Assembly: GCA_951406725.2 (NCBI GenBank) | Contig: OX597815.1 | Span: forward strand, 133,424,001 to 133,488,000 | Direction: 5' to 3' | DNA from: Octopus vulgaris | Taxonomy: Eukaryota | DNA: 64,000 bases | Shown: positions 1 through 64,000 of the stretch, piece after piece | How positions within the stretch are numbered: position 1 is the first letter of the stretch | How the letters are laid out: each line of letters starts with the position of its first letter | Notes under the pieces: model-generated | The model's database searches: none | Told to the model about the DNA's origin: nothing | Seen by the model: only the letters and a program-made list of their open reading frames with translations | Translations under genes and position numbers: made by a program

Positions 1-1055
1 TTTTAGCTGGCTCAGGGCTGATATAAAAAAACAGTTGCCAATGGTGATGTGCAGTGCAACTGAACCTAAAATCATGTGCTAATCAAGGAAATTTGTTCAA
101 AATATTTGGATACAAATCATATTTCATAAAATGCAAATTGTCAGTGAACACTTTTGATGTAAACTGACCAGAAATTGCTCTTGGCTCCATGATACAAACT
201 TTTGCTTTAAAATGATCTAAATCAAACACTTCTTATCACACTTTGATGCTAATTTATGTTCCAAGAACTGACTTAATAATGACATGGTTATTCTACTAAA
301 TTCTTCATTATATTCAAAATTTCATTAGAAATATGGTAACAAAAAGGTTAATCTACAGTACATACTTTGACAAAATTCACATTATATCTCAAATATGCAA
401 TATGAATAATTTATAAACTGCTCATTAAGGTGATTCTAAATTACTGACTCATACAGATTTTATTGTATCAAATAAATTAGTAATTAAACTGGTAAATTTA
501 AACTAATCTTAAGAATGAGTATAGAAAATTCAAAACTGTTGTACATTTTCTGTGGTATTAATAAAATATATGATCTGAAAGCTGGAAGAGTTAAGAATTT
601 TAACAAATTTTTTTAAAAATTGGTTATAATCAGTATTTTCAATTTGACAAATTTGAAAGGCAAGATTTTCTGCAGTAAGAATTAAAGTTTTGCAAAAAAT
701 TTTTTTTTTAAATCAGCTTAGTAATGGTTTCTGATTTGGGTACAAGGCCAGCAATTTTGAGAGGGGTGGGATTGACCACAGTACTTGACTGGCTGGTACT
801 TTATTTTATCAACATCAAAAAGATGAAAGGCAAAATTGATCTTGGCAGGATACTAACCCAGAACGTAAAGAGCTGGAAGAAATAGCACAAAGCATTTTGT
901 CCAAAACTCTAACAGTTCTGTCAATCCACGGTCCTTAGGTAATTAATAAGATGGAATCGACCAGATTAAAATATCAAAATATCATTTATACCACTTGAAC
1001 TTGAACAACAAAAGAAAGATACAAATCAAAAACTAAAATTGATATTTACACTTAC

Positions 1056-1150
1056 GGTAGCTCCATTACTTTCATACAGAGGGCACTTCTGTTTGATTTT
1101 ATGGAGCTCCATGTTTATTTGACGGCTACACACAGTGATAGGGTTCCCAC
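1056..1150 (-). CDS. KDM1A: KDM1A exon 8 ([32 protein letters not shown]); gene continues beyond the window
   Basis: Acceptor TTTCAG|GT, donor ACC|GTAAGT; 95 nt, phase 1 to 0. [10 protein letters not shown] motif. Confidence 0.96.
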
Positions 1151-1959
1151 CTGAAATAAAAGCAAATCAGTTTTTCAACTTTTACAAAGAATGGACAACA
1201 TTATTTGACTTACATGGATAAAAAGACTCATACACTACCTCATAACCTGTAAACTTGACGAAGAGCATCATTTTACGAGTGCTTCTCCATGTTAGCATAA
1301 GTCGAGTGGGTTGTCATAAACTGAGCCAGTTACTTGAAGATAATGCCTTTCTAGATGTATCTGGGATCAAGTATCACTCATATGTTCCTTTTTAAGCATA
1401 ATTTCTTTTGTTGTATACCTTTCTTATCCCCAACCACTTTACACAGCACAGTGAATGCATTTTATCATGACACTAACACTAGTGTTAGTGTCATGATAAA
1501 AAGTTTCACCATACCCTGCATGTTTATATGAAAAGTGAAATTAAAGTCTATTATTTCCCATTTCTACTGTATTTGTATTTTTTAAAAAACCTACTAATTG
1601 ATGTTCAAAAGAAAATGTTTTCTTTCATTCCAAAATGAAGGTAAGTTGAATGTAGAACATATTTTTTTTTTACTCTGGTTCAGTCTCTTTCACCACTCCT
1701 ATTGACACACAGGCAATCCAGACAACATTGATTTTCTTACTTCTAAACCAAGTTTTTACCAAACCATTACTGCTGCACAAAGGTGCAGCAGTAATGGTTT
1801 GAGAGAGCAGTGCAGGCCATCCAACTCCAACCTTATTTCAACTACCCACCACTTCCACATCTCTCAAACTCAATGACAGTTCTGCTCAATTGAGTTCCAC
1901 CACTTCTATGCTGTTTCTGACAGTACTTTCTGATCTAGGTTACATCAAATGAACTAGGC

Positions 1960-3082
<1,123 letters not shown>

Positions 3083-6000
3083 CTATAGGAAATAGAGAAA
3101 AATAATACTTTAACTACATATAAGATTTAATACGTTTTTTATAAGAGATTTTCCTTGTAAGCAACATAGATAGATTGTCACTCCCTTAAGTGCCTATATA
3201 ACATAAATTCAGGTCTCAACTATTATAGAAAAGAACTGAAAATGTGATCTAGAGTATCTCAGCTGATTATATTTTGTAAAGCAACTAGAACACAAAATGC
3301 AACATGACCTGTTTACGATCCACAACCCACAGCATCAATAAAGTTAATCAGATATTTGATGTTTGGCATTATTTATTCCACTTTCATAAGTCAGACTTAT
3401 TTACAGATTTTATTTGAGCAGTATTGTTTTAAGTAAGATGCACTTCCAACACTTTTGACAAAAAGAGAAATGTGGTCTTCAAAATATCTCTTCTAGAACA
3501 GCTTCATGCCTGTACCTAGCACCAGTTTTTGAGAAGATTCACAATAAAATTGCCAAATCAATTGCTACTTTTCTTTTAATCAATTTAGTATAGAGTTATT
3601 TAACCTCAGAATGTAACAGTAAAAGCAAACTAACTCTACAACAAACTTAAATACCGCCTATATTTAAGTGCACAACAGGTCAGAAGAGGTTACAGTGCAA
3701 AACTACAAAATTATAAATTCAGATTTCACTACTGTCACTTAACTATGCTCTTCCTGTTGCCAACCAAAATGCTATTTCCTAATGGCCAGACATATTTTTG
3801 CAGACACTGCTGGTATGACAATTTGTATTCATTCTTGATTTCGGTTGAGTGGTTAACAATCAGAAGGACATCCAACTATAAACAACAAATAAACTACCCT
3901 ATCCATTTAAGTCTAGAAAAATAGAAACAAAATTCAAGAGAAAAAGTGTTATATCATTTGATAATATTTTTGTATATTTGTTTTCAATGTTAAACTCAAC
4001 AACAGTTATTAACTCAACAACAGTTACATTTTAACTTAAATGCAGTGAACCATCAATTAGTCCTTTAGACAAATTTCAACTTAAATATCCAACAAGGCTA
4101 TTGCTCATGACTGCATGTTAAAAATATATACTATGAAATGATTAAGTGCTATCTACTGAAATTGAACTAAAGCTACTTTAAACATAATACTGTTCCAACA
4201 AATTAACTCAATTATCTATGCTAAGAGATAAGGCAAGTCCATTGTACAGATATTCTTTAATCCTATTACTTAACACCATCATCATCATTTACAACTGTTT
4301 CACATGATGGCATAGCTTGAATACCTACATACATCTATTTTTAGTCCAGTTGTCTTAAATTATCTCTGTGACCTAATCAGCAATCTATGTGGATGTTACA
4401 AAAGCATAGCAGTCAGAATAAGCACTGCATGGGAAAAGTTCTGAAGACAACAAATTGATTCTCTCTTTCCAAGTAAAGGCAGACTATATGATGCATGCAC
4501 ACAAAATGTGATGCTGCCCAGTAGGAAAACATGAACAGTGAACAAGGAGAATGTTTGAAAAGTCGTAAGAAATGAGAAAGCACATTTGTTGGATGTCATT
4601 GAATACTGAATATTTAATATCATGAACACTGTAACATAAATGAACTGAAAGTACAACTATAGTGTGCTAGAAAGACATGAGAACATGAAGGATAACTGCC
4701 AGGTGATCTAAACAGAAGGAATCCGTAAGGAAGACCAAAAAAAAAAACATTATGAAAGCTGATCTCAAGATGTTGACCTCTTGAAGATCACAAGGGACCA
4801 ACTAATGGTGAGACCCTATACTGGAAAAAACCTGTCCATCCTATGCAAACAGAAATATAAACAAGGTTCAAAACCTTTGTAATCATTTCTATTTCCTCCT
4901 CTAGTGCCTAAGCACAAATAAACTGAAAGAAAATCTTGGTATAAAAAGAATCAGCTATAGTGTTCAAGAGAGAACTGGTACAGACATATGATGTGTATAG
5001 AAGTTTAACAGTTAGTAAAGAGATGTCCAAAGATCCTTGTGGAAAGAACTAGCAGACAAAGAAGACCAAAAAAAGATAAGAGAAGTGGCAAAAGCTGATC
5101 TCAGGAAGCTGAAACTCACAAAGGCTCACAATGGACAGTCTACATTGTTCCAGGTACATTATGTTTTAAGTTTGCATTTCAAACCTAACAGATCATAGCT
5201 GACTCCTTCCTATCAGCAGCAGGGAATTTTCAAATTCACTTACCAACAAGATGACACTCCTGGCACATGTCTGTTAAAATGTACATTTTAGAACAAAGAA
5301 AGAGAAAATATTTTTTAAAGCTATAAAGGTAGAAAATCCATCATCTTCCAGTTGCTTTAGACACAAAACAATAAATCATCATTGTCTCTGATCAAAAGGT
5401 AGTTGTGGTCACCCAGTTAATAAATATTATAAATCAAATCAACTAGTTTTATATTAGAGTTTATGAGTAAATCCCAAAATCTATTTGTTTGTCCCTCTCC
5501 CCACTTTTGAACTACTTCTAATAGAATGACTAACAGTTTTGTTTTAAAGCTCACATTTCCATGGACTTTATGAGACAGATTTTCCATGACAGGATGCTCT
5601 TCCTGTTGCCAACCAAAATGATATTTCCTAATGGCCAGGCATATTTTTGCAGAGTATTGGAAATGAATGACACTGCTGGTATGACAATTGCACTCGTTTA
5701 CAATCATCATGCAATGTCAAGACAAAGAAACACAAATACACCCCCCACACACACACATATGCAACAGGTTTCTTTCAGTTTCTGTCTACCAAATCCACTC
5801 GTAAAGTTTTGGTCAGCTCAGGGCTATAGTAGAAGACATTAGGGATTAAATGTGAAATCATCTGATTAGGAAGCAAACTTCTTAACCACAGAGCCATGCA
5901 TACACCTAATCTATAAATAAAAACAACTAAACTCCTCTACCTGTACTACTAGTACAATGATGAACCCAATCAATAGAATCAGTATCAATATACTCAATCA

Positions 6001-6114
6001 AACTTGATAATTATTGCAATAACAAAAGTAAACTTCATTACATACAAATTTCCTGTACAGAAACTACATATGATGGAAAATAACAAATGAAACAAAAAAA
6101 AAACCCATACATAC

Positions 6115-6221
6115 CCGGGCCTCAACAATTGTGACATCCATTCCAAATGAAATGAGTTGACGAGCTGCAGTCAGTCCAGCCATTCCAGCGCCAATAATTA
6201 CCACACGACCATGTTTCTTTA
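6115..6221 (-). CDS. KDM1A: KDM1A exon 6, FAD-binding GxGxxG ([36 protein letters not shown])
   Basis: Acceptor CTTAG|TA, donor CGG|GTATGT; 107 nt, phase 1 to 0. Rossmann GAGMAG motif. Confidence 0.96.
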
Positions 6222-6632
6222 CTAAGAACATTAACAGAAAATAAAATGGGAGTTTATACAGTAATAATACAATTTCATCCTACACCAGCAGTTAGCATGT
6301 ATATCATCATCATCATTTAACATCTGCTTTCCATTTTGGCATGGGTTGGATAGTTTGACATGGGGCTATCCAAACTCCAATTGTATGTTGTAGCATAGTT
6401 TCCACAGCTGGATGCCCTTCCTAACACCAACCACTTCACAGAGTGTGCTGGGTGTTTTTTATGTGCCACCAATATGGGTGCATTTATGCGGCACCGACAC
6501 CTGCAAAGGACAATCCTGTACGTGGGGAAGATGGCAATTTTACTTAGCTTGACACATCTTATCAAGTATAACAAGTTGCCACATCTCCCAATCCCTTGTC
6601 GTTTCTTCAGTGAGGCCCAGCGTCTGAAGATA

Positions 6633-7827
6633 TTGGGTCCTCCTATAAATAATGCATTTTTTTTCAATTGCATAAATTAAAAGTTGGAGGGGGATGGGAT
6701 AAACTACGTGCATCAACTTGCTATAAAAGCTGGTAGTAATTTTACCTTATCCTTAGTGCAAGTTTTGAAGAGTGCATTTCGATTTTAACAGTTATTTTTT
6801 CGATGTTATAATGGAAGTGACAAAGGAGCATATTCGGCATATTTTGCTTTATGAGTTCAATAAGGCAACAACACAACAGAAAATGCAAGGAATATTAATG
6901 CAGTATATGGGGATCAGGCAATGAGCATAAGCCAGTGTCAACAGTGGTTCCCAAAATTCCAAACTGGAAACTACAGCCTAGAAGACAAGCCTCTTCCTGG
7001 AAGATCTGTACAGCTTGACAAGGACGTCCTACAAACCCTGGTGGAACAAAATCTCATTGTAACTGTTGAGGGACTAGCAGAGAAACTTGGATTTGATCAC
7101 TCAACAATCCATCAACACCCATGTGCCATCAGAAAAGTCAGAAAATTGGGTCAATGGGTTCCTCACATACTTTTCACATCTAATAGCGCACAGAGAATGA
7201 ATGTGTACTCTTCTTTGCTGTCACATCTCACAAATGAACCTTTTTTGGGGACTGAATAGTGACTGGTAACGAGAAATGAGTTCGCTATAAAAGTGACAAG
7301 CACCAAAGACAGTGGGTAGGGAAAGGACCCAGGCGAAAGGTCTTCACCCATGTAAGGTTATCTGTTTGGTGGGATATGAAAAGCTTAGTCAACTTTGAAC
7401 TTTTAAACCCAAACCAAATGATAACAAAGGCGATCTACTGTGAGCAGCTTAAGTCAGTGCTAGAAGAAAAATGACCAGCCACATACAGCAAGGATGACAT
7501 TCCAAAAGTTGGTACAGTTTGAATGGGAAATGATGCCCCATGCACCCACCATATTCGCCGGACATTGCTCCATCTGATTATCATTTATTTTGCAGTCTTC
7601 AAAATCATTTAGACAGAAAAAATATGAATTCTGTAGACGAGATCAGAATAGTACTGGAAGAGTATTTTACATCACAGACAAGTGAATTTTGGAAGAGGGG
7701 CCTTGCAAGTCTACCAGAAGAGCATTGCAGAAAATGAAGGAGAGTATATTTTAGATTAAAACTTTGTTTATCTTAATTTTGAAAAATAAAAGTATTAAAA
7801 AACTGCATTATTTATGGGATGACCTAA
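6633..7827 (+). mobile_element. Mariner (Tc1/mariner) DNA transposon with pseudogenised transposase (~6811-7758)
   Basis: TIRs TTGGGTCCTCCTATAAATAATGCA and TGCATTATTTATGGGATGACCTAA; TA duplication at 6631-32 and 7828-29; motifs MEVTKEHIRHILLYEF, WVPH and HPPYSPDIAPSDYHLF; frameshifts and stops. Confidence 0.93.
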
Positions 7828-8189
7828 TACTTTCTCCCCACTTTGTCCCACGTCTCCCTGAGTCTACCCATTCCATAGGTACCCTCCACAGTTAAAGCTT
7901 AGCACTTCTTTACGCAGCTGTAAACAAAAAAGTGATTAACAATGTAATGAGAATAAATAGATAAGCTATGACTAAACTGCTACTATGTCAACAAAAGTCA
8001 AGTACAGACGTTTATTTTTTGCTAAATGCTTCTCCTGCAGTTGCCTTACTAGAAAGATAGATAGCACCAGTAGTTTCTCCCAGGCACAAAACCAAACTCA
8101 AATTCTTTAAAATGCTCAGAAGGATGCTTGAAGTAGTTAATAAATTCTATTACTTGCATGATTTAATTAGCAAAGTAGCCAGAGTAAGA

Positions 8190-8660
8190 ATGAGGAGGAA
8201 AAGATTTAGGGAGATATTACCTCTGCTGGCAACAAAAGGGATTAATTTTATGAGTAAAAAGCAAAAATTGTACGATGCTAGCATGTGAAGTTTGATGTTG
8301 CATAGTAATGAAACATAAGTAGTGACTGTGGAGAATAAGTGAAAGCTGGAAAGAAATGTGGTATGCTCAACAGGATGTGTAATGTCAGTGTGTATAAATG
8401 ACAGAACACAAGTAAGCTGAAAGAAAACTGCGTTTAAAAGGAAACACCTGTAGTGTTCAAGGGACAAAACTGCAGTGGTACAGACGTGTATAGATGATGA
8501 CAATTGGTAAGAAAGTATCCAGAGATCCAAGTGTTAAGATCCAGCAGAAGCTGAATCTCACAAAGATGACAAAATACCCCAAAACAATGGGTAAGACACT
8601 GTACTTGAGAACTATCCAATCCATACAAGCATGGAAAAACATGTAGAAATAATGATGACA
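8190..8660 (+). mobile_element. Decayed RTE 3' fragment
   Basis: Similar by eye to the C-terminal part of the 29.7-30.2 kb RTE ORF, in the opposite orientation, ending in an ATG-rich tail. Confidence 0.6.
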
Positions 8661-9105
8661 ATAACTTGTAGATACATTAACAGCAGTTTAATGAGCCTTT
8701 ATTGCTTGTAAAGATATTTATATTTAAATATATTTTTAATATCTCCAGTATCTTTCAATATATTCAAACAAAACATCTGTATTTTTAAAACAGTTTCTGC
8801 ATATCATTACAAACTGCATTATATTTTGTCTTGAATCTTTAGCTCAGAAGTTCTTATTGACATTCAGCACTAAAATATACACTAGTTTTCCAGTATATAT
8901 TCTAAGTTCCTTGAACTGTTAAGAACGATGTCAAATTGACAAATTATATTCTTTTCTACTCTAAGAACAAGGTCCAAAATTTTTGGGGCAGGGGCCAGTC
9001 AATTAGATCAACCCCAGTATGCAACTGGTACTTAATTTACTGACCCTGAAAGGATGACAGGCAAAGTCGACCTCGGTGGAATTTGAACTCAGAACGTAAA
9101 GACAG

Positions 9106-12100
9106 GTGGTACTGGCAACGGCCACGCTCAAACAGTGTTTCTTATGTGCCACCTGCACTGGAGCCAGCCCGGCGGCACCAGCAACGAGCTCACTCGAATA
9201 TTTTTCATGTGCCAGTAAGGTGACACTGGTAACGATCACGCTCGAATGGTGCTTTTTATGTGCCACCAGCACGGAAGCCAGTCAGCTGCTTCTGGCAACG
9301 ATCACACTCGGATGATGCTCTTAGCGCTGCACTAGCATGGATGCCAGTCATCGAATTTGATTTCAATTTCACTTGCCTCAACAGGTCTTCGCAAGCAGAA
9401 TTTAGTGTCCAATAAAGGAAAGGTACACATAAGTGGGCTGGTTACACACCTGGCATAGGCCACGGGTTATGGTTTCACTGGCTTGCCGGATCTTCTCAAG
9501 CACAGCATATTTCCAAAGGTCTCAATCACTAGCCATTGCCTCAGGACGTGCTTCACCACCTCATCCCAGGTCTTCCTGGGTCTACCTCTTCCACAGGTCC
9601 CCCCAACCACTAGGGTGTGACACTTTTTCACACAGCTATCCACATCCATTCTCGCCACATGACCATATCAGCGCAGTCGTCTCTCTTGCACACCACATCT
9701 GATGCTTCTTAGGTCCAACTTTCCTCTCAAGGTACTTACACTCTGTTGAGTATGCACACTGACATTACACATCCAGTGGAGCATACTGACTTTATTACTT
9801 GCAAGCTTATGCATGTCTTCAGCAGTCAGGGCCCATGTTTCACTGCCATGTACCATGGCCGTTCATACACATGGGTCATGCAGTCTACCTTTTACTCTGA
9901 GCGAAGGGCCCTTTGTAACCAGCAGAGGAAAGAGTTCTCTGAACTTTGCCCAGGCTATTCTTATTCTAGCAGCTACACTTTCAGTGCACCCACTCCTTCT
10001 AGTTTTTCTCCCTGAAATGTGACAGAAGTTGTTCTCTGCACATTTTCAGTGTTTATTGGCCCTGAGCATCTGCCGCATACAAAAACTATCTTCCCAGCTA
10101 GCCTTCCTTTGATATTGCTGCACCTCTTATGTGTCCATAGCTTACACTGGGTACATCTTATAAGAGTTTCTACCTACACCTTTTCTACAAATCGAGCAGG
10201 GCCATCTACCTGAAGGGATTTGTGGTTTGCCTTCCTACTTATAAAACCTACTTTGGTTTTAGCTAGGTTAACTCTAAGGTCCTTTGATTTTAATCCTTGT
10301 TTCCACACCTGAAGCTTCTCTAGTTCTGATAGTGACTTAGCAATTAGAGTAAGGTCATCAGCATAGCGGAGCTCCCAGGGGCATCCTGTCTTGAATTCCT
10401 GTTCTTGCCTGGAGGACTATGATAAATAGGAGGGGGTCTGAGGACTGAACTTTGGTGGACCCCTACCTCTACCCAGAATTCTTCACTATACTCGTTGCCA
10501 ACCCTCATATTACTGACAGTATCCCTGTACATGGCTTGCACAGCTCTCACTAACCATTCATCTATCCCTAGTTTCCTCATTGACCACCAGATAAGGAATC
10601 TGGGGACCCTGTCAAAAGGCTTTCTCCATGTCATCAAAACCAGGTACAGAGGCTTATCTTTGGTTCGGTATTTCTCCTGCAGCTGTCTTACCAGAAATAT
10701 AGCATCAGTGGTGTTTTTGCCTGGCACAAACCCAAACTGCATCTCATCTAAACTGACTCTCTCCCTAATTAGTTGGGCTATGACCCTCTCCGTGAGCTTC
10801 ATTACCTGATCCAACAGTTTGATACCTCTGTAATTATTTGTATCTAAAGTATCACCTTTACCTTTGTAGCAGTTGACTATGGTGTTGCTACACCAGTCAT
10901 TGGGCATGACTCCTTCCTGTATCACCTGGTTAACTATACGGGTAATTAGGCTATAGCCAACACCGCCAGATATTTTGAGCATCTCTGCGGTGATTCCTGA
11001 TGGGCCGGGGGCTTTCCCTGTCTTCATAATCTTAACTGCTTTATCTAACAAGGTACTGTCAACTCGGATAGCTGGTCCCTCTGTTGAGTCAACATTCACA
11101 GACTCTCTTTCTCCCATTCATTCTTTTTATTGAGCAACCTTTCATAGTGGCGTCTCCAAACTTCTCTCTTTGCAGCCTCGTTTAGTGCAAGTGAACCATC
11201 ATACATGTGGACACAATTCTCTCTCACACACTGTCTTGCAATACGTAAGTACCTCAAGTCTTTGGTCGTCATGGCACAGAACATAGGCAAATTTTTTCTT
11301 ATCTGCTTCCCCTCTGGTGAAATAAACATGTCTCTTAGCTTCCCTTCTGGCAGTCTGACACAATTCCCTGCTACCACTGTCCTTCCAAGCCTGTTTCTTT
11401 TGTCTAATAGCCCTGTCAACAACACTGTTCCACCACTACGTTATTTTGGGTCGAGAGGGGACTTTACACCATCCACAGATCTGGTCAGTGGCCCTCAGCA
11501 GGTTGTCTCGTAGAAACCTCCAGTTGTCTTCCACATCATGTGAAGCTATATCCCCTTCTATTTCATCAAAGACTTCAAGTAATACGTCTCTAAATCTCTG
11601 TCCATTCGCAGGATCTTTAAGCTTCCAGACCTTTCTCCTCCATGCTGGTCGTCTTCTGGGCATCCATTTAGCCCTCATCCTACAGTCGCTAACTACCAGT
11701 CTATGTTGTGGGGTACATTCTTCGCCTGGGAAGGTTTTGGCATTTATAAGCAGCCATCTTTCCCTTTTTCTGGCCAGAATGTAGTCAATTTAGCTAGTGT
11801 GTCTGCCAGAACGGTAGGTGACTGGCAGGTTTCCTGAAGTTAGTATTGCAAACCATAAGATCATTTGCATCACAGAACTCCAGCAGCCTGGTTCCTTCCT
11901 CATTGCGGGAACCAAAACTGTAGACTCCATGTACGCCATGGAAGCCCCCTGTATGTTGTCCAACATGCCCATTGAAGTCACCAGCCACAAAGAGAAGGTC
12001 CCTGTCATTCATCAAAGAGGTAGTCTGCAAGAGGGTGTCATAAAATCGGTCTTTCTGTCCATCAGGTAGCCCCAGTTGAGGGGCATAGGCCGAGATAATG

Positions 12101-12345
12101 GTTGCTAACCCATGACGAAGCACTAATCTAATCTTAAGTATTCTGTTGCATACTCTGACTACCTCGATTACCTTATCGACCCATTTCTCCACAAGAAGTA
12201 TACCCATGCCCCCAACCCCGTCAGTGTTCCCTGCCCAGAAAATCTTGTACCTGTGTTCTTTGCCTGTGAGGAACCTAAAGGAAGCTCCTCTCCACCTAAC
12301 TTCTTGGAGGCAGCACAAATCAACACATCTCCGTTCAAGCATCTT
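9106..12345 (-). mobile_element. RTE-clade LINE, near full length, degenerate (AP endonuclease + RT + 3' UTR)
   Basis: Endonuclease motifs LQEVRW, SAYAP and AGDFNGHVG (11794-12342); RT motifs NYRGIKLL and QFGFVPG (10344-11117); collinear with the younger copy at 29-31 kb. Confidence 0.93.
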
Positions 12346-12420
12346 TCCATCTAGTTTAATTCAATTAACCAATTAATATAACCCCTGCCACACACACACA
12401 TAAGGGAAGTAAACATTTAC

Positions 12421-12513
12421 CTGGTAATGGTTTTAGTCTTTTAAAGACGCCAAAATTTATATAACCATATCGATCCAAATAGGCATGAATTCTCATTACT
12501 AGAGGACCATCAC
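12421..12513 (-). CDS. KDM1A: KDM1A exon 5, SWIRM end ([31 protein letters not shown])
   Basis: Acceptor TTCAG|GT, donor CCAG|GTAAAT; 93 nt, phase 1 to 1. SWIRM G-x-INFG motif. Confidence 0.95.
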
Positions 12514-13152
12514 CTGAATAAATAAAACATTAAATAAGATTCTGAAGTAAGAAAGAAATAATTGATGACTCCAATCAAATTTACTGAATACAAAGAAATA
12601 ATTTCCAAGTTAAAAACTCATTGCCTGCAAGCATTGGTGAAAGTACTGTGATAACTTAACCATAGCAACCAATGAAGAAGTCACTATTTAATTATAGAAT
12701 TTCTAATTAAAAAAAACAAACTTATTTCATATAACTGAAGTGTGAATTATCATAGCAACTTAACCCACCCACTTCCATCCTACACACTATATATACTGCA
12801 AGGCAATACAATAAAAATATTTGAAGGCACCAAAAATGTTTTATCTATAATTAACTTTTTTTTTTATCTATTTTGTTTACATTTCACTGAAGAGAAAAAA
12901 AAAAGAATAATCAATATTGATTTCATTGGTTAAAAAAAATTGCTTCTATTTTTAACAACTAAATATTGTTGGCAAATCAGAGAAAAATGACTTTATACTT
13001 TCCACATGAATTATTGCTTCAAAAACTAGGTTAGGCCAATGTTTCCAGTTCAAGACCAATTAAAATGTGTAGAGAAAAAAATTAAATAACAGAACACTAT
13101 TTGAAAAAACAAAAACAATCAAGTAATAAATAACATCACAATCTGAACTTAC

Positions 13153-13231
13153 TATTGTAGGGTGGTTCTATCTGAGGTAGGCAATTTTCAACAGTGATTT
13201 GTAATTTAGGATTTTCCAACCACAACTGGAG
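13153..13231 (-). CDS. KDM1A: KDM1A exon 4, SWIRM (LQLWLENPKLQITVENCLPQIEPPYN)
   Basis: Acceptor TTGCAG|CTC, donor AATA|GTAAGT; 79 nt, phase 0 to 1. Confidence 0.95.
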
Positions 13232-13535
13232 CTGCAAATACATGATGCATTTATTTCAAGATATATTGGCGAAAATTCTCACTTAAATGGTAATTAGTAT
13301 ATGGAAGTGGAGAGGAGGGAATCTTAAATAGTAATATTAATTGATTAAGGTTATAATCATAGAAAAATTATAAGGGCAATTATTTCTTCCTCCCACCCAA
13401 AAATTACTATTAAAAAAAAACCCCAAACTATTCTAAAACTAACATTAATCAATACTCACCAAGGATTTCATAAATTCAAATACATATTATTTAGAGCACC
13501 AACTATGTAAGTTTATCTAAACACAAATATGTAAA

Positions 13536-13797
13536 GCCTGTGCCGGTGGCACGTAAAAAGCACCAATCCAATCATGGCCGTTTGACAGACTCGTCTGGCA
13601 CCTGTGCAGGTGGCACATAAAAAGCACCCACTACACTCATGGAGTGGTTGGCGTTAGGAAGGGCATCCAGCTGTAGAAACACTGCCAGATCAGACTGGGC
13701 CTGGTGCAACCTTCTGGCTTCCCAGACCCCAGTTGAACCGTCCAACCCATGCTAGCATGGAAAACGGACGTTAAACGATGATGATGGTGATGATGAT
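13536..13797 (+). mobile_element. RTE 3'-UTR-only insertion (or RTE-tailed SINE) with (GAT)n tail
   Basis: Reverse-complement match to 29110-29345 (GGCGTTAGGAAGGGCATCCAGC...CCAACCCATGCTAGCATGGAAAACGGACG). Confidence 0.8.
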
Positions 13798-16621
13798 AAA
13801 TTGCTATTTCTGTATTTCATCATAATCATAGTTTTAACAACCATTTTCCCATATTTGCGTGGTTTGGACAGAATTTGGATGAGGAAGATTTTCTATGGCT
13901 GGATGTCATCCCTATTACCAAACTCTCACCTGTTTCCAAGCAAGAAAATATTTCCCCATTATCAAATATGTTTACAAAAAATTGGAAATGAAGGACACAG
14001 TTTGCATGAAGGCAGTATTCATTTACAACAATCACAGGGAAGTCTCATGCACACACAAACAATGTGCTTCTTTAAGTTTCTATCTACCAAATCCATTCAC
14101 AAGGATTTGATCAAGGATTTGATCAGCTTTAGTAGAAGATACTTGCATAAAGTGCCACACAGTGGGACTAAACCCAAAACCATGTGGTTGGGAAGCAAAC
14201 TTTTTGCCACACAACCACGCCTGCACTTACGGAAATAATAAATGTTCAGTAAAGTCCATTTAAAAAATTAAATCTTTAGTAAGTATTATTTAATATTCAC
14301 ACACACACATTCTAGACCTACTTAGTCTTCTATATCGGAATATTCAACTTGAAACAACACTAGCCAAACTAAGAAAGCTATGTCCCAATTGACTGTTTAA
14401 ATTATGCCAGAAGATGGTAAAATTGCATAAGATGTAACCTTTTACGATTAGATTGTATAAAGTTCAACCGAAACAGTTGTTGCAAGTTTGGATACCATTT
14501 GCATATCACACCAAGAATCCCCCAGTGAGTCAGACCGTTGGTTATTAATCAGATTTGGTACTTACATAACTATAGTATCCTGTCAGCATTCGATATCTTA
14601 ATGCTGTTATTTCACTGTCAACTCTATGTGATTATGCCAAGCCAATTTCTGGTATCTTACTTGCTGATGTACCTCAATTCTTAATGAATCCTTATAACTG
14701 AAGTGTGTGTGTGTGTACACCATGATTATCATTTCATGACCACTTTCCATGCTGACATGGGCTAGAGGACCATGTTTTTCTTTAGTTTTGTCATGGTTTC
14801 TACAACTGGATGCCCTTCCTAATATCAAATACTCTACAATGTATACTGAATGCCTTTTTATTTTTTTCTGTGGTACCAACACTAGTGAAGTCACCATGTA
14901 ACTTGCAAGAATAAAGAGACCCCTTCACTGAGTAGAAGTACAGTAGAGAGGGAAGTTCTTTATGCTAGATTTTGCAGTTATAGAAATGACAGATGGGAAC
15001 AAGTTTGTTGTAGGAGATACATGGCAACCCCACATTATATAAAAGTGAGTGAAAGTAATTGGGATGTAGTTAAGAAGAGAGATGAAGACAGTGGTGACAA
15101 GGTGCCAGAGAGTGCTCTCAAGGTACAAGGTGAATGGAAGAGTGTGGGGCCAAATTGGGAAAGGTAAATGAGTAAAGAATGCACTTGTGAGGAGAGGAAA
15201 TGAGAGATATTTAGAGATAGAAGTAGGTGGTTAGCGTTAGGAATAATAAAGATTGGGGGATGGTCAATAATAAATGAGTGGGGGTGGAATGAGGGATAGA
15301 TGTCAACAGAAGTGGCTCAGGGAAGAGGAAGTGATGAGTGGTAGTACAGATAGGGTGCAGAGCAGCAAAGTAATACAGTAATAAGAAGAGGGATGGGGAC
15401 AAGTTGCAAGATTATAGGAGGAGATAGTAATAATATAGTAATAAGGTGGAAGTGGTCAAAGGTACATGGGATGACTGTAATGAGTAAGACATGGGTATCC
15501 CAAGGAAGTAACACAAGGGAGGCAAGTGAAAAATATGAGAAAGGATAACGTTAAAAGGAAATGAGTGAGAGAGAGAGTTGGTAGCACAGAGCGGTTAATG
15601 GAAAATATGAGTGGGGAAAGTTGATGTTAAGACAGAGGGGGATATAAAAAAGAAGCGGTTCTGGTGAAGAGAGATAACTGGTAACAAAAAAAGGATTATG
15701 AAATGTGTAGTTCTATTCTCATTTAATAGCAGCAGAATATTGCAGTAATAAGAAGTGTGGTGGAAAAGATGAAGAAACGAATAAGGCTTGACAGGGATAA
15801 GTTGAGTGAGGAGCCAGTTGTGTGTATACATATGCTCAGTTTCACCATGACAGATGAATTTTCTTAAGTACAACACATTGCCAATCAAATTATACCTTTC
15901 CCATCTCTTCTGTGAGGTTCAAGATTCTACAATACGCCTTCACTACTTTGTCCCATGTCTTATTGAGTCTCTCTCTTCCATATTGTTACTCTGATCCTCT
16001 GTCATCACTCTATTTTCACAGTCAAGACAACCCGCTAGTGTTAGTGAACAAACAAATGGAGATACTATAAGGTAGAGGGTACTCTATAGTTTTTGCTTTT
16101 ATCATGACAACCAATTTTGCACCATGATAAAAGACTGTAGTATGTTTGGCAGTATGAAGGTTATCTAGCTGTAGAAATCAGACCAGAAATGGAAAAGTAG
16201 AAGTGAGACAAAGCTGTGACCCATATAGAAGAGTAAAACTCCAAATAAGAACAGACCTGATCCATGAAGACCCACACAACCCATGCACAAAGAAGCAGAC
16301 ATAAAATGATGATGGTTAATAAAAAAGATTTTGAGGCTGGCAAAAAGCACTTCTGAGTACTAGCTCTCTCACAAAAAATTAATTCAATTGCATAAATTTT
16401 TTTTATTGTAAAGATAATTTAACCAAGAGTGCAGCTTTAAGTTATGGAATTTGTTTGTATTTGATTATTAGCACTGTTGGATTGCCAATTGTAGGTACTT
16501 TGAAGTTGCTCGTACTATTTCTTACATTTTTACATATGAACACCTTGTCTGTATAAAGTTTGCAGCACATTTTAAATAAGGAAAGTACTTTTACATCAAT
16601 ATGTGAACTTAAATGACTTAC

Positions 16622-16755
16622 CAGTCTATTGCGTATATAGAGAAATATCTTCTGAGATGTTGGTGGCCCCTGTAAGATATCTGGAAAACATGCTGCTTCT
16701 TGAGAAGTGATTTTATCATAAGGCAGTCGGCTCTGAAAAGCAGCTCCTTCTAAAC
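16622..16755 (-). CDS. KDM1A: KDM1A exon 3, SWIRM start ([45 protein letters not shown])
   Basis: Acceptor CTCAG|GT, donor CTG|GTAAGT; 134 nt, phase 1 to 0. LSD1 [10 protein letters not shown] motif. Confidence 0.96.
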
Positions 16756-18871
16756 CTGAGATAGCAACTGAAACAAATAGCAGAACATATCTTCTAGAAA
16801 TGGACAATCTAGTTATTAACAACAAGCAAACTACAAAAATACTAAAACACCACATATCAAGAAAATACCAGAGCACCACGCACCCTTTAGTGGCACTCAG
16901 CCAGAGCCTTCAGTCGTTCCAAATGATAAGTCTTACTATCATTTAGGATCTCTCCTGTGAAAAACACATTTTTAACCTAGCTAGGGTCTCACTCCAAAGA
17001 CTAGGTTCTCTTCAGAACTAGAAAATATTTCTCCTTCCAAAAGCTGCTGACACTCTACAAGGCTTAAGTGTGGTTAACAAGTGAGACAGTGCTGTTGCTC
17101 TGCTTACAGACATACTGGACAGCATCCACAGAAAGGTCACTTGACTGGCTGACATCAAATCACAGACATGCACCAGCCTCTGGTCACAAGCATGCTATCT
17201 TCTCTTAGTCTTTTATATCAGTACTACAATGGGTTCTGTTCCATGGAGATGGCTGGTCAAGTACCTCCTCTATGCAGACATTCTTGACCCACTCATCTTT
17301 TCTGTTGTGCCCAACTCTACCAGCCCCAGTGGTAGCTACTGTCTATTCTTTCCTCCTCAAAGCATTGTCCTTCTAAAATCTTCTTTCTGCTCATCTCACT
17401 CACAGATGTTACCAGCAACAATTGACATGGAACATTAACAATAGCATCAAACTCACCAGTCTTGGAGTGTATACTCTTTAGAAAATTGTCTCTTCACTGA
17501 ATAGAACAGTGCCACTAAAGTTTTAAATTTCATAACGCCAACACAGTCTTGGATAAGACATTAAACAGCATTCAGTGGCGAAGCTCTAGCTCAGGAGTTT
17601 TGGGGAGTATGAGTTACTCCTTACTTACCATTACTCCCAGGTCCACACTGGCCCATGTGGACCAAAATGGTCCAGTGGCTATGGCATACAGGACTCTAAG
17701 AAGGGTTGACACCCCTTCTCCAACATGTGTTTTGGGGAGTATGAGTTGAACACAGGTTCAAACTAACCAGTTTGTGGACATGCTCTGACCCTACATAAAC
17801 AAGCCTTCCTGCTGAAGGCTTAAATAGGCCCTGTGCCTCAAGGGCAAGCTCAGGACAGCAGGAGATTGCAAATAAATCAGAAGCCAATGGAAAAATTTGC
17901 CAAGAAAATTTATGAATCATGGGACTGGCATAGAAATCCATGATTGCCAATGCCTGTAGGAAAAAATAACCCATGAGAGAGAGAGAATGCCAATATTACA
18001 TAAACACATGTAAACAAGGTTGTTCATTATTCTCATCAGTTACAAACCTAAAGCAAATGCAGATCAAAACTAGCAAACACTAACTTTATAATATGGCTAT
18101 GATAATACTTTTAACCTTTTTGTTACCATACTTTTGTTGAAATACACAACCATTGTATCAGTTAAATTTGAAAATAGTGAAGAATTTATCAACTGTCATT
18201 AGGTGTCCTCATCTTGTTTATTGTTATCACAATGCTTCAGCTGATGTAATTTTTCAGGTCCCTACTTGGGATTGAACTTAATCTGATCCCCTATGCTATA
18301 TGCCCATGGGCAATCACAGAGTGAATTTTAAGCCTTACAAACCTAGTATTTTATCTTTTCTTAATTCTGGTTCCCATATTACATTCATCTCTGCACTAGG
18401 TCTGCTTAGGAGGTTATTGTGTCCTAGCATATGTGCAGCCCCTTTTAAATTTTGTATTTTCCAGTACTGTTCTCTGTCGATTATTTTAACTTCATCTGTT
18501 TTTCTATACATCAGCTATACTGTCCATTGTAAATAACATACATAATTCCTCATCTCAAAAAAATAGAAAACTATCGTTATTATGCTGATGTTTAGATCAT
18601 AAATTAACATGAAATGTTGATGGAATTTTAATTAGATCACATTAAAACATGAAAGGGTGGTCTTAGGTAGGTTGGTTTGAAAAAGGTCATTTAATTATCA
18701 TAATGTCTAAGGCAAAAAGAGTCTTTTTGTAGTTGTTTAACCCTCCCAAACAGACTCTCTTAGAAAAAGGAACTATAAGATGGCCACTGCTAAACACTGA
18801 ATGTTTTGTTCAATCAAAAACTCCCAAAGCTGACCAAGTCTCCTCAACAACATCAATATTAGTAAAAATAC

Positions 18872-19022
18872 CTGTTGGATCATCGTTTTCACTCTCTGCT
18901 TCTGGCTCCTCAGTCTTCATTTTCTCTTTCTCCTTTTCATTTTTCTTCTCTTTTTCTTCTTCTGAAGCATAGTCCTCTTCAGATAAATTTGCCAACTGCT
19001 CATCCATTTCCTTGTATTCAAC
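18872..19022 (-). CDS. KDM1A: KDM1A exon 2 ([23 protein letters not shown]...DDPT)
   Basis: Acceptor TTAG|GTT, donor ACAG|GTATTT; 151 nt, phase 0 to 1. Matches human [23 protein letters not shown]. Confidence 0.93.
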
Positions 19023-21719
19023 CTAACATAGATGTTATATGCAGACAGTTTATCTTTACCATTGTGGGTTAATATCAAAATACTACAAAAGAAGTGTTAT
19101 TAGCCATTTTAGTAATTTGACAACTTATAAATTAAAATCTTCCTTGAGGTTTTTTTTTTTTTAACTGAAATACTTACTTTACATTTATTTAAACTATTAA
19201 AATTTAATTTGCAAACTGAAAACGTGGAACTGTATCAGTGACCAGGTTGCAGTTGTGCAATGAAAACCTTGACACCTCATAAAATAAACTTAAGGTGAAG
19301 TTAATAGTTTTGTTACTATATGACTTTTTCATGATGTAAATTGCTTCAATTTCAACAGTCTTGGATCAAATAACTTGCTAGACAAGTACAACTCCCAAAT
19401 ATATATTTTTTTTAGTAAATCTAAAAATATGCTAGGTTCTAGAGTTTAGTTTCAAATAATTGTTTTGTACAGTATATTAAACAATGGGAAAATAGTAAAT
19501 GAAGAACAAAACTGAGTATAATGGAAATTTAAGACATCTGGAGAAAATGAACTTCAAATAAATCTATGCAAAAAGTTTTGTGTAGAGCAAACCAACTGTG
19601 GGAGAGAGGTAAAAAAAATTTGTGAATAAATTTTGGAATATAAATCCTGTATGCTAAATCTTTTCTTATATAAATGCAAAGCATGTGTGTGTGTGTGTGG
19701 CACACATGTTTGTATACATTTGCAATAAGCAGCAAGATTGTTGTCATTTTCCATGTCAACAATTCATTTGCTGGCTTTGCTATTTCACAAGACGTGTGGA
19801 ATAAGAGATCTGTTATTTGAAAAACAGGTAAAGGCTAGCATCAGGAAAAGCACTCCTGCTGTCAAACTACATATCCATGTAATATATTTGCTAGCAAGGA
19901 AAATCAGAAGTAAAATGAACAAAGTCATAGATTTAGATATATTACATAATTTTTATCTTCAATTAAACACCTTCAACTAGAAATCCCAAGTTTGAAAAGG
20001 TGTTTCATTAATGATTAACTTTCACACATGAAGGACAACTTTAACATACATTAAACACACATATGAAATACATCACCTTTAATTGCCAATTTATTTTGAA
20101 AGTTAGCAAGAATATAGATGGATTTAATAAGGAATAAAACTTTATTATTGAATTGGTGTTTGAAACATTATTCCATAAAGTGGTTCTTACAACTGATAGA
20201 TTTTCATTGCATATGAATACTTTAAAATCAGAAGGGTTGTATCCTAGAAAACAGAGATTATGTAAGGCGTTAACAAGCACACACTATCAAGACCTACATT
20301 AACATAAAATCCAAAACATATGGATGAATAGTTAGGCTACATTACAAAGTCAAGTTAACAACAAGAAGTAAAACAAACAGTCCAATATTTCTTGTAAATA
20401 TTAAGATCTAAGCTCTTCTAATTTATGAGAAAAAGCAGATAAAACAAAACTCTTGAATTAACAATAGGTATTTCTAGTAAATATTCTGACATAAGAGATT
20501 AACTCTTGCACATTAGCATGAAGAAAGAAATTCTCAGATAAGAAAAAAAAAAAATGGAAGTTCTGAGATGCATATATTTTCTAAGACAGCATATCAATAA
20601 GATATTTTAAATCCAAGAGCTTACTTTTATTACATTGTCGATATCTTAAGATTATGTCATTTTTTTTATATATCTAGAAATGGATATCATCAAGAAAACT
20701 GACTAATAATTTATTAGTGTTTTGTTCTTTAGCACATTTTCTACAGCTGGATACCCGTCCTAATCCTAACCACTTTAGTGTTTACTGCATGCTTTTCTTG
20801 TGACACTAGCACTAGTGGGATTACTAAGTAATTTGCAAGACAAAGTAAATTTTTTAATGAAACGGAAAAAGCACCCTTGATTGATAGGGAATGTATTTGA
20901 GAGAGAGAGAGAGGAAGGTGGCTTATGTCAGGTGAAGGCTAAAGTATGAAAGGGACAAACATAGATATCTTACTATTGAGGAGATACACGGATATCCTGC
21001 ATTATGTGAGGGTGTGGGAAGGGTAGCTAGGAGTCAAGCCTATCAATTTGTACCAATTACTAATATGTCACTTGATAAGTATGACAATCGAACTGAAACA
21101 CTGTGAAAATAAATTTTAAATGACCATTGCAAATGGGCAAAAACATTTGTTTAGTTTTGTTAAAGTCACTAGGATTCAGCAAGAAAATTTTTTAAAACCT
21201 GTATTCGTTAACAACTTTTGTTTCTAACATGGGAGAGCTGAAATTCTGGCTGGAGGCGAGGAGTTATAAATGAATTTATTATATTACTGGTATTTGTTGT
21301 ATTAGAACTCAATGTCCAATGTTTTTCTGACATCTTACAGTAGAAATAACAGACCAATAACTTACTGATGAGCCATTTTAAATATTCTACCTTATATTAA
21401 TTTCTACCATAAGCTTCATAAATATCGGATTTATAAAAAAAGTTACAGAAAATGAATAAAACTAGGAATTGAAAAGACTTCACATGCTAACTAGCAAGTT
21501 CTCTTCTAAATAAATCTCCTTAATACCTGCGACTACTCACACCGAGTAAAAAGGAATAAAATATATAAGAGTAATTAGTTTCTTGTGATTCTATCAACAC
21601 AGTTAAAGATAAAGAAGCTTTCTGAGCTATTAACGGGGAGATGTTTAATGTAATTTAAGTCAGTTTCGTGAAACTATTTTACTTCAAATGCAGCTTACAA
21701 TGAGAAATGGAAAATGGTC

Positions 21720-22430
21720 GGCACTTCTTTTAGAAGCGCACCTCTCCAAGAAAATGACGCCTAATTTTAAAAAAAAAAAATTATGAAAATGGGGAATATA
21801 TCCAAAATAAATGAAGTCTGCAAAAACTTAGGAAGATTCATCTATTTTTAAATATTTTATACTAAAAAAATAAAATACGGAAAACGGGCACTTGCGAATA
21901 TAAACAAACATGTCGGGCGATACAAGTGGTGGTAACTAGTATCAGATATTATTAATGATACGAGGGGCCCAACAATAACGTTTGCAAAATTCTTGATTGT
22001 TTTTAATTAGATTTGTTACTGCGCACACTGGTCAGGGTTAGTTTTAGGATTAGGTGGTATGCACTCGCTTTACCTTCGCTCATTTTATGACGTAATATTT
22101 CCCGTTCAGGCACAAAATTTGGCATAATAGTATATATTAGTTATAAACTGACTGTTAAGAAAAAGATCGTGAAACGTTCTTCATACAATTCGCAGACGAT
22201 ATTGTCAGGCCCCTTGTATCATTAAGAATATCAGACTGGTAAAAGTAACGCATCGTGCGACATGTTTGTTTATACTAGCGAGTGCCCATTTTCCGTATTT
22301 TTATTTTTTAGTATAAAATATTAAAAAATAGATGAATCTTCCTAATTTTTTGCATATATTTCCCATTTTCGTAACTTTTTTGACAAGTAAGAGTAATTTT
22401 CTTGGAGAGGTGTGCTTCTAAAGAAGCGCC
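21720..22430. mobile_element. Non-autonomous foldback DNA element, GG...CC termini, 8-bp TSD (Merlin/MULE-like)
   Basis: Long imperfect TIRs (GGCACTTCTTTTAGAAGCGCACCTCTCCAAGAAAAT...); flanks AAATGGTC / AAATAGTC. Confidence 0.8.
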
Positions 22431-24119
22431 AAATAGTCAATATATGATAAGAGTTACACATTTTGGCACAAGTCCAGCAATTTTAGGAGAAGGTTAAGTC
22501 GATTACATGGGCTCCAATGATCAACAGGTGCTTATTTTATCGATCCTAAAAGAGTGAAAGGCAAAGACGACCTCGATGGAAATTGAACTCAGAGCGTAAA
22601 TGTCGGAAGAAATACCGCAAAGGAATTTTTCCGACACTCACCGCCTTGTGATTTGAAGGAGACTTGTTCCAAACCTCAAGACAACGTCCCTGATAAATAA
22701 TATAGCATAATAATAATAATACTATAAATAGTTATAGCATAATAAAACAAGAAGACATACTATGATTTTCTTCCTGCAATATCAGTTTTTAGGGAAATAA
22801 GGGAAATAATCGATAGACTTAAGTCCAAACAGGTATTTATTTCATCAACAATTAAGTGAAAAAAATATTCTAAATATATGAGCGCTTAAAAACAAGAGTA
22901 AGGATAACAGTACTAATGATTCACTCTGTCACTGCTTTTAAGCTTCTCGCTTTGTGCCTTCGAACACGCGACAAGGGCACACAAAGCAGAAAACTCGGAG
23001 TAGTGTCAGAATAAAATATTAGCTTTGAATATTTTGAAGAGAAGAGAGATATTCTATAAAAACATGCATAGATAACCTCATCAAATGAGAAAAACAAAAC
23101 GATTTATTTTTAAATTAAAAGAAATATCACAATAATAAACAAGTTTTCTTACGATGATTGCTTATATTACAGTCCGAAAATTAATTCTTCGTAAGCTAAT
23201 CAAATGTAAAGTGTTATTGGCTCATGTATATGAAACGTGAATACAGCATGACAGTCCTCACGTTTCTATATAAATGTATATATATTAACCAGTATATATC
23301 AAAAGTAGTGGATATTTGTGAGCGAGTATATCAGGAAAATAAACAGACAACATCAAAAATACAAAGTAACCCAACGAACTAAGGTAAACGTCACATAAAG
23401 GAGAGACCGGAAGAAGTAATATTTAATAACTAAAACCAAAGAGAACAATGTGTGTATGTATGTAGATATTATGTATGTGTGTGCGATATATATATTTATA
23501 TATATGCAAACTTTAGGTTAGCTAAAATATGTTTGTGACATATTTCAACTTCTAATGGCAAATTCACTGAAGTTAGCGTGGAGAAAAAGTCGAAATATGT
23601 CACAAACATTTTAACTAACTCAAAGTTCGTGTATGCCTAATAACTGCTTGGCGCATATATGTATGTAATGACCATAGTTAAACACGTAGAACAGAATGCT
23701 TTACAGCTAGCTATATCACTATTTCCAGTTCAAATCACACTATTGCTGACTTCACTCGCACAAACCGACTATCGAGTCAAAGAGGACTCCTTGACAATAG
23801 TCGCTCAACCTGGTAGAAATAGTGGCCAACTTTCACCGAAATCACGTACTTCACCATCCTTAAAAAAAGGACACATTAGAAAAATAGAAAAGCACAGGAT
23901 GACCACAACATTTGATCATAGTTCTTGTACGTTTCGAATTGACCTAGAGCTAAGCAACAACTGATCCTACGTAGTCTAGTCGCTTGCCTTGCTTTGAAAA
24001 AAAGGAACCAAATCTCCTTTAAACTACATACTACCGTTTCAAAATAGGAAGGAAACACTGTCAATATACTACTAAAGCAGAATTTGAGGAATTTATATTA
24101 AGAAGGCCGTGCTGAAGTT

Positions 24120-24642
24120 GGCGGAATTCTTGGTTAAGCATCCCATATAAATTCCTCATAACCTTTGTATTTTTTGGAATTTTCAGAAAGTTTTCATGAA
24201 TTTTGTGTTCTGCACACGGGAATTATGCTGCAAAAAAAAAAAAAAAAAACCCTTTTTTGTGTGTGATTTAAGGGCAATTTAGCTATTATTTTTTCGCACA
24301 TCTCACGACCACCTGATACCTTCCTCGTTTCTTTGTCACTCTGACATGTACTCATGTTTTTCAATATTTTTCTCCCCTGAACACATTTAATGGAATGATG
24401 ATGTACCCCAGAGCGGGCCATTACTGGCATTTCAAACAATTTGGACTGTATTTTAAACAGATTTTTTTTTAATTCGAAAAAGAGTGGAACTTTATGGTGT
24501 TGAGGGGGTTTTAATTTTTTCTTTTTCATAATTGTAAAAATTCCCGAGCGTAGAACACAAATTTGCAAAAATTTTCAGAAAATTCAAAAACATTAAAAAG
24601 TTATGAGGGGGTTATATGAGAAGCTTAAACAAGAATTGCGCC
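24120..24642. mobile_element. MITE with GGC...GCC termini and 8-bp TSD
   Basis: TIR GGCGGAATTCTTGGTTAAGC vs GCTTAAACAAGAATTGCGCC; flanks CTGAAGTT / TTGAAGTT. Confidence 0.75.
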
Positions 24643-25360
24643 TTGAAGTTAACTGGTAACTGATAGGGTGCATTAAAAAATAATAGTTAAACCTTATAAT
24701 TTTATAAAATATCATTTATAAAAAAAAACCCAATTTTTAAAGCGGAGTTTCGGAATAAGCAATTTTTTTTTTTGTTACTTCATACTTATTAAAGTACTTT
24801 AAACAGTAATAATTACAAATGTGGTTAAAGAAATAGAATGACGATTTCTGAAATTTACAATTAGTTAAAAAAACAACAAAGGCTTTAAATTTCTTCCCCA
24901 AACATTGTACTTGTTACAGAAGGGTGCAGGTTCCCTACCTCACTACACAAGAATCTCAATAAGTTAGTGATGGTTTATGTCGGTAACACTACTCAATAAA
25001 AGAAAAAATGCGATCAAATGCTGTGAAATATATTTCTGGCTTTGCTCTCCGTCTTGGATCCAGGTAAGAAGGAAACTATAGTCCTGGACAGCATGTTAAA
25101 TGAAAACATGAAACGGATGTTATTATCCGAAATAGAATAGAACGCCAAACCAAAGGTCCGACGCGATAAGTAAATTGTTTTACATCTCTAAATGAAGATG
25201 CAGTAACCAAGAATTGAAACATAGCAGACCAAATTCAGACCATAGACAAGCATAAATTATTAAGAACACATGCTAAACGGTGAAGAAAATATTCTCATAA
25301 CGTTATCTCAGTAGTGTGGGTCAGTCCAGTTTGAAGTACCGATAGAGGGAGCCTCTATGT

Positions 25361-25685
25361 CAGTGGTTCTTGACCATTTAAAAAATTTATGGATCCCGAC
25401 CCCTTTGATAACTATTCTATTTGGAGGACCCCCATTAGTCATTCTAAGTTTAAAAACTAGTTTTATAGATACTTCTTTCAAAATTCTTATTTTTTATTCC
25501 TGCATTAACTTGCTTAGAATGAACAATGTAAAACGTTAGAGAAAGAAACATGTTTTATGCAACAGATAGATACATTTAAATCAAAACTTTACATGGACAT
25601 TTAAAATACTACTGTCGATCCCCAGTTTACTATGTTGCTAGCGTGAACCCCCAGGGGTCATATGGACCCTAATTGAGAACCACTG
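25361..25685. mobile_element. hAT (Charlie-like) MITE inserted in a SINE-like repeat
   Basis: TIR CAGTGGTTCT / AGAACCACTG; flanks CTCTATGT / TTCTATGT. Confidence 0.8.
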
Positions 25686-25923
25686 TTCTATGTGGTCGCT
25701 CAACTTGCTAGAAATACTAGCCAAATATTCCTCATATCCCACTCTAACGTCTTAAAAAACGAAGCATACATTGGGTGTGGTGGTCCTGGATACACAATCT
25801 AAAATTATGACAGACTGATCATTGTTGGAAGGCTTTTAACCATAGGTGTGTTCGTTCCATGAAGGCTGGCCTGATACAAACACGACCAAAGCTATGCATC
25901 ACCTGTTTATTTAGAGCAGTGTT

Positions 25924-26699
25924 GGATTTTTTCCAACGGCACTTTTCAACACAATTTCTAGTTAACTAAACACTTTTAAACTTCGTATACTGGTAGAATG
26001 TGTTTATAAAACATCATTTTCTCTTGGCTTTATTGAGAAAATTCTATAGGTTGTAACATATTTCGTCTAAAATTTCTTGCATTTCAGCAATTTTAACCAA
26101 TCGCTGACCTCCATTTAGGTAAATAACATTCTGTGCATAATGAATATGTCTCTCCTTTAAGAAACAGGTTGGGTTTATTTACATTTGTGAAGAAAAAAGA
26201 TACCCTTCCCCCACCCCTAACCCTAATCTAAAATAGACTGAAATGCAATAGATCGATACTAGGGTTATAATTATGGGTGACAATTTCATACGACACCGCT
26301 ACGGAAAATGGGATTTTTTTCTAGCGGTGTCAAATGAAAATGTCACCCATAATTATGGCCCTATTATCGATCTATTGCATTTCAATCTATTTTAGATTTA
26401 GGGTTTGGGGAAGGGTATCTTTTTTCTTCACAAATGTAAATAAACTTAATCTGTTTCTTAAAGGAGGGACATATTCATTATGCACAGAATGTTATTTACC
26501 TAAATGGAGGTCAGCGATTGGTTAAAATTGCCGAAATGCTCGAAATTAAAGACGAAATATGTTACAACATATAGAATTTTCTCAATAAAGCCAAGAAAAA
26601 ATGATGTTTTATAAACACATTTTACCAGTATACGAAGTTTAAAACTTTTTAGTTACCTAGAAATTATGTTACAAAGTGCCGTTCAAAAGAAAAAGATCC
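25924..26699. mobile_element. Near-complete foldback element (GGAT...ATCC family) with 8-bp TSD
   Basis: Arms of about 380 bp with a very short spacer; perfect TSD GCAGTGTT at 25916-23 and 26700-07. Confidence 0.9.
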
Positions 26700-27535
26700 G
26701 CAGTGTTTCTAAAACGATGACAAACAAAAGATAACCTAGGGTTTTTTTGGGTTTTTTTTTAATATTAAGTGTTTCAGAAAATCTATATCTATGCTTGAAT
26801 GTCTGGATAAACGTGTCTTCCATAATTTTATTATACTCATCATTATTTAACGTTCTTCTTCCATGCCAGCAAGGGTTAGACGGTTCAACATAACCTGACG
26901 TGCCAGGGAACTGCATCGAGCGCCAATATCTGCTTCGGCAAGCTTTCTACACTAGATGCTCTTCCGATTAATTAAAATAAGGTAACCATTACTTTTCTAT
27001 ATATTTTCTCTAATTTCTAACTTTCAAACATTGCTTTGTTTAACTTTCAATTCGTAACGCACCAGTAATTTTATCATCTAGTCTCCAGTGAGCCAATAAA
27101 TTTTCAATCTAATGTCCAGCGGCTAATTCGAGATCAAAAAGATTGAGGACCACAGATTTAGAGGCGGCTCTATTGATCTAGAATGGGTCGTCTATATCTG
27201 AACTACACCGGTTACCTAATGATCTCAGGAACATGGGTTGCCTAGTGATGACATTACACAAGGTCATTAAAGAGGGAGAGAGATTCAAGGTACTGGAAAA
27301 GGTTCTTGCTAACGTCTATCCCCTGTCATCTTTGTTAGCGAGAGCAGTAGAAGAGTAGATGGTAGGGTTAGTGGGGTACCCTTCTTGGAAAAGGGGCACA
27401 CTATAATATATTTCTAAAGATGAAGATATATCCATGTAGGAAGCGAGAGATTTAAAAGTTTAGTGAGTATAGGGACTAGGTCTGAGAGCCTGTGGAGTTG
27501 TTAGTTTGATGCAATTGGAGATACTTTCGCATTAA

Positions 27536-27740
27536 CCCTTTAGTGTTTAAACAGGCCATATCAAGCCCAAATATTCTACTGTTTTATGTTCAAACCAGCC
27601 ACATATGACCTCTCATACGTATCCTACAATGTCATTCTAAAAATAAATAATCACATAATCAAATTCTTGATAATGCCTGATTAAATTGAAACAATGAGAA
27701 TAAACATAACATTTGTCAGAGAAAATTGAATACTAAAGGG
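27536..27740. mobile_element. piggyBac-like MITE
   Basis: TTAA|CCCTTTAGT ... ACTAAAGGG|TTAA; a second copy lies at 50325-50546. Confidence 0.75.
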
Positions 27741-28039
27741 TTAAGTGTGCAACATGGTCAGTCAGGTAGAGTGGAAGAAGATAGTTTTGAAAGAAATTTA
27801 TTTCATGTATACACTGGATATATAATCATTTAACGTCTGTTTTCCATTCTGATATGGGTCGGACGGTTTGACAGGAGCTGATAAGCTTGGAGACTGCACC
27901 TGCCAAGCTCCACTGCCTGCTTTGGCATGGTTTTTACAACTGGATGTCATTTCTAAAGCTGACCACTTCACAGGGTGGACTGGGTGCATTTTATGTGGTA
28001 CTGACTGAAAATGCAGCATGCTGCTGAAAGCCAATTTCA

Positions 28040-31000
28040 AGTGTTGAACATGCTCGAGATGTTGTGCAAGAAATGAATTGTCAGAACAAAATAGTCTGCC
28101 CTCCGGTTTTTATTGCTACATGCCTAACATGTATACTACTAGTTGCTGTTGAACAAGAACCTCAAACAGAAGGATATGACAGGCAATATCCATAACAATC
28201 TCCATCTCATGTGATGGTGAGCAGATCAATTTGGATCAGTTCAAAACTTACATCAGGAGTTGACCATCACTACCTGGCAGCTATTCGAGTAGCCAAATTT
28301 GGTCCCATCTCAGCTAGATTGCAACAACATACAGTAGCATCTGTTTAGAGTTCAGAATAAATAGCCACTTTTAAAATTCTTTTATATTGCACACTAGTCT
28401 ACCAAGGTTGTTCCTTTTCCTGTATGCTTTAGTACTGGAGTCTTTACTGTAAAGGTTGGAGGTCGTTGAAAAGCATCTCATGCAAACTGATCTGTATATG
28501 CAAGCCATGTCACTATCATGATGATTCCATACTGGAATAGTATCAGGTTATGTGAGCATGTATCAACCAGGACAAATCAATGGGTTTGCATCTCAATACC
28601 TAGAGAAGTTCATGCCAGCTAGTTTAGGCTTCTGTCACTGCTTGGGATGTAGTTCAAACAGGATCTCCACATGGAGAAAAACTGGGAATCTGTCTGTGAA
28701 AGATCAAACCAAAGTGGTTAATGCTTACATTGCACCATGCTTTGGCTGGGGAAAAATCTGACCAGAATATAGCATATCAAGAGATTTACTTGCTGCCATC
28801 AGCTACTCAATAGTTGTCTTAAGATACCATTGCTAATGAGGTGCAGACACCCATTGAGGTTGACATATTGGTAAAGTTAACCAAAATGATAGTGAACAGG
28901 GTTTGTTGCCATTCATGAAGCACATCTTTCACCAAGCTTCAATCCTTGGTCAAGCACAGACTACAGTTGGGTGTTTGACATCTGGATTGTTGCCAGAAAC
29001 TCTACTAGCTCAGTCAATGAAATCAATAAAAAGTCAACCTTTGTACACTATAGACAATATTCATGGAGGGACTGTGCAACAATATCATCATCATCATCAT
29101 CATCATCATCATTTAGCGTCCGTTTTCCATGCTAGCATGGGTTGGACGGTTCTGCTGGGGTCTGTGAAGCCAGAAGGCTTCATCAGGCCCAGTCAAATCT
29201 GGCAGTGTTTCTACGGCTGGATGCCCTTCCTAACGCCAACCACTCCGTGAGTGTAGTGGGTGCTTTTTACGTGCCACCCGCACTGGTGCCAGCCAGAGCT
29301 GGCAAACGGCCACGAACGGATGGTGCTTTTTATGTGCCACCGGCACGAGGGCCAGGCAAGGCTGGCAACGAACACGAAACGGGGCGGTGCTGGCAACGGT
29401 CGCGAAACGGAAGGTTCTCTTACATGCCACCGGCACTGGTAACACATCTGCAATTTCCATTGATCGATTTCCATTCTGATCCTCACTTGCCTCAATGGGT
29501 CTTCACAAGCAGAGTTTCGACATGCCACCGGCACTGGTAGCACATCCGCAATTTCCATTGATCGATTTCGATTCTGATCCTCACTTGCCTCAACACGTCT
29601 TCACAAGTAGAGTTTTGTGTCCCAAGAAGGGAAGGTATGCATACGTAGGCTGGCTCCATCCCATGTAGAAGGCCACGGGTTGTGGACTCACTTGTCCTGC
29701 CGGGTCTTCTCGCGCACAGCACACTTCCAGAGGTCTCGGTCTCTAGTCATTTCCTCGGTGAGACCTAAAGTTCGAAGGTCGTGCTTCACCACCTCGTCCC
29801 AGGTTTTCCTGGGTCTGCCTCTTCCACAGGTTCCCTCAACCGCTAGGGTGTGGCACTTTTTCACACAACTATCTTCATCCATTCTCGCCACATGACCATA
29901 CCAGCGCAAACGTCTCTCTTGCACACCACAACTGATGCTTCTTAGGTCCAGCTTTTCTCTCAAGGTACTTACACTCTGCCGAGTGTGAGTACTGGCATTA
30001 CACATCCATCGGAGCATACTGGCTTCATTTCTAGCGAGCTTACGCATATCCTCAGCAGTCACGGCCCATGTTTCACTGCCATGTAGCATGGCTGTTCGTA
30101 CACACGCATCATACAGTCTGCCTTTCACTCTGTGCGAGAGGCCTTTTGTCACCAGCAGAGGTAAGAGCTCTCTGAACTTTGCCCAAGCTATTCTTACTCT
30201 AGCAGTTACACTTTCAGCACACCCGCCCCCGCTGCTGACTTGGTCACCTAGGTAACGGAAACTATCAACTATTTCTAGTTTTTCTCCCTGGAAAGTGACA
30301 GAAGTTGGTCTCAGAGCATTTTCAGTGTTTATTGTTCCTGAGCATCTGCCACATACAAAAACCATCTTCCTAGTTAGCCTTCCTTTGACATTGCTGCATC
30401 TCTTATGTGTCCATAGCTTACACTTGGTGCATCTTATAGAGTTTCTACCTACACCTTTTCTACAGATCGAGCAGGGCCATCTACCTGAAGGTGTTTGTGA
30501 TTTGTCTACCTTCCTACTGATTACGACTTTGGTTTTAGCTAGATTGACTCTGAGGCCCTTCGATTCTAATCCTTGTTTCCACACCTGAAACTTCTCCTCC
30601 AGTTCTGATAGCGACTCAGCAATTAGAGCAAGGTCATCAGCATAGAGGAGCTCCCAAGGGCATCCTGTCTTGAATTCCTCCGTTATTGCCTGGAGGACTA
30701 TGATAAATAGGAGGGGGCTGAGTACTGAGCCTTGGTGGACCCCTACCTCTACCCGGAATTCTTCACTGTACTCATTTCCAACCCTCACCCTACTAGCGGC
30801 GTCCCTATACATGGCCCGCACAGCTCTCACTAACCATTCATCTATCCCTAGTTTTCTCATTGCCCACCAGATAAGGGATCGGGGGACCCTGTCGAAGGCT
30901 TTCTCCATGTCAACAAAAGCCAGGTACAGGGGCTTATCTTTGGCTAGGTATTTCTCCTGCAGCTGCCTTACCAGGAATATAGCATCAGTAGTACTTTTCC

Positions 31001-31860
31001 CTGGCACAAACCCAAACTGCATCTCATCTAAACTAACTCTCTCTCTAATTAGTTGGGCTATGACCCTCTCCGTAACCTTCATCACCTGGTCCAACAGCTT
31101 GATACCTCTGTAGTTATCCTGGGAATGATTACATGTATTAGTAAGGATATTCTAATCAGTCTCTTCTGGGGAGTTCAAGATCAAGGGATTATGGACAACT
31201 TCCTAAAGTCTTTGCTCTAGCAGTGGGGGAGAGGCATTGATTGTTTAGGACAAGATATAAAGGTAGCATTGGAATGTACCTGAGATGTGCACAAGGTGGG
31301 AAAACTATTCTATATGCACTCAATTTGTGCTTGTGTAATACCATTTTGTGGACTTTTGTCAGAAAGCACAAAGGGATCACTCCTTGGCCAGATCAAGCTA
31401 TCAGCTAAGTCAAATATAAAGATCAACCTACTGCCTTCTTTTTGTAAGGAAGTGTGGTTCATCTTCCTCTGCCTGGTGGCCATGACAAAATATGTTGACA
31501 TAGTTAAAAAGTTTTTAAGAGCTTTTCTTTCTGACCAAGCTCTCATCAACGCCTTTAATTCATAAGCTATAAGAAGGTGAAAGTGACAATGCTAACAGAG
31601 CTTCGTCTGATTATGCAACTTCACATTGGAGTCAAGAAACTGGTAGAGTACTTTTAGTTTTGAAGTGTCAGAACAATCTAGGACTTAGTGACAGGTTTTA
31701 CCTACAAATTACCTTGGGTATGGTTTCCCCTCTCATTGGGTACCTTCTCTTCCTGAAATTTAAGTATTATCTACTGTTTTTGTTGATTTCACTTTTTTTT
31801 ATATTCGATGTATACTTTCGTCCCTGTACTGTCCTCCACTGTCTTGGGCATTTGTGACTA
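28040..31860 (+). mobile_element. Decayed Tx1/L1-clade LINE ORF2, split by the RTE insertion at 29085-31117
   Basis: Relics left of the RTE resemble LDQxKxxDRVDH, QGC(P)xS, xYAxxVTI and LSVKDQTKVVNAYIA. Right of it, CLRCAQGGKTILYAL resembles the L1 C-terminal CCHC finger. Boundaries approximate. Confidence 0.6.
29085..31117 (-). mobile_element. Young 5'-truncated RTE LINE with an uninterrupted 468-aa RT/C-terminal ORF and (GAT)n tail
   Basis: ORF 29688-31094 has QFGF, KAFDRV, GVHQGSVLSPLLF, YADD, FRYLG and RLRWYGHVARM; (CAT)n on the plus strand at ~29085-29112; no TSD found. Confidence 0.95.
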
Positions 31861-32729
31861 TTATTATTCAACTTTCTCCCCCAAAATTTCAGGCTTTGTG
31901 CTTTTGTTATAAATTATAATTATTATTAGGGAAGCGAGCTGGCAAAATCGTTGGTGGGCAAGATAAAATACTACATAGCATTTCTTCCAGCTCTTTAACA
32001 TTCAGAGTTCAAATATTGCCGGGGACAACTTTGCTTTTCCTCCTTTTGGATCGATAAAATAAGTATTAATCAAGTACAGGAGCTTATGTAATTGCCTTAC
32101 TCCCTTCACTCAAAATTGCTGGCCTTGTGCCAAAATTAGAAAGAATTATTATTTTCTAAGTATATTGTGAATTTGGTTTAGTACTTTTATTTATCTTTAT
32201 ATTTTTTATCAATCGATTGCTTTTAGGGTCGGGTTCGAAACTTAAGGATCACATTTTAAACTTCCTTCTCTATATTTTATTCTACGCCAAAGAGACATGA
32301 ACAAAAGACTTTAGCGGTACCATCGAACTTCTAAACAAATCTATGGCGGGAAAATTGATAATACGGGAAAATGATTTTGATCAAAATATTGTCTTTAACA
32401 AGAAAAATTATTTAAAAAAAATAAATAGTAACAATATTTATATATAATATTTATATTTCTGACGCCAAAGCACCACTTTAGTTTCTTTTTTAATCATAGG
32501 AGTGTATATTCAACAGTTATACTGTCTTTATTTACCAATTATTTCAGGTTACATTTTGCAGACTACCGAATAAAAAATAGTTTTATTGTTTAGAGACGAA
32601 AGATCGCCTTATTGTTTTGTTTATATTTAAATATTTATCGATTAAAACAGAATATGTTTCAGTTATTAGTGTGCAGGTCATCCTCATTGAAATGGATACA
32701 GCAACTACGTTAAATACTCAGACGAGTCA

Positions 32730-32945
32730 ATGAGGGAGCCTCTACGTGGGTAGCTTGAAGTGCTAGAAATGACAGCCAAATCTCCATCAAATCACACCTT
32801 ACCATCTTACAGCAAAGCTGCATCGAATATGTTCCTAGGCACTATATATCTCTACAGAAGATAGGGGGTGGTCACAGATGGAACGCCACTGATCAGAGAC
32901 CTGCTCAACTCGATCAGAGTTGACCTGGGGCTAAACAACAACAAA
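32730..32945 (+). repeat. Third dispersed SINE-like family ending in CTAAACAAC(AAC)n (relatives at about 23780-23960, 25345-25890, 35740-35880, 37650-37845, 61650-61830)
   Basis: Recurrent GCTAGAAATAGCAGCCAAATCTCC and GGTCACAG.TGGAA...GACCTGGGGCTAAACAAC. Confidence 0.65.
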
Positions 32946-33639
32946 TGCTGTTGTAATATAAATTAATCGATGGGAGAATATTCATCAATAATCTACAGAA
33001 TGAAAATTGTAAACCAATAGTCACATACAATTAATATGTAATTATTTGGTATATCTTGATAAAATGTTTTAATACAAACAGTAAGTTTGCTGTGTCTGGA
33101 GGGAGAGTCATTCTCTTTTAGTGCCTAAAAATCTCTCACCGGTAAGTTTGCTGCTATTTCTCAACAAGTAATTTACGGATGATCATAAATGCAATAGCGT
33201 GTTTAGTCATTTACGCTCCCCCTCCCCTCAACAAATGTAGTTTGCTTTTGCTGCACTGTTAAGAGAATAAACGAGCCAATAACTACTTTCTAGCTTCTCT
33301 TACTTACAATATATATAAAATCAGTGAGTAATTTTAAAGAGTGGTGAGTACAATGAAATTGCGAGTGCAAAATAAATGAGAAAAATCAAATAAACGCGTG
33401 TAGGGTTTATTATATGTGTATTGGTATACAAAAATATGTATGCGTGTATGTGTGTTTGTGCAATAATTGTGATGAAAAATAAAATTGTGAAAAGCGAATG
33501 AAGGATGAAATTCACATGTCAACATTACCCACAGTAGCTCACAACTTCATCTGTTCACTTCACTCAGACGATGGGATCAGATGATTTCACGTTAAGTGAG
33601 AAAAATAACAAAAAATGCTCTATTTACCGGTTCACTCAC

Positions 33640-34122
33640 CCTTGCTTTCTTCCGACGGCTAGTCCTTCGACTATCGGCGCCGTCAGAAATCGACACAGAC
33701 GAGGTGGACATCTGAGCAGATGTGGTGGATGTAGTGGCCGAATTATTTGCGGTTTCGGCATCATCCGAAGAATAAGAACGTTTCCGACCGGATTGCTGCT
33801 GTTGTTGTTGTTGTTGTTCTCCTCCTCCTCGGTTATCTTCATTGTTTGCGTTGCTATTTGCAGTATCAGAAGACTGTTGTTGCTGTTGATTCATTGATGT
33901 AACGGACGATGAAACTGGAGAAGTTATACCTGAAGAATTTTGTTGTTGTTGTTGCTGCTGCTGGCCATCCTTCTTGTTGGAGGAGACTGAAGAATTACGA
34001 TCTCCTCTCAGATTACTATTGTTACAAGATGGCTGGTTGGCGGAGGAGCTGTTACCGCTGCTAGAATTATTATTCGTGGAGCCGATGGGCATTTTTGTGT
34101 TGATAACACTATTACTAGACAT
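33640..34122 (-). CDS. KDM1A: KDM1A/LSD1 coding exon 1 (S/N/polyQ-rich N-terminus ending [10 protein letters not shown])
   Basis: ATG at 34122; 483 nt, phase 0; donor AGG|GTGAGT at 33639. [10 protein letters not shown] matches the LSD1 NLS region (human RRTSRRKRAK). The start codon is the first ATG of the ORF and is not otherwise confirmed. Confidence 0.88.
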
Positions 34123-34246
34123 AACCTAACGACTAGTTAATAAATGAAACGATTCCACATGCAGTAAAAGACAATATTCCAATTAGAAATATTGACGATT
34201 TACATACATGTGAACATCACAGATTACAATAAAAAACTATGATGCG

Positions 34247-34260
34247 GAGCCACCTAGCGG
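34247..34260 (-). promoter_or_regulatory. CTCF-like motif about 125 bp upstream of the KDM1A ATG
   Basis: Minus strand reads CCGCTAGGTGGCTC, a 13/14 match to CCRSYAGRKGGCRS, in very AT-rich surroundings. Confidence 0.45.
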
Positions 34261-36584
34261 ACGATTGCGTTGGATGAAAGGAAAAAATTATTTCAAGCAT
34301 GAAATAGTTTCATTTAACTTTTTCTATCAGGATACCTAAATATAAAAAAGAAAAAAATGTGTGATTTTCAAAATTAAATTGATTTCTTAATTTATTTTTT
34401 ACATTTAAATTTGTTGTTTCATGCGCATTTTTGCTTATCTCCCCATAGTTTCAAAATCAATGTTGTTTATTTATTTTTAAATTATATAATTGTTTTGATG
34501 ACAACTAAAATTTTCAAAATGATACAACATAGATAGATATGATAATACAAAATATTATTTGGAAGACCCCTTTGATCTCATAAAAATGTTGTTGTTTTTA
34601 TAATTTAATTTTCAAAAATTCAAGTTGACTTATTTAAAAAAAATATTTTATGAAAAAGCTATTTAAAAGATATTGAAGACTATAATAACAATTCCACAAA
34701 GAAAATATATAATCTCAAATTCTAAAACATATTTTAAGCAAATCAAATTTATAGCATTTCTGTTCTTCCATACAATGGTTTCAAAAATCACAGTGGCCCC
34801 AAAAAATATTTTAAATCTGTATTTCAAAGTGTTGTAATTTTAGTTAGTGCATTATTTTAAATCCATGTATTTTAAAGTTCTCTTTTAAGTAATATATTAT
34901 CATTAATTTACGGGTAAATATATAAAAGATCATATACTTATCATTTAGAATTGTAGGTCAAGTCGAATGTTCGTTATTGCGAAGACAAAGGTTTCGTTTG
35001 CTCTAACATGTTTCATCTTTATTTTACTATCATATATTTCAGATATCATTAACATTGACGACAGTATTCTTTCAACGCATATGTAAAGCATAAATAAAAC
35101 ATGTTATGTAGTTTTAAATTAATTTTGTTATAAATATTGGGGCCATGATCAGCTGGTGGAGTTTGAATACATTGACGGACAATAGTCCGTCAATGTATTA
35201 AAGAGATTTAACAAAATCCTACCATGTTAATGAATAGGCTTCACCAATGTACTTCACCAAATGGTCAGGAATCGGTGTTGATAATGGACACTGGGATTTG
35301 AACTTAATGCAACTAAAGGCATTGTGATTGATGTAAAGTAAAATATTAAGGAATCAGTTTGGTAGAATCGTTATTGTGCTGGAAATGCGTTGCGGTATTT
35401 GTTCCTGCTCTCTACATTCTAAGTTCAAATCCTGTCGAAAACTTTGCCTTCAATCCTTCCGAGGTCGATAAAGTAAAGTATCAATCAAGTACAGGAATCG
35501 ACGTATCGGTCAGTCCCTTCCCTACAAAATTGCTGGTCTTGTGCCTAGATTAGAAATAAGATTCATACTTAATGTCTCAAGCAAATATATAAATAAATAC
35601 ATTCAAGTGTTTATTGGATTATATGAAAAAAATTGCTTCTGATGTCCATATGTAACAAAGTATCAGCTTAAAATTGAACCAAGAATTGATGGAGCTATGT
35701 AATCATTCAGTGTATTACCCCACTGATCTACCGTTTTAAACAATAAGAACACATTAGATAACGCAATCCTAGATATGCTATGCCTCCGAAAGTAGGACAA
35801 AATGGCTACGTCTTGAATACCTCTGATTATATGTAAGATAGATCATTGCATATCTAGAGGCTAAACAACAACGACAACAACAATAATCCTTTCTACTACC
35901 GGCACAAGGCCTGCATTTTGTGGGGAGGGGCTAAGTCGATCACATCGACCCCAGTACTCAATTGGTACTTGATTTATCGACCCCGAAAGGATGAAAGGCA
36001 ATGTCGACCTCGGCGGAATTTGAACTCAGAACGTAGCGACAGGCGAAATATCGCCAAGCAATAATAATAATCATCTTTTTTCTGATTCTCATCATAGCTA
36101 TCGTCATTTGTCATGAGGTTTGAAACATCTTAAACTAACATATATTTCGAAGAATTCGTTTTAAATAAAATTGTCTTGTTTCAAATGAGATAAAATACCA
36201 TCATGATATTCTTAGTTATCGAGTAAAATATTGAACTAGTAATTATGGAACGTGGAGTCTTCCATTATTCATATTTCTTTTATGCTAATTAGCCCAGTTC
36301 TTTAGATATGTGCGTACGTGCCATTTACGCTGATGTTAAATTGTTGCGCTTTTTGTGTTCCATACATTTCCTTGTGTTTGACGAGTCAGACCAAGTGTCT
36401 TTGTCATCATTATTACTAAATTTTATAACAATCACTTGTTATGTTGATGCCGATACATATAACTTCCATTTATTATAATTTTGCGTTCATAGCTATTTCT
36501 TGTTATAATTGTTTGTAAATTTTTTATTTCAATGCTTATTCAAATGTGAAATATATATTTAAGATGAAATACCATTATATCTTT

Positions 36585-36962
36585 TTTGTTTCAGTCCTTG
36601 GACTGTAGTCATGTTGAGACATCGATTTGAGCAAATCCCGCAGCATTTATTTTCTTTTCAGCTTGGTACTTATTCCATCGTTCTCTTTTGTCGAACTTCT
36701 AATTTACGGGGACGTAAACAAACCAACACCAGCCGTCAAGCTATGGTAAGGGACAAATAACCTTAAAGATGTACTACATCTCCACTAGTATATACATATA
36801 TTTACGATGGGCTTCTTTCAGTTTCCGTCTACCAAATCCACTCACAAACCTTCAATCCGCCCGGGGCTATAGAAGAAGGCATTTGCCCGAAGTGCCACTT
36901 AGTGGCACAGAACACGGAACCATGTAGTTGGGAAGCAAACTTCTAACCACATAGCCACGCCT
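36585..36962 (-). mobile_element. Second tRNA-derived SINE family (copies also at about 1-90, 5765-5900, 14065-14225, 43465-43580)
   Basis: Repeated TTTCAGTTTCCGTCTACCAAATCCACTCAC...GGGAAGCAAACTTCT..CCACA.AGCCACGCCT; the minus strand starts with a tRNA-like head. Confidence 0.75.
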
Positions 36963-39900
36963 GAAAATTCACAAAAAAAAACTTTGAAACGTGCTGTCTC
37001 AACAGGGTATTTTCATTTTGATCAGAAAAAAAAATATTGACCTAGGGTCTCAAACCACACAGTGGATTTCATACATAATTGAATATAGATTTTAACGTTC
37101 TTAGTTTCATTCACAGAATAATTGTATTTAATACAGCCACAAGTTTAAGGGAAAGAGAGATAGTCGATTAAACCGACTCTAGTACTTGACTGATACTTTA
37201 TTTTATCGATCTCGAAAAGGTGAAAGGCAAGGTTGATCTCGGTGGGATTTGAACTCAGAACGTGAAGAATTGAAAAATATTACGAAACATCTTGGCTATC
37301 GTCCTAACGGTTTTGCCAATCTACAACCTTTCATTCTTAACAACCTACGTGAATGCACTTCCAATTGAAACTTGAAATTAGGTCTTCAATTTCATTTCCT
37401 ATGGATTGGCTCTTATTTTTCTTAAACTGTGTTTTTTAGGCTCCTTACAAGATGTAGGAGTTCAATCTGGTTCATCTCAAAGTGAATCTGTTTGCCATAA
37501 ACTAAAGAAAATAAATTGTTACAAAGCAAGTACTTAGAATGCAAGCAGTTGATGTTCAGTTTCTAATTTTTTTTCCTCATAGACGAAAAAAAGTGACTTT
37601 TAATAAGCGATGTAAATTCAACAACAAAACAAAACACTACTATCAGGCCTACAAAGGAATGGCAACGCAGTCGCATGACTTACAACAAACGACAGCTGAA
37701 TCTCCCTCAAACTACACCCAACCATCTTAAAAAAGAGAATAACACACTGGATAATGTGTGCCTAAAAAGATAGGGTGGTAACAGCTGGAAGATTCGTAAT
37801 TGTAGGTCTGCTGATCAGTGTTGACCTCTGGCTAAATAACAACTACTGACTTATGTTGTGTCTGTCGTAAGTCGGCCACTGTCGCATATTCGCCGTCTTA
37901 ATAGTCAGCCAGTGTTATTCTTTACCCTGAGTCCGAGTAGATCTACAGTCAGGGGTTTCGAAATATGACAATCCTGTTCTTTTCTCTGGCATTGCTTATT
38001 CTGGAGTACATTGTTCACTCCTCTCTTTAAGACAGTAGTGAACAATTTCAACGAGATTTGGTTGATATTTCTAAATGTTTTATCCAGCTCGTAGGTTCCA
38101 ACATTAGCTTGGAATCACAACGGGATCAACAGGCCCAGCATGCAGTGTAAGCCTTGCCATTGGGTTGATTTAAACACAGCACTGAATTCTGACTAAACAT
38201 CAATTACACAGTGTTCCAACTGCTTACAGATGTCACAATTTCAGGTCACATTTGTAGATTGGACCATTAAAATGACTTTGCTATCTACATGATACAGCTT
38301 TGGTGAACAAATATGAACAGTTGACCTTAATACGTCAGTCACTTTCTTTTATAAGGGAACTGGTAATGGAAGGGAGTTTGAGACTTTGATGTCTTTGCTA
38401 AGGTTATCAATGTCCCAAAATCAGGAACTGCAACTCATTGTTAAAATATTCTGATGAAGAGATAGGCTCTACTCTGTAACATTCACTACAATGAAGAGCA
38501 GACCCAAAGATGGGTGCCTGAGGGGCATGTGTCCCACTCAAGAGAAGAAGCGCATCCTTCTAAATAATGTTATTATGCCCTTTTCTCCTGGAATTGTATT
38601 CCTTTCTGACCTTGTGCCCTCCCTTCAAAAAATTCCTGGGACCACATCTGCAATGTGCATGAAAGAAGGTAACATTATTGGTATATAAGTAAAGAAGGCA
38701 ACTTTACTTTATTAACGCCCAAAAGAATAAAATTGCAATGTTGACCTAAGCAGCATTTGAACCCAGAAAGGGAAGGCATTTTATCCAACATTCTAACAGT
38801 TATTACAGAAGGTAGTGTAAGACATTCATTGTAAATCAGACCATACTTTAGTGGGTTTTTAACCCACAAATTTAATATAATGTTCGGTCATTCTTCGATA
38901 GCTGATAGAATCAATCCAGTGAGGAACAACAACTCGTGGAGATTGTGAAGTCATGAGGAATTTATTCTGATACAGAATGAGAGTATTTACACAGCTTGTA
39001 CATTATCATTCAATAGAACTGAATGGAATTTGAATAAGGGAATGTTTTTGTCTTGCCGTATTTCATGACTGGTGAATGGGACTGAAGAAAATTCAATCAA
39101 CAAGAAGTTGTCTCATAGCAGGTACAGAGATGGAGAATACCATAGGTAGTGTACAGGAGAAGAAAGAGAGTGTAACATGTCTGTGCATGTCTTTTTATAG
39201 CTATGTAATGAGTGCCACCTAGTTGCTAGTGATGTGACAGAGGGGATAACTATAATTACGCAATGACTTAACAGATATCAGAAAGCATACTTTATAATAA
39301 TTAGTCTAATCAAATTTTAATAATTTGATCAAGAGAACTCGTGAGTAAATGAGAGAAAAATAAGAAACCTAATTGTTTATATAGAGTTGAATCGAAAGAT
39401 TAATGTACAAATATTTTAGTAAAATGGAATAAATGTTAAGCAGTAAAGTGAGTAGCTACATCTAAGTGGCAGATGAATGTTACTACTAGTTTAACCCCAG
39501 GCGGATTCTCCGCCAGCTGGTTTTCAGTGCAAGTTCTGCAATTATATATACAATACATTGCTAGCAAGGGAAGTGAACCCCTACTACTCTCCAGTAGCTG
39601 ACAGGATTGTGGGACCAGCCAGTTTCAAGCTGCTTGGCCAAAGCCTTTATATCACCTTTCCTATTCTCATCACCCCAATGTCCCTTGAGGGCATGTTCTG
39701 ACATATTGTGTTGCTTTGAAACAGGGCACCTGGTCTTAGAAAATTTGCCTTACTGAAATCTCTCTGACCTGTGCAGGCATGGAAAATAGTACATTAAAAC
39801 AATAATGATGATGAAAACACTTTTACAGACACACATGCACACACAAACATGTATATATGTATCTCAAGTCACTAATGAGTGTTACTGGTAACATGTAATC

Positions 39901-41479
39901 CAATACGAACTGCTGAATGGTCAGGTCATTGATGACTAAAGTGGCAACCTTACTGAGCTTGCTTAATAAGGAGGGTGATTGGACGCCCTGCAGGAGGTAA
40001 AACAAAACCTATCAAAGTCAGTGGCCATCCAATACTGTGCACACAAGCTTAATCCTGTTGTTTCTCAGGGACAGCAGTAGTTTCTGCAGCAATCATTGAC
40101 AAACTGGTGACTTGGGTATAGAAAACACAGTGGTTGTGCAGAAGATTGATACATTTTCAACAATGGGCATGCACAACAGGTTCAGTCAGCGGAGAACTGT
40201 GAGAATAAGAATGTAGGAATGGTGTACCACATTACTTGGAGTAAGTGACCCCGAGTTCTTGTTAGGACATCACTCTTGGAGAAGGAAAACTTGGAGCTCG
40301 ATGGCAGCAAATAATGTTGACTAGTTCTTTTTGAGGTATATTATTGTTGTTCGGAGAGTGGGATTGATTGTGTGCAAGGTTTAACCTCACTTTAGAAAGC
40401 ATCTTGGTATATTGGCATTGTATTTATCATAGACCAATTCTGAAACACTTCAATGGTTATATTAGAGAACAAGGAAGCAATTGTTATGCATTTATGTATA
40501 TCTATTGGTTCTACAAACTAGGATTTCTACTACTTGTCTGCAGGAATCTCAGTCCTCATTATATCAAGGTATTATGCTCTCTCTCTCTCTTGCACACACA
40601 CACATGTGTACACGTGCACACACACACAGACAAGCGAATGTAAACATCATAATATTCATTTCTGCTATATTCCATAATTTATTTCAAAGTTTCTCTACAG
40701 TTGAACATCCTTTCTATCATCACCAATCACCAACTGACTTGGATAATTAATGAATTGGGACATAACTTGAATATTCAGGTGGCATTTAATACATTAATTT
40801 CTTAAACACATGAACCTCATCACTACTAGTGAAAATGAAGATTTTTTCTTGTTTTCTAAATATATTTGGGTTTGTAATAGTTTTATGTACAAAATACCTG
40901 TAAGAAGGTATTAATCTGAAATTTTGACTTTAAAAAGATAATAAAACAAAATTATTGAAAATAAACTGTATTTAATGACTCATTCCTCTTATTTTTTCAA
41001 GGCTTTTGTCATTTCCAGTAATTAGGTCATCTTCTATATATTGAGTAAGAAGATACTGCTATATATTCTAAAGATTTGCTATATTTTCAAAACTCAGAAA
41101 TCTTGGGCTATGTCATGTTTCATGAAGAAACTTTTTCTTTTCACTGATTCAGTATAGTATTTTGTCAATCTGAAAAGAAAAAAAAGTGTATGGGAAGATG
41201 GATGAGAGGTGGGGAAACATACTGCCAAAATGGTTCAAGGGGGAAGCAAGAGCCATAAGCCAGGGAAGGTAGAAGGATGCAGAAGAGTTTGGGTGATGAG
41301 TAGCACAAGTAGTAAAGATGATATGGTTGCTGGTGGAGAGAGAACAAGAGAGATATGATATGGTTGGGTATTCTGTGGAGACAGGTATAATGCATGGAGA
41401 GGGAGTGAGTCACTCTTAACAGTTGAACCTAAAACATAGTGTTTCCAGAACTCAGTTTTGCTGAGAAGGGCACATTATT

Positions 41480-42150
41480 TTGAGAATCTCATATCACCAG
41501 AGATTCTGATCTTTTGTTATTTAGAATCCTGAGATCAGCTTTCACCACTTTATCCCATATCTTCCAGGATTTTCCTCTTCCACGGGTTCCACCCACATTA
41601 AGCAAATGGAATTTCTTTATACAGCTGTCTTCATCCATACACATTACGTGTCCAAACCAAAGCAGTTTTCTTTCTTGAACACAACATCTGATTTCTCTTG
41701 TACCCAGCACCTTTCTACTAATTCTTTCACATACACATATATTGCACATCCTAAGGAGCATGCTCACTTCATTTTTTTCCAGTCATCTTAATTCCTCTAC
41801 ATTCAAGCCCATGTCTCACTCCCATGCAGCATTGCAGTTCTAACACAAGTATCATACAATCTGCCCTTCACTCTTGGGGAAAAGATCTTTGCTGTCAATA
41901 GTGGTAGTAGCCCCCTGAACTTTCTCCAACCAGTTCTTACTTTAGCAACTATACTTACAGAGTAATTATCCCACTCGCTAATTACATCTCCTAGGTAGCA
42001 AAAGCTAGGAACTACTTCTAATGTGCAATCTGGGCATTTAAGAGACTCAATTTCAGGAGTGCTCATATGTACTACTCCAGTGAATCTACCACATATGAAG
42101 CTTACTTTCTCAGATTGTCTGTGAGTGATTCCACTACATCTCTTGTCTAT
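41480..42150 (-). mobile_element. Decayed RTE 3' fragment
   Basis: ORF pieces FCYLGDVI...KGRLYDTCVRTAMLHGSETWA and WFGHVMCMDEDSCIKK are homologous to the 468-aa RTE ORF. Confidence 0.85.
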
Positions 42151-45100
42151 ATAGGTGTATTATTGTCTCCTTGCCTTGGCATTGCAGGAGAATTGTAAAT
42201 GAGTGTTACCATCATAGAAGTAATATCCTTCATTTCCAGTCTCCCATGAAAACATATCTGGCCATGGAGAAATATTACGTTATTTGGAAACAGATGAAAG
42301 TTGATAAGAAGAAGGGCATCTGGCTGTAGAAAACCCACCTCAGCAAATTGTCTGATTTATGCAAGCATGAAAAAGTGAATATTAAAATGTTAAAAATCAT
42401 TCTCAAGGATTTGGCTGGAACTTGGCTCTTTTGTTTATTAAACATACCCAGTTCTTCAGTACCAGTAAATAGTGTTATTTGTTTTTTGTTTTAATATACA
42501 TTTATCAATAAAAGTCTTTGATCTGAGCAAATCACTCTTGGCATTTGACTAATTATTTCGCAAGATTATTCACAGTATATCTCTTAATCCATGTTAAAAT
42601 ATATAAAATTCTGCAACAATTAACCTAAAAAATTATCTGAAATAAAATATTAAATTTTAATTCAGTGTATCTACTTGCAATGGATAACCTAAACTTATAA
42701 CTCCCTCTTAGGTATTAGGAATTTAATGTTAACATTGTATATGCAAATAAAAAGCATCATTCAGGCTTGGAGGTAAGGTAATCAAACCACCTGGTCTTTA
42801 GGTACTTCTAGCGTAGTTTACTCTGTTGCAAGCATTGACTCCAGATCACCAGTTTGATTATTAACCATGTAAAATAAAACAACTTACAGTTGTTTGGCTT
42901 GTATGTTAACAGTATACACAAAACAAAGTGTGATATTGTAAAATTAGGAATGTGGATGATAAACTTAACACACCACCTAGTTTCATATTGCTACCTGGTA
43001 CATGTGTACTTTTAACAGAGGTCACACTGTTAAAAGCATTCAAACCAAACCAAGAGTTCACTTCTGTCCATATTTTAACTTCAATCACTTACCTGCAGAT
43101 ATTCAGGCTGGGTATTAGCCGAATCAATCTCACCAGTATGGGAGATCTTGTCCTCTCTTGACTAAATTACTTTTTTAAGGGATTCTTCTATCACATAATC
43201 TAGTACTGCAATATTCTATCACATAATTCTTAACACCCTATTACATATCTCCCAGCACACTATTAAATGCCCTAGTCCTCCAATACAATGTAATATGCCC
43301 GAGCACTCCAAAACCCAATCACACATCCTCCTACTCAATACTTAACATACTTAGTACTCTGATACCCAGTTATATTACGTAACAATACTACAGTATTCTA
43401 TCATGTACCTTACTATTAGAACAGGTAGTCACATACTCTGTAAGTTACAGACTTACATAGAATAGCTATGGGCATGACTGTGAATACATAGCTTACTTTG
43501 TTACCATATGGTCTCAACTTCCAGCTAACAGCATCTTTCACTAAAGCGTCAGGCCAACCAGTACCTTGTAAATAATATTGGCTTCAAATTTTGGTACAAG
43601 GCCAGTAATTTCAGGTGAGGGTTAAGTTGATTACATCAATCTCAGTGTTCAACTGGTACTTCTTTTATCAACCCCAAAAAGATGAAAGGCAAAGTCAACT
43701 TCAGCAGAATTTGGACTCTGAATGTAAAGATGGATGAAATGCCGCTATGCAGTTTGCCTTGCATGCAAATGATTCTGCCAGTGCACCACCTTCTTTGTAA
43801 TATTAGTTGACAGACGGCGGTGAGCCAGCAGAATCATTAGCATGCTGAGAATACTGCTTAGCAGCAAAATGCTGCTAAGCAGTATTCTCAGCATTCTCAA
43901 CAAAATGTTCAAATTCCATTGAGGTCAGCTTTGCCTTTCATCCTTTCAGGGTCAATAAAATAATTATCAGTTGAGTACCGGGGTCAATGTAGTCAACTTA
44001 TATTCTCTCTCGAAATTGCTGGCCTTGTGCCAAAATTTGAAATCAATATTAGTTGACAGAAATTGTAAGGAAGCATATTGTGTGTGTAGTTTGTGTATTT
44101 ACATTCCACATCTTTGCATGAAAACCATTAAGCAAAATCTGATGACAATTTCCTAACAATTTGTCCTTTAGTTCTGCTCTTTTGAAAACAAGTGGAATGA
44201 AAACATCCATAACTTGAAAGTAGATTGGTTAGCAACAAAAAGATCATCTGCTATAAAACAATGCCTCAATACGTATTTGTCCAACCCATTGGAAAACAGA
44301 CATAAACAAATATTTTAACTCTGATATCCAATCCACTCTTTCTTTTTCTCTTCCTTGATGAAACATGTGACTGAGCCCGAAACATTAAACCTCTTTCCTT
44401 CCCCACAGTAACTACATTTATTTTAACCAATACTTGACCTTTTATCAAATATTACAGAAAATGCAGCTTAATATACTCAACTTTATTTTTGATATAATTT
44501 TCTTCTACTGGACTATTTTTACCAGTGCAAACCTGTGATAAGATTCCCCAGATTCTCGATTTCAAATGAAAAAATATACATGTTTCTCTCATTTGATGAA
44601 CTTTTAGCATTTAAGAAAGATGCTCTTTGTGAAACATTTAGGAAATACCATAACAAAAAGAAAAAGAAAACAAATGAGAATAGTAGAACAAAAAGGGAAA
44701 TAAATAATGATAGTATTTATAACAGACAGCTATATAATACCTCGGCTAGGATTCAAGACCAAATCTACAATTTTCCACATGGTCAAAGAAGTTCATTGGC
44801 CTTTTTGCACTGAGAGATTAATGAGAATGAACTCATTTATTAGACCTTTCTCAAGGCATTCACAGGTCAAAGCAGATATAGAACCCTGTGGTTTTGGGCT
44901 GACCAATTGAAATTACAAAATTATAAATACACAAGCAAATATCAGTTGATCTCTTTCAGCCATCTGGTCTGGCCGAGGAGAAAGTTTCCTCTTTTGGATT
45001 GACCTATTCCATGATCAAAGAGCAACTCATCTCAGTATTTTGATCAACATACAAAGGTAAACCTCTTACTGTCTCATACATACTTTTTATTCTTTCTTTC

Positions 45101-46599
45101 TTCCAAGCAGTTTCAGAGATGAAACTATAATCATACAGAATGGACTGGAAATCTACAAACAAGTTGTGTACATACAACTTGAAGAAGTTGTATATTTCTT
45201 ATATAATTATGACAATATTATAATCAACTTAATAAAATGGCCATATTAATAGTCAAATAATATTATTCATCAATCATTTTTCTAATGATTCTTTACATTA
45301 AACTTCATTGTTATATATTTTTGTAGTTTTAGATATCATAAATTTATTTCCAGCATGACTCAAAATATTCAGAATACTAATATTATAGAATTACAGGACT
45401 GTTAACAAAAGAAATGGAGTTTATATCAGTTTACACCTACTTTCAATAAATCTATGTACTTACATATAGTCTATAACATCCCAAATTTCCTTATTCTAAA
45501 ACAGTCAATATGAAGTGTGTCCACTTTAAACTTTCAAAAGAAAGGGAAATGTATGATGACTACTCTCATTATAACCAAGTGTCCACCTCCTATTTATTCA
45601 TCTAATATTTTAATTGTTTAAAACAATCAAAATATTGATATTTTAAATAGGATGGTCATGGCAGGAATGATTTTGTTTATAGGTCTACTCAATCAGAGCT
45701 TAGCTGATACTAAACAATAATTTGTATGACTCTAACATACAAGTAGAACCATTACCTTATCAAGAAAGATTTACACTCACTGACCTCTCATCACAGCAAT
45801 AGATATGAACCCTATAATAAATGTTGTATACCACAAAGACTGGGTTTTCATTTTAGACAAGAAAATAATCCCACCCCAAAGGCATCCTACACAATACCAT
45901 GCATAAGTTTGCCTTTTACTAGATTTTACTTTCACAATTGGGACAATGCTCCTTATAATTTATAAACTAGACAAAGAAGGAAGGATAGTGGCCATGACCT
46001 TCACAGGCTCTCAGGTGATGGAAGGAGAAGAGTCAGGTGTGCTGTGAGGGTCTAGATGGGTTGGGTATGCAGTTATCTGGTTCAAAAGAGCAAAGACCAT
46101 TGTAGTTATCATAAAAGAAGTAGAGAGAGAGAGAGAGCAGCAGCAGCATGGCTGTGAGCTAGATAGAGGTTGTAGCATATTGATAATTGAATCTGTATAT
46201 CATTGAATGTTGTTTGCTTCTGTTTTTTAATGTTGTCTAGGATGTTTGTTTCCAAAGAGCCTAGTTTCGGGCGGTTCTTCATTGTAGAACCTTTTTGAAA
46301 TATGAAGAGAGTCAGCAATTGATGAAGTTGAAATATTTTCTTCCCATAGAGAGGAATAAATTTTATGATGTAGCTTTTGTGATGTTATATATATGAGGGG
46401 TCATTGTAAGAGATCATCAGAAATTACAAGGCCTAATATTTGTAGTGACTTTGAAAATTTTAGTTATGTGTTGTTCATCACCAAAAAGAGTGAGTTATTC
46501 ACAAGACTGTTTCACTGATATATGTTTGGACTGTATGTTGTTAATAATGTATGTGTGGAGCCATTGTGTCTTTGAGTTGTTGAAAGAGACTAGGTTATC

Positions 46600-46930
46600 A
46601 AGTCTTCTTAGTGATTAGAGTGTTAGACTCACAGTCATGAGGTAGTGAGTTTGATTCCTGGACCAGGCTGTGTGTTGTGTTCTTGAACAAGACACTTTCT
46701 CTCATGTCACTCCAGTTCACTCAGCTCTAGAAATGAGTTGCAGTATCACTGGTGCCAAGCTGTATCAGCTTTTGCCTTTCCTTTGGATAACATCAGTGGA
46801 ATGGAGAGGGGAGGCTGGTATGTATGGGTGATTGCTAGTCTTCCATAAACAACCTTGTCCAGACTTGTGCCTCAGAGGGTAACTTTCTAGGTACAATCCC
46901 ATGGTCATTTGTGACTGAAGGGGGTCTTTA
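46600..46930 (+). mobile_element. tRNA-derived SINE (CORE/V-like central region)
   Basis: GTGTTAGACTC...GAGTTTGATTCC head followed by GTGTTCTTGAACAAGACACTT...CCAGTTCACTCAGCT. Confidence 0.55.
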
Positions 46931-48182
46931 TTTTGACCATAAAGTGGATTTTAAAATGGTGATGACAAGGAATGTGCCCAAGCGCAACTTATTTACACAG
47001 TGGTACAAGATTGAGAACCCAACAATAATGATTAAAGTCCCGATACATTATGGGTTATAACTAAGGTGAATTGGTTGAATTGTTGAGTCAGGTAGATTAC
47101 ATTGTATTATTCACACAGGCTCTTTGGGTTCAAATATTAGTGAGGTCAGTTTTTTTCATCACTCACTACATCAGGCTCTAGCCCAATCTCTAACAATCTG
47201 TCACTCACCTCCCACATTCTTATGAAATTACCCACCCTTTCCTTTCCGCCTGATCCAAATTATATTCTTTCTTATACTTACTTTCTTGTGTTTTGAGAGT
47301 ATGCTCTGGCACCCTGTCATCATCATCTTTATCTCCTTTCCAGCTACTCTCACTCATCTTTGCATAATGCAGAGTAGCCATGTTAGATACTATGTTTGTC
47401 CTTTTTCTACACTTTAGCCTTCAACATCTTGCATAAATCTACCTCTTCCTCCTTCTCAAATACACTCCCATTCAATCAATGGGGCTCTTTCCTTTTTCTT
47501 TACTTTGTCTTGCAAGTTACTTCCAGTGTCATATAAAAAAAAAAAGGCATCCAGTACACACTAAAAAATGATTGGCATTAGGAAGGGAATAAATCTATAG
47601 AAAAACTGCCAAAGATGGCACTAGGGCCTACTGCACTCCTGTGGCTTGTCAGATCCTGTCAAATCTATGCCAGAATGGAAAACAGACATTCAATGATGAT
47701 GACAACCACGATAACAACAGTGACAATGGCAATGATAATGATGGTCCTTCTGGAGTCAGTAAATAAAGTGTTGATTCTTCTCCCCCCCCCTCTCTCTCGC
47801 TTTTTTTCTTTTCAGAAGATATCATCTATAGTCAGCTGGAGAGGGATGGGTTGTATCAGGTTAGTCTAAAAATGCTCAAGACAGCTGAATATTGTGACAG
47901 CAATCCTTACAATTCTATCAGAAGTTGAGGACCCAAGGAAAGGCAATAAATAAAGTATGTTGAAGTGATTCTTATAGTTGGTATAACAAAGTCACTTCAC
48001 TCAGGCCACAAATGAAGTAAAAGGTCCTGAATCAAAATTTGAAACCTGGAAAGCATGACCCTGGTTTAACACAAACTTACTGAACATCTTTTCTCCATTG
48101 TTTGTCATATCATACAATTGTAATTTTCGAAAAAATTTTATCAATGGCCAGCATATTAAAAAATACCTTTAAAGGTTAAATT

Positions 48183-48367
48183 TATAAACAACTTATAAAA
48201 GAGGGCAAACGAAAAAATTTTCTAATGCCAAATATACCGAAATTAGACACATTGTCCGTAACCATTATAATTATAAAAATTATAATGGTTACAGACAATG
48301 TGTCTAATTTCGGCATATTTGGCATTAGAAAATTTTTTCATTTGCCCTCATTTATAAGTTGTTTATA
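48183..48367. repeat. Inverted repeat with about 90-bp arms
   Basis: TATAAACAACTTATAAA...GTAACCATTATAATT and its reverse complement, with few mismatches. Confidence 0.85.
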
Positions 48368-48371
48368 TATA

Positions 48372-49066
48372 TGTTTTTACTGAGATCTCCCTTTTAGTAG
48401 AAAGAATAGCTATAACTCTTTGACTGCTATTTCTAAATTCGGTGTGTGGTGAGGCAATTCGTTGCTAAACCCTTAATTGCTTAGTATTACTTAAATTTTC
48501 CTCGAATGAGGCTTTTACATGCCGAAATCTACTTGGTGTAATTAATAATTATTCCAAATGAATTAATTTCACCCTTTATTATTACTGATAACCATATTTC
48601 ATCCCAGTAAATGACCACAGCATCTTGTCTTGGCTACACGCGGGTGGGAAGGGGCTGGTGATACAAACTTTCATTCACACTTTGAATTTCGTGGTACTGG
48701 TAATGGCTTTAGCTCGCTCTGATACTGAGTTGAGATGATGCCTTCTAGTATCTCAAAATTTGATATACAATTATTCATAATTGTAGTGTCCTACGCTGAT
48801 GAGAAAAGAAGTTGGGTAAGGTAGAATTATCTAATTCTTATGCTTTCCTAAAACTTGATTTCGAAACGTACGCCCATAGGTGACTTAAAATTGTATGATA
48901 GATTGCCGTCATTTCATTCTCTCTTACCTGTCTGTGTTTGCCTTTCAAATGCTGTGTTTTTACTGAGATCTCCCTTTTAGTAGAAAGAATAGCTATAACT
49001 CTTTGACTGCTATTTCTAAATTCGGTGTGTGGTGAGGCAATTCGTTGCTAAACCCTTAATTGCTTA

Positions 49067-49070
<4 letters not shown>
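48372..49070 (+). mobile_element. Terminally redundant non-coding element (Penelope pLTR / retrozyme-like)
   Basis: 116-bp direct repeats at 48372-48487 and 48955-49070, identical by eye; TA-repeat flanks; internal hammerhead-like core. Confidence 0.65.
48786..48884 (+). ncRNA. Degenerate type I hammerhead ribozyme motif
   Basis: CCTACG-CTGATGA-G...long stem II...C-GAAA-CGTACG-CC-CATAGG; U16.1 is replaced by C and stem I has one mismatch. Confidence 0.55.
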
Positions 49071-49114
<44 letters not shown>

Positions 49115-49409
49115 TATGTATATTAATGTGTGTGTGCTAAGAAGATAAAGGTGAAATTTAAAGACAATTTAGCTGCTATTTCTTGCACATTACGGAACCA
49201 CATAGGAGCTACCTCATTAGTTCATCCCCTTTGTGATTGCTCATCCTGCTTGAAATAACAGCTAAAACTCCATTAAACACTTTCGACTTAAAAAAATGAA
49301 AGGATACTGTAATTCTAGATACATCATCATTATTATCATCAAGTTCTGGGAGATGTAGGGCCAGGTACTAGGTTTTCATGGCATATAAGTAACTGAGATT
49401 ACATTTGTC

Positions 49410-49792
49410 GGTATTTTTTGGTTATCTCACCCCCATTAAAAAATTGCCATTAAAAAAATGGGTTATCTCCCCACTAATGAATTGAGTTTATGTGGCGACA
49501 AAGGATTGGATTAAGAGTTAGACCCTCTTCATTCAATACTTCAACATATTGTTCATGTTTGGCCTCCTCAATAGACAGGGTATGATTTGTTATAAAAATG
49601 TTATCAGATTCAATATGTTTAACTTTTTCAGTTTCCATGTTTATTAATTTGTACATTTTTTTTTTATTGACGGTTAAACAATTTTTTTAGTTGAGGGAGA
49701 TAACCAAAAGTACCGATATTTCTCATAAAACGGTGGTGGGGTGGGGGAGATAACCCAATTTTTTAATGGGGGTGTGATAATCGAAAAGTACC
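49410..49792. mobile_element. GGTA...TACC MITE (Merlin-like)
   Basis: TIR GGTATTTTTTGGTTATCTCACCCCCATTAAAAAATTG vs CAATTTTTTAATGGGGGTGTGATAATCGAAAAGTACC; flanks CATTTGTC / TATTTCTC (6/8). Confidence 0.65.
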
Positions 49793-49884
49793 TATTTCTC
49801 CTTATGGGATGCCAGTCTATTGTAGGGTTGTTGAGTTATAATCGAGTGGACTGGAGTGAAATAAATTGTTCTGCTCAAGAACAT

Positions 49885-50125
49885 AATCTTTTCTACTCTA
49901 GGCGCAAGGCCTAAAATTTTGGGGGAGGGGCCAGTCGATTAGATCGATCTCAGTACACAACTGGTACTTAATTTATCGACCCTGAAAGGATGAAAGGCAA
50001 AGTCGACCTTGGCGGAATTTGAAACCAGAACATAAAAATAATATTTGAACTCAGAATGTAAAGACAGATGAAATACCACTAAGCATTTTGCCCGCATGTG
50101 CCAATGTTTCTGCCAGCTTGCCGCC
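49885..50125 (-). mobile_element. tRNA-derived SINE, abundant family (other copies at about 725-935, 8950-9105, 22450-22650, 31925-32150, 35345-35560, 35885-36060, 37130-37330, 43580-43795, 43815-44050, 50672-50870, 51362-51560)
   Basis: Shared A/B-box-like head (GCTGGCAGAA...GAGTTCAAATTCC) and core GCCTTTCATCCTTTCGGGGTCGATAAATTAAGTACCAG, seen in at least 12 places. Confidence 0.85.
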
Positions 50126-50324
50126 CTGCTCAAGAACATAATGCATCATCTGGTATGGGAATCAAAACCATTGATCCTGTAATCATGTGTGTAACACACT
50201 AACCACCAGGCCATACACTTTCACATTCTAAATACAGTGTGTTTGCAAATCAAGACAGGATGGTCATTAATGGAATGCTTTTGATCAGAGCCTTGCTCAC
50301 TCAGAACTAAACTGAGTGAGTTAA

Positions 50325-50546
50325 GCCTTTAATATTTAAATGCACCATATCAGGTCCAGATATTCTACCTGTTTTATGTTCAAACTGGCCAAATTTGGCC
50401 CCTCACACCAACTCTACAATGTCATTCTAAAAAATTAATAATAACTTCATCAAAATCTCAAAGCAACAAGATAATGCAGGATTAATTAAAAAGCATGTGA
50501 ATAAGTACGCTTTACTTTTGACAGGATAATGTGAATGCTGAAGGGG
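50325..50546. mobile_element. piggyBac-like MITE, second copy
   Basis: TTAA-flanked; internal sequence matches 27536-27740. Confidence 0.7.
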
Positions 50547-50604
50547 TTAAACAACATCTTGCTTTAAAGAGATTGCAACTATTTAATCTCTAAAATTATT
50601 TTAT

Positions 50605-50646
<42 letters not shown>

Positions 50647-52591
50647 CATTCATATATTTTACAAATATTTTAATTTCTAGGCACAAGGCTCAAAATTTTT
50701 TGGGAGGGGGCCAGTCGATTAGATCGATCCCAGCTGGTAATAAATTTATTGACCCCGAAAGGATGAAAGGCAAAGTCGACCTCAGCGGAATTTGAACTCA
50801 GAATGTAAAGACAAACGAAATGCCGCTAAGCATTTTGCCCGTCATGCTAATGTTTTTGCCAGCTCGCCGTTTTGCTCAAGACCAAAATGCATCATGTTAC
50901 CTTTCATATGACTGGTAACACTGTAAGTATGCTTCTGCTACAACAGGTAATATCAGGAAATATGGCATACGTACTCTAATTATAATTTGATTTTTATCAA
51001 ATTTCTTGATGCACATGCAAATGATTAAATGAGTGCTAATTTTCAAAAGAAAAATATTCATTCCTTCTCCTCCTCCTCTTCCTCCTCCATCCATATGATT
51101 ATTTCTTACTGTGTGTGTGTGGGGGGTGCATTCCTTTACTCATTAATTGCCCCACTCAGCCTAGTCTATGTACTCATTCTGTACCTCTTATGTTGACTTT
51201 CTCTGTATCTTTCTTTTACTCTCTCTCTCTCTCTCTCTTTCTCTCTTTGTCTCTCTCCAATCCTCCAATCTATTGTATAATTAGGGAATCAACCAACCAA
51301 CCAACCAACCAACCAACCAGCCAACCCACAATTTATATCAGCTATTATTAAATAGAGACACGAAGGTGGCAAGCTGGCAGAATCGCAAGCACGCCGGGCA
51401 AAATGCTTAGTGGCATTTCATCTTTCTTTACATTCTGAGTTCAAATTCCACCAAGGTCAACTTTACCTTTCACCCTTTCTGGGTCAATAAAATAAGTTCC
51501 AGTTGAATACTGGGTCAATGTAAAGTTGCTGGCCTTTTGCCATAATTTGGAAACCATTATTAAATAGAGACATTTAAAAGTTAGCCATTTGGCCAACACA
51601 ATATGGTATTTAGTTTTATTGTAAATGGGAAATTGAAGCCCTGCCAAAATACTCGTTATCTTGCTCCCCTCTATCAAACAATCATTAAAATGAGTACCAG
51701 TAATTATATTTGGTAAATCCCCCTCATACATTCACACACCACCTCTTGTACAAAAATTGACATAACTACTGATTGGTGCACATGTGACTTAGGTTCCTCA
51801 TAACTTTAATTCTTTGAAGTGTTTCAGCTTTAAAACTGCGGTCATGCTGGGACACCACCGTTTCTAGATGGGCTAAATCCTGGATGTACTGCAATACCAG
51901 GTCAACACATGGCAAAGGTGGAGCAAGCCCCTAATTCTTCTCTCACTTCTAAAAATCAGTTTAATATTGATGGTCCCAGGTAGGGACCATATTGAATATC
52001 TTAGCCAAAAGGGTGGGAAGCATATTTTCCAATGAAATTTTTCAGGGATGCATTTTTGAGAGTATAGATTACAGTTATGTTGATGGCACTAAACAAATTT
52101 TCCTTGACAGTGTTTTGAACCAGTCTCCCTTGATCTCGACTGTTTCCTCCCAACTCTCTTGAAAAAAAAAATTAATGGCAGTTTGCAAAAATATGCTTTC
52201 AAAAGTGAAGATGACAATTATGGTGATGTATCAAACACACGAAAGTCCCCCACCCTCCCACCTCCCAAAAAGGAAGACAAAGAAAAAATAAGAAAAGAAA
52301 AATGCTGAAAAGTTACGGAAATAGGTGGAAACAAAGTTGGAGCCGGAAGAATGATCATTCTCAATATTTGCTTTTTAAATTCCATGAATACAATTGTAAT
52401 TGAAAATGTACTTGTAGCGAGGCAAAAGAAGCCAGTGCTATTTTGAACAAGATCTCGCTGGTAGCCATTGCTAGAATGAGATCTCGCCTGCAACCATTTA
52501 CTATGCGCAAGACAACAACGAGATTCTTGCCGGCAACCAGTATTTAAGCAAGAAACCAACAACATTCACTCTCTCATTCCTTCTCACGCTT

Positions 52592-53418
52592 TACATAGTG
52601 TTCGTATTAATTTGGTGTATTTGCTGATTGTGTGAAGAATTGGTGGCTGTTTTGTGCTGCTTTACAGCAGTTTTCTGATTGTGCTTTCTCTCTGCCTTTA
52701 AGGAGAGTTAGTCATGGCAATGGTAAAGAATATGTTCTATTTGGACCTTAGTGGGTCTGAATTGTCCTCTACGGAGGAGGAGCTTGTATGAGCAGTTGAT
52801 AAGATAGACAAGTGCTTAAGGAAGAAAAGTTTTGCGGAAGTGACAGAAGTTACAAAAAAAGAGGTGGACCTGACAAACATAGAAAAATATAAGAAGATGG
52901 CATGTAGGGTAGGTGGTGACGTTAGTTGTCACCAACCCAGAAAGTATTGGAAGAGATGGATAAGAAAACTATAGTATACAAAGTGTATTCTGTGTAAGAA
53001 AGAAGATAGAAAATGTGGAAGCAGAAACAATAGAAAAGGCGTTGCGCTTCATTTGGCAAGACGTAACATTTCTTGCCAGAGGAAGTAAATACGGAACAAT
53101 TGTGGTCCATTTCAAGACAAGGAAAAGCAAAAGAACATGCTGTAACCACAGTAAAGTTAGATAAAGTGGTCCTTCTACCCACTTATCGGATCTTTTCTGT
53201 TTGATGGACGGAATTTTCTAGTTAACTAAAATATTTGAAACTTCGTATACTGGTAGAATGTGTCAAAAGAAAACATTATTGTAAACAAAATTGTAATTTG
53301 TAACTTAAACGTAGTTTAATTTTACGAATTTTAACCAATGAAATCCCAGCATTTCTGCATTATCGATATTGATAAAGAAATATAGCAGACGCACGACACA
53401 CACACACACACACACACA

Positions 53419-53453
<35 letters not shown>

Positions 53454-55341
53454 AAACACTTGCATATACATTCGCACAAGCACATAGTAATTAATATATA
53501 AGCGTACACACACATACAAACGGACATATACATACACACACATACGCACACAAGCATACATACACGTTCGTGAGTTGCCCCTTGCCGTAACAAATTTACA
53601 CAAAAGGTAAATAAACCAGAAGGGGGGGTGTCAATGTTTCATCGTTTCGGGGTCGATAAATTAAGTACCAATTACGCACTGGTGTCGAGGATTTTTTTCC
53701 CAATTTATATCACAGCTTCCGACAAGCTGGGGCATCCTTTTATGAAAAAATATTTCGCAAATTTTTACAAATGGCGGTGCCCCAGCATGGCCACTGCTCG
53801 TGAGCTGAAACTAGATAAAATAAAAAATAAAAATAATACGACTCACACTCCACGCGCAAACTCTAGACCGATTTAGGCATTTGTTTTGTTTTTGTTGTTT
53901 CTGGCCCTTCAAAACCATGGGAAAAGCCTTTTCGGTAAAAAAAATAAAGAAAATATAAAAAAAATATCGTTAATATTTTTATTGGGTGACGAAATTCATC
54001 GATTTAAGAGATATAGCTGTTATTTCTAGCACATGTAGAAGACAGAAGACAGACGAGAGAGAAAGGATGAATAGGACGTGTGCGTGTGGGTTTTTAGACG
54101 CAGCAAATAATTTGAGCTCGAATGCTGCGATTTCATTGGTTAAAATTCGTAGAATTAAACTACGTTAAAGTTACGAATTACAATTTTGTTTTCAATTTTG
54201 TTTACAATAATGTTTTCTTTTGACATATTCTACAAGTATACGAAGTTTCAAATTGTTTAGTTAACTAGAAAATTCCGTCCATCAAACAGAAAAAATCCCA
54301 CTTATCTTGGAAGAAGGACTTCCAGAATTAGGGTGGAGGGAATCCCACCAGAAATAGATGTGGTTTGGGTTGTGGCAGCTGTACTTCTAGGAAATAAAGA
54401 AGAAATAGCCATCCTCCAAGCTACAAAAACAGAAAATTTGATATGGAAAGGCCAAACACTGGACCTGATCATACACGGTACTGCAGAAACACTGGAAAAT
54501 ATGGTGGAAATGGTGACTATTGGAGATGTAGTGTTGAGAGTGTGGCTGGAGGGCAGAACCCCTCGTTGCTTTAAATGTGTCCAAAACGGTTGCATTAGAG
54601 CACACTGCCCTCTACAGAAGCAGAGAAGTCAGGAGGTTGTTGGAAAGGAGCTGGAGAAGGTGCAACAGGAAGAAAAGAGAAACGAAGAACAGTGGTTGGT
54701 AGCTGAAAGAAGAAAAAGGAAAAGGAAGAAAGAACAGAGTGAAGTAGAACCCCAAACCATACCTACCCCACTCATACCCTCTCAGACCCACCCTCTCCCA
54801 ACAGACACCAAATCCACCCATTCCCCTTCTACACAAAGCAAGAGAAAAAAGAAATACAAGCACACAAGGATCAACAAACTCTCCATCCAACTGAAAATTG
54901 CTTCGCGTGTATGATGGTTGAAGGCGTGGACAATAAACTGTTTAATAAGATAACAAAATGGAAGACAGCAAGATTTGTCCATGTCAAAGGATGGACAAAC
55001 ATTGATGGATGGCACTCATGTGTTCTGGTATCTGAAAACCAAAAAGACGAAATATTGACATTCAAGAGGGGTTATAAGTGTTGGAGGGTGATTTGTGATT
55101 TAAAGACGATACCAGACAATATAAAGTTCAAGAAGCTGACCAAGAAATATGGTATAGACATTTTAAAGGACTCGGAATTTAAAAGATAAAAGGAAGCAAG
55201 TAATGCTGCTCGAGGTGAGGCAAGTAGCTCATTTTCATTATCATTTTCATTATATCATTCATGTATATTATACGTTTAAATTTTATATTTTTTCGTTTTT
55301 ATATGTCCCCTCCTTGGCGCATTGTATGTAATAAAAAATCA
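52592..55341 (+). mobile_element. ORF1-only (HAL1-like) Tx1/L1-type non-LTR element, copy A, in the Gypsy 5' LTR
   Basis: One disrupted ORF from ~52713 to ~55189 with a VEG-x-x-P-R-CFKC..GxIRAHCP knuckle; no endonuclease or RT; ends AATAAAAAATCA; 22-bp TSD TCTCTCATTCCTTCTCACGCTT (52570-91 and 55342-63). Confidence 0.8.
53188..54298. mobile_element. GGAT...ATCC family element interrupting the ORF1-only retroelement
   Basis: TIRs of about 150 bp; perfect TSD CACTTATC (53180-87 and 54299-306); removing it restores the reading VLLPTYLGRRTS. Confidence 0.9.
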
Positions 55342-55665
55342 TCTCTCATTCCTTCTCACGCTTACGCTGAGAAATACTGCATAGTCAGCAGCTAACAGTG
55401 GACTCTTGTCCCGCTCTGACTTCACATGCTTATCTCCAGAGGTAATGAACCTTACATGTACGGAGTTAAAACAAACCAGGCGCTGCTATAAAGATGGTCA
55501 CTGAGAGAGAACCATATGAACGAGAACTCTGTAAATAAACAGCTATTGAATTGTACTCCGTTTGTGAACTTCTTCTTCGTGTTCCAGATCCTTGAGACTA
55601 CAAAATGATGATAATGGGAGAAGGAGATACTCCACAGGTATCATAAACTTCCATTCCATTATAAA

Positions 55666-58600
55666 ATGGTGATCCCGATCAAAAAACGAATTTTCGGCAG
55701 CCGAAAGCTTTATCGTTGTAGATGCCTCACCCAAACTACAGAATGGCAGTCTTCACTCGCATTCTTAACTAAAGATCAACAAACAACAGCTAAACCTTTT
55801 GTACTGCGGGATGCCTTCACCTCTTGCACGCTCAGCGAAAGAACTCATCACTGACCCACATCCGGACGCGACTTACGCGTCCGTCAAATCCGAGGTTCTC
55901 CGTCGGAACACAATCCTCGGAGAGTAAATTCCGAACATTGATGCAGGATGAAACATCTGAGTTTCTTCGTCATTTGCGAGAACTCAGCGACACTCCACTT
56001 AAGGACAATCCTCTGCTTAGGAAATTGCTTTTCTCTCGTCTACTGCCGAATGTCCAATCGATACTGGCCACAACGGCCGACTCCAATTCGCTCGATCATG
56101 GCAGACAAGATCATAGTTTACTATGCAGCCCGCACCTCATACCTGTTCGGACCCCGTAATAGCTTCCTCTACTACCCCAAAGTCTCCTACCTCGTCACAT
56201 GACAACATTTTGGGGAGAGTCGATGCATTAACACGTCGCATGGACACACTGTAGTGAGAACTCAATAGCTCTTGTCGTCCTTACAACACAAACTGTTCTA
56301 AGTCACGGCCGTCTACTTCTACTCCAACGGTTTCCAGTCTCAGCTGGTGGTACCATGCCACATTTAAGGACAAAGTCCGTCGATGCATCCAGTCCTGTTC
56401 GTTCAAGCTGTTGGGAAACTTGTTGCGGAAGATTTGGACACGTCAAATTCTTCCCACAATTTTTCATCTCATCGTGCATTCTTTGTTAAGGATCGTGTGT
56501 CTAACGAATAGTTCATGGTTGACACCGGATCTAGCTATTCTATTAGGCCTTTGCGTCTTACTTCAGACAAGCCGAAGCAATCTGCCATTAACCTGCACAC
56601 GGTGAATCTATCCCTGATAAAAACTTACGGTTAGGTCTCATTAAATCTAGATCTCAACCTTCGAGGGGATTTTAGGTGGGTTTTTGTTGTAGCAGATCTA
56701 CCGTACCCCATTCTGGGCGCGGAATTCTTAAATTCTTAAACCACTATCACTTATGAGAAGACGTCAGGCAACAGAGACTCGTGGATGATTCTACGTCTTT
56801 GTTTACGCCCACTCGGGTTACTACTAATGCTGTTCTCGACCCGTCAATTTTTACCGCTACTGCTGGTGACCAGTTCCACTCCCTGGCTTCTTTCCCAGAA
56901 CTGGTAGATCCGACTTTCAACTCTGTTAAAGTCACACACTCGACTTGCCATTATATCACTACTTCTGGACCACCCGTCTTTTCACGTCCACGGCGACTCG
57001 CCCCTGATCGGCTCAAAACGGTTCGATCTGAGTTTGAGCATATGCTTCAACTCGGCCTTATTCACCCCTCCACCAGCCCTTTGGCATCTCCTCTACATTT
57101 GGCATGGAAAGGGGATTCAGATTTTCGCTCGGCGGGGGATTACAGACGTTTGAATGCGATTACTGTTCCCGATCGCTATTCTATAAGGAATCTATAGGAC
57201 TTTTCTTCAAACTTGCATAGTTGTACTATTTTTTCCAATGTTGACCTCATCCGGGCTTATCATCAGATTCCGATGAACCCTGACGACATTCCCAAAACTG
57301 CCGTTACCACCCCTTTTGGGAGTTTTGAGTTCCTGCTTATGAGCTTCGGTTTGCGGAATGCAACGAGCATATTCCAGAGGTTTATTGACGAAGTTGTCCG
57401 TGAGTCAATCAAGAAGGAAATAGCGTCTGTTCCTCTGCTTGCACATCCGGTTCCTGATGCTCGTCTCTCTTTATCAGTTGATGCATCGCATTCTGGGGTT
57501 GGTGCTGTTTTACAACATACCGTCGATAATCAGGCTTCACCTTTGGCATTTTTTCCCTCGTCAATTAAAGCCAGCTGAACGTCGTTACAGTACGTTTGAT
57601 CATGAACTCTTAGCGATCTATCTGTCGGTTCATCATTTTCAACATCAATTCGAGGGCCGAGATTTTGTGATTTATACCGATCACAAGCCTCTTACGTTTG
57701 CTCTGTCATCTAAATCGCACAAACACTCGTCTCGTGCTTTTCATCACCTGGACTACATTTCCCAGTTCACAAGTAACATTCGGCATATACCTGGAACAGA
57801 GAACGTACCTGCTAACACACTCTCTCATCTCTCTGTGTGTTCTCTTTCATCTCCTGCTGCAATCGATTTAACTGCCATTGCACAGGATCAGCCAGCTCTG
57901 GACACATTGGATCTAACTTCTACCAAGTTGTCCTGTTGCAAGTTTACCTATCTTCCACTTCCATCTGCTGAAGGTACAATCCTTTGTGACAAAGCTAATG
58001 GTTCTCCCAGACCATTTGTACCTAAAAACCACAAGCATTCCGTTTTTGATGCTTTGTATTCACTGCCACATCCTGGCATTGCTGCCTCGGTGAAGTCTAT
58101 TACGGCTCGGTTTTTTCTGGCTTAATATGCACCAGATGATCACTGCTTGGGCACGCTCTTGTGTGAAATGCCAGCGTTCTAAAATCCACAGGCACATTCG
58201 CGCTCCTCTTGGACAGTTTTCTCCGCTGGAGACCCGCTCTTGCCATGTCCACATTGATCTGGTTGGACCATGGCCTGTCAGTCACAGTTTCTCTTTCATA
58301 TTGACATTCGTCGATCGTCTCTCTCGTTGGCCTGAAGCCATTCCTGTAGCGGGTGGACATTTCTGCTGAGTCAGTCGCTCGAGCTTCCTTTTCTAACTGG
58401 ATTGCTTGCTTTGGTGTCCCAGCTAAAATAAACATTGATCGTGGACGCCAGTTCGAAGCTTCCTTATTTCGTGAATTATCATGAATCCTAGACGTTCATC
58501 ACATTCGACTAGCTACCGTCCAGCTTCTGACGGGATGGTCGAACGTTTTCACGAGCAACTGAAGGCTGCTGTACACACCACTCCTGATCCGCAGTCTTGC

Positions 58601-58962
58601 CTATTGTTCTTCTTGGTCGTCGCACTGTTGTTAAGACAGATTTAGGTGTCTCCTCTGCCGAACTCTTTTATGGTACCACTCTGGCACTTTCTGGTTCAAT
58701 GTTAGCGCCAGACAATTCATCGCATCCTGATCCAACGTCGTATGTCACCAGACTTTGCTCGTATTTCTCGAGTCTTCCACCCATGCATCCACGTGACTAG
58801 TCTATTCCCTCTTACGCCCGACCGGACATTGACAAATGGACTCGTGTTTTTGTTCGGAATGATTCTGTCAGAGGACTGCTCGTTTCTTCCTATAAAGGAC
58901 CAGTTCGCATTCTATCGCGCACACCCAAAACTTTTAGTCTCGACATCAATGGTTGGGCAGAC
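55666..58962 (+). pseudogene. Gypsy gag-pol pseudogene (gag, protease, RT with internal deletion, RNase H, integrase)
   Basis: Protease FMVDTGS (~56512); RT DYRRLNAITVPDRY, AYHQIPM and KTAVTTPFG; the YxDD region is deleted at ~57400; RNase H DAS..GVGAVL, ELLAIY and TDHKPL; integrase HPG..CVKCQ and HIDLVGP. Confidence 0.92.
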
Positions 58963-60282
58963 ATGATGAAAGAAACCATTGTTTACAAAGTATATGCGGT
59001 AGAAGAAAAAAAGGTAGAACAAGTTGAGGCAGAAATATTTGTGAAAGCGTTAAACTCGGTACACAAGGATATTGCGTTCATGTCTAGAGGAAACAAATTT
59101 GGGACAGTAGTTGTCCAATACAAGACAGAAGAAATAGCAAGGAGGCAGGCAGGAAACACAATAAAGGCAAATAAAGTGGTACTACTGCTCACGTACCTTG
59201 GAAGGAGGACGTCACTGATAAAAGTCGAGGAAATCCCACCAGACATAGACGTGGCTTGGGTCGTGGCGGCTATCCTTTATGGAAGCATAGAGGAGGTGGC
59301 CGTCCTCAGAAACTGAGGAAGCAAGATAGAAAGGGGAGAAATTAGAACTCGTGGTGCAGGCAGATATGGAAACATTGGAAAAGTTAGCTGAAACAGTAAC
59401 CGTGGGAGAAGTGATTCTGAGAGTATGGGTGGAGGGCAGGATACCTCGGTGTTTTAAATGTGGCCAAGAAGGCCACATTAGAGCACACTGCCCTCTGCAG
59501 AAGCCAAGTGCAGAAAAGGTAGAGAAGTCTGAAAAGGAACAAGAGGTGCAAATGGAGGAAAAAGAGAGATATGAAGTATGGAGGATGTATGAAAAAGAGA
59601 GAGAGGAAGTATGACAGAGGGAAGACGAAAGAAAAGGAAGAAAGGTCAATATGAAGTGGAACCCCAAGCCATCGCCACCCCACCCACACCTGCTGAGACC
59701 CACTCTCTCTACGCAGATACCAAACCCACCCGTTCCCTTCCTTTACAAATTAAAAAGAAAAAAGAGGAGAAACAGACGTAAAATACAAAAAATCTCCTCC
59801 CCAGTGAAACAAGATATGTATGTGCATTAACGGATGATGCGGATGAGGAACTGATCAATGAGGTGACTGGGTGGAGGACAGCAAAATTTGTGGATATGGA
59901 GGGACAGGCAAGTAGAGTGGGTTAGGACTTCTGCGTGTTGGTATCGCAATGTCAAAGGGATGCAAATGTGAAACATAAGAAGGGACATAAATACTGCAAG
60001 TTGGACATGGACCTAAAAAGATACCAGTAAGAATACGGTACGAGGTACCAAAAGATAATTTTGGTCTGGACATGCTAAAAGTAACAGGACTAAAAAAAAA
60101 GTAAGCGACGCTGCTAGAGGTGGGGCTGGCAGCTCATTTTCATTTAATCATTTTTCATGAATCATACATGTTGTCATATGTTAATTTTGTTTTATTTTAT
60201 TTTTAATTTTTGTGTTATATGTCCCCCACATGTGTTTGTATTGTCCCCTCCTTGTTGGCGCATTGTGTGTAATAAAAAATCA
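58963..60282 (+). mobile_element. ORF1-only element, copy B (5' part deleted), in the Gypsy 3' LTR
   Basis: ORF pieces homologous to copy A with an intact CFKCGQEGHIRAHC knuckle; same 3' junction AATAAAAAATCA|TCTCTCATTCCTTCTCACG. Confidence 0.8.
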
Positions 60283-60666
60283 TCTCTCATTCCTTCTCAC
60301 GTTTACGCTGAGAAATACTGCGTAGTCAGCAGCTAACAGCGGACTCTTGTCCCGCTCTGAATCCACATGCTTATCTCCAGAGGTAATGAACCTTACATGT
60401 ACGGAGTCAAAACAAACCAGGCGCTGCTATAAAGATGGTCACTGAGAGAGAACCACATGAACAAGAACTCTGTAAATAAACAGCTATTGAATTGTACTCC
60501 GTTTGAGAACCACTTCGTGTTCCAGCTCCTTGAGACTACAAAATGATTATAATGGGAGAAGGAGATACTGCACAGGTATTATAAACCTTCCATTCCATTA
60601 TCTACTAATGCAAAATGTCAATTTAAAAACATGTATTTTCCAGAAAGTTACAGGGAAACAAACTCG

Positions 60667-61320
60667 GGATCTTTTCCTTTTGAACGGCAGATGTCAACTA
60701 AACACTTTAGTTAACTAAATACTTTTAAACTTCGTATACTGGTAGAATGTGTTTATAAAGCATAATTTTCTCTTGGTTTCATTGAGAAAATTCTATAGTT
60801 TGTAAGATATTTCGTCTGCAAATTCGAGCATTTCGGCAATTTTAACCAATCGATTACCTCCATTCAACTAAAATCATTTGCTGCGTCTAAAACTGAGACA
60901 ACATCCTGTAACTAACCTTAAACCTCCCCCTAACCCTAACCCTAACCCAAAATTTTTTTTCTTAATTGTTAAATTAATTTAATTCCATTGCTTTAGTTTT
61001 TTTTTACACGCGTAACAATTAAATTAATTTAACAATTAAGAAAAAAAAATTTAGGGTTAGGGTTAGTTAGTTGGGGGGGGGGGGGGTTAGGGTTAGTTAC
61101 AGGATGTTGTCTCAGTTTTAGACGCAGAAAATGATTTTAGCTCAAAAGAGAGCATAGGATTGGTTAAAATTCGAAAAATTAAACTACGTTAAACAAATTA
61201 CAATTTTCTCAAGAAAGCCAAAAGAAAAAGATGTTTTATTTTGACACATTCTACCAGTATACGAAATTTTAAAGTGTTTAGTTAAGTAGAAATTGTCTGC
61301 CGTTCAAAAGGAAAAGATCC
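60667..61320. mobile_element. GGAT...ATCC family foldback element with internal (CCCTAA)n/(TTAGGG)n
   Basis: TIR GGATCTTTTCCTTTTGAACGGCAGA / TCTGCCGTTCAAAAGGAAAAGATCC; arms extend almost to the centre; TSD degenerate. Confidence 0.85.
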
Positions 61321-63380
61321 CCAAATCAGTGGGATGGAGGCGATTTGCAATTATGCTCCTACAATTGGCCAGGTGTCCCATAAAATAATATTCTTATGTG
61401 GTAAACTTATATTTTTATATAACAGTTCCAAAACACAATAAACTGAAAAAGAAGCCAAACCAAAAAAAAAAAAAAGAAAAAAAAAGGCCACTTAAAATCG
61501 GGAATAGAATGTTTGTAAATACACTTTTTTTGTAACGTAAAACTATTAAAATTAGATTTTAATGGTCGAGTCTTAATAAACACCATATAACTACCTTTGT
61601 TTGAAAATATAAATTTACCTTTTTATGTATTCAAAAGTTGTGAGTTGTAGCTTAACCCATACCCATCCCTGATCGGGCAGACCTGTGACCATCCCTTCCC
61701 TTTTAAAGAATATGTAGTTACTACATTATCCAAAGTGTCCTTTCTTTATTTTAAGAGAGGGTGTAATTTAAGGTATATTTGACTGCTATTTCTAGCTGAT
61801 TCGAGCGACATCACAGAGGCTCCTCCGATACAAGCGACATAGATATTCGGAATAGATATTTGAACTGAAAACTATTTATTTTCATCTCGTTCTGAATTCA
61901 ATTACCACCGTATTCAAGTTCACTTTTCATCAGTTCGGAGACGTCAAAATAAACGCTAGTTGTTTAACCCCCTGGGCAATCTTAACGAAGTAAACCCATA
62001 TTTAGCTCATCGGTTTATTTTTGATGGAGATTGGGCTGCTATTTCTAGCCTATAGAGCGACCACTTCGCTAGCTTCAATAAGTGTTAGCAGTGTGTTATA
62101 AAACTCGAAATTTCAATCAAATGTACGCTCTCTTCCCTATGAAAATTACTCCAGTGCCTTGTCAAAAAGAAATCAATATTTTTATATATTTATTCATGGA
62201 AGCAAAAAAAAAAAACCCCAAAAAAACCGGAATACATCTCATTATTGCGTGTTGAAATATAATTCTTGATGGTAATATAAATAGCCAGTAATGATTGGGT
62301 TATTTTTAAAACTGAAATTCCCTGTTAAAACAATGAGATATAGGAAAAATGAAGTGGTGGTGGAAGGCAAAGCAGTTTGAAAAAGACACGCCTATTGTCA
62401 TCGGAATGCTACACGAACAGGTGGTTGGTTGACTGCTGTGCCTGATTAACGGTTTGTGTAAATCAAATTCAGTAAAAAAAAAGTATATATACATATATAT
62501 ATAATAAAAATACTATGCGCAGGAGGTAAATATGTAGAGGGAAGTGTCATCAACAATGACTCAGCTTTTATCAAATAACATGAGAAAGTACTTGATTTAA
62601 AAGAAGAGCTAAGGAAGAAAGATGTGACCGATTCAATGGAAAGTTCACTGTCAGGGATTTTGGCGCGGTTAAAAACACGTAAGGATTCATGCTAGAATAG
62701 TTACAATTGTACACACTTTCTGATATAAACCCTTATTTCCCTCTAGTTTGTTGATATTTGTTTTCATTTGGCGCAAAGGCAATGTCAAATAAAGTATAAT
62801 ATTCCAGAAACTAGCGATGGCCTACATTGGCGTTTGTGTGGGTGTAAACAGTTGAAAAACCCAAATAAATTGGTTTGCCGCGAGGAAGTGGGGATCATTC
62901 TAACATTTCAGACAGAGCCCTTCGTCGGAATGCGATGAAATAAATTGGTTGTCTCTTTACGTTCTGGATTTATATCCTACAAGGGTTTTTACTTTGCCTT
63001 TCATCCTTCTGAGTGAGAGTGACAAAAATACGCAGTATGACGCGTATACAGTGTTAATTTTGTTTTAAAATTCAGGTTCAGATTTGTTGTTCTTACAAAA
63101 TAGTTCAAGATTAAAAGGATTATGAAGCAGGTGCTCCTGTATATCTATATATACTCCTTCTCTCTCTTTCATTCACGCATACATAGACTGTGTGTCTGAG
63201 CGTGCGTCATATGCCAAATAAACTTACTAATTAGCTAATATCGAGCCCAATAATTCTAATACCACTAGAACTCTGATATACTGCAGCTAATAACCATGTA
63301 AAAAAAATATTAAAAACTTTTATCTTAGTTCCAATTAAATTATAAGACCCTTAAGACATAAGCATAAAATGAAGCAACTG

Positions 63381-63671
63381 AAGGAACAATAAAACTAGAT
63401 TTAGTCCTAGAGCAGACAAAAGAACCCTAAAAACACCAGGACAAAAATAGGGATACACTCAATATAATGAACACAGTCATGACCGAACCAAAAGGGAGCA
63501 TATGAACAAGTAGTAGCTACACATCACAATAACAATAGTTTTAATATAAAGGTGCATAGACATCCCATCATCAGCTGCTGCATAGGAATTCATTATAGCA
63601 TTTCTCTCTCTCTTTGTCTCTCTCTCGCGCGCTATCTAGCTATCCATCTCTCTACACCCTCTTCCTCTCCC

Positions 63672-63766
<95 letters not shown>

Positions 63767-63895
63767 TTTTTTTTAGAAAAACATAAATCCGGAGAAGCAC
63801 ACTCTATAGGTAGTTGAATGTATCTCCATTTTGGTCCTGGTATTCTTAGGGTTCTTTTGTCTGCTCTGGGACTAGGTCTAGTTTTATTGTTCCTT
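63381..63895. repeat. 82-bp inverted repeat pair flanking a (CT)n(AT)n microsatellite
   Basis: 63381-63462 vs the reverse complement of 63814-63895, roughly 90% identical. Confidence 0.8.
63676..63762. repeat. Compound (CT)n(AT)n microsatellite (others: (TA)n 49068-49120, (CA)n 50607-50648, (CA)n(CT)n 53396-53450, (ACAT)n 63914-63955)
   Basis: Directly visible. Confidence 0.95.
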
Positions 63896-64000
63896 GTTGT
63901 TTAACCAGTAATATACATACATACATACATACATACATACATACATACATACATGCATATAGATAGATACAAACGGAGTGCGGTGAAAAAACTGTCGCCT

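What the first reader, a model, noticed from the sequence alone, without database searches (positions are those of the whole stretch)
52413..60602. Candidate site-specific parasite of a Gypsy element: two divergent ORF1-only LINEs at the same base of both LTRs
Seen: copy A (52592-55341) lies in the 5' LTR with a 22-bp TSD. Copy B (58963-60282) ends at the identical junction AATAAAAAATCA|TCTCTCATTCCTTCTCACG in the 3' LTR. The shared LTR segments are about 95% identical, but the inserts differ at 26 of 100 hand-aligned nt (54301-54400 vs 59192-59291), many at synonymous sites. Known: LTRs and anything inside them are identical at integration; Tx1-clade LINEs are often target-specific (Tx1L targets another transposon); HAL1 elements encode ORF1 only. 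Inference: these are two independent insertions by different subfamilies of a non-autonomous element that targets this LTR sequence. I do not know a described example of this combination.
Basis: partly seen in the sequence, partly recalled or inferred. Interest (0 to 1): 0.85.

Follow-up and report, generated by a model that had tools for sequence, protein, structure and literature searches.

The report
LINE family landing at promoter starts
Two different copies of a short, ORF1-only retrotransposon family sit at the same base of both ends of one Gypsy element; the family is not tied to that element but often lands about 30 bases after a TATA box in unrelated sequences, which likely lets it borrow other elements' promoters.

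Summary
Observation confirmed; interpretation partly wrong. A and B are independent insertions from two subfamilies of an abundant ~1.65-kb ORF1-only LINE family (dN/dS 0.18, dS 1.36; monophyly of LTR-inserted copies rejected). The site is recurrent: 6 of 54 other sampled copies sit at it, and 26 of 28 other LTRs are empty. But the family is not LTR-specific: it also hits one base in a mariner-like transposon, a second repeat and many other sites, with no consensus at the cut. The shared feature is a TATA box 29-33 bases upstream, in sense: 6 of 11 discovery targets and 6 of 10 blind-fetched targets after a written prediction (background about 5%, P 4e-6). An APE-RT L1-clade element with homologous ORF1 and the same 3' tail is the likely mobiliser. 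The 95% LTR identity likely dates a later gene conversion: both inserts are about 6% old and share a tail found in no other of 259 tails. TSS position and TBP tethering are inferred; 9 of 21 targets lack the TATA, and an initiator motif is not enriched.

The parts
52409..52412 (+). 4-bp target duplication of the Gypsy element, left copy (right copy 60603-60606)
   Evidence: family TSD length
52413..52569 (+). 5' LTR, part upstream of the insertion site (inferred U3)
   Evidence: matches empty LTRs
52541..52548 (+). TATA-like box, first base 29 nt upstream of the TSD start; kept (at most 1 mismatch) in 22 of 26 empty LTRs
52570..52591 (+). 22-bp TSD of insert A, 5' copy; inferred to begin at the LTR's transcription start
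   Evidence: TSS inferred
52592..55341 (+). Insert A: full-length ORF1-only LINE (about 1.64 kb without the nested element); decayed ORF1 about 52714-55189 with two RRM-like domains and a CCHC knuckle; ends 6 nt after its AATAAA, no poly(A)
53188..54298 (.). Nested inverted-repeat element (MITE-like, 8-bp TSD) that interrupts A's ORF1
   Evidence: (I2, I5)
55342..55663 (+). 5' LTR, part downstream of the site (inferred R-U5), beginning with the second TSD copy
55664..58960 (+). Decayed Gypsy internal region (RT and RNase H pieces; many stops and gaps)
58961..60282 (+). Insert B: 5'-truncated copy of another subfamily, joined to pol across a deletion
60245..60602 (+). Inferred conversion tract: last ~38 nt of B plus the 3' LTR part 60283-60602, matching about 55306-55663
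   Evidence: (D3)

Best explanation
A and B are independent insertions of an ORF1-only LINE family that is likely mobilised by an L1-clade partner and whose insertion point often lies about 30 bases downstream of a TATA box, in sense, which would place it at the start of RNA polymerase II transcripts such as this LTR's. Shown: structure, independence, recurrence at fixed bases in several unrelated targets, TATA spacing, a partner with homologous ORF1 and the same tail. Inferred: the partner's APE-RT nicks at the start site and primes reverse transcription; the second nick about 20 nt further makes the 14-24 bp TSD; the copy is then transcribed from the captured promoter and ends at its own AATAAA, which would cut off the host transcript. 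I favour tethering to TBP/TFIID or the pre-initiation complex as the ruler (about 0.45); direct reading of TATA by an element protein is not excluded. Each LTR has a copy of the promoter, so both could be hit. A later conversion between the LTRs likely homogenised the inserts' tails and the downstream LTR part.
For: Blind test, rule written first: of 20 copies fetched by rank, 11 had a clear TSD, giving 10 distinct targets; 6 of 10 had TATAWAWR with at most 1 mismatch starting at -33..-28 against 4.4-5.4% background; P 4.3e-6. Over 20 targets the -33..-28 bin held 12, every other 6-bp bin from -99 to -4 held 0-2. No base consensus at the cut. TATA kept in 22 of 26 empty LTRs. Filled LTRs are scattered among empty ones; LTR-inserted copies are not one clade (p-AU 3.8e-7). 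A vs B: dS 1.36, dN 0.24 over 130 codons. Partner: Exo_endo_phos, RVT_1, zf-RVT, closest solved protein human L1 ORF2p (E 2.5e-40), ORF1 36% and 47% identical to family pieces, same tail. Some copies carry another target's duplicated site as a 5' leader (L139, L266; L271 versus L279), as expected if transcription starts in the donor's host sequence. Conversion: a tail variant found only in A and B among 259 tails, end branches 0.061 and 0.063 versus 0.016 and 0.039 for the LTR pair; another element's LTRs differ by 1% although its internal frames are broken up.
Against: 9 of 21 TSD- or junction-defined targets fail the rule (discovery L099, L118, L144, L147 and the ORF1-fragment repeat; blind L264, L266, L275, L276). 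Both 5'-truncated blind copies fail. The L270 hit is at the edge (-33) and its upstream flank is a repeat that ends at the site, so it may be chance (then 5 of 9). The partner's main site (28 of 39 ends) has only 2-mismatch TATA-like words at -30 and -37 (empty site read). An initiator motif is not enriched at the junction (11 of 123 flank kinds versus 5-13 in later bins). Family-like tails also join fixed internal positions of a SINE (17 and 5 of 267 ends), with no TATA logic. Related copies tend to share a target (5 changes; 8 of 2000 shuffles as low), which TATA alone does not predict. No start-site data. 9 of 20 blind copies were dropped for lack of a TSD. The blind set comes from younger subfamilies than A and B.
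Confidence: 0.65

Rival explanations
1. Homing by co-transcribed flanks: each subfamily carries bits of its donor site at the RNA ends and returns to the same sequence by base pairing; TATA spacing only reflects that founders needed a promoter.
For: Lineage-target fidelity (5 changes, 8 of 2000 shuffles); five sister pairs share a target; PMC4494074 notes that co-transcription with a target can strengthen specificity (passage).
Against: Close siblings L204 and L275 (96%) have different targets; copies with a foreign leader sit in new targets; the A clade spans LTR, mariner-like and other sites; L203's TATA-spaced target is single-copy.
Confidence: 0.15
2. Several sequence-specific endonuclease lineages (Tx1-Mar-like), each with its own transposon target, mobilise the ORF1-only copies; the first reader's LTR-specific parasite is one of them.
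For: Precedent in crocodilian Tx1 families that prefer mariners or LTR elements; B-type copies B, L091 and L092 are all in this LTR; the sampled partner is concentrated on one site (28 of 39).
Against: Both A-type and B-type clades hit both LTR and mariner-like sites; 123 flank kinds among 261 ends; no consensus at the cut; the TATA peak holds across unrelated targets.
Confidence: 0.12
3. One ancestral capture copied with the Gypsy element, then recombination or conversion swapped the body of one insert.
For: A and B share a unique ~38-nt tail; B's upstream junction is a deletion, so its TSD cannot be seen.
Against: 26 of 28 other LTRs are empty; filled ones are scattered on the LTR tree; B-type copies occur at the same base in two other LTR lineages (L054, L062), so B needs no A ancestor.
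Confidence: 0.06
4. Generic preference for TC-rich or AT-rich tracts (Kibi/Koshi-like), or misassembly.
For: The LTR site is TC-rich; the genome is about 65% AT.
Against: Other targets are not TC-rich; TATA words peak in one 6-bp bin only; the junction recurs at six other loci.
Confidence: 0.02

Closest known systems
HAL1 (half-L1)
   Same: Non-autonomous L1 derivative that encodes only ORF1p (PMC5753468 passage).
   Different: Here ORF1 is of the two-RRM plus CCHC type; many subfamilies, a shared defined 3' end without poly(A), fixed insertion bases and mixed tandem arrays. The HAL1 paper itself was not held.
Crocodilian Tx1-Mar, Tx1-8_Crp, Tx1-4_AMi; Xenopus Tx1
   Same: L1-group LINEs that insert into other transposons, including mariners and LTR elements; tandem insertion; possible reliance on flanking promoters (PMC4494074 passages and section 15).
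   Different: Those are described as family-by-family sequence preferences. Here one family uses many unrelated targets tied by TATA spacing. Supplementary figures of that paper were not opened, so a promoter position of those sites is not excluded.
Dictyostelium TRE5-A
   Same: APE-RT LINE with position-specific, not sequence-specific, insertion; its ORF1 binds TBP, Brf1 and Bdp1 (PMC5911963 passages).
   Different: Pol III genes, 44-54 bp upstream, opposite orientation; here TATA promoters, at the inferred start, in sense.
Yeast Ty3
   Same: Integrates at the transcription start; needs TBP and Brf1.
   Different: LTR element with integrase, Pol III genes.

Membership tests
HAL1-like ORF1-only LINE | Encodes ORF1 only, no endonuclease or RT | tested here: met
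   Single ORF of about 450-470 aa in intact relatives; ORF2 hits in 0 of 30 and 1 of 60 loci; fold search gives tandem RRMs
HAL1-like ORF1-only LINE | ORF1 homologous to that of an autonomous L1-group element | tested here: met
   36% over 227 aa and 47% over 105 aa
HAL1-like ORF1-only LINE | TPRT marks: variable TSD, 5' truncation, fixed 3' end | tested here: met
   TSDs mostly 14-24 bp, truncated copies; no poly(A) tail in most ends
HAL1-like ORF1-only LINE | Mobilised in trans by the partner's ORF2 | not testable with these tools
   Inferred from shared tail and shared arrays
L1 group (partner) | ORF1 plus ORF2 with APE, RT and zinc finger | tested here: met
Tx1 clade (partner) | RT groups with reference Tx1 elements | tested here: inconclusive
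   Homologue search returned mostly unnamed proteins; no named Tx1 reference was available, no RT tree built
Single-target site-specific LINE (Tx1-Mar type) | More than 20% of flanks in one target (criterion in PMC4494074) | tested here: not met
   LTR 6 of 54; mariner-like 7-10 of 54. The partner alone meets it for another repeat (28 of 39)
Position-specific LINE (TRE5-A type) | Fixed distance from a promoter element, no consensus at the cut | tested here: met
   12 of 21 targets
Position-specific LINE (TRE5-A type) | Element protein binds the transcription factor | not tested
   No complex prediction or binding data
Gypsy LTR retrotransposon (host) | Paired LTRs, short TSD, RT-RNase H, integrase downstream | tested here: met
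   integrase position read from the translation, label partly recalled

The most novel reading that the evidence does not exclude
A LINE system that is steered by the Pol II pre-initiation complex (TBP/TFIID) to the transcription start of TATA promoters with near base precision, captures the promoter, truncates the host transcript and can hit transposons and host genes alike: a Pol II counterpart of Ty3 and TRE5-A.
Probability: 0.42. Interest if true: 0.92.

Novelty: new variant of a known kind. Interest (0 to 1): 0.76.

Why it matters
Target-specific LINEs are usually explained by an endonuclease that reads a sequence; the position-specific cases I found in print use Pol III factors. A LINE measured from Pol II TATA boxes would be a new targeting rule, would mark germline-active promoters in the fossil record of this genome, and could be a programmable start-site integrator. 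It also predicts a transposon-on-transposon silencing route. The locus further warns that LTR-LTR identity can understate age.

Tried and rejected
ORF1 had no homologue in the 5.8-billion-protein search and only sub-threshold zf-CCHC in Pfam; the Atlas gave CCHC/ZCCHC3-like clusters at 0.90-0.93 (a lead). The C-terminal domain alone folded poorly and matched nothing above Z 3.7: inconclusive. Initiator enrichment: not found. RNA: no RNA holder listed on record; contigs from four runs covered both sides of a young array junction and cannot show a start. My guess that L093 and L144 hide a second TSD at TATA+30 failed: neither string was found downstream. The idea that ACATGG is the partner's own 5' motif was dropped: it is the duplicated target. 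The mariner-like piece had no Pfam hit; 'mariner-like', 'piggyBac-like', 'second LTR-like repeat', 'SINE', 'hAT-like MITE' and 'octopus' are recalled labels, as are the TATA and initiator consensus words. Earlier scan notes: none. Literature searches that found no description of a TATA-spaced LINE; subscription journals and Repbase Reports are outside the library.

Full report
Observation. The structure is as described. A has a perfect 22-bp TSD; B ends at the same base of the 3' LTR. A contains a nested 1.1-kb inverted-repeat element, so the LINE is about 1.64 kb. B lacks its 5' part and about 630 bp of host upstream (distance taken from an undeleted relative; junction). A 4-bp duplication flanks the whole Gypsy element and fits the family's TSD length. 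The genome is 2.8 Gb in 227 contigs; its SINEs look octopus-like to me (recalled, no call shows the organism).

Independence. A and B differ at 233 of 982 aligned bases, with dS 1.36 and dN/dS 0.18 over 130 codons in three ungapped blocks. On a tree of 30 copies they fall in different strongly supported clades; holding the six LTR-inserted copies together is rejected. Of 30 LTR loci fetched, 4 are filled (two are the window's) and 26 are empty (10 further hits were not fetched as LTR loci). Filled LTRs have empty sisters across the LTR tree. So this base was hit repeatedly by different subfamilies.

Dating caveat. Both inserts have end branches near 0.06, like their siblings and like the LTR family (median 0.066), while the two LTRs are only 0.016 and 0.039 from their node, above a stem of 0.032. 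The last ~38 nt of A and B share a variant found in no other of 259 tails. A conversion that ran from the inserts' tails through the LTR explains both (inferred). A second element has LTRs 1% apart yet only 157- and 428-aa open frames inside, which fits the same process.

The family. A 167-aa piece drew 11,701 first-look candidates (not a copy number). Intact relatives encode one protein of about 450-470 aa with predicted tandem RRMs and a CCHC knuckle. Copies end six bases after an AATAAA, mostly without poly(A). Young subfamilies form mixed head-to-tail arrays of up to 14 or more units; two arrays end on an element with a homologous ORF1, an APE-RT-zinc-finger ORF2 and the same tail. This is the likely mobiliser; Tx1 versus L1 was not resolved.

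Targets. From the searches with A's and B's 3' ends, 66 sites were listed, 60 fetched, 54 had a readable end. Six are at the LTR base, seven at one base upstream of a mariner-like ORF (three more begin on its duplicated site), two each in two other repeats, and the rest were unclustered. What the targets share is upstream: a TATA box about 30 nt before the TSD start, same strand. In the discovery set, chosen partly by eye, 6 of 11 target kinds met the rule. I wrote the rule down, fetched the top 12 and top 8 new hits of two searches and scored them: 11 copies had a clear TSD, 10 kinds, 6 met the rule; 9 copies without a TSD were dropped. Background is 4.4-5.4%, P 4.3e-6. Among full-length blind kinds 6 of 8 met it, among truncated 0 of 2. 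In 20 pooled targets the signal is confined to one bin (12 versus 0-2; 5 on the other strand, as TATA words are near-palindromic) and the cut has no consensus; the ORF1-fragment repeat, a miss, was not in that call, giving 12 of 21.

Results against. L270's flank is a repeat that ends at the site, so that hit is doubtful. The partner's favourite site (28 of 39 ends) has only weak TATA-like words. Initiators are not enriched. Family-like tails join internal SINE positions. Related copies share targets more than shuffles allow, so subfamily history, co-expression in time or RNA-flank homing adds to the TATA rule. No transcription start was measured.

Mechanism. Shown: spacing, orientation, TSD size, defined 3' end, foreign leaders on a few of 22 copies examined (no formal null). 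From established TPRT: the first nick marks the TSD start. Inferred: that point is the start site; the ruler is TBP/TFIID or the open complex; the copy uses the captured promoter and ends the host transcript at its own AATAAA; repeated insertion at the same distance builds arrays, though several array joints lack a TSD and may come from template jumps or multimer RNAs.

Literature. Seen: PMC4494074 (12 passages and section 15), PMC5753468 (8 passages), PMC5911963 (11 passages), PMC13282606 (first third and a term search: counts 13 recently active L1-Tx1 families, no mention of targets or HAL1). Other papers: listings only. No supplements were opened; the repeat library of PMC13282606 and the target figures of PMC4494074 may bear on novelty. 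ORF1-only LINEs and transposon-targeting Tx1 elements are known; a TATA-spaced Pol II rule was not found.

Verdict. Real feature, reinterpreted: new variant of a known kind, interest 0.76; 0.92 if TBP-guided start-site insertion is confirmed (probability about 0.42).

Noticed in passing
G000:C1:142938000-142966000 (L187-L189, L221); also C8, C14, C2, C4 (L181-L186, L190-L191): Long head-to-tail arrays that interleave at least three young, often intact ORF1-only subfamilies in front of an autonomous LINE.
   Followed up: partly
L199:2300-2630 and flanks L223-L262: A very abundant repeat that carries a decayed ORF1 fragment of this same family is the main landing site of the partner; coding letters of that fragment spell TATA-like words upstream of the site.
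   Followed up: partly
L039, L041, L283 (G000:C7:110535039-110540652): Gypsy copy whose LTRs differ by 1% while the internal frames are broken up; suggests recent LTR-LTR conversion.
   Followed up: partly
window:53188-54298 and window:60667-61330: Two related inverted-repeat elements, one inside A (8-bp TSD), one just after the 3' LTR; short matches also near 25955 and 26600.
   Followed up: no
L108, L150, L139, L179, L184: Short repeats ending in the family's tail join two fixed internal positions of an abundant SINE; perhaps a SINE partner of the same LINE.
   Followed up: no
L203 (G000:C18:50344494): Young copy with an intact frame at a single-copy TATA-spaced site; candidate host-gene promoter insertion.
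   Followed up: partly
window:48372-48487 and 48955-49070; 48180-48370: A 116-nt exact direct repeat and a 93-nt near-perfect hairpin upstream of the element.
   Followed up: no
window:9000-12000 and 29000-31000: GC-richer stretches with a composition like the Gypsy internal region; possibly further LTR-element remains.
   Followed up: no
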